DNA from: a virus | IMG/VR virus record: IMGVR_UViG_3300045988_048147 | Coordinates: 1 to 33,237 of that record | DNA: 33,237 nucleotides | Direction: 5' to 3' (one strand) | Shown: piece after piece, positions 1 to 33,237 of the stretch | How positions within the stretch are numbered: the stretch's first letter is position 1 | How the letters are laid out: each line of letters begins with the position of its first letter | Notes under the pieces: generated by a model | The model's input: only the letters and a program-made list of their open reading frames with translations | Told to the model about the DNA's origin: nothing | The model's database searches: none | Program-made: the position numbers and the translations under genes

Positions 1-99
1 CGGCACAGCATTTATCTGTTGCGAGGACTATATTCCAGATGTCCTAAACAAGTACGAGGTCGACCCCTCCACGGTCTGCCAGTACACCGGTCTGACCGA
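1..99. repeat. Terminal direct repeat, copy 1 (identical to 33139-33237); overlap of a circularly closed or terminally redundant assembly
   Basis: Base-by-base comparison: cggcacagcatttatctgttgcgagg...ccggtctgaccga occurs at both ends of the window. Confidence 0.9.
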
Positions 100-313
100 C
101 AAGAACGGGAAGAAGATTTTTGATGGGGATGTTGTAAGACGAGAAACCGATTACTACGGAAAGCATAAAGTTTATGACGAACCAGTTGTATGGGAAGATG
201 ACATAGAAAAGGGTTTTTTGGGAGAACCGTACACAAGCGGATATTGCATTCACGGCGGTAATTGGGAAGTCATCGGTTCCATCCACGACGGGGAGGGGGG
301 CAATCATGCTTAA
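2..313 (+). CDS. yopX: YopX-family protein, C-terminal part; N-terminal part is at 33062-33237 and the frame continues through the 99-bp overlap
   Basis: Open frame from position 2 to TAA 311-313. The joined translation MREILFKAKRLDNGEWVEG...VCQYTGLTDKNGKKIFDGDVV...NWEVIGSIHDGEG carries the YopX hallmarks QYTGL.DKNGK.I..GD and EVIG.I. Confidence 0.85.
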   Translation, partial: GTAFICCEDYIPDVLNKYEVDPSTVCQYTGLTDKNGKKIFDGDVVRRETDYYGKHKVYDEPVVWEDDIEKGFLGEPYTSGYCIHGGNWEVIGSIHDGEGGNHA

Positions 314-545
314 GCTAAAGAACTGCCCGCATTGCGGCGGAGAAGTAATGCTCTGTAGATTGAATACTATGGTTTCTGTTGCAGAGTTTTCTGTCGTATG
401 CACAGAGTGCGGACTAGAAACGCGCATTTATGCAAACCCGATGGCGAATTGCTGCTTTGATATGGGCGAAGCGGTCAGGAGCATCACCGAAAAATGGAAC
501 AGGCGAGACGGGGAGGGCGGGCAGCATGAGGGAGGTAGACAATGA
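306..545 (+). CDS. Lar-family zinc-ribbon protein (restriction-alleviation family), paralogue 1
   Basis: 79 aa with CPHCGG...CTECG...AVRSITEKWNRR, i.e. two CxxC pairs followed by WNRR. Start overlaps the yopX stop. Confidence 0.7.
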   Translation: MLKLKNCPHCGGEVMLCRLNTMVSVAEFSVVCTECGLETRIYANPMANCCFDMGEAVRSITEKWNRRDGEGGQHEGGRQ

Positions 546-721
546 CCGAAACCGAAGTGATCTCTATTGATCGTCACGGCCAGCGGAAGGAGTATCCGTC
601 GATCAAATCTGCAGCAGAGGATGTTGGTGTTCGCCCTTGCCGGATTTCTACCGCCTGTGTTACCGCCCACCGCTGCGCGGGACGGTATTGGATCAAGAAG
701 GAGGATATGGATGGTTCGTAG
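542..721 (+). CDS. 59-aa NUMOD1/IENR-like DNA-binding mini-protein, paralogue A
   Basis: Below the ORF-track size cutoff. ATGA overlap with the Lar stop. Translation MTETEVISIDRHGQRKEYPSIKSAAEDVGVRPCRISTACVTAHRCAGRYWIKKEDMDGS shares EYPS.K.AAE..GV....IS.AC.T..RCAG..W with ORF 937-1116. Confidence 0.6.
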   Translation: MTETEVISIDRHGQRKEYPSIKSAAEDVGVRPCRISTACVTAHRCAGRYWIKKEDMDGS

Positions 722-947
722 ATACCATTTCCCGGGCGATATGTACTCCGACGCACAGTGGGAATGGGTAGCCGCCAAACGCGCAGAGGGGTACTCCATG
801 CGGCAGCTATCAACTTTCTTGGGGCTTAACACGGATGCGATTTTAACGGCGTTGCGGGTCCGAGGATTAGCACCGCAGGAAAGACCGACAGAGCCGCTTA
901 ACAGAGACGAGTTTAACGCATTGGCGGAGGTGGACGATGCCAGCTAA
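711..947 (+). CDS. Small putative HTH protein (78 aa)
   Basis: Internal ATG of track ORF 567-947, preceded by AAGGAGG (696-704). EGYSMRQLSTFLGLNTDAILTAL looks like a helix-turn-helix. Confidence 0.5.
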   Translation: MVRRYHFPGDMYSDAQWEWVAAKRAEGYSMRQLSTFLGLNTDAILTALRVRGLAPQERPTEPLNRDEFNALAEVDDAS

Positions 948-1116
948 GCCGGTGGTATCTGTCAGCAATGATGGGACCGTTACTGAATACCCGTCTGAAA
1001 AAGCCGCCGCAGAGGCCCTTGGAGTTGCCAGGAGTCAAATATCCGTGGCCTGCAATACATCTTGGCGATGCGCCGGCATGAAGTGGTACAGGAAAGGAGA
1101 GATGCCCGGTGAATGA
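937..1116 (+). CDS. 59-aa NUMOD1/IENR-like DNA-binding mini-protein, paralogue B
   Basis: MPAKPVVSVSNDGTVTEYPSEKAAAEALGVARSQISVACNTSWRCAGMKWYRKGEMPGE. Same length and motif spacing as 542-721. Confidence 0.6.
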   Translation: MPAKPVVSVSNDGTVTEYPSEKAAAEALGVARSQISVACNTSWRCAGMKWYRKGEMPGE

Positions 1117-1354
1117 GTTCCCGGAACGGCTTAGGCGGTTAAGGGAAAGAAACAGGCTGAGCAGATACAAGCTTTCCGAGCTGTGCGGGATATCGTCTGA
1201 CCAAATCAGAAGGTATGAACTTGGGAACAGAAAACCAGGGACGGACGCTCTGGAGGCAATAGCTGATTATTTTGAAGTGTCAACAGATTACTTACTTGGA
1301 CGAACAGACTATCCATGCGTAGTTAAACCTTTATCGTCTCATAAGAAAATTTGA
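1109..1354 (+). CDS. XRE-family helix-turn-helix transcriptional regulator
   Basis: GTG start 7 nt after GGAAAGGAGAG. RLRRLRERNRLSRYKLSELCGISSDQIRRYELGNRKP...LEAIADYFEVSTDYLLGRTD is a typical HTH_3 pattern. Confidence 0.85.
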   Translation: MNEFPERLRRLRERNRLSRYKLSELCGISSDQIRRYELGNRKPGTDALEAIADYFEVSTDYLLGRTDYPCVVKPLSSHKKI

Positions 1355-1400
1355 AAATTCCTCCTTTTTGAGGAATTGCCAGTTGAACTTATGCGACAAT

Positions 1401-1440
1401 GGAGCATGAGGGAGTAACTTCCCCATGCTCCTTCTTTTTT
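1401..1440 (+). terminator. Rho-independent terminator closing the early/accessory operon
   Basis: Stem GGAGCATG(A)GGG / CCCCATGCTCC with an 8-nt loop, followed by TTCTTTTTT. Confidence 0.75.
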
Positions 1441-1857
1441 CCTCCCCTTTCGGGCTGTGACCAACCACGGCCCAAAGGACAACCCACTCCCCCGGCAGGG
1501 TATCTAGTAAGCAGATATTAAACGGAAAGGAGAGCCTCTCTTGTACGTTTCCTGCCGGGGGACTCCCTTCACGTTAACCCGCTCCAGAGTTTCGCAATCG
1601 AAGCCGACATGCGGAGCAGATAACGACTGAGCGGTGGCGGAATAAGGTAGACGCAAGTGGTTCAGGCATGAGAACCCCGTAGAGTGTGCGCACGCGAAGC
1701 GGAAAAGATGCCATGTGAGGTGCAAATCCTCACCCGCTCAAATATGCCGCCCAGCAGTTGCAGGAGACGGGGGCGGAAAGATCAATATTGAGGGGTTACG
1801 CATGGCGGGGTGATCTCCCGCCGCCTCTCCTGACATATACGAAAGGAGAACCCTCAA
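1441..1857 (+). other. Gene-free, GC-rich, hairpin-dense region; candidate structured RNA or regulatory leader of the rha/late operon
   Basis: No plausible ORF in either strand. Hairpins at 1446-1478, 1489-1561 (11-bp closing stem CCCCCGGCAGG/CCTGCCGGGGG) and 1803-1822. Long-range pairing of 1628-1636 with 1730-1739 encloses three smaller hairpins. Confidence 0.4.
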
Positions 1858-2511
1858 ATGAAAGAACTTCTGGTATTCAATTCAAACGGCAAGAATGTTG
1901 TGGACAGCCGGGATGTGGCTGAGATGACTGGGAAACGGCATGACCACCTTATCCGGGATATTGCAGGATACGCCAAAATTCTGTCTGAAAATACTCACCC
2001 CAAATCTGGGGGCAGTGAAGCTGAGCGCAAAATTGCGCCTAGTGATTTCTTCATTCCGCATGTGTATCAAGACAGTACGGGTAGAACACTTCCCTGCTAT
2101 CTTCTCACAAAGAAGGGCTGCGACATGGTTGCAAACAAGATGACCGGGGAAAAGGGCGTCTTGTTCACTGCGGCTTATGTGACGGCTTTTGAAAGAATGC
2201 GGGAGAAGATCACCAGTGAAAATGCTGTCCTTCCGAGAGATTATCCATCTGCGCTTCGGGCGCTTGCGGATGCAGAAGAAAAGCGCATGGCCCTTGAGAC
2301 AGAACTAGATAGGAGCAAGGAATGGTATTCCATCAAGCGAGTGGCACATCTGAATGGAGTATCATATAAGGTTTTTGACTGGCGGAGGCTCAAGCTTGAG
2401 AGCCAACGGCAGGGCTATGGGGTTAAAAAGATTTTCGATGCCAATTATGGCGAAGTCAATACTTACCATGTGAACGTTTGGGAAACAGTTTACCCCAATA
2501 TGGAGCTTTGA
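1858..2511 (+). CDS. rha: Rha-family phage regulatory protein / antirepressor
   Basis: RBS AAAGGAGA. N-terminus ELLVFNSNGKNVVDSRDVAEMTGKRHDHLIRDI is the Rha (Phage_pRha) signature. The C-terminal half resembles KilA-C/ORF6C antirepressor domains. Confidence 0.8.
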   Translation: MKELLVFNSNGKNVVDSRDVAEMTGKRHDHLIRDIAGYAKILSENTHPKSGGSEAERKIAPSDFFIPHVYQDSTGRTLPCYLLTKKGCDMVANKMTGEKGVLFTAAYVTAFERMREKITSENAVLPRDYPSALRALADAEEKRMALETELDRSKEWYSIKRVAHLNGVSYKVFDWRRLKLESQRQGYGVKKIFDANYGEVNTYHVNVWETVYPNMEL

Positions 2512-2701
2512 TACAAGGGCGTGCCCGTCTCGCTGAAATGATGGGAGGGACGGGTACGGGGAATGTTTGATTGAGGTGGTGAGTCCATTGTGGCAAAAGG
2601 TAAGTATCAGAGGTGGCTGGAGCCAGACGGGCTCCTGCTTCTGGAAGGATGGGCTTGGGCCAGGCGCCTGGGCGTGTCAGATTCGGACACGGAGGGAGAT
2701 C

Positions 2702-2956
2702 ATGGGCTTTGACTATACCAGCAGGCGCTGGGAACATAAGCGGGCGGCCATCCTCCGCAGAGACGGATACCGCTGCGTGTGGTGCCGGCGCTACGGACGC
2801 AACCGCCCGGCGGTGGTGGTCCATCACATCAAGCACGTGGACGAGTATCCGGAGCTGGCCTACGAGGACAGCAACCTGGTGAGCCTGTGCCAGGGGTGTC
2901 ACAACAAGGCACACCCGGAGAAGGCACGGGCGGCAACGTACGGCCGCAGGTACTGA
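2702..2956 (+). CDS. Small HNH endonuclease, packaging-associated type, adjacent to the terminase
   Basis: RBS GGAGGGA. CVWCRR...VVHHIKHV...NLVSLCQGCHNKAH. Start is the internal ATG of track ORF 2567-2956. Confidence 0.85.
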   Translation: MGFDYTSRRWEHKRAAILRRDGYRCVWCRRYGRNRPAVVVHHIKHVDEYPELAYEDSNLVSLCQGCHNKAHPEKARAATYGRRY

Positions 2957-2966
2957 TCCCCCCCAC

Positions 2967-2994
2967 CCAAGGCCCCCCAGCCGGGGGCCCTTGG
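2967..2994. repeat. GC-rich imperfect palindrome between HNH and terS; candidate cos-region element
   Basis: CCAAGGCCCCCC-AGCC-GGGGGCCCTTGG: 12-bp arms with one mismatch. In cos phages the cos site usually lies between HNH and terS. Confidence 0.35.
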
Positions 2995-3063
2995 AGACCG
3001 GTGGGTGGAACTTTTTCCAATAGAGCCCCCGTATGAGACTTTTTCGGGGAGGAGGCGAGGCTT

Positions 3064-3420
3064 TTGGGGCGAATTGCAATCACGCGTGAAACCATTAAGG
3101 CGCAAACCGTGACGGCCATGAAAAAGATGGGTACTTTTTCCCCAGAATATGAGCCGATAATCGATATTTACGCCGGATTGCGAGAGCAATATTACCGGCT
3201 TAACACGGAGTATGTGGACGGAAAAAGCTACCATTACGCGACCCCGACAGCGGACGGCGGCGCCAAAAAATCCCCTCTCTCCATGACCATTGAGAGCCTG
3301 CGCAAGGACATCCTGCTGTACTCCGACCGGCTGATGCTCAACCCCAAGTCCCGGGCCGACGCCGGAAAGGGAAAGCCCAAGAAATCCAGGCTGGCGGAGG
3401 CGCTGAAGGATGGCCCGTAA
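3064..3420 (+). CDS. terS: Terminase small subunit (P27-like)
   Basis: TTG start 7 nt after GGGGAGGAGG. Sits immediately upstream of and overlapping terL. The basic C-terminal [16 protein letters not shown] is typical of the family. Confidence 0.65.
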
Positions 3421-5146
3421 AAAGGCGGAGCGTTTCCCCAACTGGGCGACGGTCATGGAGTATGTGGACTCCATCCTAGAGGGGCGGAAGATCGCCTGCC
3501 AGGAGCTGATCCAGGCGTGCCAGAGGTTCAAACGGGATCTGGATGACCCAACCTGGGACTTCCGACCTAGGGATGCGGAGTTTGTAATCCGGATCATCGA
3601 GACCACCTTCGTCCACCAGCAGGGAGAGCGCCTGGACGGGACCCCGCTGCGGGGGCAGCCGTTCCTACTGGAGCCATTCCATAAGTTCATCGTGTACAAC
3701 CTTCTGGGATTCTTTCTGACGGGGACCAAGGAGCGGCGGTACAAGGAGGCCCTGATCTATATCCCCCGGAAAAATATCAAGACGTCGTTTGCTGCGGCGC
3801 TGGCCTGGGGCCTGGCGCTGCTGAACCGGCGGAGCGGGTCCAAGGTCTACATTGTGGCTGCGGCCCTGAAGCAGAGCCTGGAGTCTTTCAACTTCATCAA
3901 TTTCAACTTGGAGCAGATGGGGGAGAAGGATAACTTCCGGGTGATCGACAACAACCAGGAGCACAGCATTCAAGGCGACCTGGGGGACGGGTCCATCTTC
4001 ATCCAGGCCCTGGCGGCCAACCCGGACCGCCAGGATTCCCTGAACTGCAACGTGGCTATCGCAGACGAAATGCACGCCTACAAGACCCCGAAGCAGTACA
4101 ACATCATCCGGGAGGCCATGAAGGCCTACACCAACAAGTTGATGATCGGCATCTCTACGGCCGGTGACAATGAGCAGGGCTTCCTGGGGCAGCGGCTGAA
4201 ATACTGCCGCAAGGTCCTGGACGGGACCATCAGGGATGACCAGTATTTTATCTTCATGTGCTGCGCACCAGAAGGCGTCAAGGACGGGACCGTGGACTTC
4301 ACGGATCCCAAGATCCAGGAGATGGCCAACCCGGCGTACGGTGTCAGCATCCGGCCGGCGGACATCCTCAACGATGCTCTGCAGGCGGTCAACGACCCGC
4401 AGCAGCGAAAGGACTTTTTCGCAAAATCGCTGAATGTCTACACCAACGCTATGCGGGCCTGGTTCGACATCGATGAGTTCCGCAAGAGCGATGCGGGCTA
4501 CGACTGGACGCTGGAGCAGCTGGCCAAGCTGCCCATTGACTGGTATGGAGGCGCGGACCTCTCCAAGCTCCACGACCTGACGGCGGCGGCCCTGTTCGGC
4601 CACTACAAGGATGTGGATATTATCATCACCCACGCATTTTTCCCGGTGGTGGCGGCCCATGTCAAGGCGGATCAGGATCAAATCCCGCTGTTCGGCTGGG
4701 CGGATGATGGATGGCTGACGCTGTGCAACTCCCCGACGGTCAATCACGCCGATGTGGTCAACTGGTTCATCGACATGCGGCGGCGGGGCTTCAAAATCCG
4801 CCAGGTGGGCCATGACCGGAAATTCTGCCGGGAATACTTCGTGGCGATGAAAAATGCCCGGTTCAAAATCATCGACCAGCCGCAGTATTACTACAAAAAG
4901 TCCGAGGGCTTCCGACATATCGAGGCAGCAGCCAAGAACGGGAATCTCTACTACCTCCACAGCGAGGCCTATGAATACTGCGTGGCCAATGTGACCGCCG
5001 TGGAAAAGACGGACGACATGGTCCAATATGACAAGATCCGGCCGGAGCAGCGGATCGACCTGTTTGACGCCTCCGTGTTCGCCTGTATCCGGTACCTGGA
5101 GAACATGGAGAAATCCCAGAAGGCAAAGGAGTGGCTTGGAAAGTGA
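3410..5146 (+). CDS. terL: Terminase large subunit
   Basis: 578 aa, Terminase_1-like. Contains IPRKNIKTS (Walker A-like), AIADEMHAY (Walker B-like) and a C-terminal nuclease-like region. Confidence 0.9.
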
Positions 5147-6330
5147 GTAAGAGACGGCGGGCGCGGCCGGCGCCCAGAGAGCGCCCTAAGCAGACCCGGA
5201 GCATGGCATGGCTGTGTGCCCCGGATACATACGACAGCCTTTGCTGCCAGGGCTATGTGAGCCTGGCGGCAAATCCGGAGATCTGCGCCGGTGTTGATAC
5301 CATCGCCCGGCTGGTGGGGTCCATGACCATCCACCTGATGGAGAACCGGGAGGACGGGGACGTCCGCATCCTCAATGAGCTGAGCCGCAAGATCGACATC
5401 GAGCCCAATGCCTACATGACACGAGCGGACTTCGTTCACTGGATTGTGCGGACCATGTACCTGGAGGGAAACGGCAACGCTGTGGTGTGGCCACGTACTC
5501 GTGCGGGCATCATCCAGGACCTGCAGCCCATCCCGTCGGCCTTTGTTGCATTTATCCCGGACGGCTGGGGCTACCGGGTAATCGTCAACGGCAAAGAGTA
5601 TGATCCGGACGACGTGCTCCACTTCGTTCTTAATCCGGATCCGTTGTATCCCTGGCTTGGGACGGGGTATCGGATCTCCCTGGCGGACGTGGCCCAGAAC
5701 TTAAAACAGGCAGCGACCACCCAGAAAGGGTTCATGGAATCCAAGTGGAAACCGTCCCTGATCGTCAAGGTGGATGCTCTGACGGAGGAATTTTCCAGCC
5801 CGGAGGGGCGCCGGGTACTGCTGGAGAGCTACATTGACACCGCCCGAGCCGGAGAGCCCTGGATGATCCCGGCGGAGCAGTTTGAGGTGGAGCAGGTGAA
5901 GCCCCTGACCCTGAGTGATCTGGCCCTGGACGCCATGGTGACGCTGGACAAGCGGACCGTGGCGGCGGTGCTGGGAATCCCGGCTTTCGTGCTGGGCGTG
6001 GGAGACTTCAATCGGGACGCCTGGAACAACTTCATCAACACAACGATCATGCCCCTGGCCCGGAACATGGAGCAGGAGCTGACGAAAAAGCTGCTGTATT
6101 CGCCCGGCTGGTTTTTCCGGTTCAACTCCTGGAGCCTGTTTTCCTACTCCATCAACGAGCTGGTGAGCGCCGGTGCGGAGATGGTGGACCGGATGGCCCT
6201 GCGGCGGAACGAGTGGCGCGGCTGGGTCAACCTGCCGCCGGATCCGGAGATGAACCAACTGCTGGCCCTGGAGAACTACATCCCTGTAGAAAAACTGGGA
6301 GACCAAAATAAACTCAACGGAGGTGAGTGA
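5131..6330 (+). CDS. Portal protein, HK97 family
   Basis: Position after terL and overall HK97-portal-like sequence ([22 protein letters not shown]...). Start uncertain: GTG 5131, GTG 5143 or ATG 5203. Confidence 0.85.
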
Positions 6331-6910
6331 GACGGAAAGACGGTTTTCAATCCCCCGGGACGGACAGTTCCGGACCCGGGCGGAGGACGGCAATCTCTAT
6401 ATTGAGGGATACTTCGCTGTCTACAATTCCCGCTATGACCTGTGGGATGGTGCCTATGAGACCATCGCCCCGGGCGCCTTTGACGGGGAGACGGAAGGCG
6501 ATGTCCGGGCCCTGACCAACCACGACACAACGCTGGTGCTGGGCAGGACCACGGCGGGGACCCTGACCCTGCGGACCGACGAGACGGGACTGTGGGGCTC
6601 CATCATCGTCAACCAGGCAGACCAGGACGCTATGAACCTGTACGAGCGGGTCAAGCGGGGTGACGTGTCCCAGTGCTCCTTCGGCTTTGACATCCTGGAC
6701 CAGGATGTGCAGTATCAGGACGGCGAACCCACGGTGTGGATCATCCGAAAGGTCCGGCTGTACGAGGTAAGCGTGGTGACCTTCCCGGCCTACACGGACA
6801 CCTCCGTAGAGGTCCGGCGCACTGAGTTCGCCGACCTGAAGAAGCGGCGCAGCGAGGCCTGGAAAGCCAAGACGCTGGCGAGACTGCGAGGCGTCCATGC
6901 GGATGCCTGA
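6323..6910 (+). CDS. Prohead maturation protease, HK97 family (S78/U35)
   Basis: GTG start overlapping the portal end. YIEGYFAVYN...LTNHD...LGR...EVSVVTFPAY pattern. Confidence 0.85.
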   Translation: MSETERRFSIPRDGQFRTRAEDGNLYIEGYFAVYNSRYDLWDGAYETIAPGAFDGETEGDVRALTNHDTTLVLGRTTAGTLTLRTDETGLWGSIIVNQADQDAMNLYERVKRGDVSQCSFGFDILDQDVQYQDGEPTVWIIRKVRLYEVSVVTFPAYTDTSVEVRRTEFADLKKRRSEAWKAKTLARLRGVHADA

Positions 6911-6946
6911 TAGACAACGATTTTTTGGAGCGAAAGGAGAAAAATC

Positions 6947-8635
6947 ATGCTGAAGATCCTGATTCTAAAGCGGCAGCTGGATGCCAAGCGCAGCGAGCTA
7001 AAGGCCCTGGAGGACAAGGATGCTGAGTTTCAGACCCGGGAGGCGGAGCTGGAGACGGCCATCGGCGAGGTGGAGCCCGGCAACGCCGAGCAAGAGGCCG
7101 CCGTCACCGCCGAGGTGGACGCCTTTGAGGCGGACAAGGCCGCCCACGAGACTGCCAAGCAGACCCTGTCTGCGGACATTGAGAGCCTGGAGACCGAGCT
7201 AGCGGACCTGGAGCGCCAGGCCCCGGCTCCCAAGACCCCGGAAAAGCGGGAGAAAGTGAGAGGTGACGTACACATGGAAACCAAGATTAACATTCGTTCC
7301 CTGCCCATGGGCCGTCGGGCCTTTGATGCCCTTCCCATGGAGCAGCGGCAGGCCATCGTAGCGCAGCCGGAGGTACAGGAGTTCCTGGGCAAGATGCGCG
7401 GCATGAAGGGCCAGAGCCGGGCGGTGACCGGTGCGGAGCTAACCATCCCGGTGGTGTTCCTGGACCTGATTGCGGAAAACATGTTCCGGTATTCCAAGCT
7501 GATGAACCGGGTTCGGATGCGCAATGTGACCGGCGAGGCCCGGCAGACCATCGCGGGCACCGTTCCAGAGGCCGTCTGGACCGAGATGTGCGGTGCCATT
7601 AACGAACTGACCTTCGTGTTTAATCAGATTACCCTGGACAGCTACAAGGTCGCCGGCTTTGTGCCCGTGTGCAACTCCATTCTGGAGGACAACGACATCA
7701 ATCTGGCCAGCTGGATCGTGGAGATGCTGTCCGAGTCCATTGGCTTGGCCAAGGACAAGGCCATCCTGTACGGCAAGGGCAGCGCCTACCACATGCCCAT
7801 GGGCATTGTGACCCGCCTGGCCCAGGCCACCGCCCCGGACAACTACCCCGCCAACGCGCCCGCCTGGGTGGACCTGCATGAGAGCAATATCCTGAAGATC
7901 GGCGGTGACAGCGTCACCGGCGCCCAGTTCTGGGCCCAGCTGATGGAAGCTACTGGGGCCACCTACACCAAGTACAACCGTGGAACCATGTTCTGGGCGA
8001 TGAACAGCAAGACCTATGCCACTCTGAAAAGCAAGCTCATCACTTTTACCGCCACTGGCGACGTGGTGGCCAATCTGTTCGGGTCTCTGCCTGTGGTTAC
8101 CGGTGATATTGATATCCTGGAGTTCATTCCGGACGGCGATATCGTCGGCGGATATGGAGACCTTTACCTGTGGGCACAGCGGGCCGGTATGACCATTGAG
8201 CAGAGCCGGGAGGTGCAGTTCATCCAGGACAACACCGTGTTCAAGGGAAAGGAGCGGGCGGACGGCCAGCCTATCATTCCCGGCGCCTTCGTGGCCATCA
8301 ACATCAACAATCAGGCGGTGACCACCGCTATGGACTTCGCGGCGGATACCGCCAACGATGCCCAGCTGGCGAATCTGACTCTGACCGGCGCCTCCATCTC
8401 CTTTGATCCGGAGACATACACCTACACCGCCACGGCCACCAACAACTCCCTGAAGATCGAGGCTACCCCGGCCCAGGCGGCGGCACAGGTGGCCATCTCC
8501 GCAAACGGCAAGAACGTGCGTAACGGCGGTACCGTCACCCTGACTGCCTCCACCCTGACCCCCATCACCGTGACGGTGACCCAAGGCAATGCGGTGCGGG
8601 TCTACACACTCAACATTACCGGCGCAGCGGGCTAA
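6947..8635 (+). CDS. Major capsid protein, HK97 fold, with an N-terminal coiled-coil delta/scaffold domain and a C-terminal cadherin-like/Ig-like beta-sandwich extension
   Basis: RBS AAAGGAGA. About 110 aa of acidic coiled coil, then an HK97-like core. C-terminus LANLTLTGASISFDPETYTYTATATNNSLKIEATP...VRVYTLNIT. Confidence 0.9.
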   Translation: MLKILILKRQLDAKRSELKALEDKDAEFQTREAELETAIGEVEPGNAEQEAAVTAEVDAFEADKAAHETAKQTLSADIESLETELADLERQAPAPKTPEKREKVRGDVHMETKINIRSLPMGRRAFDALPMEQRQAIVAQPEVQEFLGKMRGMKGQSRAVTGAELTIPVVFLDLIAENMFRYSKLMNRVRMRNVTGEARQTIAGTVPEAVWTEMCGAINELTFVFNQITLDSYKVAGFVPVCNSILEDNDINLASWIVEMLSESIGLAKDKAILYGKGSAYHMPMGIVTRLAQATAPDNYPANAPAWVDLHESNILKIGGDSVTGAQFWAQLMEATGATYTKYNRGTMFWAMNSKTYATLKSKLITFTATGDVVANLFGSLPVVTGDIDILEFIPDGDIVGGYGDLYLWAQRAGMTIEQSREVQFIQDNTVFKGKERADGQPIIPGAFVAININNQAVTTAMDFAADTANDAQLANLTLTGASISFDPETYTYTATATNNSLKIEATPAQAAAQVAISANGKNVRNGGTVTLTASTLTPITVTVTQGNAVRVYTLNITGAAG

Positions 8636-8704
8636 TCGGCCGTGTGTCCGAATCGGACACGTGGCATGACATGAAATTCAGCAAAGCGAAAGGAGACATT
8701 GGAC

Positions 8705-8980
8705 ATGGGCGAGCAGGCGATCTTGACCGCCTTAAAGGTGGATTTGCAGATCTCAACATCTGCAATGGATACATATTTGGGGCAGCTGATCACTGCCGCC
8801 CGGTCCTATATATCCCGCGAAGGCATCACCCTGACGGAGAGCGTTGAGGATGGGATGCTGGTGGAGATGTATGCGGCGTATCTCTATCGCCGCCGGCGCG
8901 AGGAGAACGTGCAGATGCCCCGGATGCTTCGGTGGGCGCTGAACAACCGCCTGTTTTCCCAGAAAGCGAGGGGGACCTGA
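8705..8980 (+). CDS. Head-tail connector (gp6-like)
   Basis: Position after the capsid gene. ILTALKVDLQISTSAMDTYLGQLITAARSYISREGITL resembles phage gp6-like connectors. Confidence 0.7.
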   Translation: MGEQAILTALKVDLQISTSAMDTYLGQLITAARSYISREGITLTESVEDGMLVEMYAAYLYRRRREENVQMPRMLRWALNNRLFSQKARGT

Positions 8981-9303
8981 TGGATGACGTGTTGGTCCTG
9001 GTGCAGCCGCAGCTGGTCCAGAATGACATCGGCGATTTTGTGCCGGCCGGGCCGCCTCTGACACAGCAGATATTTGGGTCCATCAGCTCCGTCAACCGTG
9101 CGGAGTGGTACAGCGCCGGCCAGGAAGGCCGAAAGCCTGAGCTGGTCTTTACCACCCCGATCATCAATTACAGCGGTCAGCCGGAGGCGGAGTACCACGG
9201 GACGCGATATAGCATTTACCGCACCTATCTCCGCCAGGGGTCCGATGAGATGGAGCTGTATCTGGAGCGAAAGGTAGGAGTGCAGAGTGAACATCAGAGC
9301 TGA
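8980..9303 (+). CDS. Head closure / head-tail adaptor protein
   Basis: TGATG overlap with the upstream gene. Size and position match SPP1 gp16-like proteins. Confidence 0.6.
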   Translation: MDDVLVLVQPQLVQNDIGDFVPAGPPLTQQIFGSISSVNRAEWYSAGQEGRKPELVFTTPIINYSGQPEAEYHGTRYSIYRTYLRQGSDEMELYLERKVGVQSEHQS

Positions 9304-9670
9304 GGACCTGGTGGATGCCGTCTCCGAAGAACTCGATATATATGCCAACGAGGTCGCTGATACGGTCAAAAAAACCGTAACCGCCGTGGCAAAGGAAACC
9401 GTGAAGGTTGTCAAGCAGAAGAGCCCCTCGGCATCCGGGGCCTACAAAAAGTCATGGGCACAGAAAAAAACCTATGATAACACCGGCAGTATCCAGATCA
9501 CCGTATACAACCGCAAGCACTATCAGCTGACCCACCTGCTGGAGAACGGCCACGCCAAAAGGAACGGTGGACGGACACGGGCGTTCCCACATATCGCCCC
9601 TGCGGAAGAATTCGCAGAGCGCGAACTGGAACAAGAGCTTCGGAGGAAATTGGGGGAAGGAAGTCCATGA
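9287..9670 (+). CDS. HK97 gp10-family tail/neck component
   Basis: GTG start. HYQLTHLLENGHAKRNGGRTRAFPHIAPAEE is the gp10-family motif. Confidence 0.7.
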   Translation: MNIRAEDLVDAVSEELDIYANEVADTVKKTVTAVAKETVKVVKQKSPSASGAYKKSWAQKKTYDNTGSIQITVYNRKHYQLTHLLENGHAKRNGGRTRAFPHIAPAEEFAERELEQELRRKLGEGSP

Positions 9671-9978
9671 GCCTGGAGGAAATCAAAAAACTGCTGGAAA
9701 CAACCGGCCTTCCGGTGGCTTACCGGGCGTTCCCTGTGGGAAATGCCCCGCCGCTCCCCTTTATTTGCTATCTGTTCGCCAGCACGAACAATTTTAATGC
9801 CGATGATGTGGTGTATCAGGTCATCAACCGCATCACCATTGAGCTGTACACGGAAAGCAAGGACCTGGAAGCAGAAAACGCGGTAGAGGCTGCTTTGAAG
9901 GACCTGTGCTGGGAAAAGTCTGAGGAATACCTGGATGACGAGCAATGCTATGAGATCATATACGAAATTGAGGTGTGA
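9667..9978 (+). CDS. Tail completion / terminator-like protein
   Basis: Synteny (immediately upstream of the major tail protein), 103 aa. Confidence 0.5.
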   Translation: MSLEEIKKLLETTGLPVAYRAFPVGNAPPLPFICYLFASTNNFNADDVVYQVINRITIELYTESKDLEAENAVEAALKDLCWEKSEEYLDDEQCYEIIYEIEV

Positions 9979-9980
9979 CA

Positions 9981-10826
9981 ATGCCTACCAATACTCCTAA
10001 CAAGGTCAAATACGGCCTCAAAAATGCCCATTACGCGCTCCTTACCATCGGCGAGGACGGAACGGTTACATACGGGAACCCCGTTCCCATTCCCGGATCT
10101 GTCAACCTGACCATGGACGCCCAGGGTGATACGTCGACATTCTATGCCGACAACATGGCGTATTTTGTGACCGCTGCGAATGATGGTTACTCCGGCACTT
10201 TCGAGGTCGCGCTGATCCCCGATCGGTTCCGCCAGGATGTGCTTCATGAGACCATGGACGAGGCCGCACAGGTGCTGGTGGAGAATATCAACAACCAGAC
10301 AAGTCCCTTTGCCCTGCTCTTTGAGTTTGACGGCGATAAGAAAGCCACCCGCCATGTGCTGTACAACTGTACATGCACCCGCCCCAGCGTCTCAGGAGGC
10401 ACCACGACCAACACCAAGGAACCCTCCACCGAGACGATGAACCTGACGGCCTCGCCCCTGCCCAACGGCAATACAAAGGCCCGGACAACGGTGGACACGC
10501 CGGCCGCCCAGTACGCTGGCTGGTATGACGCGGTATGGAAGCCGCTTGGGCAGTTGGTGGTGACCAGTGCCGCCGGCGCGACGTCCGGCAAGACAGCTCT
10601 GACAGTCGCTCCCGAGCTGACCAGCGGGAACAGCTATAAGTATCAGACCTCCGCCTCTGTGGCGCTTCCGGCCTATGGAGAGGCGCTCAGTGACGGATGG
10701 ACCGACTGGGACGGCAGCGAGGAGCTCACCGCCACCACCGGGCAGCAGATCGCTGTGGTGGAGGTCAACGCCGATGACCAGGCGATGGCCGGCGGCGTTG
10801 CCACGGTCACCTCTAACGGAGGCTGA
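9981..10826 (+). CDS. Major tail (tube) protein, phi13-like, with a C-terminal Ig-like extension
   Basis: PNKVKYGLKNAHYALLT... N-terminus. The C-terminal ~95 aa (from about nt 10545) is a separate Thr/Ala-rich beta-type domain. Confidence 0.8.
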   Translation: MPTNTPNKVKYGLKNAHYALLTIGEDGTVTYGNPVPIPGSVNLTMDAQGDTSTFYADNMAYFVTAANDGYSGTFEVALIPDRFRQDVLHETMDEAAQVLVENINNQTSPFALLFEFDGDKKATRHVLYNCTCTRPSVSGGTTTNTKEPSTETMNLTASPLPNGNTKARTTVDTPAAQYAGWYDAVWKPLGQLVVTSAAGATSGKTALTVAPELTSGNSYKYQTSASVALPAYGEALSDGWTDWDGSEELTATTGQQIAVVEVNADDQAMAGGVATVTSNGG

Positions 10827-10828
10827 CC

Positions 10829-11191
10829 ATGGAGAAAACGATTGAGATTGACGGCCGCCCGGTGACGTTCCGGGCGACCGCCGCAATCCCCAGATTGTAC
10901 AGGATCCGGTTCCACCGGGACATCATGCAGGACATGGCCCTCATGCGTAAAGAGATCCTCAAGGCCCAGAAGGAGAAAAAGAGTGTCCCTGTGGACATGC
11001 TCACCGTTTTTGAAAATGTGGCGTTCCTGATGGCCAAGCACGCGGACCCCAGCATAGAGGCAAATACCGTAGAGGATTGGCTGGAGACCTTCAGCTCCTT
11101 CAGCATCTACATGGTATTCCCCGTGATCTCCGAACTCTGGACGGAAAATATCCGGACCCTTGTGGAGGCTAAAAAAAAACAAGGCCGATAG
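10829..11191 (+). CDS. Tail assembly chaperone (G-like)
   Basis: Lies between the tube protein and the tape measure. Ends AKKKQGR* across an A9 run. Confidence 0.75.
   Translation: MEKTIEIDGRPVTFRATAAIPRLYRIRFHRDIMQDMALMRKEILKAQKEKKSVPVDMLTVFENVAFLMAKHADPSIEANTVEDWLETFSSFSIYMVFPVISELWTENIRTLVEAKKKQGR
11171..11179 (+). promoter_or_regulatory. A9 slippery run; putative -1 programmed ribosomal frameshift site
   Basis: GCT AAA AAA AAA CAA in frame 0. The -1 frame is open from 11173 (a TAA at 11170-11172 closes it upstream) to TAA 11362-11364. Confidence 0.6.
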
Positions 11192-11364
11192 ACCGGTCGA
11201 TGACTACTGCCCTGTTCCTGCTGCGGGCAGCACAGATGGGCTTATCCATGTCAGACCTGGACTTGCTCACGATTGGAATGGTCTGGGACATGATGACGGA
11301 AGCCGCCAATGACCACTGTACGTACGAGCAGCTCCCGACACAGGACGATTTTGACAGCTTTTAA
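11173..11364 (+). CDS. -1 frame extension of the tail assembly chaperone (G-T-like fusion product)
   Basis: Continuous -1 frame ...DRSMTTALFLLRAAQMGLSMSDLDLLTIGMVWDMMTEAANDHCTYEQLPTQDDFDSF*. It fills an otherwise gene-free gap before the tape measure. Confidence 0.55.
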   Translation, partial: KKTRPIDRSMTTALFLLRAAQMGLSMSDLDLLTIGMVWDMMTEAANDHCTYEQLPTQDDFDSF

Positions 11365-11378
11365 GGAGGTGTCCCGTT

Positions 11379-12989
11379 TTGGCAAGCAGAATCAAAGGCA
11401 TCACCATTGAGATCAACGGCGACACCACAAAACTCAGCCAGGCGCTGCGCGAGACCGACACACAGCTTACTACTGTGCAGAAGAACCTGCGGGATGTGGA
11501 GCGGCTTCTAAAACTGGACCCCACCAATACAGAGCTGCTTGCCCAGAAGCAGCGGCTTCTGGCGGAGCAGTCCGCCCTCGCGGCGGATCGGCTGGCGCAG
11601 ATGGAGGATGCTGCGAATCATCTCGACAGCTCTCTCAGTCAGAGCCAGCTGGATGATTTCAATCTGGAGCTGGATTTGACGCGGGCCCGGGCGTCCCTCG
11701 CGGAGCAGGAACTCCGGGATTTTGAGCAGAGGCTGAACGATGTGGATGACTCCGCGGAGGACTCTTCGGACAGTCTGAACGACGTGGGCGATGCCGCAGA
11801 CGGGATGGACGATGGCTTTTCCCTGGCGGACGGGGTCATTTCCAACTTTGTGGGCGGCGCAATGACCAAGCTGCTGGATATTGCGCTTCAGGCCGCTGAG
11901 GCCATCTGGAATCTAGACGAAGCCACGGAGGAGTACCGGGAATCCATGGCCCTGCTGAATACCGCGTTTGAGACCGCGGGATTCGGGGCGGACACGGCGA
12001 AGCAGGCCTATGAGGGCTTTTACACGATTCTCGGAGATACGGGGCAAGCCACAGAGGCGTCCCAGCTGCTATCCCAGCTTGCCACAAACGAGCAGGATGT
12101 GGCAGAGTGGATCGACATTGCCGCAGGCGTCTATGGCACCTTTGGAGAATCCATCCCAATTGAATCGCTGATTGAAGCGGCCAATGAAACGGCCAAAACC
12201 GGACAAGTCACCGGAACCCTGGCGGACGCCTTGAATTGGGTCGGGTTGAGTGAGGAGGAAGTAAATAGCCAGCTATCTATGCTGAATGACGAGAGCCTCC
12301 GCGCTCGGCTGTTGATGGACACACTATCTAACACATACAAGACCGCCAGCGAGTCTTTCTACGAAAACAGTGAGGCCATCCGTGAGTCACGGCAGGCTCA
12401 ACTGGAGATGGATGATACTTTGGCCATACTGGGACAGTCTGTGGCGAACCTCAAGACACAGCTGGCCGAAGCCTTTGGGCCAAGCGTCCTTGAGTTGATA
12501 TCTGCCATCGCGGATTTGTTGGAAACGTTGTCCCCAATTATCAACCTTATCCTCAAAAATATTATCACTGTCATTGATGCAGTGACGCTCCTAATCGGAC
12601 TACTTGCGGATGCGGTGGGTTGGCTCCTTGATCTGCTGGGCCTTGGCGGGAAAGGCGGAGATATTGAGGTCACAACATCCGGTTCCGGGAGCCGTACCAT
12701 GGCGGACGCTTCGACTTACAGCATCCCCGCATTTGCGTCCGGCGGCGTGATTCCGCCAAACAATCCTTTCCTGGCCGTCCTGGGCGATAACCGGCAGGAG
12801 CCGGAGGTGGTTGCTCCCTATTCCACCATCAAGCAGGCCGCCCGGGATGCCATGGCCGAGCGCGGAGGGACTGGGCAGATCACCATTGTGCTGCGGGCAG
12901 CAGATGGATTTACGCGGAATCTCTCCTATTCGCTGGATCAGGAATCCGCCCGGCAAGGCGTGCGCCTGGTCAGCACAAAGGGGGTATGA
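11379..12989 (+). CDS. Tape measure protein
   Basis: TTG start after AAGGAGG. 536 aa, alpha-helical and Ala/Leu/Glu-rich, with a hydrophobic segment LSPIINLILKNIITVIDAVTLLIGLL. Canonical position. Confidence 0.85.
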   Translation: MASRIKGITIEINGDTTKLSQALRETDTQLTTVQKNLRDVERLLKLDPTNTELLAQKQRLLAEQSALAADRLAQMEDAANHLDSSLSQSQLDDFNLELDLTRARASLAEQELRDFEQRLNDVDDSAEDSSDSLNDVGDAADGMDDGFSLADGVISNFVGGAMTKLLDIALQAAEAIWNLDEATEEYRESMALLNTAFETAGFGADTAKQAYEGFYTILGDTGQATEASQLLSQLATNEQDVAEWIDIAAGVYGTFGESIPIESLIEAANETAKTGQVTGTLADALNWVGLSEEEVNSQLSMLNDESLRARLLMDTLSNTYKTASESFYENSEAIRESRQAQLEMDDTLAILGQSVANLKTQLAEAFGPSVLELISAIADLLETLSPIINLILKNIITVIDAVTLLIGLLADAVGWLLDLLGLGGKGGDIEVTTSGSGSRTMADASTYSIPAFASGGVIPPNNPFLAVLGDNRQEPEVVAPYSTIKQAARDAMAERGGTGQITIVLRAADGFTRNLSYSLDQESARQGVRLVSTKGV

Positions 12990-13381
12990 GCGTGCAGGTT
13001 ATCATGGATGGTGTATCTTACCGGCTCAATGTGCGCTATGAGACCCTGGGGCGATCTTTCCGGCTGGACGAAGGCCAAAACGCCGGAACAATGCTTTCCG
13101 GAGACTACACCAGAGACCTCATGGGCACCTATTACGATTATTCCATGGAGGTGGAGCCGGATCCCCGGTTTCCGGCCGACTACGATGCCTTTTACGAGGC
13201 AATCTCAGCCCCAGTCCCCAGCCACAGCCTTACCCTCCCGTATGGGCAGAGCACCATCACCTTTGACGCAATGGTCTCCGAAGGTACAGACCTCTATCGG
13301 GGGAAAGTGGCCAACCGCACACGCTGGGGAGGCCTGCAGGTACAGTTCACGGCCAAAAAGCCACAGAGGACGCCTACATGA
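12986..13381 (+). CDS. Small tail component (possible distal tail protein)
   Basis: Synteny only; 131 aa, overlapping starts and stops on both sides. Confidence 0.45.
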   Translation: MSVQVIMDGVSYRLNVRYETLGRSFRLDEGQNAGTMLSGDYTRDLMGTYYDYSMEVEPDPRFPADYDAFYEAISAPVPSHSLTLPYGQSTITFDAMVSEGTDLYRGKVANRTRWGGLQVQFTAKKPQRTPT

Positions 13382-15588
13382 ATCAGATTATTTACAGCAA
13401 ATGGGTGTTTGAGGATGACGACATCCGCTCCGCACAAATCTACCGCGCCACGTCCCTGATTGCGGACAGTTTGGAGCCAAACACCTTAAACGCCACAGTC
13501 CGGTGCAGTGACAGCAGCATCCTCGAATTCGAGCAAGATACCCGGTTGACCTATATCCACGGCACAGATCTGCCGGCCTATTTTTACATCCAGGACATCA
13601 CCCGCACGGGCCCGGACGAGTACGCAATATCCGCAATGTCCGCCATTGGGCGGCTCATCCACGGGGAGCAACACTACGGCGGCATCTACACCGGGCAGAC
13701 CGTGGGACAAGTTATCCCGGAAATCTGCGGCCCGGTGACCTGCATCGTCAAAACCAATCTGCAAGACGTACAGATATATGGTTGGCTGCCAATCGCATCC
13801 CGCCGGGACAATCTGGCGCAGATCCTGTTTGCCGTCGGCGCATGGATCAGGGATGATCTGGATGGAGTCCTCCACATTGAGCGGCTTTGGGACGGGTATA
13901 CCGCCAATATCACGCAGGCGCAGATCTACCAGGGTCCCAGTATGTCCTACGGGGCAAAGGTCACGCAAGTGGTTGTCACAGAGCACCAGTACGTTCAGGG
14001 GGGAGAGGAGGTCACGCTCTTTGAGGGACAGTCCCGGCAGGGCGATATCATCACATTCTCCGAGCCCGCGTACAACCTTCGTGCCTCTGGGTTCAGCATT
14101 TTGGAGAGCAATGCCAACTATGCCAAGATCACGGCTGGAAATGGCACACTTATAGGCTCGGCCTATATCCACAATACCCGCCAGGTCTCAGCTGATGTCT
14201 CCCAGGCAGCAGAGCCCAATGCGGTGACTGTATCGGACGCCACTCTGGTGTCCCTGGTCAACTCATCCGATGTGGCCCAGCGTCTGGCGCAGTATTACGC
14301 CTGCCTGGCTACTTTTGACGGAGACATCCTGCCGGGACAACAGCTGGATGGCAATGTGGTCGGCATCTATGATCCGTTTGACCGACAGATGGTCCAGGCG
14401 TGCCTCAAGAGCCTGGACATCAAAATATCCGGAACGCTCAAGGCCACCGTATCTGCACTGGTGGGATTCAAGCCGCCGCAGGTGGATGACTCCCAGACGC
14501 TGGATGAGCGCATCGTGCTCACCGGATCAGGGACTTATCAAATTCCTACCGAAACAACTTTAATCCGCTATGTTTTAATAAGCGGAGGCCAGGGTGGACA
14601 TTGCGGGCAAAAAGGTGGGGATGTTGGCACGTCGCCATCTGTATCCTGGACCGATCCTCCACCATTTGAGAACCAGTTACGCGGCTGCGGACTTGCGAAC
14701 GGCGGTGCGGGCGGAGACGGCGGTGTTCCGGGCGCGGGTGCCAGAATCCTTGAAGGAACCCTGGATATCTCCGGGATAGACTCTATTGTATACAGCTGCG
14801 GCGTAGGTGGCCTGGGTGCTGCCTATGACCCGGATGATCCGGATGGCTCTGCCGGCAGCGATACAGAACTCGGCGCTGCAACCACAGCTGGAGCACAAGC
14901 CCCGGAGGCTGGATACACAGATCCCCTCACCGAGGAAAAATACGGAGGAATTGGAGATCAAGGAATCCCTGGAGGAAAAGGTGCAGGAAAGGCAGCCAAA
15001 GTCACAACCATCAACAGTGATACTGTCCAGCTCTTTGACCCCGCTGAAAACGTTACCGACGAGGACGGCAAAACTTGGAACGGAGGCTTGACAGAATCCG
15101 ATACAGATGATCCAAAACGTGTCGCTGTGAAGACACGGAAGAATGACGGCGCTTACATTTGGTATAGTCGAGGTTTAGGTGCAGGTGCAGCCGCTGGTAA
15201 AAATGGTAAGGGCCCCGGGCCCGATGCATCGGTGTCTGTACGATCTTCATCAATTAAGGCTACTGCTGCATCTGGTGTAAATGGCGCGACACCAACCTTG
15301 ACGCCCAAAAAGCCTGCCCAGTATGGCAAAGGTGGCCGCGGTGGTTATGGCGGCGGCGGTGCCAGCTCAGGAGGACTTGCCGTTGGCTCCACAGATTCCT
15401 CGGATTACACGGTATCAATCACCGCCGGAACCGGGGGAATCGGCGGTAATGGCGGTCCTGGGGGCCCTGGCGGAGATGGCTGTATCATCCTGTACATCAG
15501 CCGACGCGTTCCACAGGAACGCGGGCCTCTGGTAACATCGGACACAAAATGGTTTTTAGACAAGCATGGCAGAAGATTCATCACGTGA
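13378..15588 (+). CDS. Large tail tip protein with a C-terminal glycine-rich domain
   Basis: 736 aa, in the position after Dit. The C-terminal third contains GGQGGHCGQKGG, GGAGGDGGVPGAG, GKGGRGGYGGGGASSGG and GGIGGNGGPGGPGGDGCIILY. Confidence 0.7.
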   Translation: MNQIIYSKWVFEDDDIRSAQIYRATSLIADSLEPNTLNATVRCSDSSILEFEQDTRLTYIHGTDLPAYFYIQDITRTGPDEYAISAMSAIGRLIHGEQHYGGIYTGQTVGQVIPEICGPVTCIVKTNLQDVQIYGWLPIASRRDNLAQILFAVGAWIRDDLDGVLHIERLWDGYTANITQAQIYQGPSMSYGAKVTQVVVTEHQYVQGGEEVTLFEGQSRQGDIITFSEPAYNLRASGFSILESNANYAKITAGNGTLIGSAYIHNTRQVSADVSQAAEPNAVTVSDATLVSLVNSSDVAQRLAQYYACLATFDGDILPGQQLDGNVVGIYDPFDRQMVQACLKSLDIKISGTLKATVSALVGFKPPQVDDSQTLDERIVLTGSGTYQIPTETTLIRYVLISGGQGGHCGQKGGDVGTSPSVSWTDPPPFENQLRGCGLANGGAGGDGGVPGAGARILEGTLDISGIDSIVYSCGVGGLGAAYDPDDPDGSAGSDTELGAATTAGAQAPEAGYTDPLTEEKYGGIGDQGIPGGKGAGKAAKVTTINSDTVQLFDPAENVTDEDGKTWNGGLTESDTDDPKRVAVKTRKNDGAYIWYSRGLGAGAAAGKNGKGPGPDASVSVRSSSIKATAASGVNGATPTLTPKKPAQYGKGGRGGYGGGGASSGGLAVGSTDSSDYTVSITAGTGGIGGNGGPGGPGGDGCIILYISRRVPQERGPLVTSDTKWFLDKHGRRFIT

Positions 15589-15598
15589 GGAGGTACAA

Positions 15599-16510
15599 AT
15601 GGCAACGATTGAAGAACTCGCTGCAAAAGTTGCTGAACTCGAACAGCAGATGGCAGCAATCACGGCCCCGCCTACCGAGTATTACACCAGTGCATACAGT
15701 GGAGAGGAAATTGATGCAGCTGTCAAAAAAGTATCTGAAGGATTGGCTGGCGGCGTAGCCTCCTTCAATGGCCGGACCGGTGTGGTGTTGCCCCAGTCCG
15801 GGGACTACAACGCCACGCAGATCCCGGTGAGCGGAGAGCCGGAGGCGGAGACCGTTGCGGCGGCTTTGTCCAATAAAACGCCCGCGGGGTTTGGGCTGGG
15901 CGGACAATCCAAAGAACTTACCTCTGGTGATGACCTAAACACTATCTGGGAAAATGGCTGGTATCGGTGGGGATCAAGGAGTCCGCAAAATGCTCCTAAA
16001 ATGACATCTGATGTTGGTGGGGCAGGCTACATATTTGCACGGGTTACAAATTATGATGCCCAAAATGTCCTACAGGAATATTGGTCACTTAACCAAAGCG
16101 CACAAAATAAAGCACGTCGCATCTGCAGGAATGGCACCTGGGGGCCGCTCGAATGGATCAATCCCCCCATGCAGTTGGGCATCGAGTACCGCACCACTGA
16201 GCGGTACAGCAACAAACCTGTGTTTGTGATGACCGTGGATGGCGGGGTGTTCCCGAACATCTCGTCAAAGATAATTGACGTCCAAATCCCGGATGCCAGC
16301 GACCAGGTAAAGATGCTTGATTGCTATGGCGTATTGGACAACGGAACGCAAATTCCGGGTCTTTTTGGAGAATCTGTTTTCGGCGCATCAAACTATCTTG
16401 GCCTGTCTACACAGAACGGGAATGGGAAGTTCACAATTTCGGTCGGGTCTAGCCGTATAGTCGGATTAAACTTCACCCTATTCTTGAAATACTGGAAGGA
16501 GGGCACATGA
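15599..16510 (+). CDS. Tail fibre / receptor-binding protein
   Basis: RBS GAGGAGG. N-terminal coiled coil followed by FNGRTGVVLPQSGDYNATQIP, a motif common in Firmicutes phage fibre proteins. Confidence 0.65.
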   Translation: MATIEELAAKVAELEQQMAAITAPPTEYYTSAYSGEEIDAAVKKVSEGLAGGVASFNGRTGVVLPQSGDYNATQIPVSGEPEAETVAAALSNKTPAGFGLGGQSKELTSGDDLNTIWENGWYRWGSRSPQNAPKMTSDVGGAGYIFARVTNYDAQNVLQEYWSLNQSAQNKARRICRNGTWGPLEWINPPMQLGIEYRTTERYSNKPVFVMTVDGGVFPNISSKIIDVQIPDASDQVKMLDCYGVLDNGTQIPGLFGESVFGASNYLGLSTQNGNGKFTISVGSSRIVGLNFTLFLKYWKEGT

Positions 16511-16758
16511 AGATCATCAAATATCAGCTGGCAACGGAGGTCAACCGCGGCACCCCTGAGGATCCAGATATCGAGACGGTGCTCTCCGGTGTTACGATGC
16601 CTTACACAGATTCAAATTACGCCATCGCCCAGACGGAGGCGTATCAAGGGCAGATTACCGTGGAGGACGATGGACAGCCGGAGCCGGAACCTGAACCGGA
16701 GTATGTGACCTATGCGGAGCTTGCGAAAGCAATCAGAGAGGGCGTGAACGAAGTATGA
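16507..16758 (+). CDS. Hypothetical acidic protein with a PEPEPEPE linker
   Basis: Coupled ORF, 83 aa. Confidence 0.5.
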   Translation: MKIIKYQLATEVNRGTPEDPDIETVLSGVTMPYTDSNYAIAQTEAYQGQITVEDDGQPEPEPEPEYVTYAELAKAIREGVNEV

Positions 16759-17219
16759 CGGACAAGCAGTTTGTACTTACCACCATGCGGGATACCGGGC
16801 TTGCGAGGGCACAGACCCTCCAGGCCCAGGCCCTGGACATGACCGGGACGGAGCTGTATGCCTCCGAGGACTACATCCCCAACTTTACGGCGGCCTGTGA
16901 AGCCATGAACATGCTGGAGCGCACGGCGGGCTTTGTCTGCCGGTCCACGGCGGGGCGTGTGGTGCGGCTCCTCCAGCCCTATGACAGCACCATCTACACG
17001 GACGAGCCGGAGGACCTGCCCGCACAGTGGGGCTTTGTATGGTCCACGGACCCGGACAAGGCCCTGCCGTTTATCGCCATCTCCACTTCGCCGTATATGA
17101 CCGGGGACTGCTGCACCTATGACGGTCACGTCTGGCGGTCCGGTCAGGACAACAACGTGTGGGAACCCAGAAGCGTGGGCGTGAAGTGGGAGGGCCTGGG
17201 GGAGGTGCCCAATGGCTGA
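16755..17219 (+). CDS. Hypothetical protein with a CBM5/12-like carbohydrate-binding C-terminus
   Basis: YMTGDCCTYDGHVWRSGQDNNVWEPRSVGVKWEGLG resembles the aromatic pattern of chitin-binding-type CBM5/12 modules. Confidence 0.5.
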   Translation: MTDKQFVLTTMRDTGLARAQTLQAQALDMTGTELYASEDYIPNFTAACEAMNMLERTAGFVCRSTAGRVVRLLQPYDSTIYTDEPEDLPAQWGFVWSTDPDKALPFIAISTSPYMTGDCCTYDGHVWRSGQDNNVWEPRSVGVKWEGLGEVPNG

Positions 17220-17550
17220 CGAGAAGTGCGTTAGAGACCCCCGGCATGACTGCTTTGGCCTGGAAGCAGCAGCCCGTCTGGAGGGGCGCATCAAGGCCCT
17301 GGAGGACTGGCAGCAGGACTCCAAGAAGTTCCATAACTCGTTCTATGACTGGCAGCGGGAGCAGATTGCCCGAGACGCCAAGCTGGACGAGCAGCTTTCC
17401 AACATGGATAAAAACATCGAAAAGCTGCTGGCAAAGCAGGAGGAACAGACGGCAAAACCGGGACGCCGCTGGGAAGCCATCGTGAACAAGTCCGTGTGGG
17501 CGGTGCTGGCGGCGGTAATTGCGTTTATTTTGGCCCGCATTGGGCTGTAA
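17212..17550 (+). CDS. xhlA: XhlA-like haemolysin / lysis-associated membrane protein
   Basis: Coiled-coil N-terminus plus a single C-terminal TM segment, SVWAVLAAVIAFILARIGL. Lies upstream of the holin. Confidence 0.6.
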   Translation: MADEKCVRDPRHDCFGLEAAARLEGRIKALEDWQQDSKKFHNSFYDWQREQIARDAKLDEQLSNMDKNIEKLLAKQEEQTAKPGRRWEAIVNKSVWAVLAAVIAFILARIGL

Positions 17551-17726
17551 AAAAGCGACGCCCCCGAAGGAGCGCCGCAAGCCCGTAGTATTCGTTGTCT
17601 CCGTCCATTGCGACTTAACGCGGAGGGAGCGCTATCAAAACAGCACACGTCTGCACAACGGGCAATAACATCTTACATCATTAGAAACCGGCGGTCAAGC
17701 CGGATATTTGAAAGGAGCTACCAATC

Positions 17727-18044
17727 ATGAACAAGACCATCAATAACATCATCGATGACTTCAAGAGCGGCAAGATTACTGCGGAGGATGCCAACAAGCT
17801 GCTGGTTGAGGCTGGCGCCGGATTTTCCCTGAACCCCGAAAAGAACCCCGACGGCGGATGGACCGAGGCAGAGATGGCGGAGGGATTCCTTCCCGGCGAG
17901 GAAAAGAAACCTCTTCCGGACAAGGTAGACATGGGCCGAAATCAGGCGCTTGCCGGACAAGTGGTTCGCCAGAATACCAAGCGCGGAAAGTTTGATGTGA
18001 CCTATGATGCAGACGGTTATGCCGTCAAGGCCATCCGAGTGTAA
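17727..18044 (+). CDS. Hypothetical protein with a SHOCT-like N-terminus
   Basis: RBS AAAGGAG. IIDDFKSGKITAEDANKLLVEAG resembles the SHOCT motif. Confidence 0.5.
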   Translation: MNKTINNIIDDFKSGKITAEDANKLLVEAGAGFSLNPEKNPDGGWTEAEMAEGFLPGEEKKPLPDKVDMGRNQALAGQVVRQNTKRGKFDVTYDADGYAVKAIRV

Positions 18045-18058
18045 TCGGGAGGTCTGAT

Positions 18059-18334
18059 ATGGACATTTCCTCTCTTGGCATCACCGGAGTGGCGGCTATC
18101 ACCGTCATCTGCCTGCTGATTGGGCAGGGCGTGAAAGCGTCCTCTCTGGACAGCAAGTTCATCCCCATCATCTGCGGCGTGTGCGGTGGCCTGCTGGGCA
18201 TTGCCGGTATGTTCATCATGCCGGACTTCCCGGCCACGGACTACATCACTGCGGCGGCTGTGGGCATTGTGAGCGGCCTGGCTGCTACCGGAGCCAACCA
18301 GGTAATCAAGCAGCTGGGAAGTGACAGTAAATGA
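18059..18334 (+). CDS. Holin (phi LC3-like)
   Basis: 91 aa with hydrophobic segments GITGVAAITVICLLIG, FIPIICGVCGGLLGIAGMFI and AAAVGIVSGLAATG. Overlaps the endolysin start. Confidence 0.75.
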   Translation: MDISSLGITGVAAITVICLLIGQGVKASSLDSKFIPIICGVCGGLLGIAGMFIMPDFPATDYITAAAVGIVSGLAATGANQVIKQLGSDSK

Positions 18335-19023
18335 GCTACACGATAAAGGAGCAGCTGGCGAACTCCGGGAACTATGGCGGTTCCCGGAACGCCAGCCAAA
18401 TCCGGTATCTAGTGTACCACTACACCGGAAATGACGGGGACAAGGCGGCAAACAACGCAAAGTATTTTCAGAACAACATCGTCAAGGCCAGCGCCCACTA
18501 CTTTGTCGATGATACTACAGTCTGGCGATCTGTGCCTGATCTAAAAGTGGCATGGTCCGTCGGCGGCAGCAAGTACGCCAACGCCGATAAGACTGGCGGC
18601 GGCACCATGTACGGCGTTATCAGCAACACCAACAGCCTTTCCATTGAGATGTGCGACACCATCCGGAACGGTGTCTATCAGGCCAGCGAAGCAACTCTTG
18701 CCAACGCTGCCGCCCTGGGCCGGACACTGATGGAAAAGTACGGCATCCCTATTGAGAACGTGTACCGTCACTTTGATGTGACAGGGAAGCACTGCCCGTC
18801 GTACTTGGTGAACGCCCAGAAGTGGGCAGAGTTCAAGAAGAGACTGGAGGTCAAGATCATGGACAATACACCCAGCGGCGCCCACAAGGAGGGCGTGGAA
18901 TGGGCCGTTGCAAACGGCATCCTGACGGGCAACAGCGAGGGGGACCTGATGCTCTCCCAGCCCGTCACCCGGCAGCAGATGTGTACCATGCTGTATCGGT
19001 TTTGGAAGTTGATTGGCCGATAA
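18331..19023 (+). CDS. Endolysin: N-acetylmuramoyl-L-alanine amidase (Amidase_2/PGRP) with an SLH-like C-terminal wall-binding repeat
   Basis: YLVYHYTGN...AHYFVDD...LSIEMC...HFDVTGKHCP. C-terminus GVEWAVANGILTGNSEGDLMLSQPVTRQQMCTMLYRF. Confidence 0.9.
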   Translation: MSYTIKEQLANSGNYGGSRNASQIRYLVYHYTGNDGDKAANNAKYFQNNIVKASAHYFVDDTTVWRSVPDLKVAWSVGGSKYANADKTGGGTMYGVISNTNSLSIEMCDTIRNGVYQASEATLANAAALGRTLMEKYGIPIENVYRHFDVTGKHCPSYLVNAQKWAEFKKRLEVKIMDNTPSGAHKEGVEWAVANGILTGNSEGDLMLSQPVTRQQMCTMLYRFWKLIGR

Positions 19024-19067
19024 TTGCACACGAAATTGCACACGCTTTGATTAAAACCGTTGCGGCT

Positions 19068-19328
19068 CTAGGGATATAACTGAATTTTTAGAGGGTTCGA
19101 ATCTTTTTCTCTAACTCCGGCCTCCGTTTGGAGGTCGGGATTTTTTTGCTTTTCAGCATTTATCCGTTCAATAGCTCTCTTGATTTTTTCTTCTGTTCCA
19201 ATTTGAGGTTTAGTACCAGAAAGGAGGTTTTTAATTGTCGTTTGGTGAACACCGGACAATTTTGCAATTCTGTATTCCGTTAGATTGTTTTTCTGCATTT
19301 CCTCTTGTAGCCATTGTGAAAAATCCAT
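19068..19328 (-). CDS. cI-like repressor, HTH only, no S24 peptidase domain
   Basis: The only convincing minus-strand gene. Internal Met start chosen because the longer ORF would overlap the promoter. MDFSQWLQEEMQKNNLTEYRIAKLSGVHQTTIKNLLSG. Confidence 0.75.
   Translation of the reverse strand: MDFSQWLQEEMQKNNLTEYRIAKLSGVHQTTIKNLLSGTKPQIGTEEKIKRAIERINAEKQKNPDLQTEAGVREKDSNPLKIQLYP
19117..19147 (+). terminator. Rho-independent terminator of the late/lysis operon
   Basis: CCGGCCTCC-GTTT-GGAGGTCGG (9 bp, one G-T pair), then GATTTTTTT. It lies inside the 3' end of the convergent repressor ORF. Confidence 0.7.
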
Positions 19329-19342
19329 AATAAATACCCCTA

Positions 19343-19409
19343 AAAATAGTCTAATATGACTACGAGAAAATAGCCTAAAAATAGTTGACAATAATCTGAA
19401 AATAGTCTA
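19343..19409. promoter_or_regulatory. Four direct operator-like repeats AAAATAG(T/C)(C/T)(T/G)A
   Basis: Copies at 19343-19353, 19367-19377, 19378-19388 and 19399-19409 in the divergent repressor/cro intergenic region. Confidence 0.6.
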
Positions 19410-19413
19410 TAAT
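19385..19413 (+). promoter_or_regulatory. Consensus sigma-70-type promoter facing the cro-like gene
   Basis: TTGACA (19385-19390), a 17-nt spacer, then TATAAT (19408-19413). Overlapped by operator copies 3 and 4. Confidence 0.7.
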
Positions 19414-19543
19414 TGGTCTTGCAATGAGGCGCAAAACACCAAGCCCGTTGATAGACAACCGGCTAAATTCTGTGAACTTTATCCTCCAAAATTAGAGTAT
19501 CACAGCATTATCCGTTTGTCAAGAAACACTCTAATTTGAGGGG

Positions 19544-19750
19544 GTGAACTTTTTGCTATCTAAAAACCTAGCTAGATTGCAAGCAGAGCGGGGGGAGACA
19601 AATTACAGGCTTGCAAAGGAACTCGGGGTACATCAAACCACTATCCAGAATTGGAAGAACGGTATCAGGCCGCATCCTGTTTATTTAAGACTTTTGGCAG
19701 AACACTACGAAACTACTGTAGACGAGCTTCTTTCGGATGATCCTGAATAA
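19544..19750 (+). CDS. Cro-like XRE-family HTH regulator
   Basis: NYRLAKELGVHQTTIQNWKNG (the repressor shares the GVHQTTI recognition-helix core). Start is GTG 19544 or TTG 19553, after GAGGGGG. Confidence 0.8.
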   Translation: MNFLLSKNLARLQAERGETNYRLAKELGVHQTTIQNWKNGIRPHPVYLRLLAEHYETTVDELLSDDPE

Positions 19751-19866
19751 AAGATGCCCCCGCCGATGCTGACACCACCGGCGAGGGCTGCGGAACCTAT
19801 TGAAGCGACCAACAGGCCCGCGAGGTTATTATACACGCCTCCGGGTCAAATGACAAGGAGGTTTTT

Positions 19867-20034
19867 ATGAACGAAAAAGACAGCATCAAAGACCTGGAGT
19901 CCCAGGCGCGCAACACCAAACACCTGATGGACAAGTTAAACCGAGCGGCCTACGGCATGACCTTTGACGAGGCAATCCGGCTGGGCAAAGAAAATCCCCC
20001 GCCGTGCAGCGAACACGACGAGGGCAAGGATTGA
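19867..20034 (+). CDS. Hypothetical 55-aa protein
   Basis: Below the ORF-track cutoff. AAGGAGG RBS 7 nt upstream. MNEKDSIKDLESQARNTKHLMDKLNRAAYGMTFDEAIRLGKENPPPCSEHDEGKD. Confidence 0.5.
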   Translation: MNEKDSIKDLESQARNTKHLMDKLNRAAYGMTFDEAIRLGKENPPPCSEHDEGKD

Positions 20035-20100
20035 GCGAGTACAAACAATCCCTTTGGATACAGTATATCGCCTCCAAGGGGAGAAATCAAGGAGGTATTT

Positions 20101-20313
20101 ATGATTGAAGCATTAACTGCGGCCGAAGCAACAGAAGTCCTTCGCAATGCGGGGCTGCGTATTACTCCGGAGACTATCCGGGATGGCATCCAAAAGAAAG
20201 TCTTCCCGTTCGGGGACTGCGTAATGGCCGAGGACGGCAAGAAAGTCAAATGGTGCTATATCTATAAGGCTTTGCTAGATCGCTGGATCGCCGAAAGAAC
20301 GGTGAGCGCATGA
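20101..20313 (+). CDS. Excisionase-like / MerR-type HTH DNA-binding protein
   Basis: RBS AAGGAGG. LTAAEATEVLRNAGLRITPETIRDGI...YIYKALLDRWIAE resembles the Xis/HTH_17 pattern. Confidence 0.45.
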   Translation: MIEALTAAEATEVLRNAGLRITPETIRDGIQKKVFPFGDCVMAEDGKKVKWCYIYKALLDRWIAERTVSA

Positions 20314-20414
20314 GCATTGAAATGAGTATAGTGGCGGCAATCATTATCATTGGAACGGCCAAGGTTGCCGGATGGTTCATGCGCTTCCTTTCCTGGCTGG
20401 AGGGAGAGCGGTGA
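20310..20414 (+). CDS. 34-aa single-pass membrane peptide
   Basis: ATGA overlap upstream and GTGA overlap downstream. [34 protein letters not shown]. Confidence 0.4.
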   Translation: MSIEMSIVAAIIIIGTAKVAGWFMRFLSWLEGER

Positions 20415-20587
20415 AAGTCGGAGACAAGCTGTGCCTGGAACCCACCATCCCCACCAGCGCCTTTGTGACTGCAAGGACAGGCCCGCAGCCCTGCCGGGTG
20501 GTCTCCATCAACGAGCGGCACCATCATTTCACCGTGGAGTTCGATTTCCCCGAAGGCAGCTTCCGGGAGACCTACAAGGAGGAATAA
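20411..20587 (+). CDS. Hypothetical 58-aa protein
   Basis: GTG start after GGAGGGAGAG. Internal start within track ORF 20372-20587. Confidence 0.45.
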
Positions 20588-20590
20588 CGC

Positions 20591-21301
20591 ATGGACAAAC
20601 AAGAGTTGAAAAATATTTTGGACAAGCACCTTAAATGGCTACGAGGCGAAGATGGCGGAGAACGGGCCGACCTGTTCGAGGCCAACCTGTTCGAGGCCAA
20701 CCTGTCCAGGGCCAACCTGTCCGGGGCCAACCTGTCCAGGGCCAACCTGTCCGGGGCCAACCTGTTCGAGGCCAACCTGTCCAGGGCCAACCTGTCCGGG
20801 GCCAACCTGTCCGGGGCCAACCTGTTCGAGGCCAACCTGTCCAGGGCCGACCTGTTCGAGGCCAACCTGTCCGGGGCCAACCTGTTCGAGGCCAACCTGT
20901 CCAGGGCCAACCTGTCCAGGGCCAACTACATTGAAAAGGCAAAAAATTTATTTTATCCCATTGCCTGCCCGGAAATCGGCGCTTTTGTCGGCTGGAAAAA
21001 GGCAAGGGTCAAAACCAGCGGTCATGAGTGCATTGTAAAGCTGGAAATTACCGAAGATGCCGTGCGCAGTTCCGGAACAGGCCGGAAGTGCCGCTGCTCA
21101 AAGGCAACCGTTTTGGAGATTCAGGATTTAGAGGGGATTGTATTGGAGCAGGTCGCCGTCAGTGATAGAGATGAGAACTTCCATTACATTCCCGGAACTG
21201 TGGTCTCCGTTTCGGATTTCGACGAAAACCGCTGGAACGAGTGCAGCACGGGCATCCATTTCTATATTACCCGAGAAGAAGCGGTGAGGCATATCCTATG
21301 A
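20591..21301 (+). CDS. Pentapeptide-repeat protein fused to an uncharacterised C-terminal globular domain
   Basis: 17 consecutive A(N/D)L(F/S)(E/R/G) pentapeptides, then [16 protein letters not shown]...[12 protein letters not shown]...[14 protein letters not shown]. Confidence 0.85.
20666..20926 (+). repeat. Tandem 15-bp repeat, 17 units plus a 6-bp partial unit, with three unit variants
   Basis: GCC(A/G)ACCTG + TTCGAG / TCCAGG / TCCGGG. Apart from the variable hexamer, the only substitutions are A to G in units 1 and 13. Confidence 0.95.
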
Positions 21302-21885
21302 AAAAGCTGACCCGCGAAGAGCGGCGGCGCCGGAGCCAGAGGCGGCAGCTGATTACATATCTCCTGTTTCTGATCTTGCTGCTGGCGTGGCTGGGAAGCT
21401 ACCTGATTATGACGGTGAAAGCAGATCGGCCCGCCATGCACAAGCCGGAGCCCGCCACGCAGGACGGCAGCCTACCCGGCGACGATACCCCGGCCACCAC
21501 TCGCTGTTATCTGACAGCAGAAAAGATCGAGGAAAACGAGAATGAGCTTATAGAAGCTGCTTTGCTGGCCCGGTCTCACAAGCTGGAGGACGTGACCATC
21601 ACCTTCTACTGCTGCGAGAAACGGCCCCACATCTGTGGGACAGGCTCCGGCATCACAGCCAGCGGCAGGCGTGTAACGCCCTATGTGAGCTGCGCCGTGG
21701 ATACGGACATTATACCGCTGGGCAGCACCATCATGATCGAGTACAACGGCGAGATGGTTTATCTGAGAGCTGATGATACCGGTCCGGCAGTCGAGGGGGA
21801 CCATATTGACATTGCCGTCAAGGGGCACTCAGAAGCTTTATCCCTGGGCGTCCAGACGGCAGACATTTGGTGGTGCGAGGAATGA
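21298..21885 (+). CDS. Membrane-anchored 3D-domain protein (MltA/RlpA-like double-psi beta-barrel)
   Basis: N-terminal basic stretch plus TM segment [21 protein letters not shown]-terminus TASGRRV...[10 protein letters not shown]...[15 protein letters not shown] carries the three conserved Asp of the 3D domain. Confidence 0.7.
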
Positions 21886-22076
21886 ACGCACATGCGAAAC
21901 GCCCAAGAGGCGAGTTGGGTCCCTGCCCAAGATGCGGATTGTATTCCGGCCAGCGATTGGCAATCGAGGGCAACCCGGATATGTTCCTGGTGGCCTGCGA
22001 CGCCTGCGGATGGCGAACTCGGAAATTTACTGATATAAATCACGCGGTGAGAGCTTGGAATGAAGGGAGAACATGA
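21882..22076 (+). CDS. Lar-family zinc-ribbon protein, paralogue 2
   Basis: ATGA overlap. CPRCG...CDACGW...AVRAWNEG. Confidence 0.65.
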   Translation: MNAHAKRPRGELGPCPRCGLYSGQRLAIEGNPDMFLVACDACGWRTRKFTDINHAVRAWNEGRT

Positions 22077-22077
22077 C

Positions 22078-22563
22078 ATGACACTTTACGAGATCGATAA
22101 GGCCATTACTGATCTGGCAGACCCGGAGACTGGAGAGATCACCGACTTTGAGGCGCTGGACAATCTCCAAATGGCGCGGGACCAGAAGATCGAGAACATC
22201 GCCTGTTACTACAAGAACTTGGTTTCCGATGCGGAAGCCATCAAGGCGGAGAAGGAGGCCCTGGCGGAGCGGCAGAAAGTGGCAGAGAACAAGGCGGCGC
22301 GGCTCAAGGAGTATCTCTCTTACGCGCTACACGGGGAGAAGTTCTCCACGCCGAAATGCGCGGTGACGTTCCGAAAGACCACTTCCGTAAATGTGGACAA
22401 CCCTTCCGCCGCCATCGAGTGGGCGGAGCTGAACGGGCATAAGGAGTGCATCCGGTACAAAGCCCCGGAAATCAGCAAGAGCGAGCTGGGCAAGGTCCTA
22501 AAGGCTGGGCAGGAAGTGCCTGGGGCTGTCTTGGTTGAAGGGATTTCTGTGGGGGTGAAGTGA
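22078..22563 (+). CDS. Siphovirus Gp157-family protein
   Basis: MTLYEIDKAITDL...KIENIACYYKNLVSDAEAIKAEKEALAERQKVAENKAARLKEYL matches the Gp157 pattern. Confidence 0.7.
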   Translation: MTLYEIDKAITDLADPETGEITDFEALDNLQMARDQKIENIACYYKNLVSDAEAIKAEKEALAERQKVAENKAARLKEYLSYALHGEKFSTPKCAVTFRKTTSVNVDNPSAAIEWAELNGHKECIRYKAPEISKSELGKVLKAGQEVPGAVLVEGISVGVK

Positions 22564-23168
22564 TGAACCTTGACATTTACAACAATGTCCGGGCCGTCCC
22601 CGCAGAGGCCAAGAAGGAGATCAGAGGTGGGCGGCTGAACGGAAAGACCGATATCAACCCTATGTGGCGCATCAAGAAGCTGACGGAGCAATTCGGCCCA
22701 TGCGGCATTGGCTGGAAATACACCATTGACCGGGAGTGGCTGGAGACCGGAGCCAACGGGGAAATCTCCGCATTCATGGACATCTCACTGTACTACAAAT
22801 ACAACGGCGAGTGGTCCGAGGCAGTTCCCGGTACCGGCGGCAGCGCCTTTATCACAAAAGAGAAGAGCGGTCTGTACACCTCTGACGAGTGCTACAAGAT
22901 GGCCTTGACGGATGCCCTCTCCGTGGCTTGCAAGGCCCTTGGGATCGCCGCTGACGTGTACTGGGACAAGGACAAGACGAAGTATGACAAGACCGATATT
23001 GCGGCGAAAGTCGATGTCACTACATGCGAGAAATGCGGGAAGGTCTTGGAAGCGTACAAGGACTCCAAAGGCGTCACGGTGTCGATCATGAAGCACGTGA
23101 ACGCCAGCATGGAGAAGTTCGGGCACGTCTACTGCCTGGACTGTATTAAGGAGATGAACCATGATTGA
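22560..23168 (+). CDS. Rad52-like (Sak/Sak3-type) single-strand annealing protein with a C-terminal zinc ribbon
   Basis: GRLNGKTDINPMWRIKKLTEQFGPCGIGWKY...DALSVACKALGIAADVY. C-terminus CEKCG...CLDC. Start is 22560 (GTG) or 22563 (ATG). Confidence 0.6.
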   Translation: MMNLDIYNNVRAVPAEAKKEIRGGRLNGKTDINPMWRIKKLTEQFGPCGIGWKYTIDREWLETGANGEISAFMDISLYYKYNGEWSEAVPGTGGSAFITKEKSGLYTSDECYKMALTDALSVACKALGIAADVYWDKDKTKYDKTDIAAKVDVTTCEKCGKVLEAYKDSKGVTVSIMKHVNASMEKFGHVYCLDCIKEMNHD

Positions 23169-23499
23169 TTTGATCTCCGAGATCGGTCAGAAAAGCAAGC
23201 TGTTGGACGCCGCCGTGCAGGAGCTTGGGAAGCGCGGACGCTCCTATGCCCAGTCTGAACAGGAATACCGGATCGCCCTGGCAAAGAGAATTTTGGATGA
23301 ACGGTCCAAAGGTACGCCGGTAACGATCATCTCCGACATCTGCCGTGGAGATCGGGAGATCGCAAAGCTGCGGTTTGAACGGGACTGCGCAGAGGTCGTT
23401 TATAAATCCGCCCTTGAAGCAATCAATGCCATGAAGCTGCAGCTCCGAATGCTGGATGCACAGGTGGAAAGGGAGTGGGGACATGCGGGCAGAGACTAA
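23161..23499 (+). CDS. Hypothetical protein
   Basis: Coupled ORF, 112 aa, helical. Confidence 0.5.
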   Translation: MIDLISEIGQKSKLLDAAVQELGKRGRSYAQSEQEYRIALAKRILDERSKGTPVTIISDICRGDREIAKLRFERDCAEVVYKSALEAINAMKLQLRMLDAQVEREWGHAGRD

Positions 23500-23824
23500 G
23501 GCAACATCTATTCCTCCGGAAGTCAAGAAAGCCGTGTACATCCGGGACAATGGCTTCTGTGTGCTGTGCGGCTCTCCATATGGTGATCCGGTGGCCCATG
23601 TGGTCCGCCGGAGCCAGGGAGGAAAGGGGATCGAGAGAAATATCGTGACCCTCTGCCCGGCCTGTCACAGAGCCTATGACGAGGGCACGAACATCCAGAG
23701 GCTAGGACGAGGCACCACCAGAGAAAGCCTGTACTGCTATCTGGTGGCGTATCTGAAAGGGTTTTACCCGGACTGGAACCGGGAGGATATGATCTATCAC
23801 AAAGGAGTCGAAAATGCTGAATAA
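23483..23824 (+). CDS. HNH endonuclease in the replication/recombination module
   Basis: CVLCG...AHVVRRSQGG...NIVTLCPACHRAYDEG. Internal ATG after GGAGTGGGGA. Confidence 0.8.
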   Translation: MRAETKATSIPPEVKKAVYIRDNGFCVLCGSPYGDPVAHVVRRSQGGKGIERNIVTLCPACHRAYDEGTNIQRLGRGTTRESLYCYLVAYLKGFYPDWNREDMIYHKGVENAE

Positions 23825-24209
23825 ATGTTTTTTGCTGGGCCGGATGACGAAAGACCCGGAAATCAGACGGACAAACGGTGGGACGGCTGTCACATCCTTT
23901 ACATTGGCCGTAGACCGGGACTTCAAGACCAACGGGGAGAAGGAGACGGACTTCATTGAAGTGGTTGCGTGGCGCAACACGGCAGAGTTTGTCTCGAAAT
24001 ACTTCTCCAAGGGCCGTATGGCGATTGTAGAGGGGCGGTTACAGATCAGAGAGTGGACGGACAAGAGTGGGAACAAGCGCCGTACAGCGGAGGTTGTGGC
24101 CGACAACGTGTACTTCGGAGACTCCAAGAAGGAGAACAAGGAGGCGCCGGAATACAAGCAGGCTGATTTTGCGGTAATCTCGGAGGAAGACGGCGATCTT
24201 CCGTTTTGA
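23814..24209 (+). CDS. ssb: Single-stranded DNA-binding protein
   Basis: OB-fold pattern LLGRMTKDPEIR...FIEVVAWRNTAEFVSKYFSKGRMAIVEGRLQIREW and an acidic tail DGDLPF. Confidence 0.92.
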   Translation: MLNKCFLLGRMTKDPEIRRTNGGTAVTSFTLAVDRDFKTNGEKETDFIEVVAWRNTAEFVSKYFSKGRMAIVEGRLQIREWTDKSGNKRRTAEVVADNVYFGDSKKENKEAPEYKQADFAVISEEDGDLPF

Positions 24210-24218
24210 GGTGACACG

Positions 24219-24842
24219 ATGGCCAGAAACTATGCTGCGCTCCCATGGGAATACAAAAGGGAGATGTCTGCACTCAACGATGCAGAGTTCGGTCGGCTGT
24301 GCAGGGCTTTGCTGGAATACAGCGAGTCAGGGACGCCGATAGCACTTTGTGGCAATGAGCGGTTTTTCGCCGAACGTGTCATGATGCAGGAGGACCGTTT
24401 TAAGGAGTCCTATACCACCAAGGCGGAGAAAAACAGAGAAAATGGGGTTAAGGGCGGGAGGCCTAAGAAAACCGAAAAAAACCCAAAGAAACCCAACTTA
24501 ACCCAAAAAACCGAAACCGAAACCAAAACCGATACTATCTCTCCTAACGGAGAGAATAAATCCCCCCTATCGTCCCCCCAGGGGGAACGGTTTGACAGGT
24601 TTTGGGCTTTGTACCCAAACAAAACTGGGAAAAAGAAAGCCAGGGAGTCTTGGGAGAAACTGAAACCGTCAGAAGAGCTGACAGAAACCATTTTGGCTGC
24701 CGTTTCCAAACAGAAGCTATGGCCGAAGTGGCAGAAAGACGGAGGACAATATATCCCAAATCCCGCCACTTGGCTAAACCAGGGGAGATGGGAAGATGAA
24801 CCACCCGAAGGAGGCGAAGATCCATATGCCAAGTTTACCTGA
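24219..24842 (+). CDS. Putative replication initiator / replisome organiser
   Basis: Lies between ssb and the helicase. C-terminus FDRFWALYPNKTGKKKARESWEKL...PNPATWLNQGRWEDE is common in Firmicutes phage replication proteins. Confidence 0.5.
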   Translation: MARNYAALPWEYKREMSALNDAEFGRLCRALLEYSESGTPIALCGNERFFAERVMMQEDRFKESYTTKAEKNRENGVKGGRPKKTEKNPKKPNLTQKTETETKTDTISPNGENKSPLSSPQGERFDRFWALYPNKTGKKKARESWEKLKPSEELTETILAAVSKQKLWPKWQKDGGQYIPNPATWLNQGRWEDEPPEGGEDPYAKFT

Positions 24843-26091
24843 TGCCTCCGCCTGGCTGCTCTACGACGAGAACGCCATGGACACTCGGAAAACGCTGTGG
24901 TTCGTGGCGGACGCCCAGGACGTGACCGCCATGGACAACCAGAACGCCGTGTGCCTTGTCTATGGGGCGGGCTTTGAGAACTTTCGGGACGCGCAGCCGT
25001 TTCTGAGTGCCTTCCCGTCTGTGTTCCTGGCTTTATCTGACCGGGAGACGGCGGAAGCTGTGGCAGACGCCCTCAAAGAATACGCGCCATCTGTGGCCGT
25101 GCTGCTGCCGAAAGAGGGAGCATTTGGCAAGAGTTCCCGCGTCCGGGACGTGCTGGCAACCGGGGGGAGAAAGGCCGTGGATCATCTGTTGCTGGGCGCC
25201 GTGGAACAGCCTATGGACGGCCTGCTGGACCTGGCGGACGTGGAGCGGAGGGACCCCGGCGCATCCGTCGCCGTCATGTCCGGCCTGAAAGCACTGGACC
25301 AGTCCATCGGAGGCTTTGCCCCGTCAGAGCTGTCCGTCTGGACTGGAAAGCGCGGCAGCGGCAAGTCCACGCTACTGTCCCAGCTGCTTCTAAATGCCAT
25401 CGACCAGGGCTTCCCGGTCTGCGCATACTCCGGGGAGCTGTCGGCCTGGCGCTTCAAGCAGTGGGCCATGCTACAGGCCGCCGGGGCCGGGCATATCGAG
25501 CCGAAGCGGGACCCGGTGTCCGGGAAGCTGTATTACTACACGCCGAAGGAGATCGCGGACCGGATCGACGGTTGGTGGAAGGGGAAGTTTTTCCTGTACG
25601 ACAACCGGGTGGCCGGTGCTGGGGACGAGGACAGCATCATTTCCGTGTTCGAGTATGCCGTTCGCCGGTTCGGCTGCTGTGTATTTCTTGTGGACAACCT
25701 GATGACCGCCCGATTCAGCGACCAGAGCGACAAGGACTTCTATCGGGCGCAGAGCCGGTTCACGGGGCGGCTGGTGGAGTTCGCCAAGAAAAACGAGGTG
25801 CATGTGCATCTGGTGGCACACCCCCGGAAGGGTGACAACGACAAAAAGAAGCTGCTGACCGCGGACGACATCGGCGGGTCGGCGGACATCACAAACCGGG
25901 CGGACAACGCCTTTTCGCTGGAACGGATGGAAGAAAAGGATATCGCGGCCTATGGGTATGACGCCGGGCTGAGCATCCTGAAGAACCGGTCCTACGGCTC
26001 AACGGCAAACATCCAGCTGGTCTATGATGCCCGGTGCCGCCGATACACAAAGAAGGGAGAAAGCGATGGAGTCTACGGCTGGGAACGCTGA
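24796..26091 (+). CDS. DnaB-like (RecA-fold) replicative helicase with a degenerate Toprim-like N-terminal domain
   Basis: Walker A GKRGSGKST, Walker B CCVFLVDNL, then HVHLVAHPRK. Start is 24796 or 24826. Confidence 0.8.
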   Translation: MNHPKEAKIHMPSLPDASAWLLYDENAMDTRKTLWFVADAQDVTAMDNQNAVCLVYGAGFENFRDAQPFLSAFPSVFLALSDRETAEAVADALKEYAPSVAVLLPKEGAFGKSSRVRDVLATGGRKAVDHLLLGAVEQPMDGLLDLADVERRDPGASVAVMSGLKALDQSIGGFAPSELSVWTGKRGSGKSTLLSQLLLNAIDQGFPVCAYSGELSAWRFKQWAMLQAAGAGHIEPKRDPVSGKLYYYTPKEIADRIDGWWKGKFFLYDNRVAGAGDEDSIISVFEYAVRRFGCCVFLVDNLMTARFSDQSDKDFYRAQSRFTGRLVEFAKKNEVHVHLVAHPRKGDNDKKKLLTADDIGGSADITNRADNAFSLERMEEKDIAAYGYDAGLSILKNRSYGSTANIQLVYDARCRRYTKKGESDGVYGWER

Positions 26092-26191
26092 CTGGACCGC
26101 CTATGAGCGGGAGAAGAAAAAGCTCCAGGGATTGCCGCCGGACGAATACGAGGCAGCCCTGAAAGAGCTGGCAAGGAGGATGGGGATTTGA
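26066..26191 (+). CDS. Hypothetical 41-aa protein
   Basis: Below the ORF-track cutoff. RBS GGGAGA. Fills the gap between the helicase and rusA. Confidence 0.4.
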   Translation: MESTAGNADWTAYEREKKKLQGLPPDEYEAALKELARRMGI

Positions 26192-26568
26192 TTTTTGAAA
26201 TTCCGTATCCGCCCACCAAAAGGGGAAAAGCGGCCTGGAACAAGCGGTTTGGCCTGAATGCGTATTATGCCGGGAAACATTGGTCACAGCGGAAGCGGGA
26301 CGCAGAAGAACTCCACTCTCTGGCGCTGTGGTCCATGAAAAAGGCGCATATCCGAAAACAGTTCGTCAAAGGTCCTGTCGAAGTCATTTTCCGCTGGAAC
26401 GACGGCCTGGACGTGGACAATCACGCCGCCATGGGCAAGGCGTTTGTGGACGCCATGAAAGGCTACATACTGCCGGACGACAACCGGGAATGGGTGCGGA
26501 AAGTGTCCCATGAATTTTGGGAAAACGAGAGTATACAGGTGGAGGTAAGGCCCTATGGGCGAACTTGA
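26188..26568 (+). CDS. rusA: RusA-like Holliday junction resolvase
   Basis: TTG start after AAGGAGGA. LDVDNHAAMGKAFVDAMKGYILPDDNREWV matches the RusA acidic catalytic motifs. Confidence 0.6.
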   Translation: MIFEIPYPPTKRGKAAWNKRFGLNAYYAGKHWSQRKRDAEELHSLALWSMKKAHIRKQFVKGPVEVIFRWNDGLDVDNHAAMGKAFVDAMKGYILPDDNREWVRKVSHEFWENESIQVEVRPYGRT

Positions 26569-26785
26569 ACAATATCTAGTCCCCATCCGGCGTTACTCTG
26601 CTAACCCCTGCATGGATTGCTGCCTCCCAATCAGCAAGTGTCCATGGCTGCGGGAAGAGAAACCAGTACCGGGCTGGACAGCTAAGAAACGGACGTTTGT
26701 TGTTGGGAGAAACCGGGGCGGGCGGAAAACATGGGTGACTACATACGCCATCGAGAGCTGCCCGCTGGAAAGGAAGAGAGAATGA
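26555..26785 (+). CDS. Cys-rich hypothetical protein (putative zinc-binding)
   Basis: CMDCCLPISKCPW...GW...IESCP. Confidence 0.5.
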   Translation: MGELEQYLVPIRRYSANPCMDCCLPISKCPWLREEKPVPGWTAKKRTFVVGRNRGGRKTWVTTYAIESCPLERKRE

Positions 26786-27084
26786 TGGATGATATGAAGC
26801 GCGCCCTGTTGGGCGACCACGAGGCAGCCAAGCGGCTGACGGATGCGGGTGTGTTGCTGCCGTGTCCTATGTGCGGAGCCACAATAGACAGACAAGCCGA
26901 AAAAGACACCCTTATGCTGAATGAGTTTCAACTCGGAAAATGGTGTTTCATACATTTCTGCAATGAAACTTGTGACGGCGTAACGATTTACGGTAAAACC
27001 GAAGCGGAGGTTATCGCAAAATGGAACACTCGCGCGCCGATTCTGAGCGGGTCAGAGAGTGAGATGCTGGATGCCAAAGATTGA
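26782..27084 (+). CDS. Lar-family zinc-ribbon protein, paralogue 3
   Basis: ATGA overlap. LLPCPMCG...FCNETCDG...AEVIAKWNTRAP. Confidence 0.65.
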   Translation: MMDDMKRALLGDHEAAKRLTDAGVLLPCPMCGATIDRQAEKDTLMLNEFQLGKWCFIHFCNETCDGVTIYGKTEAEVIAKWNTRAPILSGSESEMLDAKD

Positions 27085-27862
27085 ACTATATCACGATAAT
27101 TTTCAAAACTTCAAGCGGTACAACATCCCAAAGGCCCAACTTGTGATTGCAGATATCCCGTATAACATCGGAGCGGATGCCTATGCCAGCAATCCCGTGT
27201 GGTATCAGGGCGGAGACAACAAAAATGGGGAGAGCAAACTGGCAAAGCAGAGTTTCTTCCACACAGATGGGACATTCAAAATTGCGGAATATATGCATTT
27301 TTGCAACCGTCTCTTGAAAAAAGAGCCAAAAGAAAGGGGACAGGCCCCGGCCATGATTGTATTCTGCGCATTTGAACAGATGCAGACAGTGATTGACTAT
27401 GGAAAGCGATATGGCTTTTTACATAACTATCCCCTGTTCTTCGTCAAGAACTATTCCGCGCAGGTTTTGAAAGCCAATATGAAGATCGTTGGTGCCACAG
27501 AGTTTGCCATCGTGTTGTACCGAAACAAACTGCCAAAATTCCGCAATAACGGCCATATGGTATTTAACTGGTTTGAATGGCACAGGGACAGTGCCAAGGA
27601 CTACCCCAAAATCCATCCAACACAAAAGCCCGTTGGATTGCTGAAGCGGTTAATCGAAGTCTTTACAGATCCGGGGGATATTGTGGTTGACCCGTGTGCT
27701 GGTAGTGGGGCCACCCTTCGGGCCGCTTATGAGCTGGGGCGAAACTCTTATGGGTTCGAGGTTGACCGGAATTTCTATCAAAAGGCAGTAAAAGAAATGA
27801 TTAAACCGGCGACAAGAGCGCCAGAGTTTGAGCAGATGGAGATACTGGAGGGGATGGAATGA
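27071..27862 (+). CDS. DNA methyltransferase, beta-class N6-adenine or N4-cytosine (N6_N4_Mtase family)
   Basis: Motif IV DIPYNIG lies N-terminal; HPTQKP and motif I VVDPCAGSGATLRAA lie C-terminal. Confidence 0.88.
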   Translation: MPKIELYHDNFQNFKRYNIPKAQLVIADIPYNIGADAYASNPVWYQGGDNKNGESKLAKQSFFHTDGTFKIAEYMHFCNRLLKKEPKERGQAPAMIVFCAFEQMQTVIDYGKRYGFLHNYPLFFVKNYSAQVLKANMKIVGATEFAIVLYRNKLPKFRNNGHMVFNWFEWHRDSAKDYPKIHPTQKPVGLLKRLIEVFTDPGDIVVDPCAGSGATLRAAYELGRNSYGFEVDRNFYQKAVKEMIKPATRAPEFEQMEILEGME

Positions 27863-28551
27863 AGCCGATTTATGAGCCGAAAGGGAAAGCCAAAGAGTAC
27901 GGTGACTATGCGCTGAATATCTACACTGGGTGCCCGCACCGTTGCTATTATTGCTTTGCGCCGAGTGTATTGCATCGAGACCGAGAGAAGTTTCACGCAG
28001 ATGTCCGGCCCCGTGATGGAATTGTAGAGGCGACCAAGGCACAGTTGGAGAGGGAGCACATTACCGGAAGAATTATTCACCTGTGTTTTACTTGTGACCC
28101 ATATCCGACCGGCTACGATACCACGCCGACACGGGAGATCATCAAAGTTTTGAAGGAATACGGGAACCGCGTCCAGATTCTCACAAAGGGGGATGGGAGC
28201 CGGGACTTCGATCTGCTAGACAGCGAGGATTGGTACGGCGTGACCATTGACGGCTCCGCCAGCGGCCCATACGCGCCGATCGACCGGATGGCAGACCTGT
28301 ATGCCGCAAAGTGCAGGGGAATCAAGACCTGGTGCTCCTTTGAACCTGTCCTATACGCTGATGCAGTGCTAGACTGTATCGAAAATTACCATGACATCTT
28401 CGACAAGGTGAAAATTGGGAAGCTGAACTACTACCCGTCGAATATAGAATGGGCAAAGTTTGGGCGAGAAGCCGAAGCACTTTGTCAGCGACTTGGCCTG
28501 GACTACTACATTAAGGAAAGTTTGCGGAAAGAAATAGAGGCCCACCCATGA
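27859..28551 (+). CDS. Radical SAM protein, SplB/COG1533-like minimal barrel
   Basis: ATGA overlap with the methyltransferase. LNIYTGCPHRCYYCFAP gives a CX3CX2C cluster-binding motif at aa 25-32. Confidence 0.75.
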   Translation: MKPIYEPKGKAKEYGDYALNIYTGCPHRCYYCFAPSVLHRDREKFHADVRPRDGIVEATKAQLEREHITGRIIHLCFTCDPYPTGYDTTPTREIIKVLKEYGNRVQILTKGDGSRDFDLLDSEDWYGVTIDGSASGPYAPIDRMADLYAAKCRGIKTWCSFEPVLYADAVLDCIENYHDIFDKVKIGKLNYYPSNIEWAKFGREAEALCQRLGLDYYIKESLRKEIEAHP

Positions 28552-28970
28552 GCATGACGCTGGAAGAAGCGTTCTCGATTTTACAAGAAAAATATGACTA
28601 TTGCAAATCGTTTTATGATTTGGCGGCAAACCCAGAAAAAGATTACAAAGAAATGGCAAAATATCTGCAAGCACTGCAAGCGGTCCTCGTTGCCCTCCGC
28701 CGGGAGCGAGTGGAAAAGGTGTGGAAGGGTGAGTGGGTTGAGCACCACAAGCACCGCGGAGGGTTTCGCCGTGTGACTGGCATGGATGACATGGGCGAAC
28801 AGCATGAAGTTACGATTGACGAGCGCTGTGAATACGATGACCTTTACTGCTCAAAGTGCGGCAAGCAAAGCCCGGACAATTTCCTGAATTTTTGCGGTTA
28901 CTGTGGCGCTCCCATGACGGACGAGGCCGTGGAGATGGTGATGGAGAGATTAAATAAATTGGAGGATTGA
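28548..28970 (+). CDS. Hypothetical protein with a C-terminal zinc ribbon
   Basis: ATGA overlap with the radical SAM gene. CSKCGKQSPDNFLNFCGYCGAPM. Confidence 0.55.
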   Translation: MSMTLEEAFSILQEKYDYCKSFYDLAANPEKDYKEMAKYLQALQAVLVALRRERVEKVWKGEWVEHHKHRGGFRRVTGMDDMGEQHEVTIDERCEYDDLYCSKCGKQSPDNFLNFCGYCGAPMTDEAVEMVMERLNKLED

Positions 28971-28972
28971 AA

Positions 28973-29155
28973 ATGGCATACTATAGACTTCCAAGATTTC
29001 CGAATGCTTATGATTATGAGCGGGCGGCAAATTATTATAAAAAACATGGGGATTCCGCGAAACATTATGAAATGCGGGCAAAACAACTCGAAAGAGAGCT
29101 TCATGACAGAGAAGATGCACGGTTGAGGAAAGAATGGAGCAAATATGATTGGTGA
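28973..29155 (+). CDS. Hypothetical protein
   Basis: ATG after GGAGGA, 60 aa. Confidence 0.45.
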   Translation: MAYYRLPRFPNAYDYERAANYYKKHGDSAKHYEMRAKQLERELHDREDARLRKEWSKYDW

Positions 29156-29199
29156 TGTTTTTGGGGGACTGATGATGGAGAGATTGGAGGCGCTACATA

Positions 29200-29544
29200 A
29201 TGCGTAGAGGTAAAGGGGAGCTGACTTACCACCAGATGACCTGTGAGCTGAAAAAAGTTATGGCTCAATACAATAAACTGAAAAATGATTATAACAGTTT
29301 GAAAGAAGCACATAACAAACTGCTCGCAGAGAAGGGGGCGCCGAACGAGTGGGTGAGCGTGGAGGAGAGGTTGCCGGAGCCTGGGGAGCGAGTACTTGCT
29401 ACGGGCTGCGGGTTTGTAGGAGAGTTTTACATCAACAAGCGTGGGCAATGGCAGCGATACAACGTTAATTGCTCCGAATTGCTTATGGCATTGGACATCC
29501 TGTATTGGATGCCCCTTCCGGAGCCGCCGGGAAAGGAGGGGTGA
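29200..29544 (+). CDS. DUF551-like protein
   Basis: EWVSVEERLPEPGERVL...ILYWMPLPEPP is the DUF551 signature. Confidence 0.65.
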   Translation: MRRGKGELTYHQMTCELKKVMAQYNKLKNDYNSLKEAHNKLLAEKGAPNEWVSVEERLPEPGERVLATGCGFVGEFYINKRGQWQRYNVNCSELLMALDILYWMPLPEPPGKEG

Positions 29545-29546
29545 GG

Positions 29547-29936
29547 ATGGGCAGGAAAGAGGCTGTGACCATCCTGCAAGAGAAACGGGATTTAACCCGG
29601 AAGCTCGAAGCCGCTGAAAAGTCCGCTGATTGGGCGGCAAAAGACAGAGTTGATTCCAGCAGTCTTAGGGCATCCCAGCATGGTCGATATGCCGATGCCC
29701 TAGACATGGCAATCTCCGCCCTGTCCCCGCCGAACGAGCCACTGACGCTGGAGGAACTGCGGGAGATGGACGAGCCTGTGTGGGTTGCCTGCAAACCCAT
29801 CGAGGGCGGGAACGGGTACTGGTGTCTGTGCCAGCATGGGCATATCATCACACCTGCAGGTAGCATTTACAATGTAAAGGAAATCCCGCATTGGGTGTTT
29901 TACCGCCGCCCGCCGGAGGGAGAGGATGAAACATGA
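29547..29936 (+). CDS. Hypothetical protein
   Basis: ATG after AAAGGAGGGG. Internal start of track ORF 29469-29936. Confidence 0.5.
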   Translation: MGRKEAVTILQEKRDLTRKLEAAEKSADWAAKDRVDSSSLRASQHGRYADALDMAISALSPPNEPLTLEELREMDEPVWVACKPIEGGNGYWCLCQHGHIITPAGSIYNVKEIPHWVFYRRPPEGEDET

Positions 29937-30136
29937 CAAACGCAGATAAAATCCGGGCCATGAGCGACGAGGAACTGGCGGACATTTTTCTCAGAGCCGA
30001 CTTTTGTAAGTGTTGTGAGCATGAAAAAGGCGGAGTATGCAATTTCATCTGTGCTTATCCAAACATTCCGATTTATGAAGGGTGCAGGCAAGCTGCATTG
30101 AAGTGGATGAAGCAACCAGTGGAGGTGGACACCTGA
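29933..30136 (+). CDS. Hypothetical Cys-rich protein
   Basis: IRAMSDEELADIFL...CKCCEHEKGGVCNFIC...CRQAALKWM. Confidence 0.5.
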   Translation: MTNADKIRAMSDEELADIFLRADFCKCCEHEKGGVCNFICAYPNIPIYEGCRQAALKWMKQPVEVDT

Positions 30137-30579
30137 TGGACATTGAGAAGCTGATTGAGCAGCTAAACGGATATTTTGAAGGGAAGGACCTGAAAAGAGG
30201 CGTTGCACTTGATGGCGCCACCACCCTCTCCGCACTCCGGGCCGAAAACGAGAGGTTGCGGGCCGAGCTGGAGCAGATGGCCGCATGTGTCTACTACAAG
30301 CAGGGAGGGCTATGCAGATACGGAGAGGAGGACCCGGCCAATGTCTGTGTGTTTGGCCCGTGCCCTCACCAGAGGTCTGCACAAGAGGTTCTGGCCGAGC
30401 TGGAGCAGGTGAAGCGGTGCCTTGAAATCGTAGAACACCAAAGGGAAGCAGCTATAGACGATATGACTGCGTTAATGGCCGGGCAGTGTTGTGACTTATG
30501 TGCCGTTGAATATTGTAACGACCGAGGTAAAACAGAAATGTGTACTGCATTCAAGTGGCGCGGCACGAAGGAGGGCTGA
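30136..30579 (+). CDS. Hypothetical Cys-rich coiled-coil protein
   Basis: TGATG overlap, 147 aa. Confidence 0.5.
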   Translation: MDIEKLIEQLNGYFEGKDLKRGVALDGATTLSALRAENERLRAELEQMAACVYYKQGGLCRYGEEDPANVCVFGPCPHQRSAQEVLAELEQVKRCLEIVEHQREAAIDDMTALMAGQCCDLCAVEYCNDRGKTEMCTAFKWRGTKEG

Positions 30580-30581
30580 CA

Positions 30582-30743
30582 TTGAAATACAAAGTATCAT
30601 TTAGCGGGTTTGCTTATGTTGAGGCGGATTCTCCGGAAGAGGCAGAGGAAAAAGCTATGTACGAGGATGATGCTGTTTATGAGGAAAAAAAGTGTGAGTC
30701 CGTAGAAGAAGTAGACGAATTTGCGGTGAGTTTGGAGGACTGA
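30582..30743 (+). CDS. Strongly acidic 53-aa protein
   Basis: TTG start 6 nt after AGGAGGG. LKYKVSFSGFAYVEADSPEEAEEKAMYEDDAVYEEKKCESVEEVDEFAVSLED. Confidence 0.45.
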   Translation: MKYKVSFSGFAYVEADSPEEAEEKAMYEDDAVYEEKKCESVEEVDEFAVSLED

Positions 30744-30744
30744 C

Positions 30745-31221
30745 ATGAAGCGGCTGACTATTTTTGACGGAGAATTTTGGGTACACAAGAATTTCCCGCC
30801 TGTTGAGGAAGATCAGGTCGATGAATTTATCGACTGTGTGAAAGAACTTGCGGCTCGCCTCGCCGCCATCGAGGACATCCTGGGCGACGAGTACGACCTT
30901 GACCGCCTCCGCGAACTGGCCCAGGCGAACAGGGAGGGGCGGTGCGTGGTGCCACCGTGCAAAGTCGGTCAAAAAGTAAAGGTTGATGTTCGCACGTGGG
31001 GAAACGTTTGGAACTACAAAACTGTTGAAAACGGGAAATTCCTGATTGGGGAAATAGTGGCTATAACAAAAACCAAAAAGCAAACACTTGTCAAAATTCG
31101 GGTTGAGCATAACGTAAGCTGGAAGCGCCCGACAAGACGATACCCAGCAAGTGCCATCGGCAAAACCGTTTTCCTCACCCGTGAGGAAGCCGCACTACGG
31201 AGGGAGCAGGATGGAGAATAA
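30745..31221 (+). CDS. Hypothetical protein
   Basis: 158 aa. YDLDRLRELAQANREGRCVVPPCKVG...GKTVFLTREEA is a recurrent Clostridia-phage pattern. Confidence 0.55.
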   Translation: MKRLTIFDGEFWVHKNFPPVEEDQVDEFIDCVKELAARLAAIEDILGDEYDLDRLRELAQANREGRCVVPPCKVGQKVKVDVRTWGNVWNYKTVENGKFLIGEIVAITKTKKQTLVKIRVEHNVSWKRPTRRYPASAIGKTVFLTREEAALRREQDGE

Positions 31222-31468
31222 AACTATACCGCCGATGTATCCCACTGAATTTGTCGAACGGGAATTAGGGATTAGAACTGACTGCTATAACCATAGCTGC
31301 CCATTCAGGGTGAATGATACCAGCAGCGCCAGCCGCTGCGAGTGTACGGCCTGCCCGAATCGGTGTACGGGCGATTTCTCCATTGCGTGGAACCGGACGC
31401 TGACAGATGAAGAGTTGGAAATCATTGAACGGATTGTGGACGATCACGAACGAAGGTGGAGCGAATGA
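31211..31468 (+). CDS. Hypothetical Cys-rich protein
   Basis: ATG after GGAGGGAGCAGG. Internal start of track ORF 31151-31468. Confidence 0.45.
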   Translation: MENKTIPPMYPTEFVERELGIRTDCYNHSCPFRVNDTSSASRCECTACPNRCTGDFSIAWNRTLTDEELEIIERIVDDHERRWSE

Positions 31469-31779
31469 AGGAGTACATCGAGAGGACGGTCGCTGTCAAG
31501 AAATTTGAGAACTATCGCCGTGATTGCGAAGAAGAAAACGACGAAAGAGCTGCACAGATTTTTGAGGATTGCATATCCGAGCTTGTGGCTATCTCCGCCG
31601 CAGACGTTGTGGAGGTGAGGAACGGGAGATGGGAAAAGTTTTCAACCGCAAGCGGGATTATTTCAAGAGTTAGGTGCTCTGTTTGTGCTGGAACACAGCC
31701 GTTAACATTTGAGAGCATGCCATACTGCCCCAACTGCGGCGCTCGCATGGACAAGGAGGACGGGCATGAGATTAGCTGA
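31465..31779 (+). CDS. Hypothetical zinc-ribbon protein
   Basis: ATGA overlap. RCSVCAG...YCPNCGARM. Confidence 0.5.
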   Translation: MKEYIERTVAVKKFENYRRDCEEENDERAAQIFEDCISELVAISAADVVEVRNGRWEKFSTASGIISRVRCSVCAGTQPLTFESMPYCPNCGARMDKEDGHEIS

Positions 31780-32035
31780 TGTTGACATGATTTATGACGA
31801 AGTTGAGAAACAATATAAAGGGGCAACTGGCATTGAACGTAACTGTAACCGTAATTTTCTTAATTTGATTTGTCATGCCCCCACCATCGACGCCGTGCCT
31901 GTGGTCAGGTGCCGCGAGTGCGTGTACAAGAATACAACCGATTGCCCAGCTTATGATGCCCCATTCATGCGCACCAGTTTGCGGATTAAGTTTTGTAGTG
32001 AGGGCCAGCGAAGGGAGGACGAGCATGAGCAGTGA
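31766..32035 (+). CDS. Hypothetical Cys-rich protein
   Basis: ATG after AGGAGGA. VVRCRECVYKNTTDCP...FCSEGQRRE. Confidence 0.5.
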   Translation: MRLADVDMIYDEVEKQYKGATGIERNCNRNFLNLICHAPTIDAVPVVRCRECVYKNTTDCPAYDAPFMRTSLRIKFCSEGQRREDEHEQ

Positions 32036-32222
32036 AACCATCCCTTATCCATGCCATACCTGCCCACTTGGGCCAAGAGAGCTGTTTTGGACCTGTGATT
32101 GTGAGAAATATCAAAAGTGGTTGCAATTTACAAGCAAGTCAGATGCAAGTTTAAAGCAAGAGGAGGCCAACATGGACAAGCCGAGAATTTGCGAGGTGAA
32201 CGTGAATGGGCAGATTGATTGA
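32025..32222 (+). CDS. Hypothetical Cys-rich protein
   Basis: ATG after GGGAGGA. PCHTCPLGPRELFWTCDCEKY. Confidence 0.4.
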   Translation: MSSETIPYPCHTCPLGPRELFWTCDCEKYQKWLQFTSKSDASLKQEEANMDKPRICEVNVNGQID

Positions 32223-32880
32223 TTTATCAGGAAAGAGGTTTGGCAGGCTGCTGGCTATCGAAAGAGATACAAGTAGAAGCCCAAAAGAACGAAAATATAG
32301 AACGCTTTGGAAATGCAAATGTGACTGCGGTAAAGAAGTTGTTGTTTGGGCAAACAACTTGGTAAGAGGGCACACATTAAGCTGTGGGTGCTACAAAATT
32401 GAAACTTTTATTGATAGAGAAACAGAACACGGAATGTCAGATACAAGGCTATACGAGATATGGAAAGGAATGAGACGCCGGTGTCTTGGCCCAAAAAGGA
32501 ATAGCTACCACAACTATGGAGGGAGAGGAATTGTAGTTTGTGCAGATTGGGAAAATGACTTTAAGGCGTTTCAAAAGTGGGCGATTGAAAATGGCTATAA
32601 AAATGGCCTTACTATTGACAGAAAGAATAATGACGGTCCGTATAGTCCTGAGAATTGTAAATGGGCAACCATAAAGGAACAGGCCAATAACAGGAGAACG
32701 AATAGATATATTGATGTATTCGGGGAGCATTTGACGATTTCTGAAGCCGCCCAGAAGTATGGGATAAAACCTTGTACGATTAGAGCAAGAATTGAGCATG
32801 GATGGGCTCCAGAAAGAGCAGTATCCCTCCGCCCCGGCGAAACAGTCAAACTTGACGAGATCATCGGAGGTGCCCAATGA
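32206..32880 (+). CDS. Free-standing HNH (HNH_3-type) homing endonuclease with a C-terminal HTH
   Basis: GKRFGRLLAIE...CKCDCG...CGC; LTIDRKNNDGPYSPENCKWATIKEQANNRR; C-terminus TISEAAQKYGIKPCTIRARIEHGW. Confidence 0.8.
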   Translation: MGRLIDLSGKRFGRLLAIERDTSRSPKERKYRTLWKCKCDCGKEVVVWANNLVRGHTLSCGCYKIETFIDRETEHGMSDTRLYEIWKGMRRRCLGPKRNSYHNYGGRGIVVCADWENDFKAFQKWAIENGYKNGLTIDRKNNDGPYSPENCKWATIKEQANNRRTNRYIDVFGEHLTISEAAQKYGIKPCTIRARIEHGWAPERAVSLRPGETVKLDEIIGGAQ

Positions 32881-33065
32881 AATCCCCTGAGTGTGTATGC
32901 AAAACGTCAGAAGAGTACATTCGTGTTGCGTTAGCTCTAGAAACTCTTGCTTACCATGACAAAAACTACTTAGACAGTACATTCGCAAAGAGCAATGCTG
33001 CTATCAGTGAAGAGATACAGGCTTGCTTGCAGAAGGCTTTAACGATGATGGAGGAAAAACAATGA
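32877..33065 (+). CDS. Hypothetical protein
   Basis: ATGA overlaps on both sides, 62 aa. Confidence 0.45.
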   Translation: MKSPECVCKTSEEYIRVALALETLAYHDKNYLDSTFAKSNAAISEEIQACLQKALTMMEEKQ

Positions 33066-33237
33066 GAGAAATCCTTTTCAAAGCTAAGCGGCTGGATAAT
33101 GGAGAATGGGTGGAAGGAAGTCTGATTACATACAAGGGCGGCACAGCATTTATCTGTTGCGAGGACTATATTCCAGATGTCCTAAACAAGTACGAGGTCG
33201 ACCCCTCCACGGTCTGCCAGTACACCGGTCTGACCGA
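33062..33237 (+). CDS. yopX: YopX-family protein, N-terminal part (continues at position 2 after removing the 99-bp overlap)
   Basis: MREILFKAKRLDNGEWVEGSLITYKGGTAFICCEDYIPDVLNKYEVDPSTVCQYTGLT... runs off the window end in frame with 2-313. Confidence 0.85.
   Translation, partial: MREILFKAKRLDNGEWVEGSLITYKGGTAFICCEDYIPDVLNKYEVDPSTVCQYTGLT
33139..33237. repeat. Terminal direct repeat, copy 2 (identical to 1-99)
   Basis: Same 99 nt as the window start. Confidence 0.9.

Follow-up and report, generated by a model that had tools for sequence, protein, structure and literature searches.

The PRP-DUF5758 gene and its early operon

The window analysed here, the whole 33,237 nucleotides of IMG/VR virus record IMGVR_UViG_3300045988_048147, carries at positions 20591 to 21301 of the plus strand a gene, here called PRP-DUF5758, which encodes a protein of 236 amino acids and has an AAGGAGG ribosome-binding site 8 nt upstream. 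The identical protein was found on three contigs from independent samples. According to our analysis, it is a cytoplasmic two-module protein, in which a cap helix and a beta-helix are flexibly linked to a conserved DUF5758 domain. The N-terminal cap (20591 to 20665, plus strand) comprises 25 aa with a helix over residues 3 to 18 in the AF2 model; its length is 25 aa without exception in the best 120 relatives, and an H..WL-type motif occurs in it in 87 of 150 family representatives. The repeat array follows (20666 to 20920, plus strand; 17 units of 15 bp forming a beta-helix of about 4.4 coils), and then a segment from 20921 to 20956 on the same strand, which consists of a degenerate 18th unit, ANYIE (20921 to 20935), and a linker helix (AF2, residues 114 to 121), and where the pLDDT drops to 63 to 79. 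The DUF5758 domain itself is encoded at 20957 to 21283 of the plus strand and spans residues 123 to 231.

The initial annotation had described a pentapeptide-repeat protein and had tentatively named DUF5758 for its C-terminal part, and profile searches bear out both. The Pfam family Pentapeptide (PF00805) matches in three stretches with 100.1 bits against a cut-off of 20.2 (E = 4.5e-29), while an HMM search of the C-terminal domain gave PF19062 (E = 8.6e-34; 116.1 bits against a cut-off of 26.9) over model positions 2 to 105 of 105; PF19062 is present in all of the best 120 homologues. The structure prediction that had also been proposed gave a confident beta-helix in the full-protein AF2 model (pLDDT 92, pTM 0.58), with a strand or bridge for every five residues from residue 27 to 107. 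[quoted passage not shown] The low pTM and a dip in confidence at residues 105 to 125 suggest that the model consists of two independent modules. Open reading frames in other frames across the array (20635-20934 and 20652-21038, and on the minus strand 20572-20925 and 20631-21005) were rejected as by-products of the repeat, since the repeat unit is free of stop codons.

PRP-DUF5758 belongs to the early lytic operon of a temperate phage whose hosts are gut Oscillospiraceae of the Dysosmobacter type. The first gene of this operon (19544 to 19750, plus strand) encodes a Cro-type helix-turn-helix (HTH) protein (HTH_3, E = 3.2e-8, 33.9 bits against 23), which is annotated as HTH_3 in L001 as well. 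On the minus strand, 19068 to 19391 holds an HTH-like ORF, a candidate immunity repressor with a borderline HTH_3 score (22.4 bits against 23, E = 1.3e-4) and 58% identity to the rightward HTH protein across 26 aa; in relatives, the matching position is occupied by a repressor. This ORF is divergent from the early operon. A promoter-like site at 19385 to 19413 of the plus strand, identified by consensus match (TTGACA-17-TATAAT, 12/12), overlaps an 11-bp tandem repeat of four copies at 19366 to 19408 and would serve the rightward operon. Its full consensus match between the divergent HTH genes, together with the lack of any plus-strand terminator-like site between 19546 and the PRP gene, supports the early-operon position.

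Downstream, the start of a gene for a membrane-anchored 3D-domain protein (21298 to 21885, plus strand; PF06725, E = 1.9e-8) overlaps the PRP stop codon (ATGA at 21298), and the two genes are translationally coupled. A 3D homologue lies directly downstream of the PRP gene in 42 loci, at 58 to 100% amino acid identity, and is a conserved partner in the clade. It is followed by a small Lar-like ORF (21867 to 22076, plus strand), which falls below the cut-offs of both PF14354 (25.3 bits against 28.6) and TIGR03655 (27 against 39.6) and matches phrog_599 with E = 7.4e-6. Of the coupled string proposed in the initial annotation, the 3D-domain neighbour is hence confirmed and the Lar paralogue is not. 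Neither the full protein nor its C-terminal domain, and neither of the downstream 3D and Lar-like products, matched any of the defence models in PADLOC-DB at E of 1 or less. The mosaic make-up of the genomes shows in the 3D neighbour, whose identity ranges from 58 to 100% where that of the C-terminal domain is 92 to 100%.

The PRP gene is found beside a repressor/Cro switch also in cluster E mycobacteriophages, in L042 and L043, and in a Dysosmobacter welbionis prophage, and judging from this gene order the family is located where the early operon begins, by the immunity switch, in unrelated temperate phages. Homologues occur in 152 cluster E (Kostyavirus) records, for example as gp58 of Mycobacterium phage Cjw1. 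They share with the window protein the Pentapeptide (PF00805) and DUF5758 (PF19062) architecture, the C-terminal motifs WKK, RKCR, and FD/E.DRW.EC..GIHF..TR.EA, and a position a few genes into a rightward operon, beside the immunity repressor. However, the cluster E protein has a fixed length of 281 aa (279 in NoSleep, where the gap lies in the C-terminal domain), its repeats have diverged and form no strong tandem repeat in the DNA, its C-terminal domain is about 45% identical, and no 3D-domain gene follows it. A megablast search with 19500 to 22600 against the GenBank phage collection returned nothing, so the locus is without a close isolate there, and a scan of GTDB genomes yielded only five loci and no further isolate arrays. 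Where family members are annotated in phage records, they are named as hypothetical or pentapeptide-repeat proteins only.

A repeat array homogenised at the DNA level and variable in length

The array had been reported as a run of 17 units, and 20666 to 20920 is indeed made of exactly 17 in-frame, head-to-tail units of 15 bp. Units 1 and 13 have the core GCCGACCTG, the other 15 have GCCAACCTG, and the hexamer after the core is TTCGAG (six units), TCCAGG (six), or TCCGGG (five), which makes only four distinct unit sequences, coding for A(N/D)LFE, ANLSR, and ANLSG. As had been stated, two substitutions occur outside the hexamer; both are A-to-G changes. TRF placed the repeat at 20664 to 20926 with a period of 15 (17.5 copies, score 386) and also reported a period of 60 (score 428).

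Across 286 units of 19 related arrays, every Ala is encoded by GCC and every Leu by CTG. Unit positions 1 to 3, 6 to 9, and 15 are invariant, position 5 varies in one unit and position 10 in three, and the common variation is found at positions 4, 11, 12, 13, and 14, where it alters just three outward-facing residues (N/D, S/F, and G/R/E/W), while the core residues Ala and Leu and their codons are constant across arrays. Elsewhere in the window, GCC accounts for 45% of Ala codons, CTG for 54% of Leu codons, and AGG for 8.5% of Arg codons, and the part of the gene outside the array uses five different Leu codons. At these frequencies, the chance of 17 GCC codons out of 17 is about 1e-6, that of 17 CTG out of 17 about 3e-5, and that of 6 AGG out of 6 about 4e-7. 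Codon bias is therefore no explanation, and the homogenisation of the array extends to its DNA.

Such uniformity could mean that the array works also, or mainly, as a nucleic acid, for instance as a recombination hotspot, as iterons bound by a protein, or through mRNA structure, with the DNA itself under selection. Four of the five third-codon positions vary in none of the 286 units, although pS in the adjacent domain is 0.27, and every unit junction creates a GGCC site, so that the 255 bp contain 16 of them, where the density elsewhere is 6.6 per kb. Still, we deem this reading extremely improbable: the frame codes for a classic A(D/N)LXX repeat that is modelled with confidence as a beta-helix, array exchange by recombination between mosaic phages accounts for the shared codons equally well, and distant relatives encode the same protein repeat by quite different DNA units. 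These distant family members (42 to 58% identity) carry 15-bp arrays of their own built from different codon sets, and 39 of 150 representatives have runs of at least eight strict units, in which the variable residues come from a small set particular to the lineage.

The suggestion that the repeats are conserved as DNA and that unit number varies holds among relatives, which carry 13 to 29 units in the best 120 protein matches. Among 31 relatives whose C-terminal domains are identical, no two share the same array (13 to 23 units), which means that change is far more rapid in the array than in the sequence on either side. Within the 90% cluster of the query itself, alleles range from 14 to 24 units, and several of them occur on three to nine independent contigs. 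The C-terminal domain has a pN/pS of 0.26, a value which points to purifying selection.

Since these unit counts come from short-read assemblies, which often break at the array, individual counts are provisional and need confirmation by long reads. The length polymorphism might then be mostly an assembly artefact, the true array being stable and only the point differences between unit types genuine. A contig boundary falls inside the array in 14 of 39 close-relative IMG/VR loci, the sole close GTDB match likewise begins inside it, and repeat proteins are known to drop out of viral assemblies (PMC9238414). Moreover, some alleles differ by one block of eight units (22 against 14, and 24 against 16), a pattern that could also stem from a loop left out in assembly, and arrays with 31 units (L016 and L017), 13 units (L026), and 4 units (L038) have a prefix and a suffix in common. 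Several observations nevertheless make this explanation highly unlikely. The longest exact repeat inside the window array is 58 bp, below the assembler k of 119, and L002, an independent contig that SPAdes built from a different sample, does not differ from the window over 10,960 bp, array included, so MEGAHIT (k = 119) and SPAdes recovered the same array from different samples and an artefact in the window is unlikely. The 31-unit array is identical in L016 and L017, again from different samples; the recurrence of alleles on three to nine contigs each argues in the same direction, as do two D. welbionis genomes with megabase contigs, which hold 27 and 21 units. Finally, unit order and type differ in many arrays, which collapse cannot create.

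Genuine turnover could nonetheless be neutral, with the helix a mere spacer or stalk for DUF5758 and recombination-prone repeats drifting in it with no adaptive meaning. Unit counts take all values from 13 to 29 in the best 120 relatives, and multiples of four, that is, whole coils, are not favoured. Net charge of the array, by charge count, is -2 in the window (pI 4.9) and -13 to +5 in close relatives. The exposed residues are no more autocorrelated at lag 4 than at other lags, with Glu as a weak exception, and face-specific stripes with a four-unit, one-coil periodicity were therefore rejected despite the 60-bp period reported by TRF. A wandering charge and the lack of a lag-4 pattern could indicate that the surface is unconstrained instead of selected; the rate of turnover alone is a mutational property, and with just five variable nucleotide positions an excess of non-synonymous changes is statistically indecisive. 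The cluster E phages, moreover, function with a fixed, diverged array, which makes hypervariability unnecessary for the function of the family. Against drift, the same few exposed variants are each kept at 10 to 33% across lineages that differ at 27% of flank synonymous sites, arrays have stayed homogenised in many independent lineages, each of which has two or three alternatives exactly at the exposed positions, and the shortest array among the best 120 relatives has 13 units, none falling below. On balance, we regard neutral instability as possible but doubtful. A mechanism of the DGR type was discarded, as the variable sites are fixed A/G, C/T, and G/A transitions without adenine targeting; no reverse transcriptase is present among the genes called in L001.

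Comparison with known pentapeptide-repeat proteins and the DUF5758 fold

The initial annotation further proposed that the protein acts as a DNA mimic. In this reading, the helix would imitate B-DNA in the manner of Qnr, MfpA, or AlbG and bind gyrase, topoisomerase IV, or DNA-targeting defence proteins. [quoted passage not shown] However, the NCBIfam scores lie far below the family cut-offs, at 36.6 bits against 240 for the Qnr model NF033086, 21 to 37 against 425 to 500 for the Qnr subfamily models, and 23.4 against 360 for the MfpA model NF000349, and the top structural matches are canonical cyanobacterial proteins, neither Qnr nor MfpA. Characterised topoisomerase-acting pentapeptide-repeat proteins are all head-to-head dimers formed via a C-terminal helix (PMC8145042). 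In the AF2 model of PRP-DUF5758, a short helix at 114 to 121 follows the array at that end and leads into a 126-aa globular domain, the additional DUF5758 module, so that a dimerisation helix of this kind may be lacking. Loop insertions are missing. Nor is the array consistently acidic, since its charge of -2 here rises to +5 in relatives and 29 of the best 120 arrays are neutral or positive, and a length that varies from 13 to 31 units is at odds with the fixed size which a mimic needs. The tblastn matches in Listeria, Staphylococcus, and Rheinheimera phages cover the repeat region only, lack DUF5758, and were rejected as homologues. Beyond the shared fold, nothing favours DNA mimicry for PRP-DUF5758, and the proposal is deemed unlikely. 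A literature search combining pentapeptide repeats with anti-defence, gyrase, cluster E, and concerted evolution gave nothing specific.

A likeness in layout is offered by the type III effectors SopA and NleL, and by PipB/PipB2, in which an N-terminal pentapeptide-repeat beta-helix with a targeting or recognition role is fused to a C-terminal functional domain. NleL and SopA, identified by Foldseek, are solved precedents for a pentapeptide-repeat helix followed by a catalytic domain, while the PipB/PipB2 models match the repeats weakly. In SopA and NleL, however, the C-terminal domain is an E3 ligase of the HECT-like type, and DUF5758 has no match in the PDB; besides, they are secreted bacterial effectors whose site of action is the eukaryotic cell, with repeats that have diverged and are stable.

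The family to which PRP-DUF5758 belongs comprises about 3,450 sequence clusters, and a full-text literature search for "DUF5758" found no paper. The domain modelled separately reached a pLDDT of 87.1 and a pTM of 0.81. Foldseek found no relative of this model in the PDB (best E = 0.34, TM 0.22), and the domain profile matched no PDB sequence below E = 1; matches to an alpha-kinase, LolB, and a glucanase were dismissed as noise, with a probability of 0.12 or less. In BFVD, phage and giant-virus proteins carry the fold C-terminal to RING fingers or to repeats of the pentapeptide, MORN, or HEAT type, which agrees with the remark in the initial annotation that the domain accompanies pentapeptide repeats in phages and giant viruses. 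Such giant-virus proteins, for example A0A3G4ZS89, A0A3G5A878, and A0A1V0SK66, share the C-terminal fold with TM of 0.6 to 0.78 and E down to 1.7e-8, and they carry it, too, at the C terminus of repeat-containing proteins; they differ from PRP-DUF5758 in stemming from eukaryotic viruses, often with other repeat types, and in having only 15 to 35% sequence identity. As judged from these predicted structures, the DUF5758 fold is a portable module behind several kinds of solenoids. Residues that are invariant or at least 90% conserved in both alignments are C126, G130, F132, K136, A157, R159, S161, C167, R168, Y199, G202, R214, E217, C218, G221, I222, H223, and F224. Going by this conservation, C167, C218, and H223 possibly form a Cys/His metal or catalytic site, which we propose as a candidate.

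A proposed conserved module on a diversifying scaffold

Taken as a whole, the observations are best explained by a conserved effector or docking module carried on a diversifying binding scaffold, a function which we infer with a probability of about one half. The array units are kept uniform as DNA, with gain, loss, and reordering of units proceeding far faster than mutation of the flanks. New alleles would arise when direct repeats recombine or slip during replication, and a single-strand-annealing recombination module which the phage itself encodes may assist in this. A constant domain attached to rods that differ in length and surface suggests a fast-evolving binding protein; the helix would thus be a diversifying surface for a variable macromolecule of the host or of a competitor, whereas the invariant DUF5758 domain would supply a constant activity or docking function. 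The protein would act at the very start of the lytic cycle, probably in host takeover or anti-defence.

A more specific form of this explanation, to be taken as a tentative proposal, is that the array is a combinatorial recognition surface. Each unit would present three repeat-variable exposed residues drawn from N/D x S/F x G/R/E/W, phage populations would reshuffle the order and number of units by recombination between identical DNA units, and the reshuffled arrays would keep pace with polymorphism in a host target, for instance a defence protein, while DUF5758 stays constant and is possibly Cys/His-dependent. This arrangement would be analogous to TAL effectors and variable lymphocyte receptors. 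TAL effectors have near-identical DNA repeats with repeat-variable residues in a 34-aa helical repeat and a known DNA-reading code. The likeness is one of genetic architecture only (near-identical units, few polymorphic exposed codons, and reshuffling by recombination), as the fold is unrelated, a 34-aa helical repeat there against a 5-aa beta-helix unit here. If true, the combinatorial reading would define a new class of diversifying viral effectors, independent of reverse transcriptase and extending from gut prophages to mimiviruses.

Pentapeptide-repeat proteins are abundant and few have a known function; DUF5758 has none, despite its roughly 3,450 clusters spread over phages, prophages, and giant viruses. 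What is new here is the apparent placement of the family, in temperate phages that are unrelated, among the opening genes of the early lytic operon, the occurrence in many lineages of homogenised repeat DNA in which unit number and exposed residues change fast while the C-terminal domain is frozen, and the C-terminal fold as a probable portable module behind several solenoids. Because the array breaks short-read assemblies, the gene is under-represented in metagenomic catalogues and its length there is unreliable. Cjw1 gp58, from a phage of Mycobacterium smegmatis, provides a genetically tractable homologue, and PRP-DUF5758 is a concrete candidate, amenable to testing, for a host-interaction protein that diversifies in prophages of the human gut.

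The pentapeptide-repeat gene and its array

According to our analysis, the ORF at 20591..21301 (+ strand), preceded by an AAGGAGG ribosome-binding site, encodes a 236-aa pentapeptide-repeat protein (PRP). Within it, 20666-20920 splits into exactly 17 in-frame 15-bp units, which start with GCCAACCTG in 15 of 17 cases and with GCCGACCTG in two (units 1 and 13) and end with the hexamers TTCGAG (6 units), TCCAGG (6), or TCCGGG (5). The array thus uses just four unit types, which encode A(N/D)LFE, ANLSR, and ANLSG, and a degenerate unit 18 (ANYIE) follows directly. TRF reported a period of 15 with 17.5 copies (score 386), plus a weaker 60-bp super-period; this and the unit dissection bear out all the sequence details of the array in the initial annotation. 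Codon bias is not the cause of the uniformity, since the 16 other genes of the window use mixed codons (GCC for 45% of Ala, CTG for 54% of Leu, and AGG for 8.5% of Arg) and five different Leu codons occur in the PRP gene outside the array. Assembly error is unlikely as well, because the longest exact repeat inside the array is 58 bp while the contig was assembled at k=119, and because L002, a SPAdes contig from a different sample, is 100% identical to the window over 10,960 bp including the array.

Across the array (20572-21038, both strands), all but one of the six frames are open, giving repetitive ORFs of 99-128 aa (GQPVR, PTCPG, LDRLA, GWPRT), which we rejected as genes since they are by-products of the stop-free repeat unit and could be mis-called. 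GGCC arises at each unit junction of 20666-20920 (16 sites in 255 bp versus 6.6 per kb elsewhere), while R units generate CCAGG and G units CCGG.

The Pfam Pentapeptide family matches across the array (E=4.5e-29), and DUF5758 (PF19062) covers residues 123-231 over its full model length (E=8.6e-34), which confirms the tentative assignment in the initial annotation. In an AlphaFold2 model built from a 55-sequence alignment (mean pLDDT 92, pTM 0.58), a cap helix (3-18) opens the protein and is followed by a regular beta-helix with one strand or bridge per five residues (27-107); a short helix (114-121) then leads into a C-terminal domain rich in beta structure. Since pTM is only 0.58 and confidence drops around the junction, the model suggests two modules joined by a flexible link. 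With this model, Foldseek retrieved only pentapeptide beta-helices from the PDB, led by canonical cyanobacterial ones (Np275/276, E=1e-7), with MfpA, Qnr, and AlbG near E=1e-3.

Variation among relatives

Array units turn over much faster than their flanks. The best 120 homologues (70-92% overall identity) range from 216 to 296 aa in exact 5-aa steps, and since their N-terminal 25 aa and C-terminal 126 aa are fixed in length, all the difference lies in the array, whose 13-29 units confirm the expected variation in repeat number among related phages. The 31 proteins with a C-terminal domain identical to the query all have different arrays (31/31, 13-23 units), and the query's own 90% cluster holds alleles of 14, 15, 16, 17, 18, 22, and 24 units, several of them found on 3-9 independent contigs each. 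The C-terminal domain is under purifying selection, with pN/pS of 0.26 overall and, for the group that has diverged most, about 0.09. A block of 8 units, RgFRGGFF by our unit code, separates the 22- from the 14-unit and the 24- from the 16-unit alleles, the exact product that unequal crossing-over between repeats would give. Alleles would arise by slippage or recombination between direct repeats, plausibly assisted by the phage's own recombination genes.

Some of the unit counts may be affected by assembly. Of 39 close-relative IMG/VR loci, 14 start within the array, as does the sole close GTDB-genome match, and the related-phage contigs L003, L005, L008, L011, L022, L023, L027-L029, L031, L033, L034, L036, L037, and L069 end within it; short-read assemblers therefore often fail at this gene, which is a systematic breakpoint and is predicted to be truncated or absent in many viral catalogues. 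A long-read virome study reports that long reads exceed assemblies 26-fold in pentapeptide repeats and 37-fold in MORN repeats, because short-read assembly fails at repeats (PMC9238414). Loop skipping by the assembler could yield the 8-unit deletions as well as the 31, 13, and 4 units of the relatives L016/L017, L026, and L038. However, independent samples yielded identical arrays (the window with L002, L016 with L017), several alleles were each found on more than one contig, and two D. welbionis genomes with megabase contigs have 27 and 21 units; moreover, many arrays differ in unit order and type, which collapse cannot produce. The polymorphism is thus real in kind, while single short-read counts need confirmation.

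The array of the relative L041 is frame-shifted at about 5880-6000 (PTCPG repeated) and then returns to ANLFG, with the match starting at 6001, and is either a pseudogene or an indel error inside the repeat. L004 and L007 (matches at 5755 and 6001) have just 288 and 213 nt of open in-frame sequence ahead of the C-terminal domain, although the contig continues, and a search upstream of that domain gave no MDK-type start; the two loci may use variant start sites or carry arrays that are interrupted.

Among 286 units from 19 distinct related arrays, unit positions 1-3 (GCC), 6, 7-9 (CTG), and 15 never vary, and positions 5 and 10 vary in only 1 and 3 units. Common variation falls on position 4 (A/G, rarely T; N/D/Y), 11 (C/T; S/F), 13 (G/A; G/R), and 14 (G/A; G/E), and on position 12 (C/T), synonymously, in 9% of units. 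Of 2,278 units compared at the protein level, 99.6% have Ala as residue 1, and a single unit lacks Leu as residue 3. In pentapeptide-repeat geometry, the core is filled by Ala at i-2 and Leu at i, with the side chains at i-1, i+1, and i+2 facing out, and array variation is therefore entirely on the surface. A one-coil periodicity of exposed residues was looked for in the arrays and not found. The main rival to a functional surface, that the helix is a neutral, unstable spacer, we consider rather unlikely.

The initial annotation proposed that the helix may be a DNA mimic, which we regard as improbable. Qnr and MfpA family scores are far under the cut-offs, array length is not conserved, and the surface is not consistently acidic, with array net charge spanning -13 to +5 among relatives. 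Furthermore, every characterised topoisomerase-acting PRP has a C-terminal dimerising end, whereas this protein is predicted to have a globular domain there.

The DUF5758 domain and its family

The DUF5758 domain is conserved, portable between scaffolds, and without a solved relative. Modelled separately (pLDDT 87, pTM 0.81), its best PDB match by Foldseek has E=0.34 and TM 0.22, and a profile search of PDB sequences gave no matches. In a viral predicted-structure library, 39 proteins match it at E<=1e-3 (TM 0.6-0.78), all uncharacterised, from mimiviruses, klosneuviruses, pithoviruses, and phages; in these proteins the fold follows RING fingers or repeats of the pentapeptide, MORN, or HEAT type. 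Among diverse family members, C126, K136, R159, S161, C167, R168, Y199, R214, E217, C218, and H223 belong to the residues that are invariant or conserved to at least 90% in both alignments, a pattern more in keeping with a putative metal or active site than with a passive scaffold.

When the 126-aa C-terminal region was searched exhaustively with HMMER, it matched 3,449 clusters (50% identity) at E<=1e-3 and 1,852 at E<=1e-10, with the domain nearly always at the extreme C-terminus of 150-350 aa proteins. The family is known and uncharacterised: the architecture is in Pfam, and cluster E homologues are annotated 'pentapeptide repeat protein'. Among isolated phages, 152 of the 158 records with the domain are cluster E mycobacteriophages (Kostyavirus; Cjw1, Porky, 244, and others); matches in Listeria, Staphylococcus, and Rheinheimera phages were rejected as homologues because the repeats alone match. 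Close relatives of the gene come from human-gut metagenomes and Dysosmobacter welbionis genomes. The loci L052 and L060 and the representative proteins P0163 and P0170 seemingly have DUF5758 alone or very few repeats (ORFs of about 100-136 aa), and the domain can therefore exist without the solenoid.

Distant members (42-58% C-terminal-domain identity) mostly have their own 15-bp DNA arrays from different codons, such as GCAAACCTTAGCGGG x23 in L043 and GGTGCCAACCTCGCG x20 (93% match) in L057, with comparable arrays in L048, L051, L053, and L055; many lineages therefore evolved or kept homogenisation independently. In 39 of 150 diverse representatives there are stretches of 8 or more strict A-x-L-x-x units, using 4-15 unit types with lineage-specific residue sets at the exposed positions. 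Unlike the window's homogenised array, cluster E repeats are diverged, without a strong TRF repeat. Five of the six phages examined have a protein of 281 aa; the NoSleep protein, at 279 aa, differs in the C-terminal domain and not in the repeats. Hypervariability is therefore common in the family and not required.

Array codons are exactly the same in lineages whose C-terminal domains differ from the window by 27% at synonymous sites; the loci concerned, besides 20666-20920, are L015, L025, L028, L030, L031, L034, L037, and L039. Either phages swap arrays by recombination, or constraint or selection acts on the nucleotide sequence itself. The adjacent 3D protein, 58-100% identical versus 92-100% for the PRP C-terminal domain, indicates that the genomes are mosaic and exchange is possible.

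Operon position and possible role

A perfect sigma-70-type promoter match (TTGACA-17-TATAAT, 19385-19413, + strand) has a leftward HTH-like ORF on one side (19068-19391, borderline HTH_3) and, on the other, a Cro-type HTH gene that runs rightward (19544-19750). It is overlapped by four copies of the 11-bp tandem repeat GAAAATAGTCT (19366-19408, TRF score 51), which, judged from sequence, looks like a candidate operator array of a lysis/lysogeny switch. The PRP gene is the sixth ORF of the operon behind this promoter match, and no + strand terminator-like site was found between it and the Cro-type gene.

Downstream, the start of the 3D-domain (MltA/Rpf-like) gene (21298-21885), which has an N-terminal membrane anchor, overlaps the PRP stop codon, and the two genes are translationally coupled. 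The 3D-domain gene is the constant downstream partner in this clade and far more divergent than the PRP C-terminal domain; an early, membrane-anchored protein predicted to act on the cell wall is unusual. Of the coupled string proposed earlier, the 3D-domain part holds, while the Lar paralogue (21867-22076) is sub-threshold. Beyond it lie a Gp157/Gam-like gene and an exonuclease. A second Lar-like ORF (26731-27084), weak or below threshold, immediately precedes genes for an N6/N4 DNA methyltransferase (27059-27862) and a radical-SAM-like protein (27859-28551), both from the gene calls of the matching contig L001.

A position beside the repressor/Cro region recurs in unrelated phages. Cluster E mycobacteriophages have an immunity repressor (-), two tiny ORFs, and PRP-DUF5758; L042 has an ImmA protease (-), a CI-type repressor (-), Cro (+), and PRP-DUF5758; L043 has an integrase (-), a LexA-like S24 repressor (-), Cro (+), and PRP-DUF5758; and L046 has HTH (-), HTH (+), small ORFs, Gp157, and PRP-DUF5758. 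Among the close relatives, the integrated prophage at locus L068 has an integrase, HTH repressor (-), HTH (+), small ORFs, PRP-DUF5758, the 3D-domain gene, ERF, SSB, and DnaB. Because of this recurrent operon position, expression of the PRP gene is predicted to be early.

In the searchable literature we found no account of population-level hypervariability of DNA-homogenised arrays limited to exposed residues, of a conserved immediate-early position of PRP-DUF5758 across phyla, or of DUF5758 as a portable module that phages and giant viruses carry behind different kinds of solenoid. The gene encodes a two-module early-operon protein in which DNA-identical units encode a predicted beta-helix, whose changes are limited to exposed residues. 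We give roughly even odds (about 0.5) to the reading that the beta-helix would be a diversifying binding surface and DUF5758 a constant effector or docking activity, with a role early in the lytic cycle in taking over the host or countering its defences.

Follow-up and report, generated by a model that had tools for sequence, protein, structure and literature searches.

The window, i.e. the whole 33,237-nt stretch of DNA that was analysed, corresponds to positions 1 to 33,237 of the IMG/VR virus record IMGVR_UViG_3300045988_048147. Four consecutive genes on its plus strand were studied. The first (26782..27084) encodes a Lar-like zinc-ribbon protein of 100 aa from the ATG at 26782, with a longer open reading frame (ORF) from 26731. 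The second (27071..27862, or from a GTG at 27059) encodes a 263-aa protein assigned to the orphan beta-class DNA methyltransferases. The third (27859..28551) encodes a 230-aa putative radical-SAM enzyme of minimal size, and the fourth (28548..28970) a protein of 140 aa, helical towards the N terminus, whose C-terminal zinc ribbon is accompanied by a conserved tail. In a sequence-only reading of this DNA, the four genes had been proposed as a separately acquired cassette for DNA modification or anti-restriction. The ORFs, their motifs and their overlaps were re-derived from the window sequence and were present as claimed, and the four protein assignments held.

Within the block, the genes overlap by 14 nt at 27071-27084 and by an ATGA at both 27859-27862 and 28548-28551. 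The chain of overlaps runs on downstream and, upstream, reaches past the four genes through orf76 (26555..26785, plus strand). This small Cys-rich ORF of 76 aa, which adjoins RusA in sibling phages (83-96% aa identity), overlaps RusA on one side and the Lar-like gene on the other, its stop and the Lar start sharing an ATGA. Along the early operon, 20 of the 25 gene junctions overlap, by exactly 4 nt in 7 cases. The GC content of the block was lower than that of the structural genes (49.5% vs 57.8%), as had been noticed, but low GC is common to all of the window beyond 26.8 kb (48.8%). Overlaps and low GC are thus general traits of the region and no mark of a unit. No promoter or terminator of note was found in the block interior, and the window yielded no matches when scanned for Rfam families and tRNAs.

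The methyltransferase and the zinc-ribbon proteins

The methyltransferase was matched by N6_N4_Mtase (PF01555) with 91.8 bits (E 8e-26), exceeding the gathering score of 26.7, and by PHROG 67 (E 2e-49). It carries the motifs DIPY...HPTQKP...DPCAGSGAT, with motif IV (DIPY, around residue 29) N-terminal of motif I (DPCAGSGAT, around residue 205), which is the beta-class order. The closest solved structure was a DpnA-type adenine methyltransferase (5hfj, E 3e-15), and the target is probably N6-adenine. The protein matched the type II and orphan methyltransferase models of PADLOC, and no nuclease gene adjoins its gene. At the DNA level, it is 64-69% identical to its counterparts in lactococcal, lactobacillal and streptococcal phages. 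It is like the orphan beta-class methyltransferases of temperate Firmicutes phages (Tuc2009, T25, Lrm1), with nothing unusual; as an ordinary orphan enzyme of this kind, it would protect the phage's own DNA.

The Lar-like protein contains CPMCG...CNETC and AKWNTRAP (a WNTR/KWNTR motif) and was matched by PF14354 (E 4e-5, 24.1 bits; gathering score 28.6), TIGR03655 (E 4e-7, 30.2 bits; cut-off 39.6) and PHROG 599 (E 8e-9). It has a zinc ribbon and a WNTR motif like Lar of the Rac prophage. It would be a small zinc-ribbon member of the family named for restriction alleviation, an assignment that lies below the curated cut-offs. The 140-aa protein has a C-terminal CxxC...CxxC and the conserved tail CGAPMTDEAVEMVMERL; its Pfam zinc-ribbon matches were all sub-threshold and it falls in PHROG 10714 (annotated unknown function). 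A paralogue is encoded in the same accessory region (31456..31779, plus strand). It belongs to the same BLAST cluster as the product of 28548-28970 and was matched by PHROG 22543 (E 2e-18) and PHROG 10714 (E 6e-5). The radical-SAM, Lar-like and zinc-ribbon proteins matched no defence-system model of PADLOC.

Occurrence of the genes in related phages

Sibling phages sharing a DnaB-RusA-orf76 module (94-98% identical) were compared with the window. The radical-SAM gene was absent in 36/36 of these loci, 4 of which (L144, L145, L146 and L150) keep the window methyltransferase at 99-100% aa identity. The Lar-like gene occurs alone (92% nt identity), without the methyltransferase, in L148. Homologues of the 140-aa protein were found in 27 of 44 sibling loci devoid of the radical-SAM gene, and phages with an identical radical-SAM protein carry a 118-aa variant in place of the 140-aa protein. 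The homology detected by blastn stops exactly at gene borders (26782/26785, 27073 and 27862), that with L144 and L146 at 27862. This last position ends a conserved junction (27835..27862, plus strand), the 3' end of the gene upstream of the radical-SAM gene, which encodes ...LEGME and carries the predicted GGAGGGG ribosome-binding site of the radical-SAM gene. In L007, a methyltransferase with a different core has the same ...EMLEGME end before the radical-SAM ATG, and the radical-SAM gene is 99% identical.

According to the sequence-only reading, the methyltransferase and the radical-SAM protein would be co-translated partners, m6A or m4C being further modified, and the Lar-like and zinc-ribbon proteins would be anti-restriction accessories. 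Wherever the radical-SAM protein is identical, in the window as in all other such contigs, the two genes do lie side by side and overlap, also where the replication module differs (L099), and the methyltransferase of L007, found at the same position, is another beta-class enzyme. The linkage was surveyed across phages. Methyltransferases were counted using iterated HMMs and checked for ENV and PCQ motifs; this census superseded a first pass (30/84) that under-detected classical C5 enzymes. Beta, Dam-type and C5 methyltransferases were all absent within 6 kb in 49 of the 92 radical-SAM loci (53%). A methyltransferase was adjacent in 6/92, of which 3 belong to the window lineage; in the other 89 loci, adjacency was seen 3 times only, with Dam or C5 enzymes and on either side. 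The radical-SAM homologues thus have essentially no conserved linkage to methyltransferases, an outcome that the sequence-only reading had itself listed among the findings that would count against it. The frequency of methyltransferases near the radical-SAM gene (47%) was modestly higher than around three control anchors, ASCH (31%), RusA (19%) and DUF551 (14%). Since the RusA and DUF551 controls make a poor match, be it in position or in host range, the ASCH control, which occupies the same accessory slot, was relied on: a methyltransferase was found in 25/80 loci, adjacent in 3, and the difference was not significant (Fisher p 0.09). A further control anchored on DnaN (P0108 lineage) returned 3 loci only and was dropped.

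The Dam gene comes and goes among phages with the same 228-aa radical-SAM protein, and no methyltransferase was found in the P0032 lineage. The gene downstream of the radical-SAM gene is hypervariable, and the 4-nt overlap recurs with unrelated genes. No gene cluster co-occurred with the radical-SAM gene in more than 21 of 77 loci. An ASCH gene lies directly downstream of the radical-SAM gene in 6 loci and in phage PDS1, and is present in 28-29 of 93 loci. A link between these two genes was considered and set aside, ASCH being also frequent in RusA-anchored loci that have no radical-SAM gene (16/80).

Each of the four genes thus occurs without the others, and an obligate four-gene pathway is, with high probability, absent. 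The claims of a jointly acquired cassette and of a co-functional unit were not supported by this comparison, and the remark that a pathway made up of such genes is not known to have been described was upheld. A partnership of the methyltransferase and the radical-SAM protein is very unlikely: an identical methyltransferase exists in siblings without the radical-SAM gene, Dam varies while the radical-SAM protein stays unchanged, and overlaps are the norm in the operon. However, the higher frequency of methyltransferases near radical-SAM genes, together with the abutment in L007, makes a looser link conceivable, and the radical-SAM gene may have some functional tie to methylated DNA.

The four-gene set is ordinary phage mosaicism. 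The four genes would be independently exchangeable single-gene units in a hypervariable accessory segment (about 26.8-33.2 kb), itself part of the long early operon of a phage that is probably tailed and temperate and infects gut Oscillospiraceae/Clostridia. Genes would be swapped in and out by recombination at short sequences conserved at the gene boundaries, the junction at 27835..27862 acting as a mosaic joint. The set is therefore not worth following as a pathway, and the real lead is the radical-SAM gene.

The radical-SAM protein and its relatives

The motif region of the radical-SAM protein is NIYTGCPHRCYYCFAP. Its CX3CX2C motif reads C25-x3-C29-Y-Y-C32, with the aromatic residue expected before the third cysteine, and the three cysteines are invariant in 68 diverse relatives (36-68% identity). 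Pfam Radical_SAM (PF04055) gave 28.5 bits with the window protein, just below its gathering score (29.5), and matched 67/68 of the relatives (best E 4e-15). Membership of the radical-SAM superfamily is confirmed at the profile level. The AlphaFold (AF2) model (pLDDT 88.5) has a radical-SAM barrel of 7 beta-alpha units. Foldseek gave SuiB, HydE, anSME and BioB as top matches (TM 0.5-0.6), and fold searches of PDB and BFVD returned generic radical-SAM matches (TM 0.5-0.7) with no specific assignment.

Small radical-SAM proteins of known type are found in phages, namely QueE (7-deazaguanine synthesis) and glycyl-radical activases of the NrdG/PflA type. They share a similar size and an N-terminal cluster motif with the window protein, and QueE-like proteins were among the BFVD fold matches (TM about 0.5). 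The QueE HMM was not matched, though, and NrdG was matched by 1/68 family members. No gene for QueC, QueD, FolE, DpdA or NrdD was found in the window or flanks, the lack of QueE partners, already noticed, being confirmed by Pfam and PHROG scans of the window ORFs. That the protein belongs to either type is scarcely credible.

The NCBIfam model PA0069 matched the window protein at E 6e-10 (38.6 bits; cut-off 360) and the Rv2578c model at 32.3 bits (cut-off 430). Among the 68 family members, PA0069 matched 67 (best E among relatives 9e-29), Rv2578c 65 and the radical SAM mobile pair protein B (TIGR04470) 64. Homology to PA0069/Rv2578c is clear family-wide yet far below the cut-offs, which points to a related but separate clade. 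A TDPYQP-like motif is common to both groups, but only the N-terminal two-thirds align, the proteins of the phage clade are smaller by about 100 aa, and their genes are found in the early regions of phages instead of SOS operons. The cellular PA0069/Rv2578c family, which COG1533 labels 'DNA repair photolyase', has been linked to DNA damage (PMC8565304, PMC3381160): Rv2578c carries a LexA site (PMC3381160) and SplB-like genes are SOS-linked (PMC3765255, PMC8565304). DUF5131 (PF07505, gathering score 28.9) matched 29/68 relatives at E<1e-3 (best 4e-10), with no match to the window protein at E<0.01. DUF5131 (phage Gp37/Gp68) and TIGR04470 are uncharacterised radical-SAM-like families of mobile elements, and all matches to them were sub-threshold. 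DUF5131 is placed in Megacluster-5 of RadicalSAM.org, alongside the spore photoproduct lyase subgroup (PMC9477430). No TcmP-type partner or second radical-SAM partner gene was found beside the radical-SAM gene in the window or in related contigs. Judged by these profiles, the protein is a minimal member of the branch comprising PA0069/SplB (COG1533) and DUF5131.

Spore photoproduct lyase was the second-best PDB profile match (4fhc, about 150 residues); in a single-sequence PDB search it appeared only at E 0.28. The placement near SplB/COG1533 proposed in the sequence-only reading was therefore supported by the NCBIfam and PDB profiles, whereas Foldseek did not single out SplB. The two proteins can be aligned from the AEYA-x-N/P-L-x-TGC cluster region to beta-5; on the lyase side, residues 107-256 of the 368 in the solved chain are covered, the cluster motif of the window protein lying at residue 25. 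A plain orthologue of the lyase, with the task of repairing 5-thyminyl-5,6-dihydrothymine in the DNA of phage or host once spores germinate, would suit those hosts that are spore-forming Clostridia and would account for the PDB match. Such an orthologue is extremely unlikely, for several reasons. TIGR04070, the spore photoproduct lyase model, gave 13.3 bits (E 0.029) against a cut-off of 400 bits and matched 3/68 relatives at E<1e-3. The N-terminal extension and the C-terminal DNA-binding region of full-length SplB are missing. The H-atom donor of the lyase is a cysteine (Cys141 in B. subtilis, Cys140 in Geobacillus). In the 4fhc profile alignment it faces the invariant F77, and the neighbouring C76 and C79, which the close clade has, are not kept across the family. 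Spore photoproduct lyase was outside the Foldseek top 50, and relatives of the window protein are also encoded by phages whose hosts, Bacteroides and Parabacteroides, do not sporulate.

Candidate substrates of the radical-SAM protein

Gp53 of phage M6 is an SPL-like radical-SAM isomerase which converts N-alpha-glycinylthymidine into C-alpha-glycinylthymidine in DNA (PMC8989533). The window radical-SAM family was aligned to it by hhalign with a probability of 97.2% (E 4e-11, 155 columns). Both proteins match the NCBIfam models PA0069, mobile-pair B and Rv2578c weakly, and they have CxxGCxYC, F-T/S-x-DP-Y/F, EPxA and GIxTxV in common. They differ in size and setting: gp53 has 480 aa, with large extensions at both termini, and acts within a 5-hmdU hypermodification cluster of several genes (for a thymidylate-synthase-like enzyme, a kinase and a PLP enzyme), whereas the window protein is a 230-aa stand-alone core. 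No M6-type companion (dUMP hydroxymethylase, 5-hmdU DNA kinase, amino-acid transferase, PLP decarboxylase) was found among the Pfam- and PHROG-scanned window ORFs or the called neighbours in related contigs. To our knowledge, spore photoproduct lyase and M6 gp53 are the only characterised relatives, both attacking thymine-derived residues inside DNA; we know of no other radical-SAM enzyme that acts on DNA.

DNA is the most likely substrate, because the characterised relatives attack DNA thymines, the SplB-like and Rv2578c cousins are SOS-regulated and the neighbours are always phage DNA-metabolism genes (SSB, DnaN, DnaC-like, RusA, methyltransferases, ASCH). Two findings count against this substrate: the top Foldseek matches do not include spore photoproduct lyase, and the N- and C-terminal domains of the lyase, the PA0069 family and M6 gp53 are missing. 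Taken by itself, a DNA substrate was given slightly less than an even chance.

Alternatively, the protein could serve anti-defence or host takeover through a substrate other than DNA: a nucleotide or immune signal, SAM itself by depletion, RNA or tRNA, or a host protein. The SAM lyase of phage T3 is a precedent for SAM depletion. A stand-alone protein with no conserved partner, encoded in a moron-like accessory region beside anti-restriction-type genes and belonging to a family very widespread in gut phages, would fit such a role, and its minimal size with no recognisable DNA-binding domain would suit a small substrate. However, PADLOC defence models were not matched, and all detectable homology leads to COG1533/DUF5131, a branch in which the characterised members have DNA as their substrate and action on small molecules has no known precedent. 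This alternative is unlikely, though far from negligible.

The account that we prefer, and rate at somewhat better than even, is that of exchangeable single genes forming no pathway, one of which encodes a stand-alone radical-SAM enzyme with a DNA substrate. The protein would work alone, C25, C29 and C32 holding a [4Fe-4S] cluster reduced by a host flavodoxin or ferredoxin. SAM would be cleaved to a 5'-deoxyadenosyl radical, which would take an H atom from the substrate. While the phage DNA replicates in its anaerobic host, a base on it would thereby be repaired or remodelled. A bolder version, in which the enzyme is a self-sufficient DNA-modifying or -demodifying system of anaerobe phages that makes or erases a restriction-defeating mark by a new radical reaction on a base of polymer DNA, is decidedly improbable. 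The base would possibly be thymine, or one methylated by a phage or host methyltransferase. If true, DNA modification by a single radical-SAM gene would be seen here for the first time.

The radical-SAM gene stands for a very large gut-phage family with no assigned function, of 4814 clusters at 90% identity and 2056 at 50%. The window protein falls in PHROG 13321 (annotated unknown function), and no functional study of its clade was found in the literature on COG1533, PA0069, Rv2578c, DUF5131 and TcmP. Its substrate, once known, would annotate thousands of phage genes and could reveal oxygen-independent chemistry of DNA repair or modification in anaerobes. The exact window protein was present in 329 data blocks. 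Long relatives are rare; their middle domains gave no Pfam matches, and the sole recognisable fusion domain was ParB_N, in one 880-aa protein.

Four overlapping genes in the early operon

Inspection of ORFs found four genes on the + strand at 26782-28970, as the sequence-only reading had described. They encode a Lar-like zinc-ribbon protein starting at 26782 (100 aa, or 117 aa from an upstream ATG), a methyltransferase (27071-27862, 263 aa, DIPY...HPTQKP...DPCAGSGAT), a radical-SAM protein (27859-28551, 230 aa, with NIYTGCPHRCYYCFAP) and a zinc-ribbon protein (28548-28970, 140 aa, C-terminal CxxC...CxxC). The genes are real, and the overlaps claimed for them are present (14 nt at 27071-27084; ATGA at 27859-27862 and 28548-28551). 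The protein assignments were upheld by profile searches, at unequal strength. The methyltransferase matched N6_N4_Mtase with 91.8 bits and fitted type II and orphan methyltransferase models; among solved structures a DpnA-type N6-adenine enzyme comes closest, and the gene has no nuclease gene as a neighbour. The radical-SAM protein reached 28.5 bits with Radical_SAM, 1 bit below the Pfam threshold. The protein at 26782 scored 24.1 bits with Lar_restr_allev (threshold 28.6) and matched PHROG 599 'Lar-like' at 8e-9. Zinc-ribbon matches of the 140-aa protein (PHROG 10714, function unknown) were all sub-threshold. A 107-aa paralogue of this protein is encoded 2.5 kb further along the operon, at 31456-31779 (shared BLAST cluster; PHROG 22543 and 10714).

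The window covers most of the genome of a temperate tailed phage. An anti-repressor gene at 1858 and the large terminase gene (3410-5146) are followed by the structural genes, the endolysin gene (18331-19023) and a divergent promoter region at about 19.4-19.9 kb. A perfect sigma-70 consensus promoter (TTGACA-17-TATAAT, + strand) is located at 19385-19413 and a near-perfect one about 0.4 kb away on the opposite strand (19856-19828). The pair lies where the GC content of the window is lowest (43-47%), adjoins an HTH regulator gene (19068-19391, - strand) and with it probably forms the lysis/lysogeny switch. The long early operon (+ strand) encodes, in order, a Gam-like protein, exonuclease, HNH, SSB, replication initiator, DnaB-like helicase and RusA, and continues through the four genes and DUF551 to some ten small ORFs and an HNH endonuclease gene (32206-32880). 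This last gene, near the operon end, has a strikingly low GC3 of 0.39 (0.55-0.82 elsewhere) and looks like a recent acquisition. No tRNA genes or Rfam matches were found in the window by tRNA and Rfam scans.

Overlaps and AT-richness had suggested a cassette, the AT-richness a separately acquired one. Overlaps are unspecific here: 20 of the 25 consecutive junctions of the early operon overlap, seven by exactly 4 nt, and the chain takes in RusA, the small Cys-rich orf76 (26555-26785) and Lar, upstream of the four genes. The low GC content of the block is real (49.5%; replication genes 56.2%, structural genes 57.8%), but downstream of the block, up to the window end, it is 48.8%. Because downstream GC is equally low, it marks the entire 6.5-kb accessory segment and not the four genes.

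Exchange of the genes among related phages

Thirty-six sibling phages carry a DnaB-orf55-RusA-orf76 module 94-98% identical to that of the window, and the radical-SAM gene is missing from all of them. A methyltransferase 99-100% identical to that of the window (aa) is nevertheless encoded in four (L144, L145, L146 and L150), and 27 of 44 sibling loci devoid of the radical-SAM gene have a homologue of the 140-aa protein. DNA homology with siblings ends exactly at gene borders: at the methyltransferase stop (27862) in L144 and L146, at the methyltransferase start (27073) in L148, where Lar is kept alone, and at the orf76/Lar junction (26782/26785). Each gene is thus separately exchangeable, and the methyltransferase, Lar and the 140-aa protein all occur without the radical-SAM gene. 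In siblings L116 and L131, DNA conservation within the gene for the 140-aa protein (89-96% identity) is confined to some 50-60 nt that specify its C-terminal tail (CGAPMTDEAVEMVMERL, 28890-28951), the rest of the region being without DNA homology; this stretch may be another boundary-type mosaic joint. Siblings L096-L105 have a second Lar_restr_allev gene, a stronger one (79-85 aa), directly after a YopX gene and some 5.3 kb further downstream than the radical-SAM gene; the equivalent site would fall just past the 3' end of the window.

Contigs with an identical radical-SAM protein retain the Lar-methyltransferase-radical-SAM block, even beside a different replication module (L099), and the next gene encodes the 140-aa protein or a 118-aa variant. 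Contigs of a further lineage (P0108, 73% identity) that encode the very same radical-SAM protein differ in whether they have a Dam gene two ORFs upstream; in the P0032 lineage, no methyltransferase was found within 4 kb of the radical-SAM gene. In locus L007 (5144-6004), a different beta-methyltransferase core is flanked by the N-terminus (MDDIKLALLGDQEAAKRLTDAGVLL) and the C-terminal AWNTRAP motif of a Lar-like frame. This ORF abuts a 99% identical radical-SAM gene and ends in ...EMLEGME as in the window (27835-27862), a stretch that carries the radical-SAM ribosome-binding site. The conserved boundary suggests a recombination joint formed by short gene-end sequences. It is also the best remaining point for a pathway coupling the radical-SAM enzyme to the methyltransferase, as the sequence-only reading had proposed; such a pathway is improbable.

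Linkage was analysed in 60 viral and 33 genomic loci with radical-SAM relatives (full-length matches, 49-100% identity). The window's methyltransferase, Lar and zinc-ribbon proteins were missing from most of them (tblastn). Clustering of all flanking ORFs in 77 loci gave no partner recurring in more than 21 and no recurring immediate neighbour of the radical-SAM gene. The gene downstream is hypervariable; the 4-nt overlap nonetheless recurs with unrelated genes. Methyltransferases were counted with iterated HMMs for beta N6/N4, Dam-type and C5 enzymes (ENV motif in most C5 matches, PCQ in many). One was present within 6 kb of the radical-SAM gene in 43/92 loci (within 1 kb in 17, adjacent in six). 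Three of the six adjacent cases are the window's own lineage; the others have Dam upstream or C5 downstream. With ASCH genes, from the same accessory slot and phage population, as anchors, the counts were 25/80, 11 and three; the difference is not significant (Fisher p 0.09), and loci are not independent. RusA (15/80) and DUF551 (11/80) gave lower values, but both are poorly matched controls. The expected conserved linkage to methyltransferases was thus not borne out. Very probably there is no obligate four-gene pathway. The architecture of the cassette is that of ordinary phage mosaicism. In L022, L027, L031, L034, L055 and L087 the gene immediately downstream of the radical-SAM gene encodes an ASCH-domain protein (C-terminal RPPQSWCYVEE), as it does in a distant relative, Parabacteroides phage PDS1 (L002); ASCH is common in loci without the radical-SAM gene too.

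The radical-SAM family and its possible substrate

The radical-SAM family (PHROG 13321, no function given) comprises 4814 clusters at 90% identity (E<=1e-3) and 2056 at 50% identity, of which 279 fall below 1e-30, mostly of 225-270 aa. The exact window protein was found in 329 data blocks. Relatives come from genomes and MAGs of Oscillospiraceae, Ruminococcus, Oscillibacter and other Clostridia, and from gut and rumen viromes. They are rare in isolated phages (seven records, including PDS1 and Bacteroides phages, annotated just 'radical SAM'). Among 68 relatives (36-68% identity) there is no variation at the three cluster cysteines or at a dozen or so other positions. In the AlphaFold model (pLDDT 88.5) the protein folds into a compact beta/alpha barrel, whose likeness to radical-SAM enzymes in fold searches is only generic. 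A QueE or NrdG-type role is highly improbable, the least probable of the readings weighed.

At profile level, the family is placed with the COG1533 branch. The PA0069 model was matched by 67/68 members (best 9e-29), Rv2578c by 65/68 and 'mobile pair protein B' by 64/68, all far under curated cut-offs, and DUF5131 by 29/68. DUF5131 and the spore photoproduct lyase subgroup both belong to RadicalSAM.org Megacluster-5 (PMC9477430). The lyase was the second-best PDB match, over about 150 residues; however, an invariant phenylalanine of the phage family takes the place of the lyase's catalytic cysteine in the alignment, and the lyase's terminal regions are missing, so that a plain spore photoproduct lyase is highly improbable. 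Profile comparison with gp53 of phage M6 gave a probability of 97.2% (E 4e-11), and gp53 has the same weak NCBIfam pattern as the window protein. This enzyme was experimentally shown to isomerise glycinyl-thymidine within DNA (PMC8989533); none of its companion genes was found in the window. The protein is a phage-specific offshoot of the SplB/PA0069/DUF5131 branch, minimal and stand-alone, and presumably an active radical-SAM enzyme that works without a phage partner.

Its substrate may be nucleic acid (DNA), a tentative assignment with somewhat less than an even chance, because both characterised relatives attack thymine-derived residues in DNA, cellular relatives have a DNA-damage link and the gene sits amid DNA-metabolism genes. 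In several phyla, cellular SplB-like genes are under SOS control, and Rv2578c has a LexA site (PMC3765255, PMC8565304, PMC3381160). An anti-defence role not involving DNA is unlikely, at perhaps half that chance; defence-system models gave no match for the protein. The family, a variant that has yet to be characterised, would be a sensible subject for biochemistry, and the present evidence does not make it a surprising system. In an 880-aa relative (P0257), a ParB_N domain is fused. This and two other rare long relatives (P0230 and P0258) combine the radical-SAM core with an unannotated middle domain (APHG...HG..D...VQLEI), possibly a metal hydrolase.
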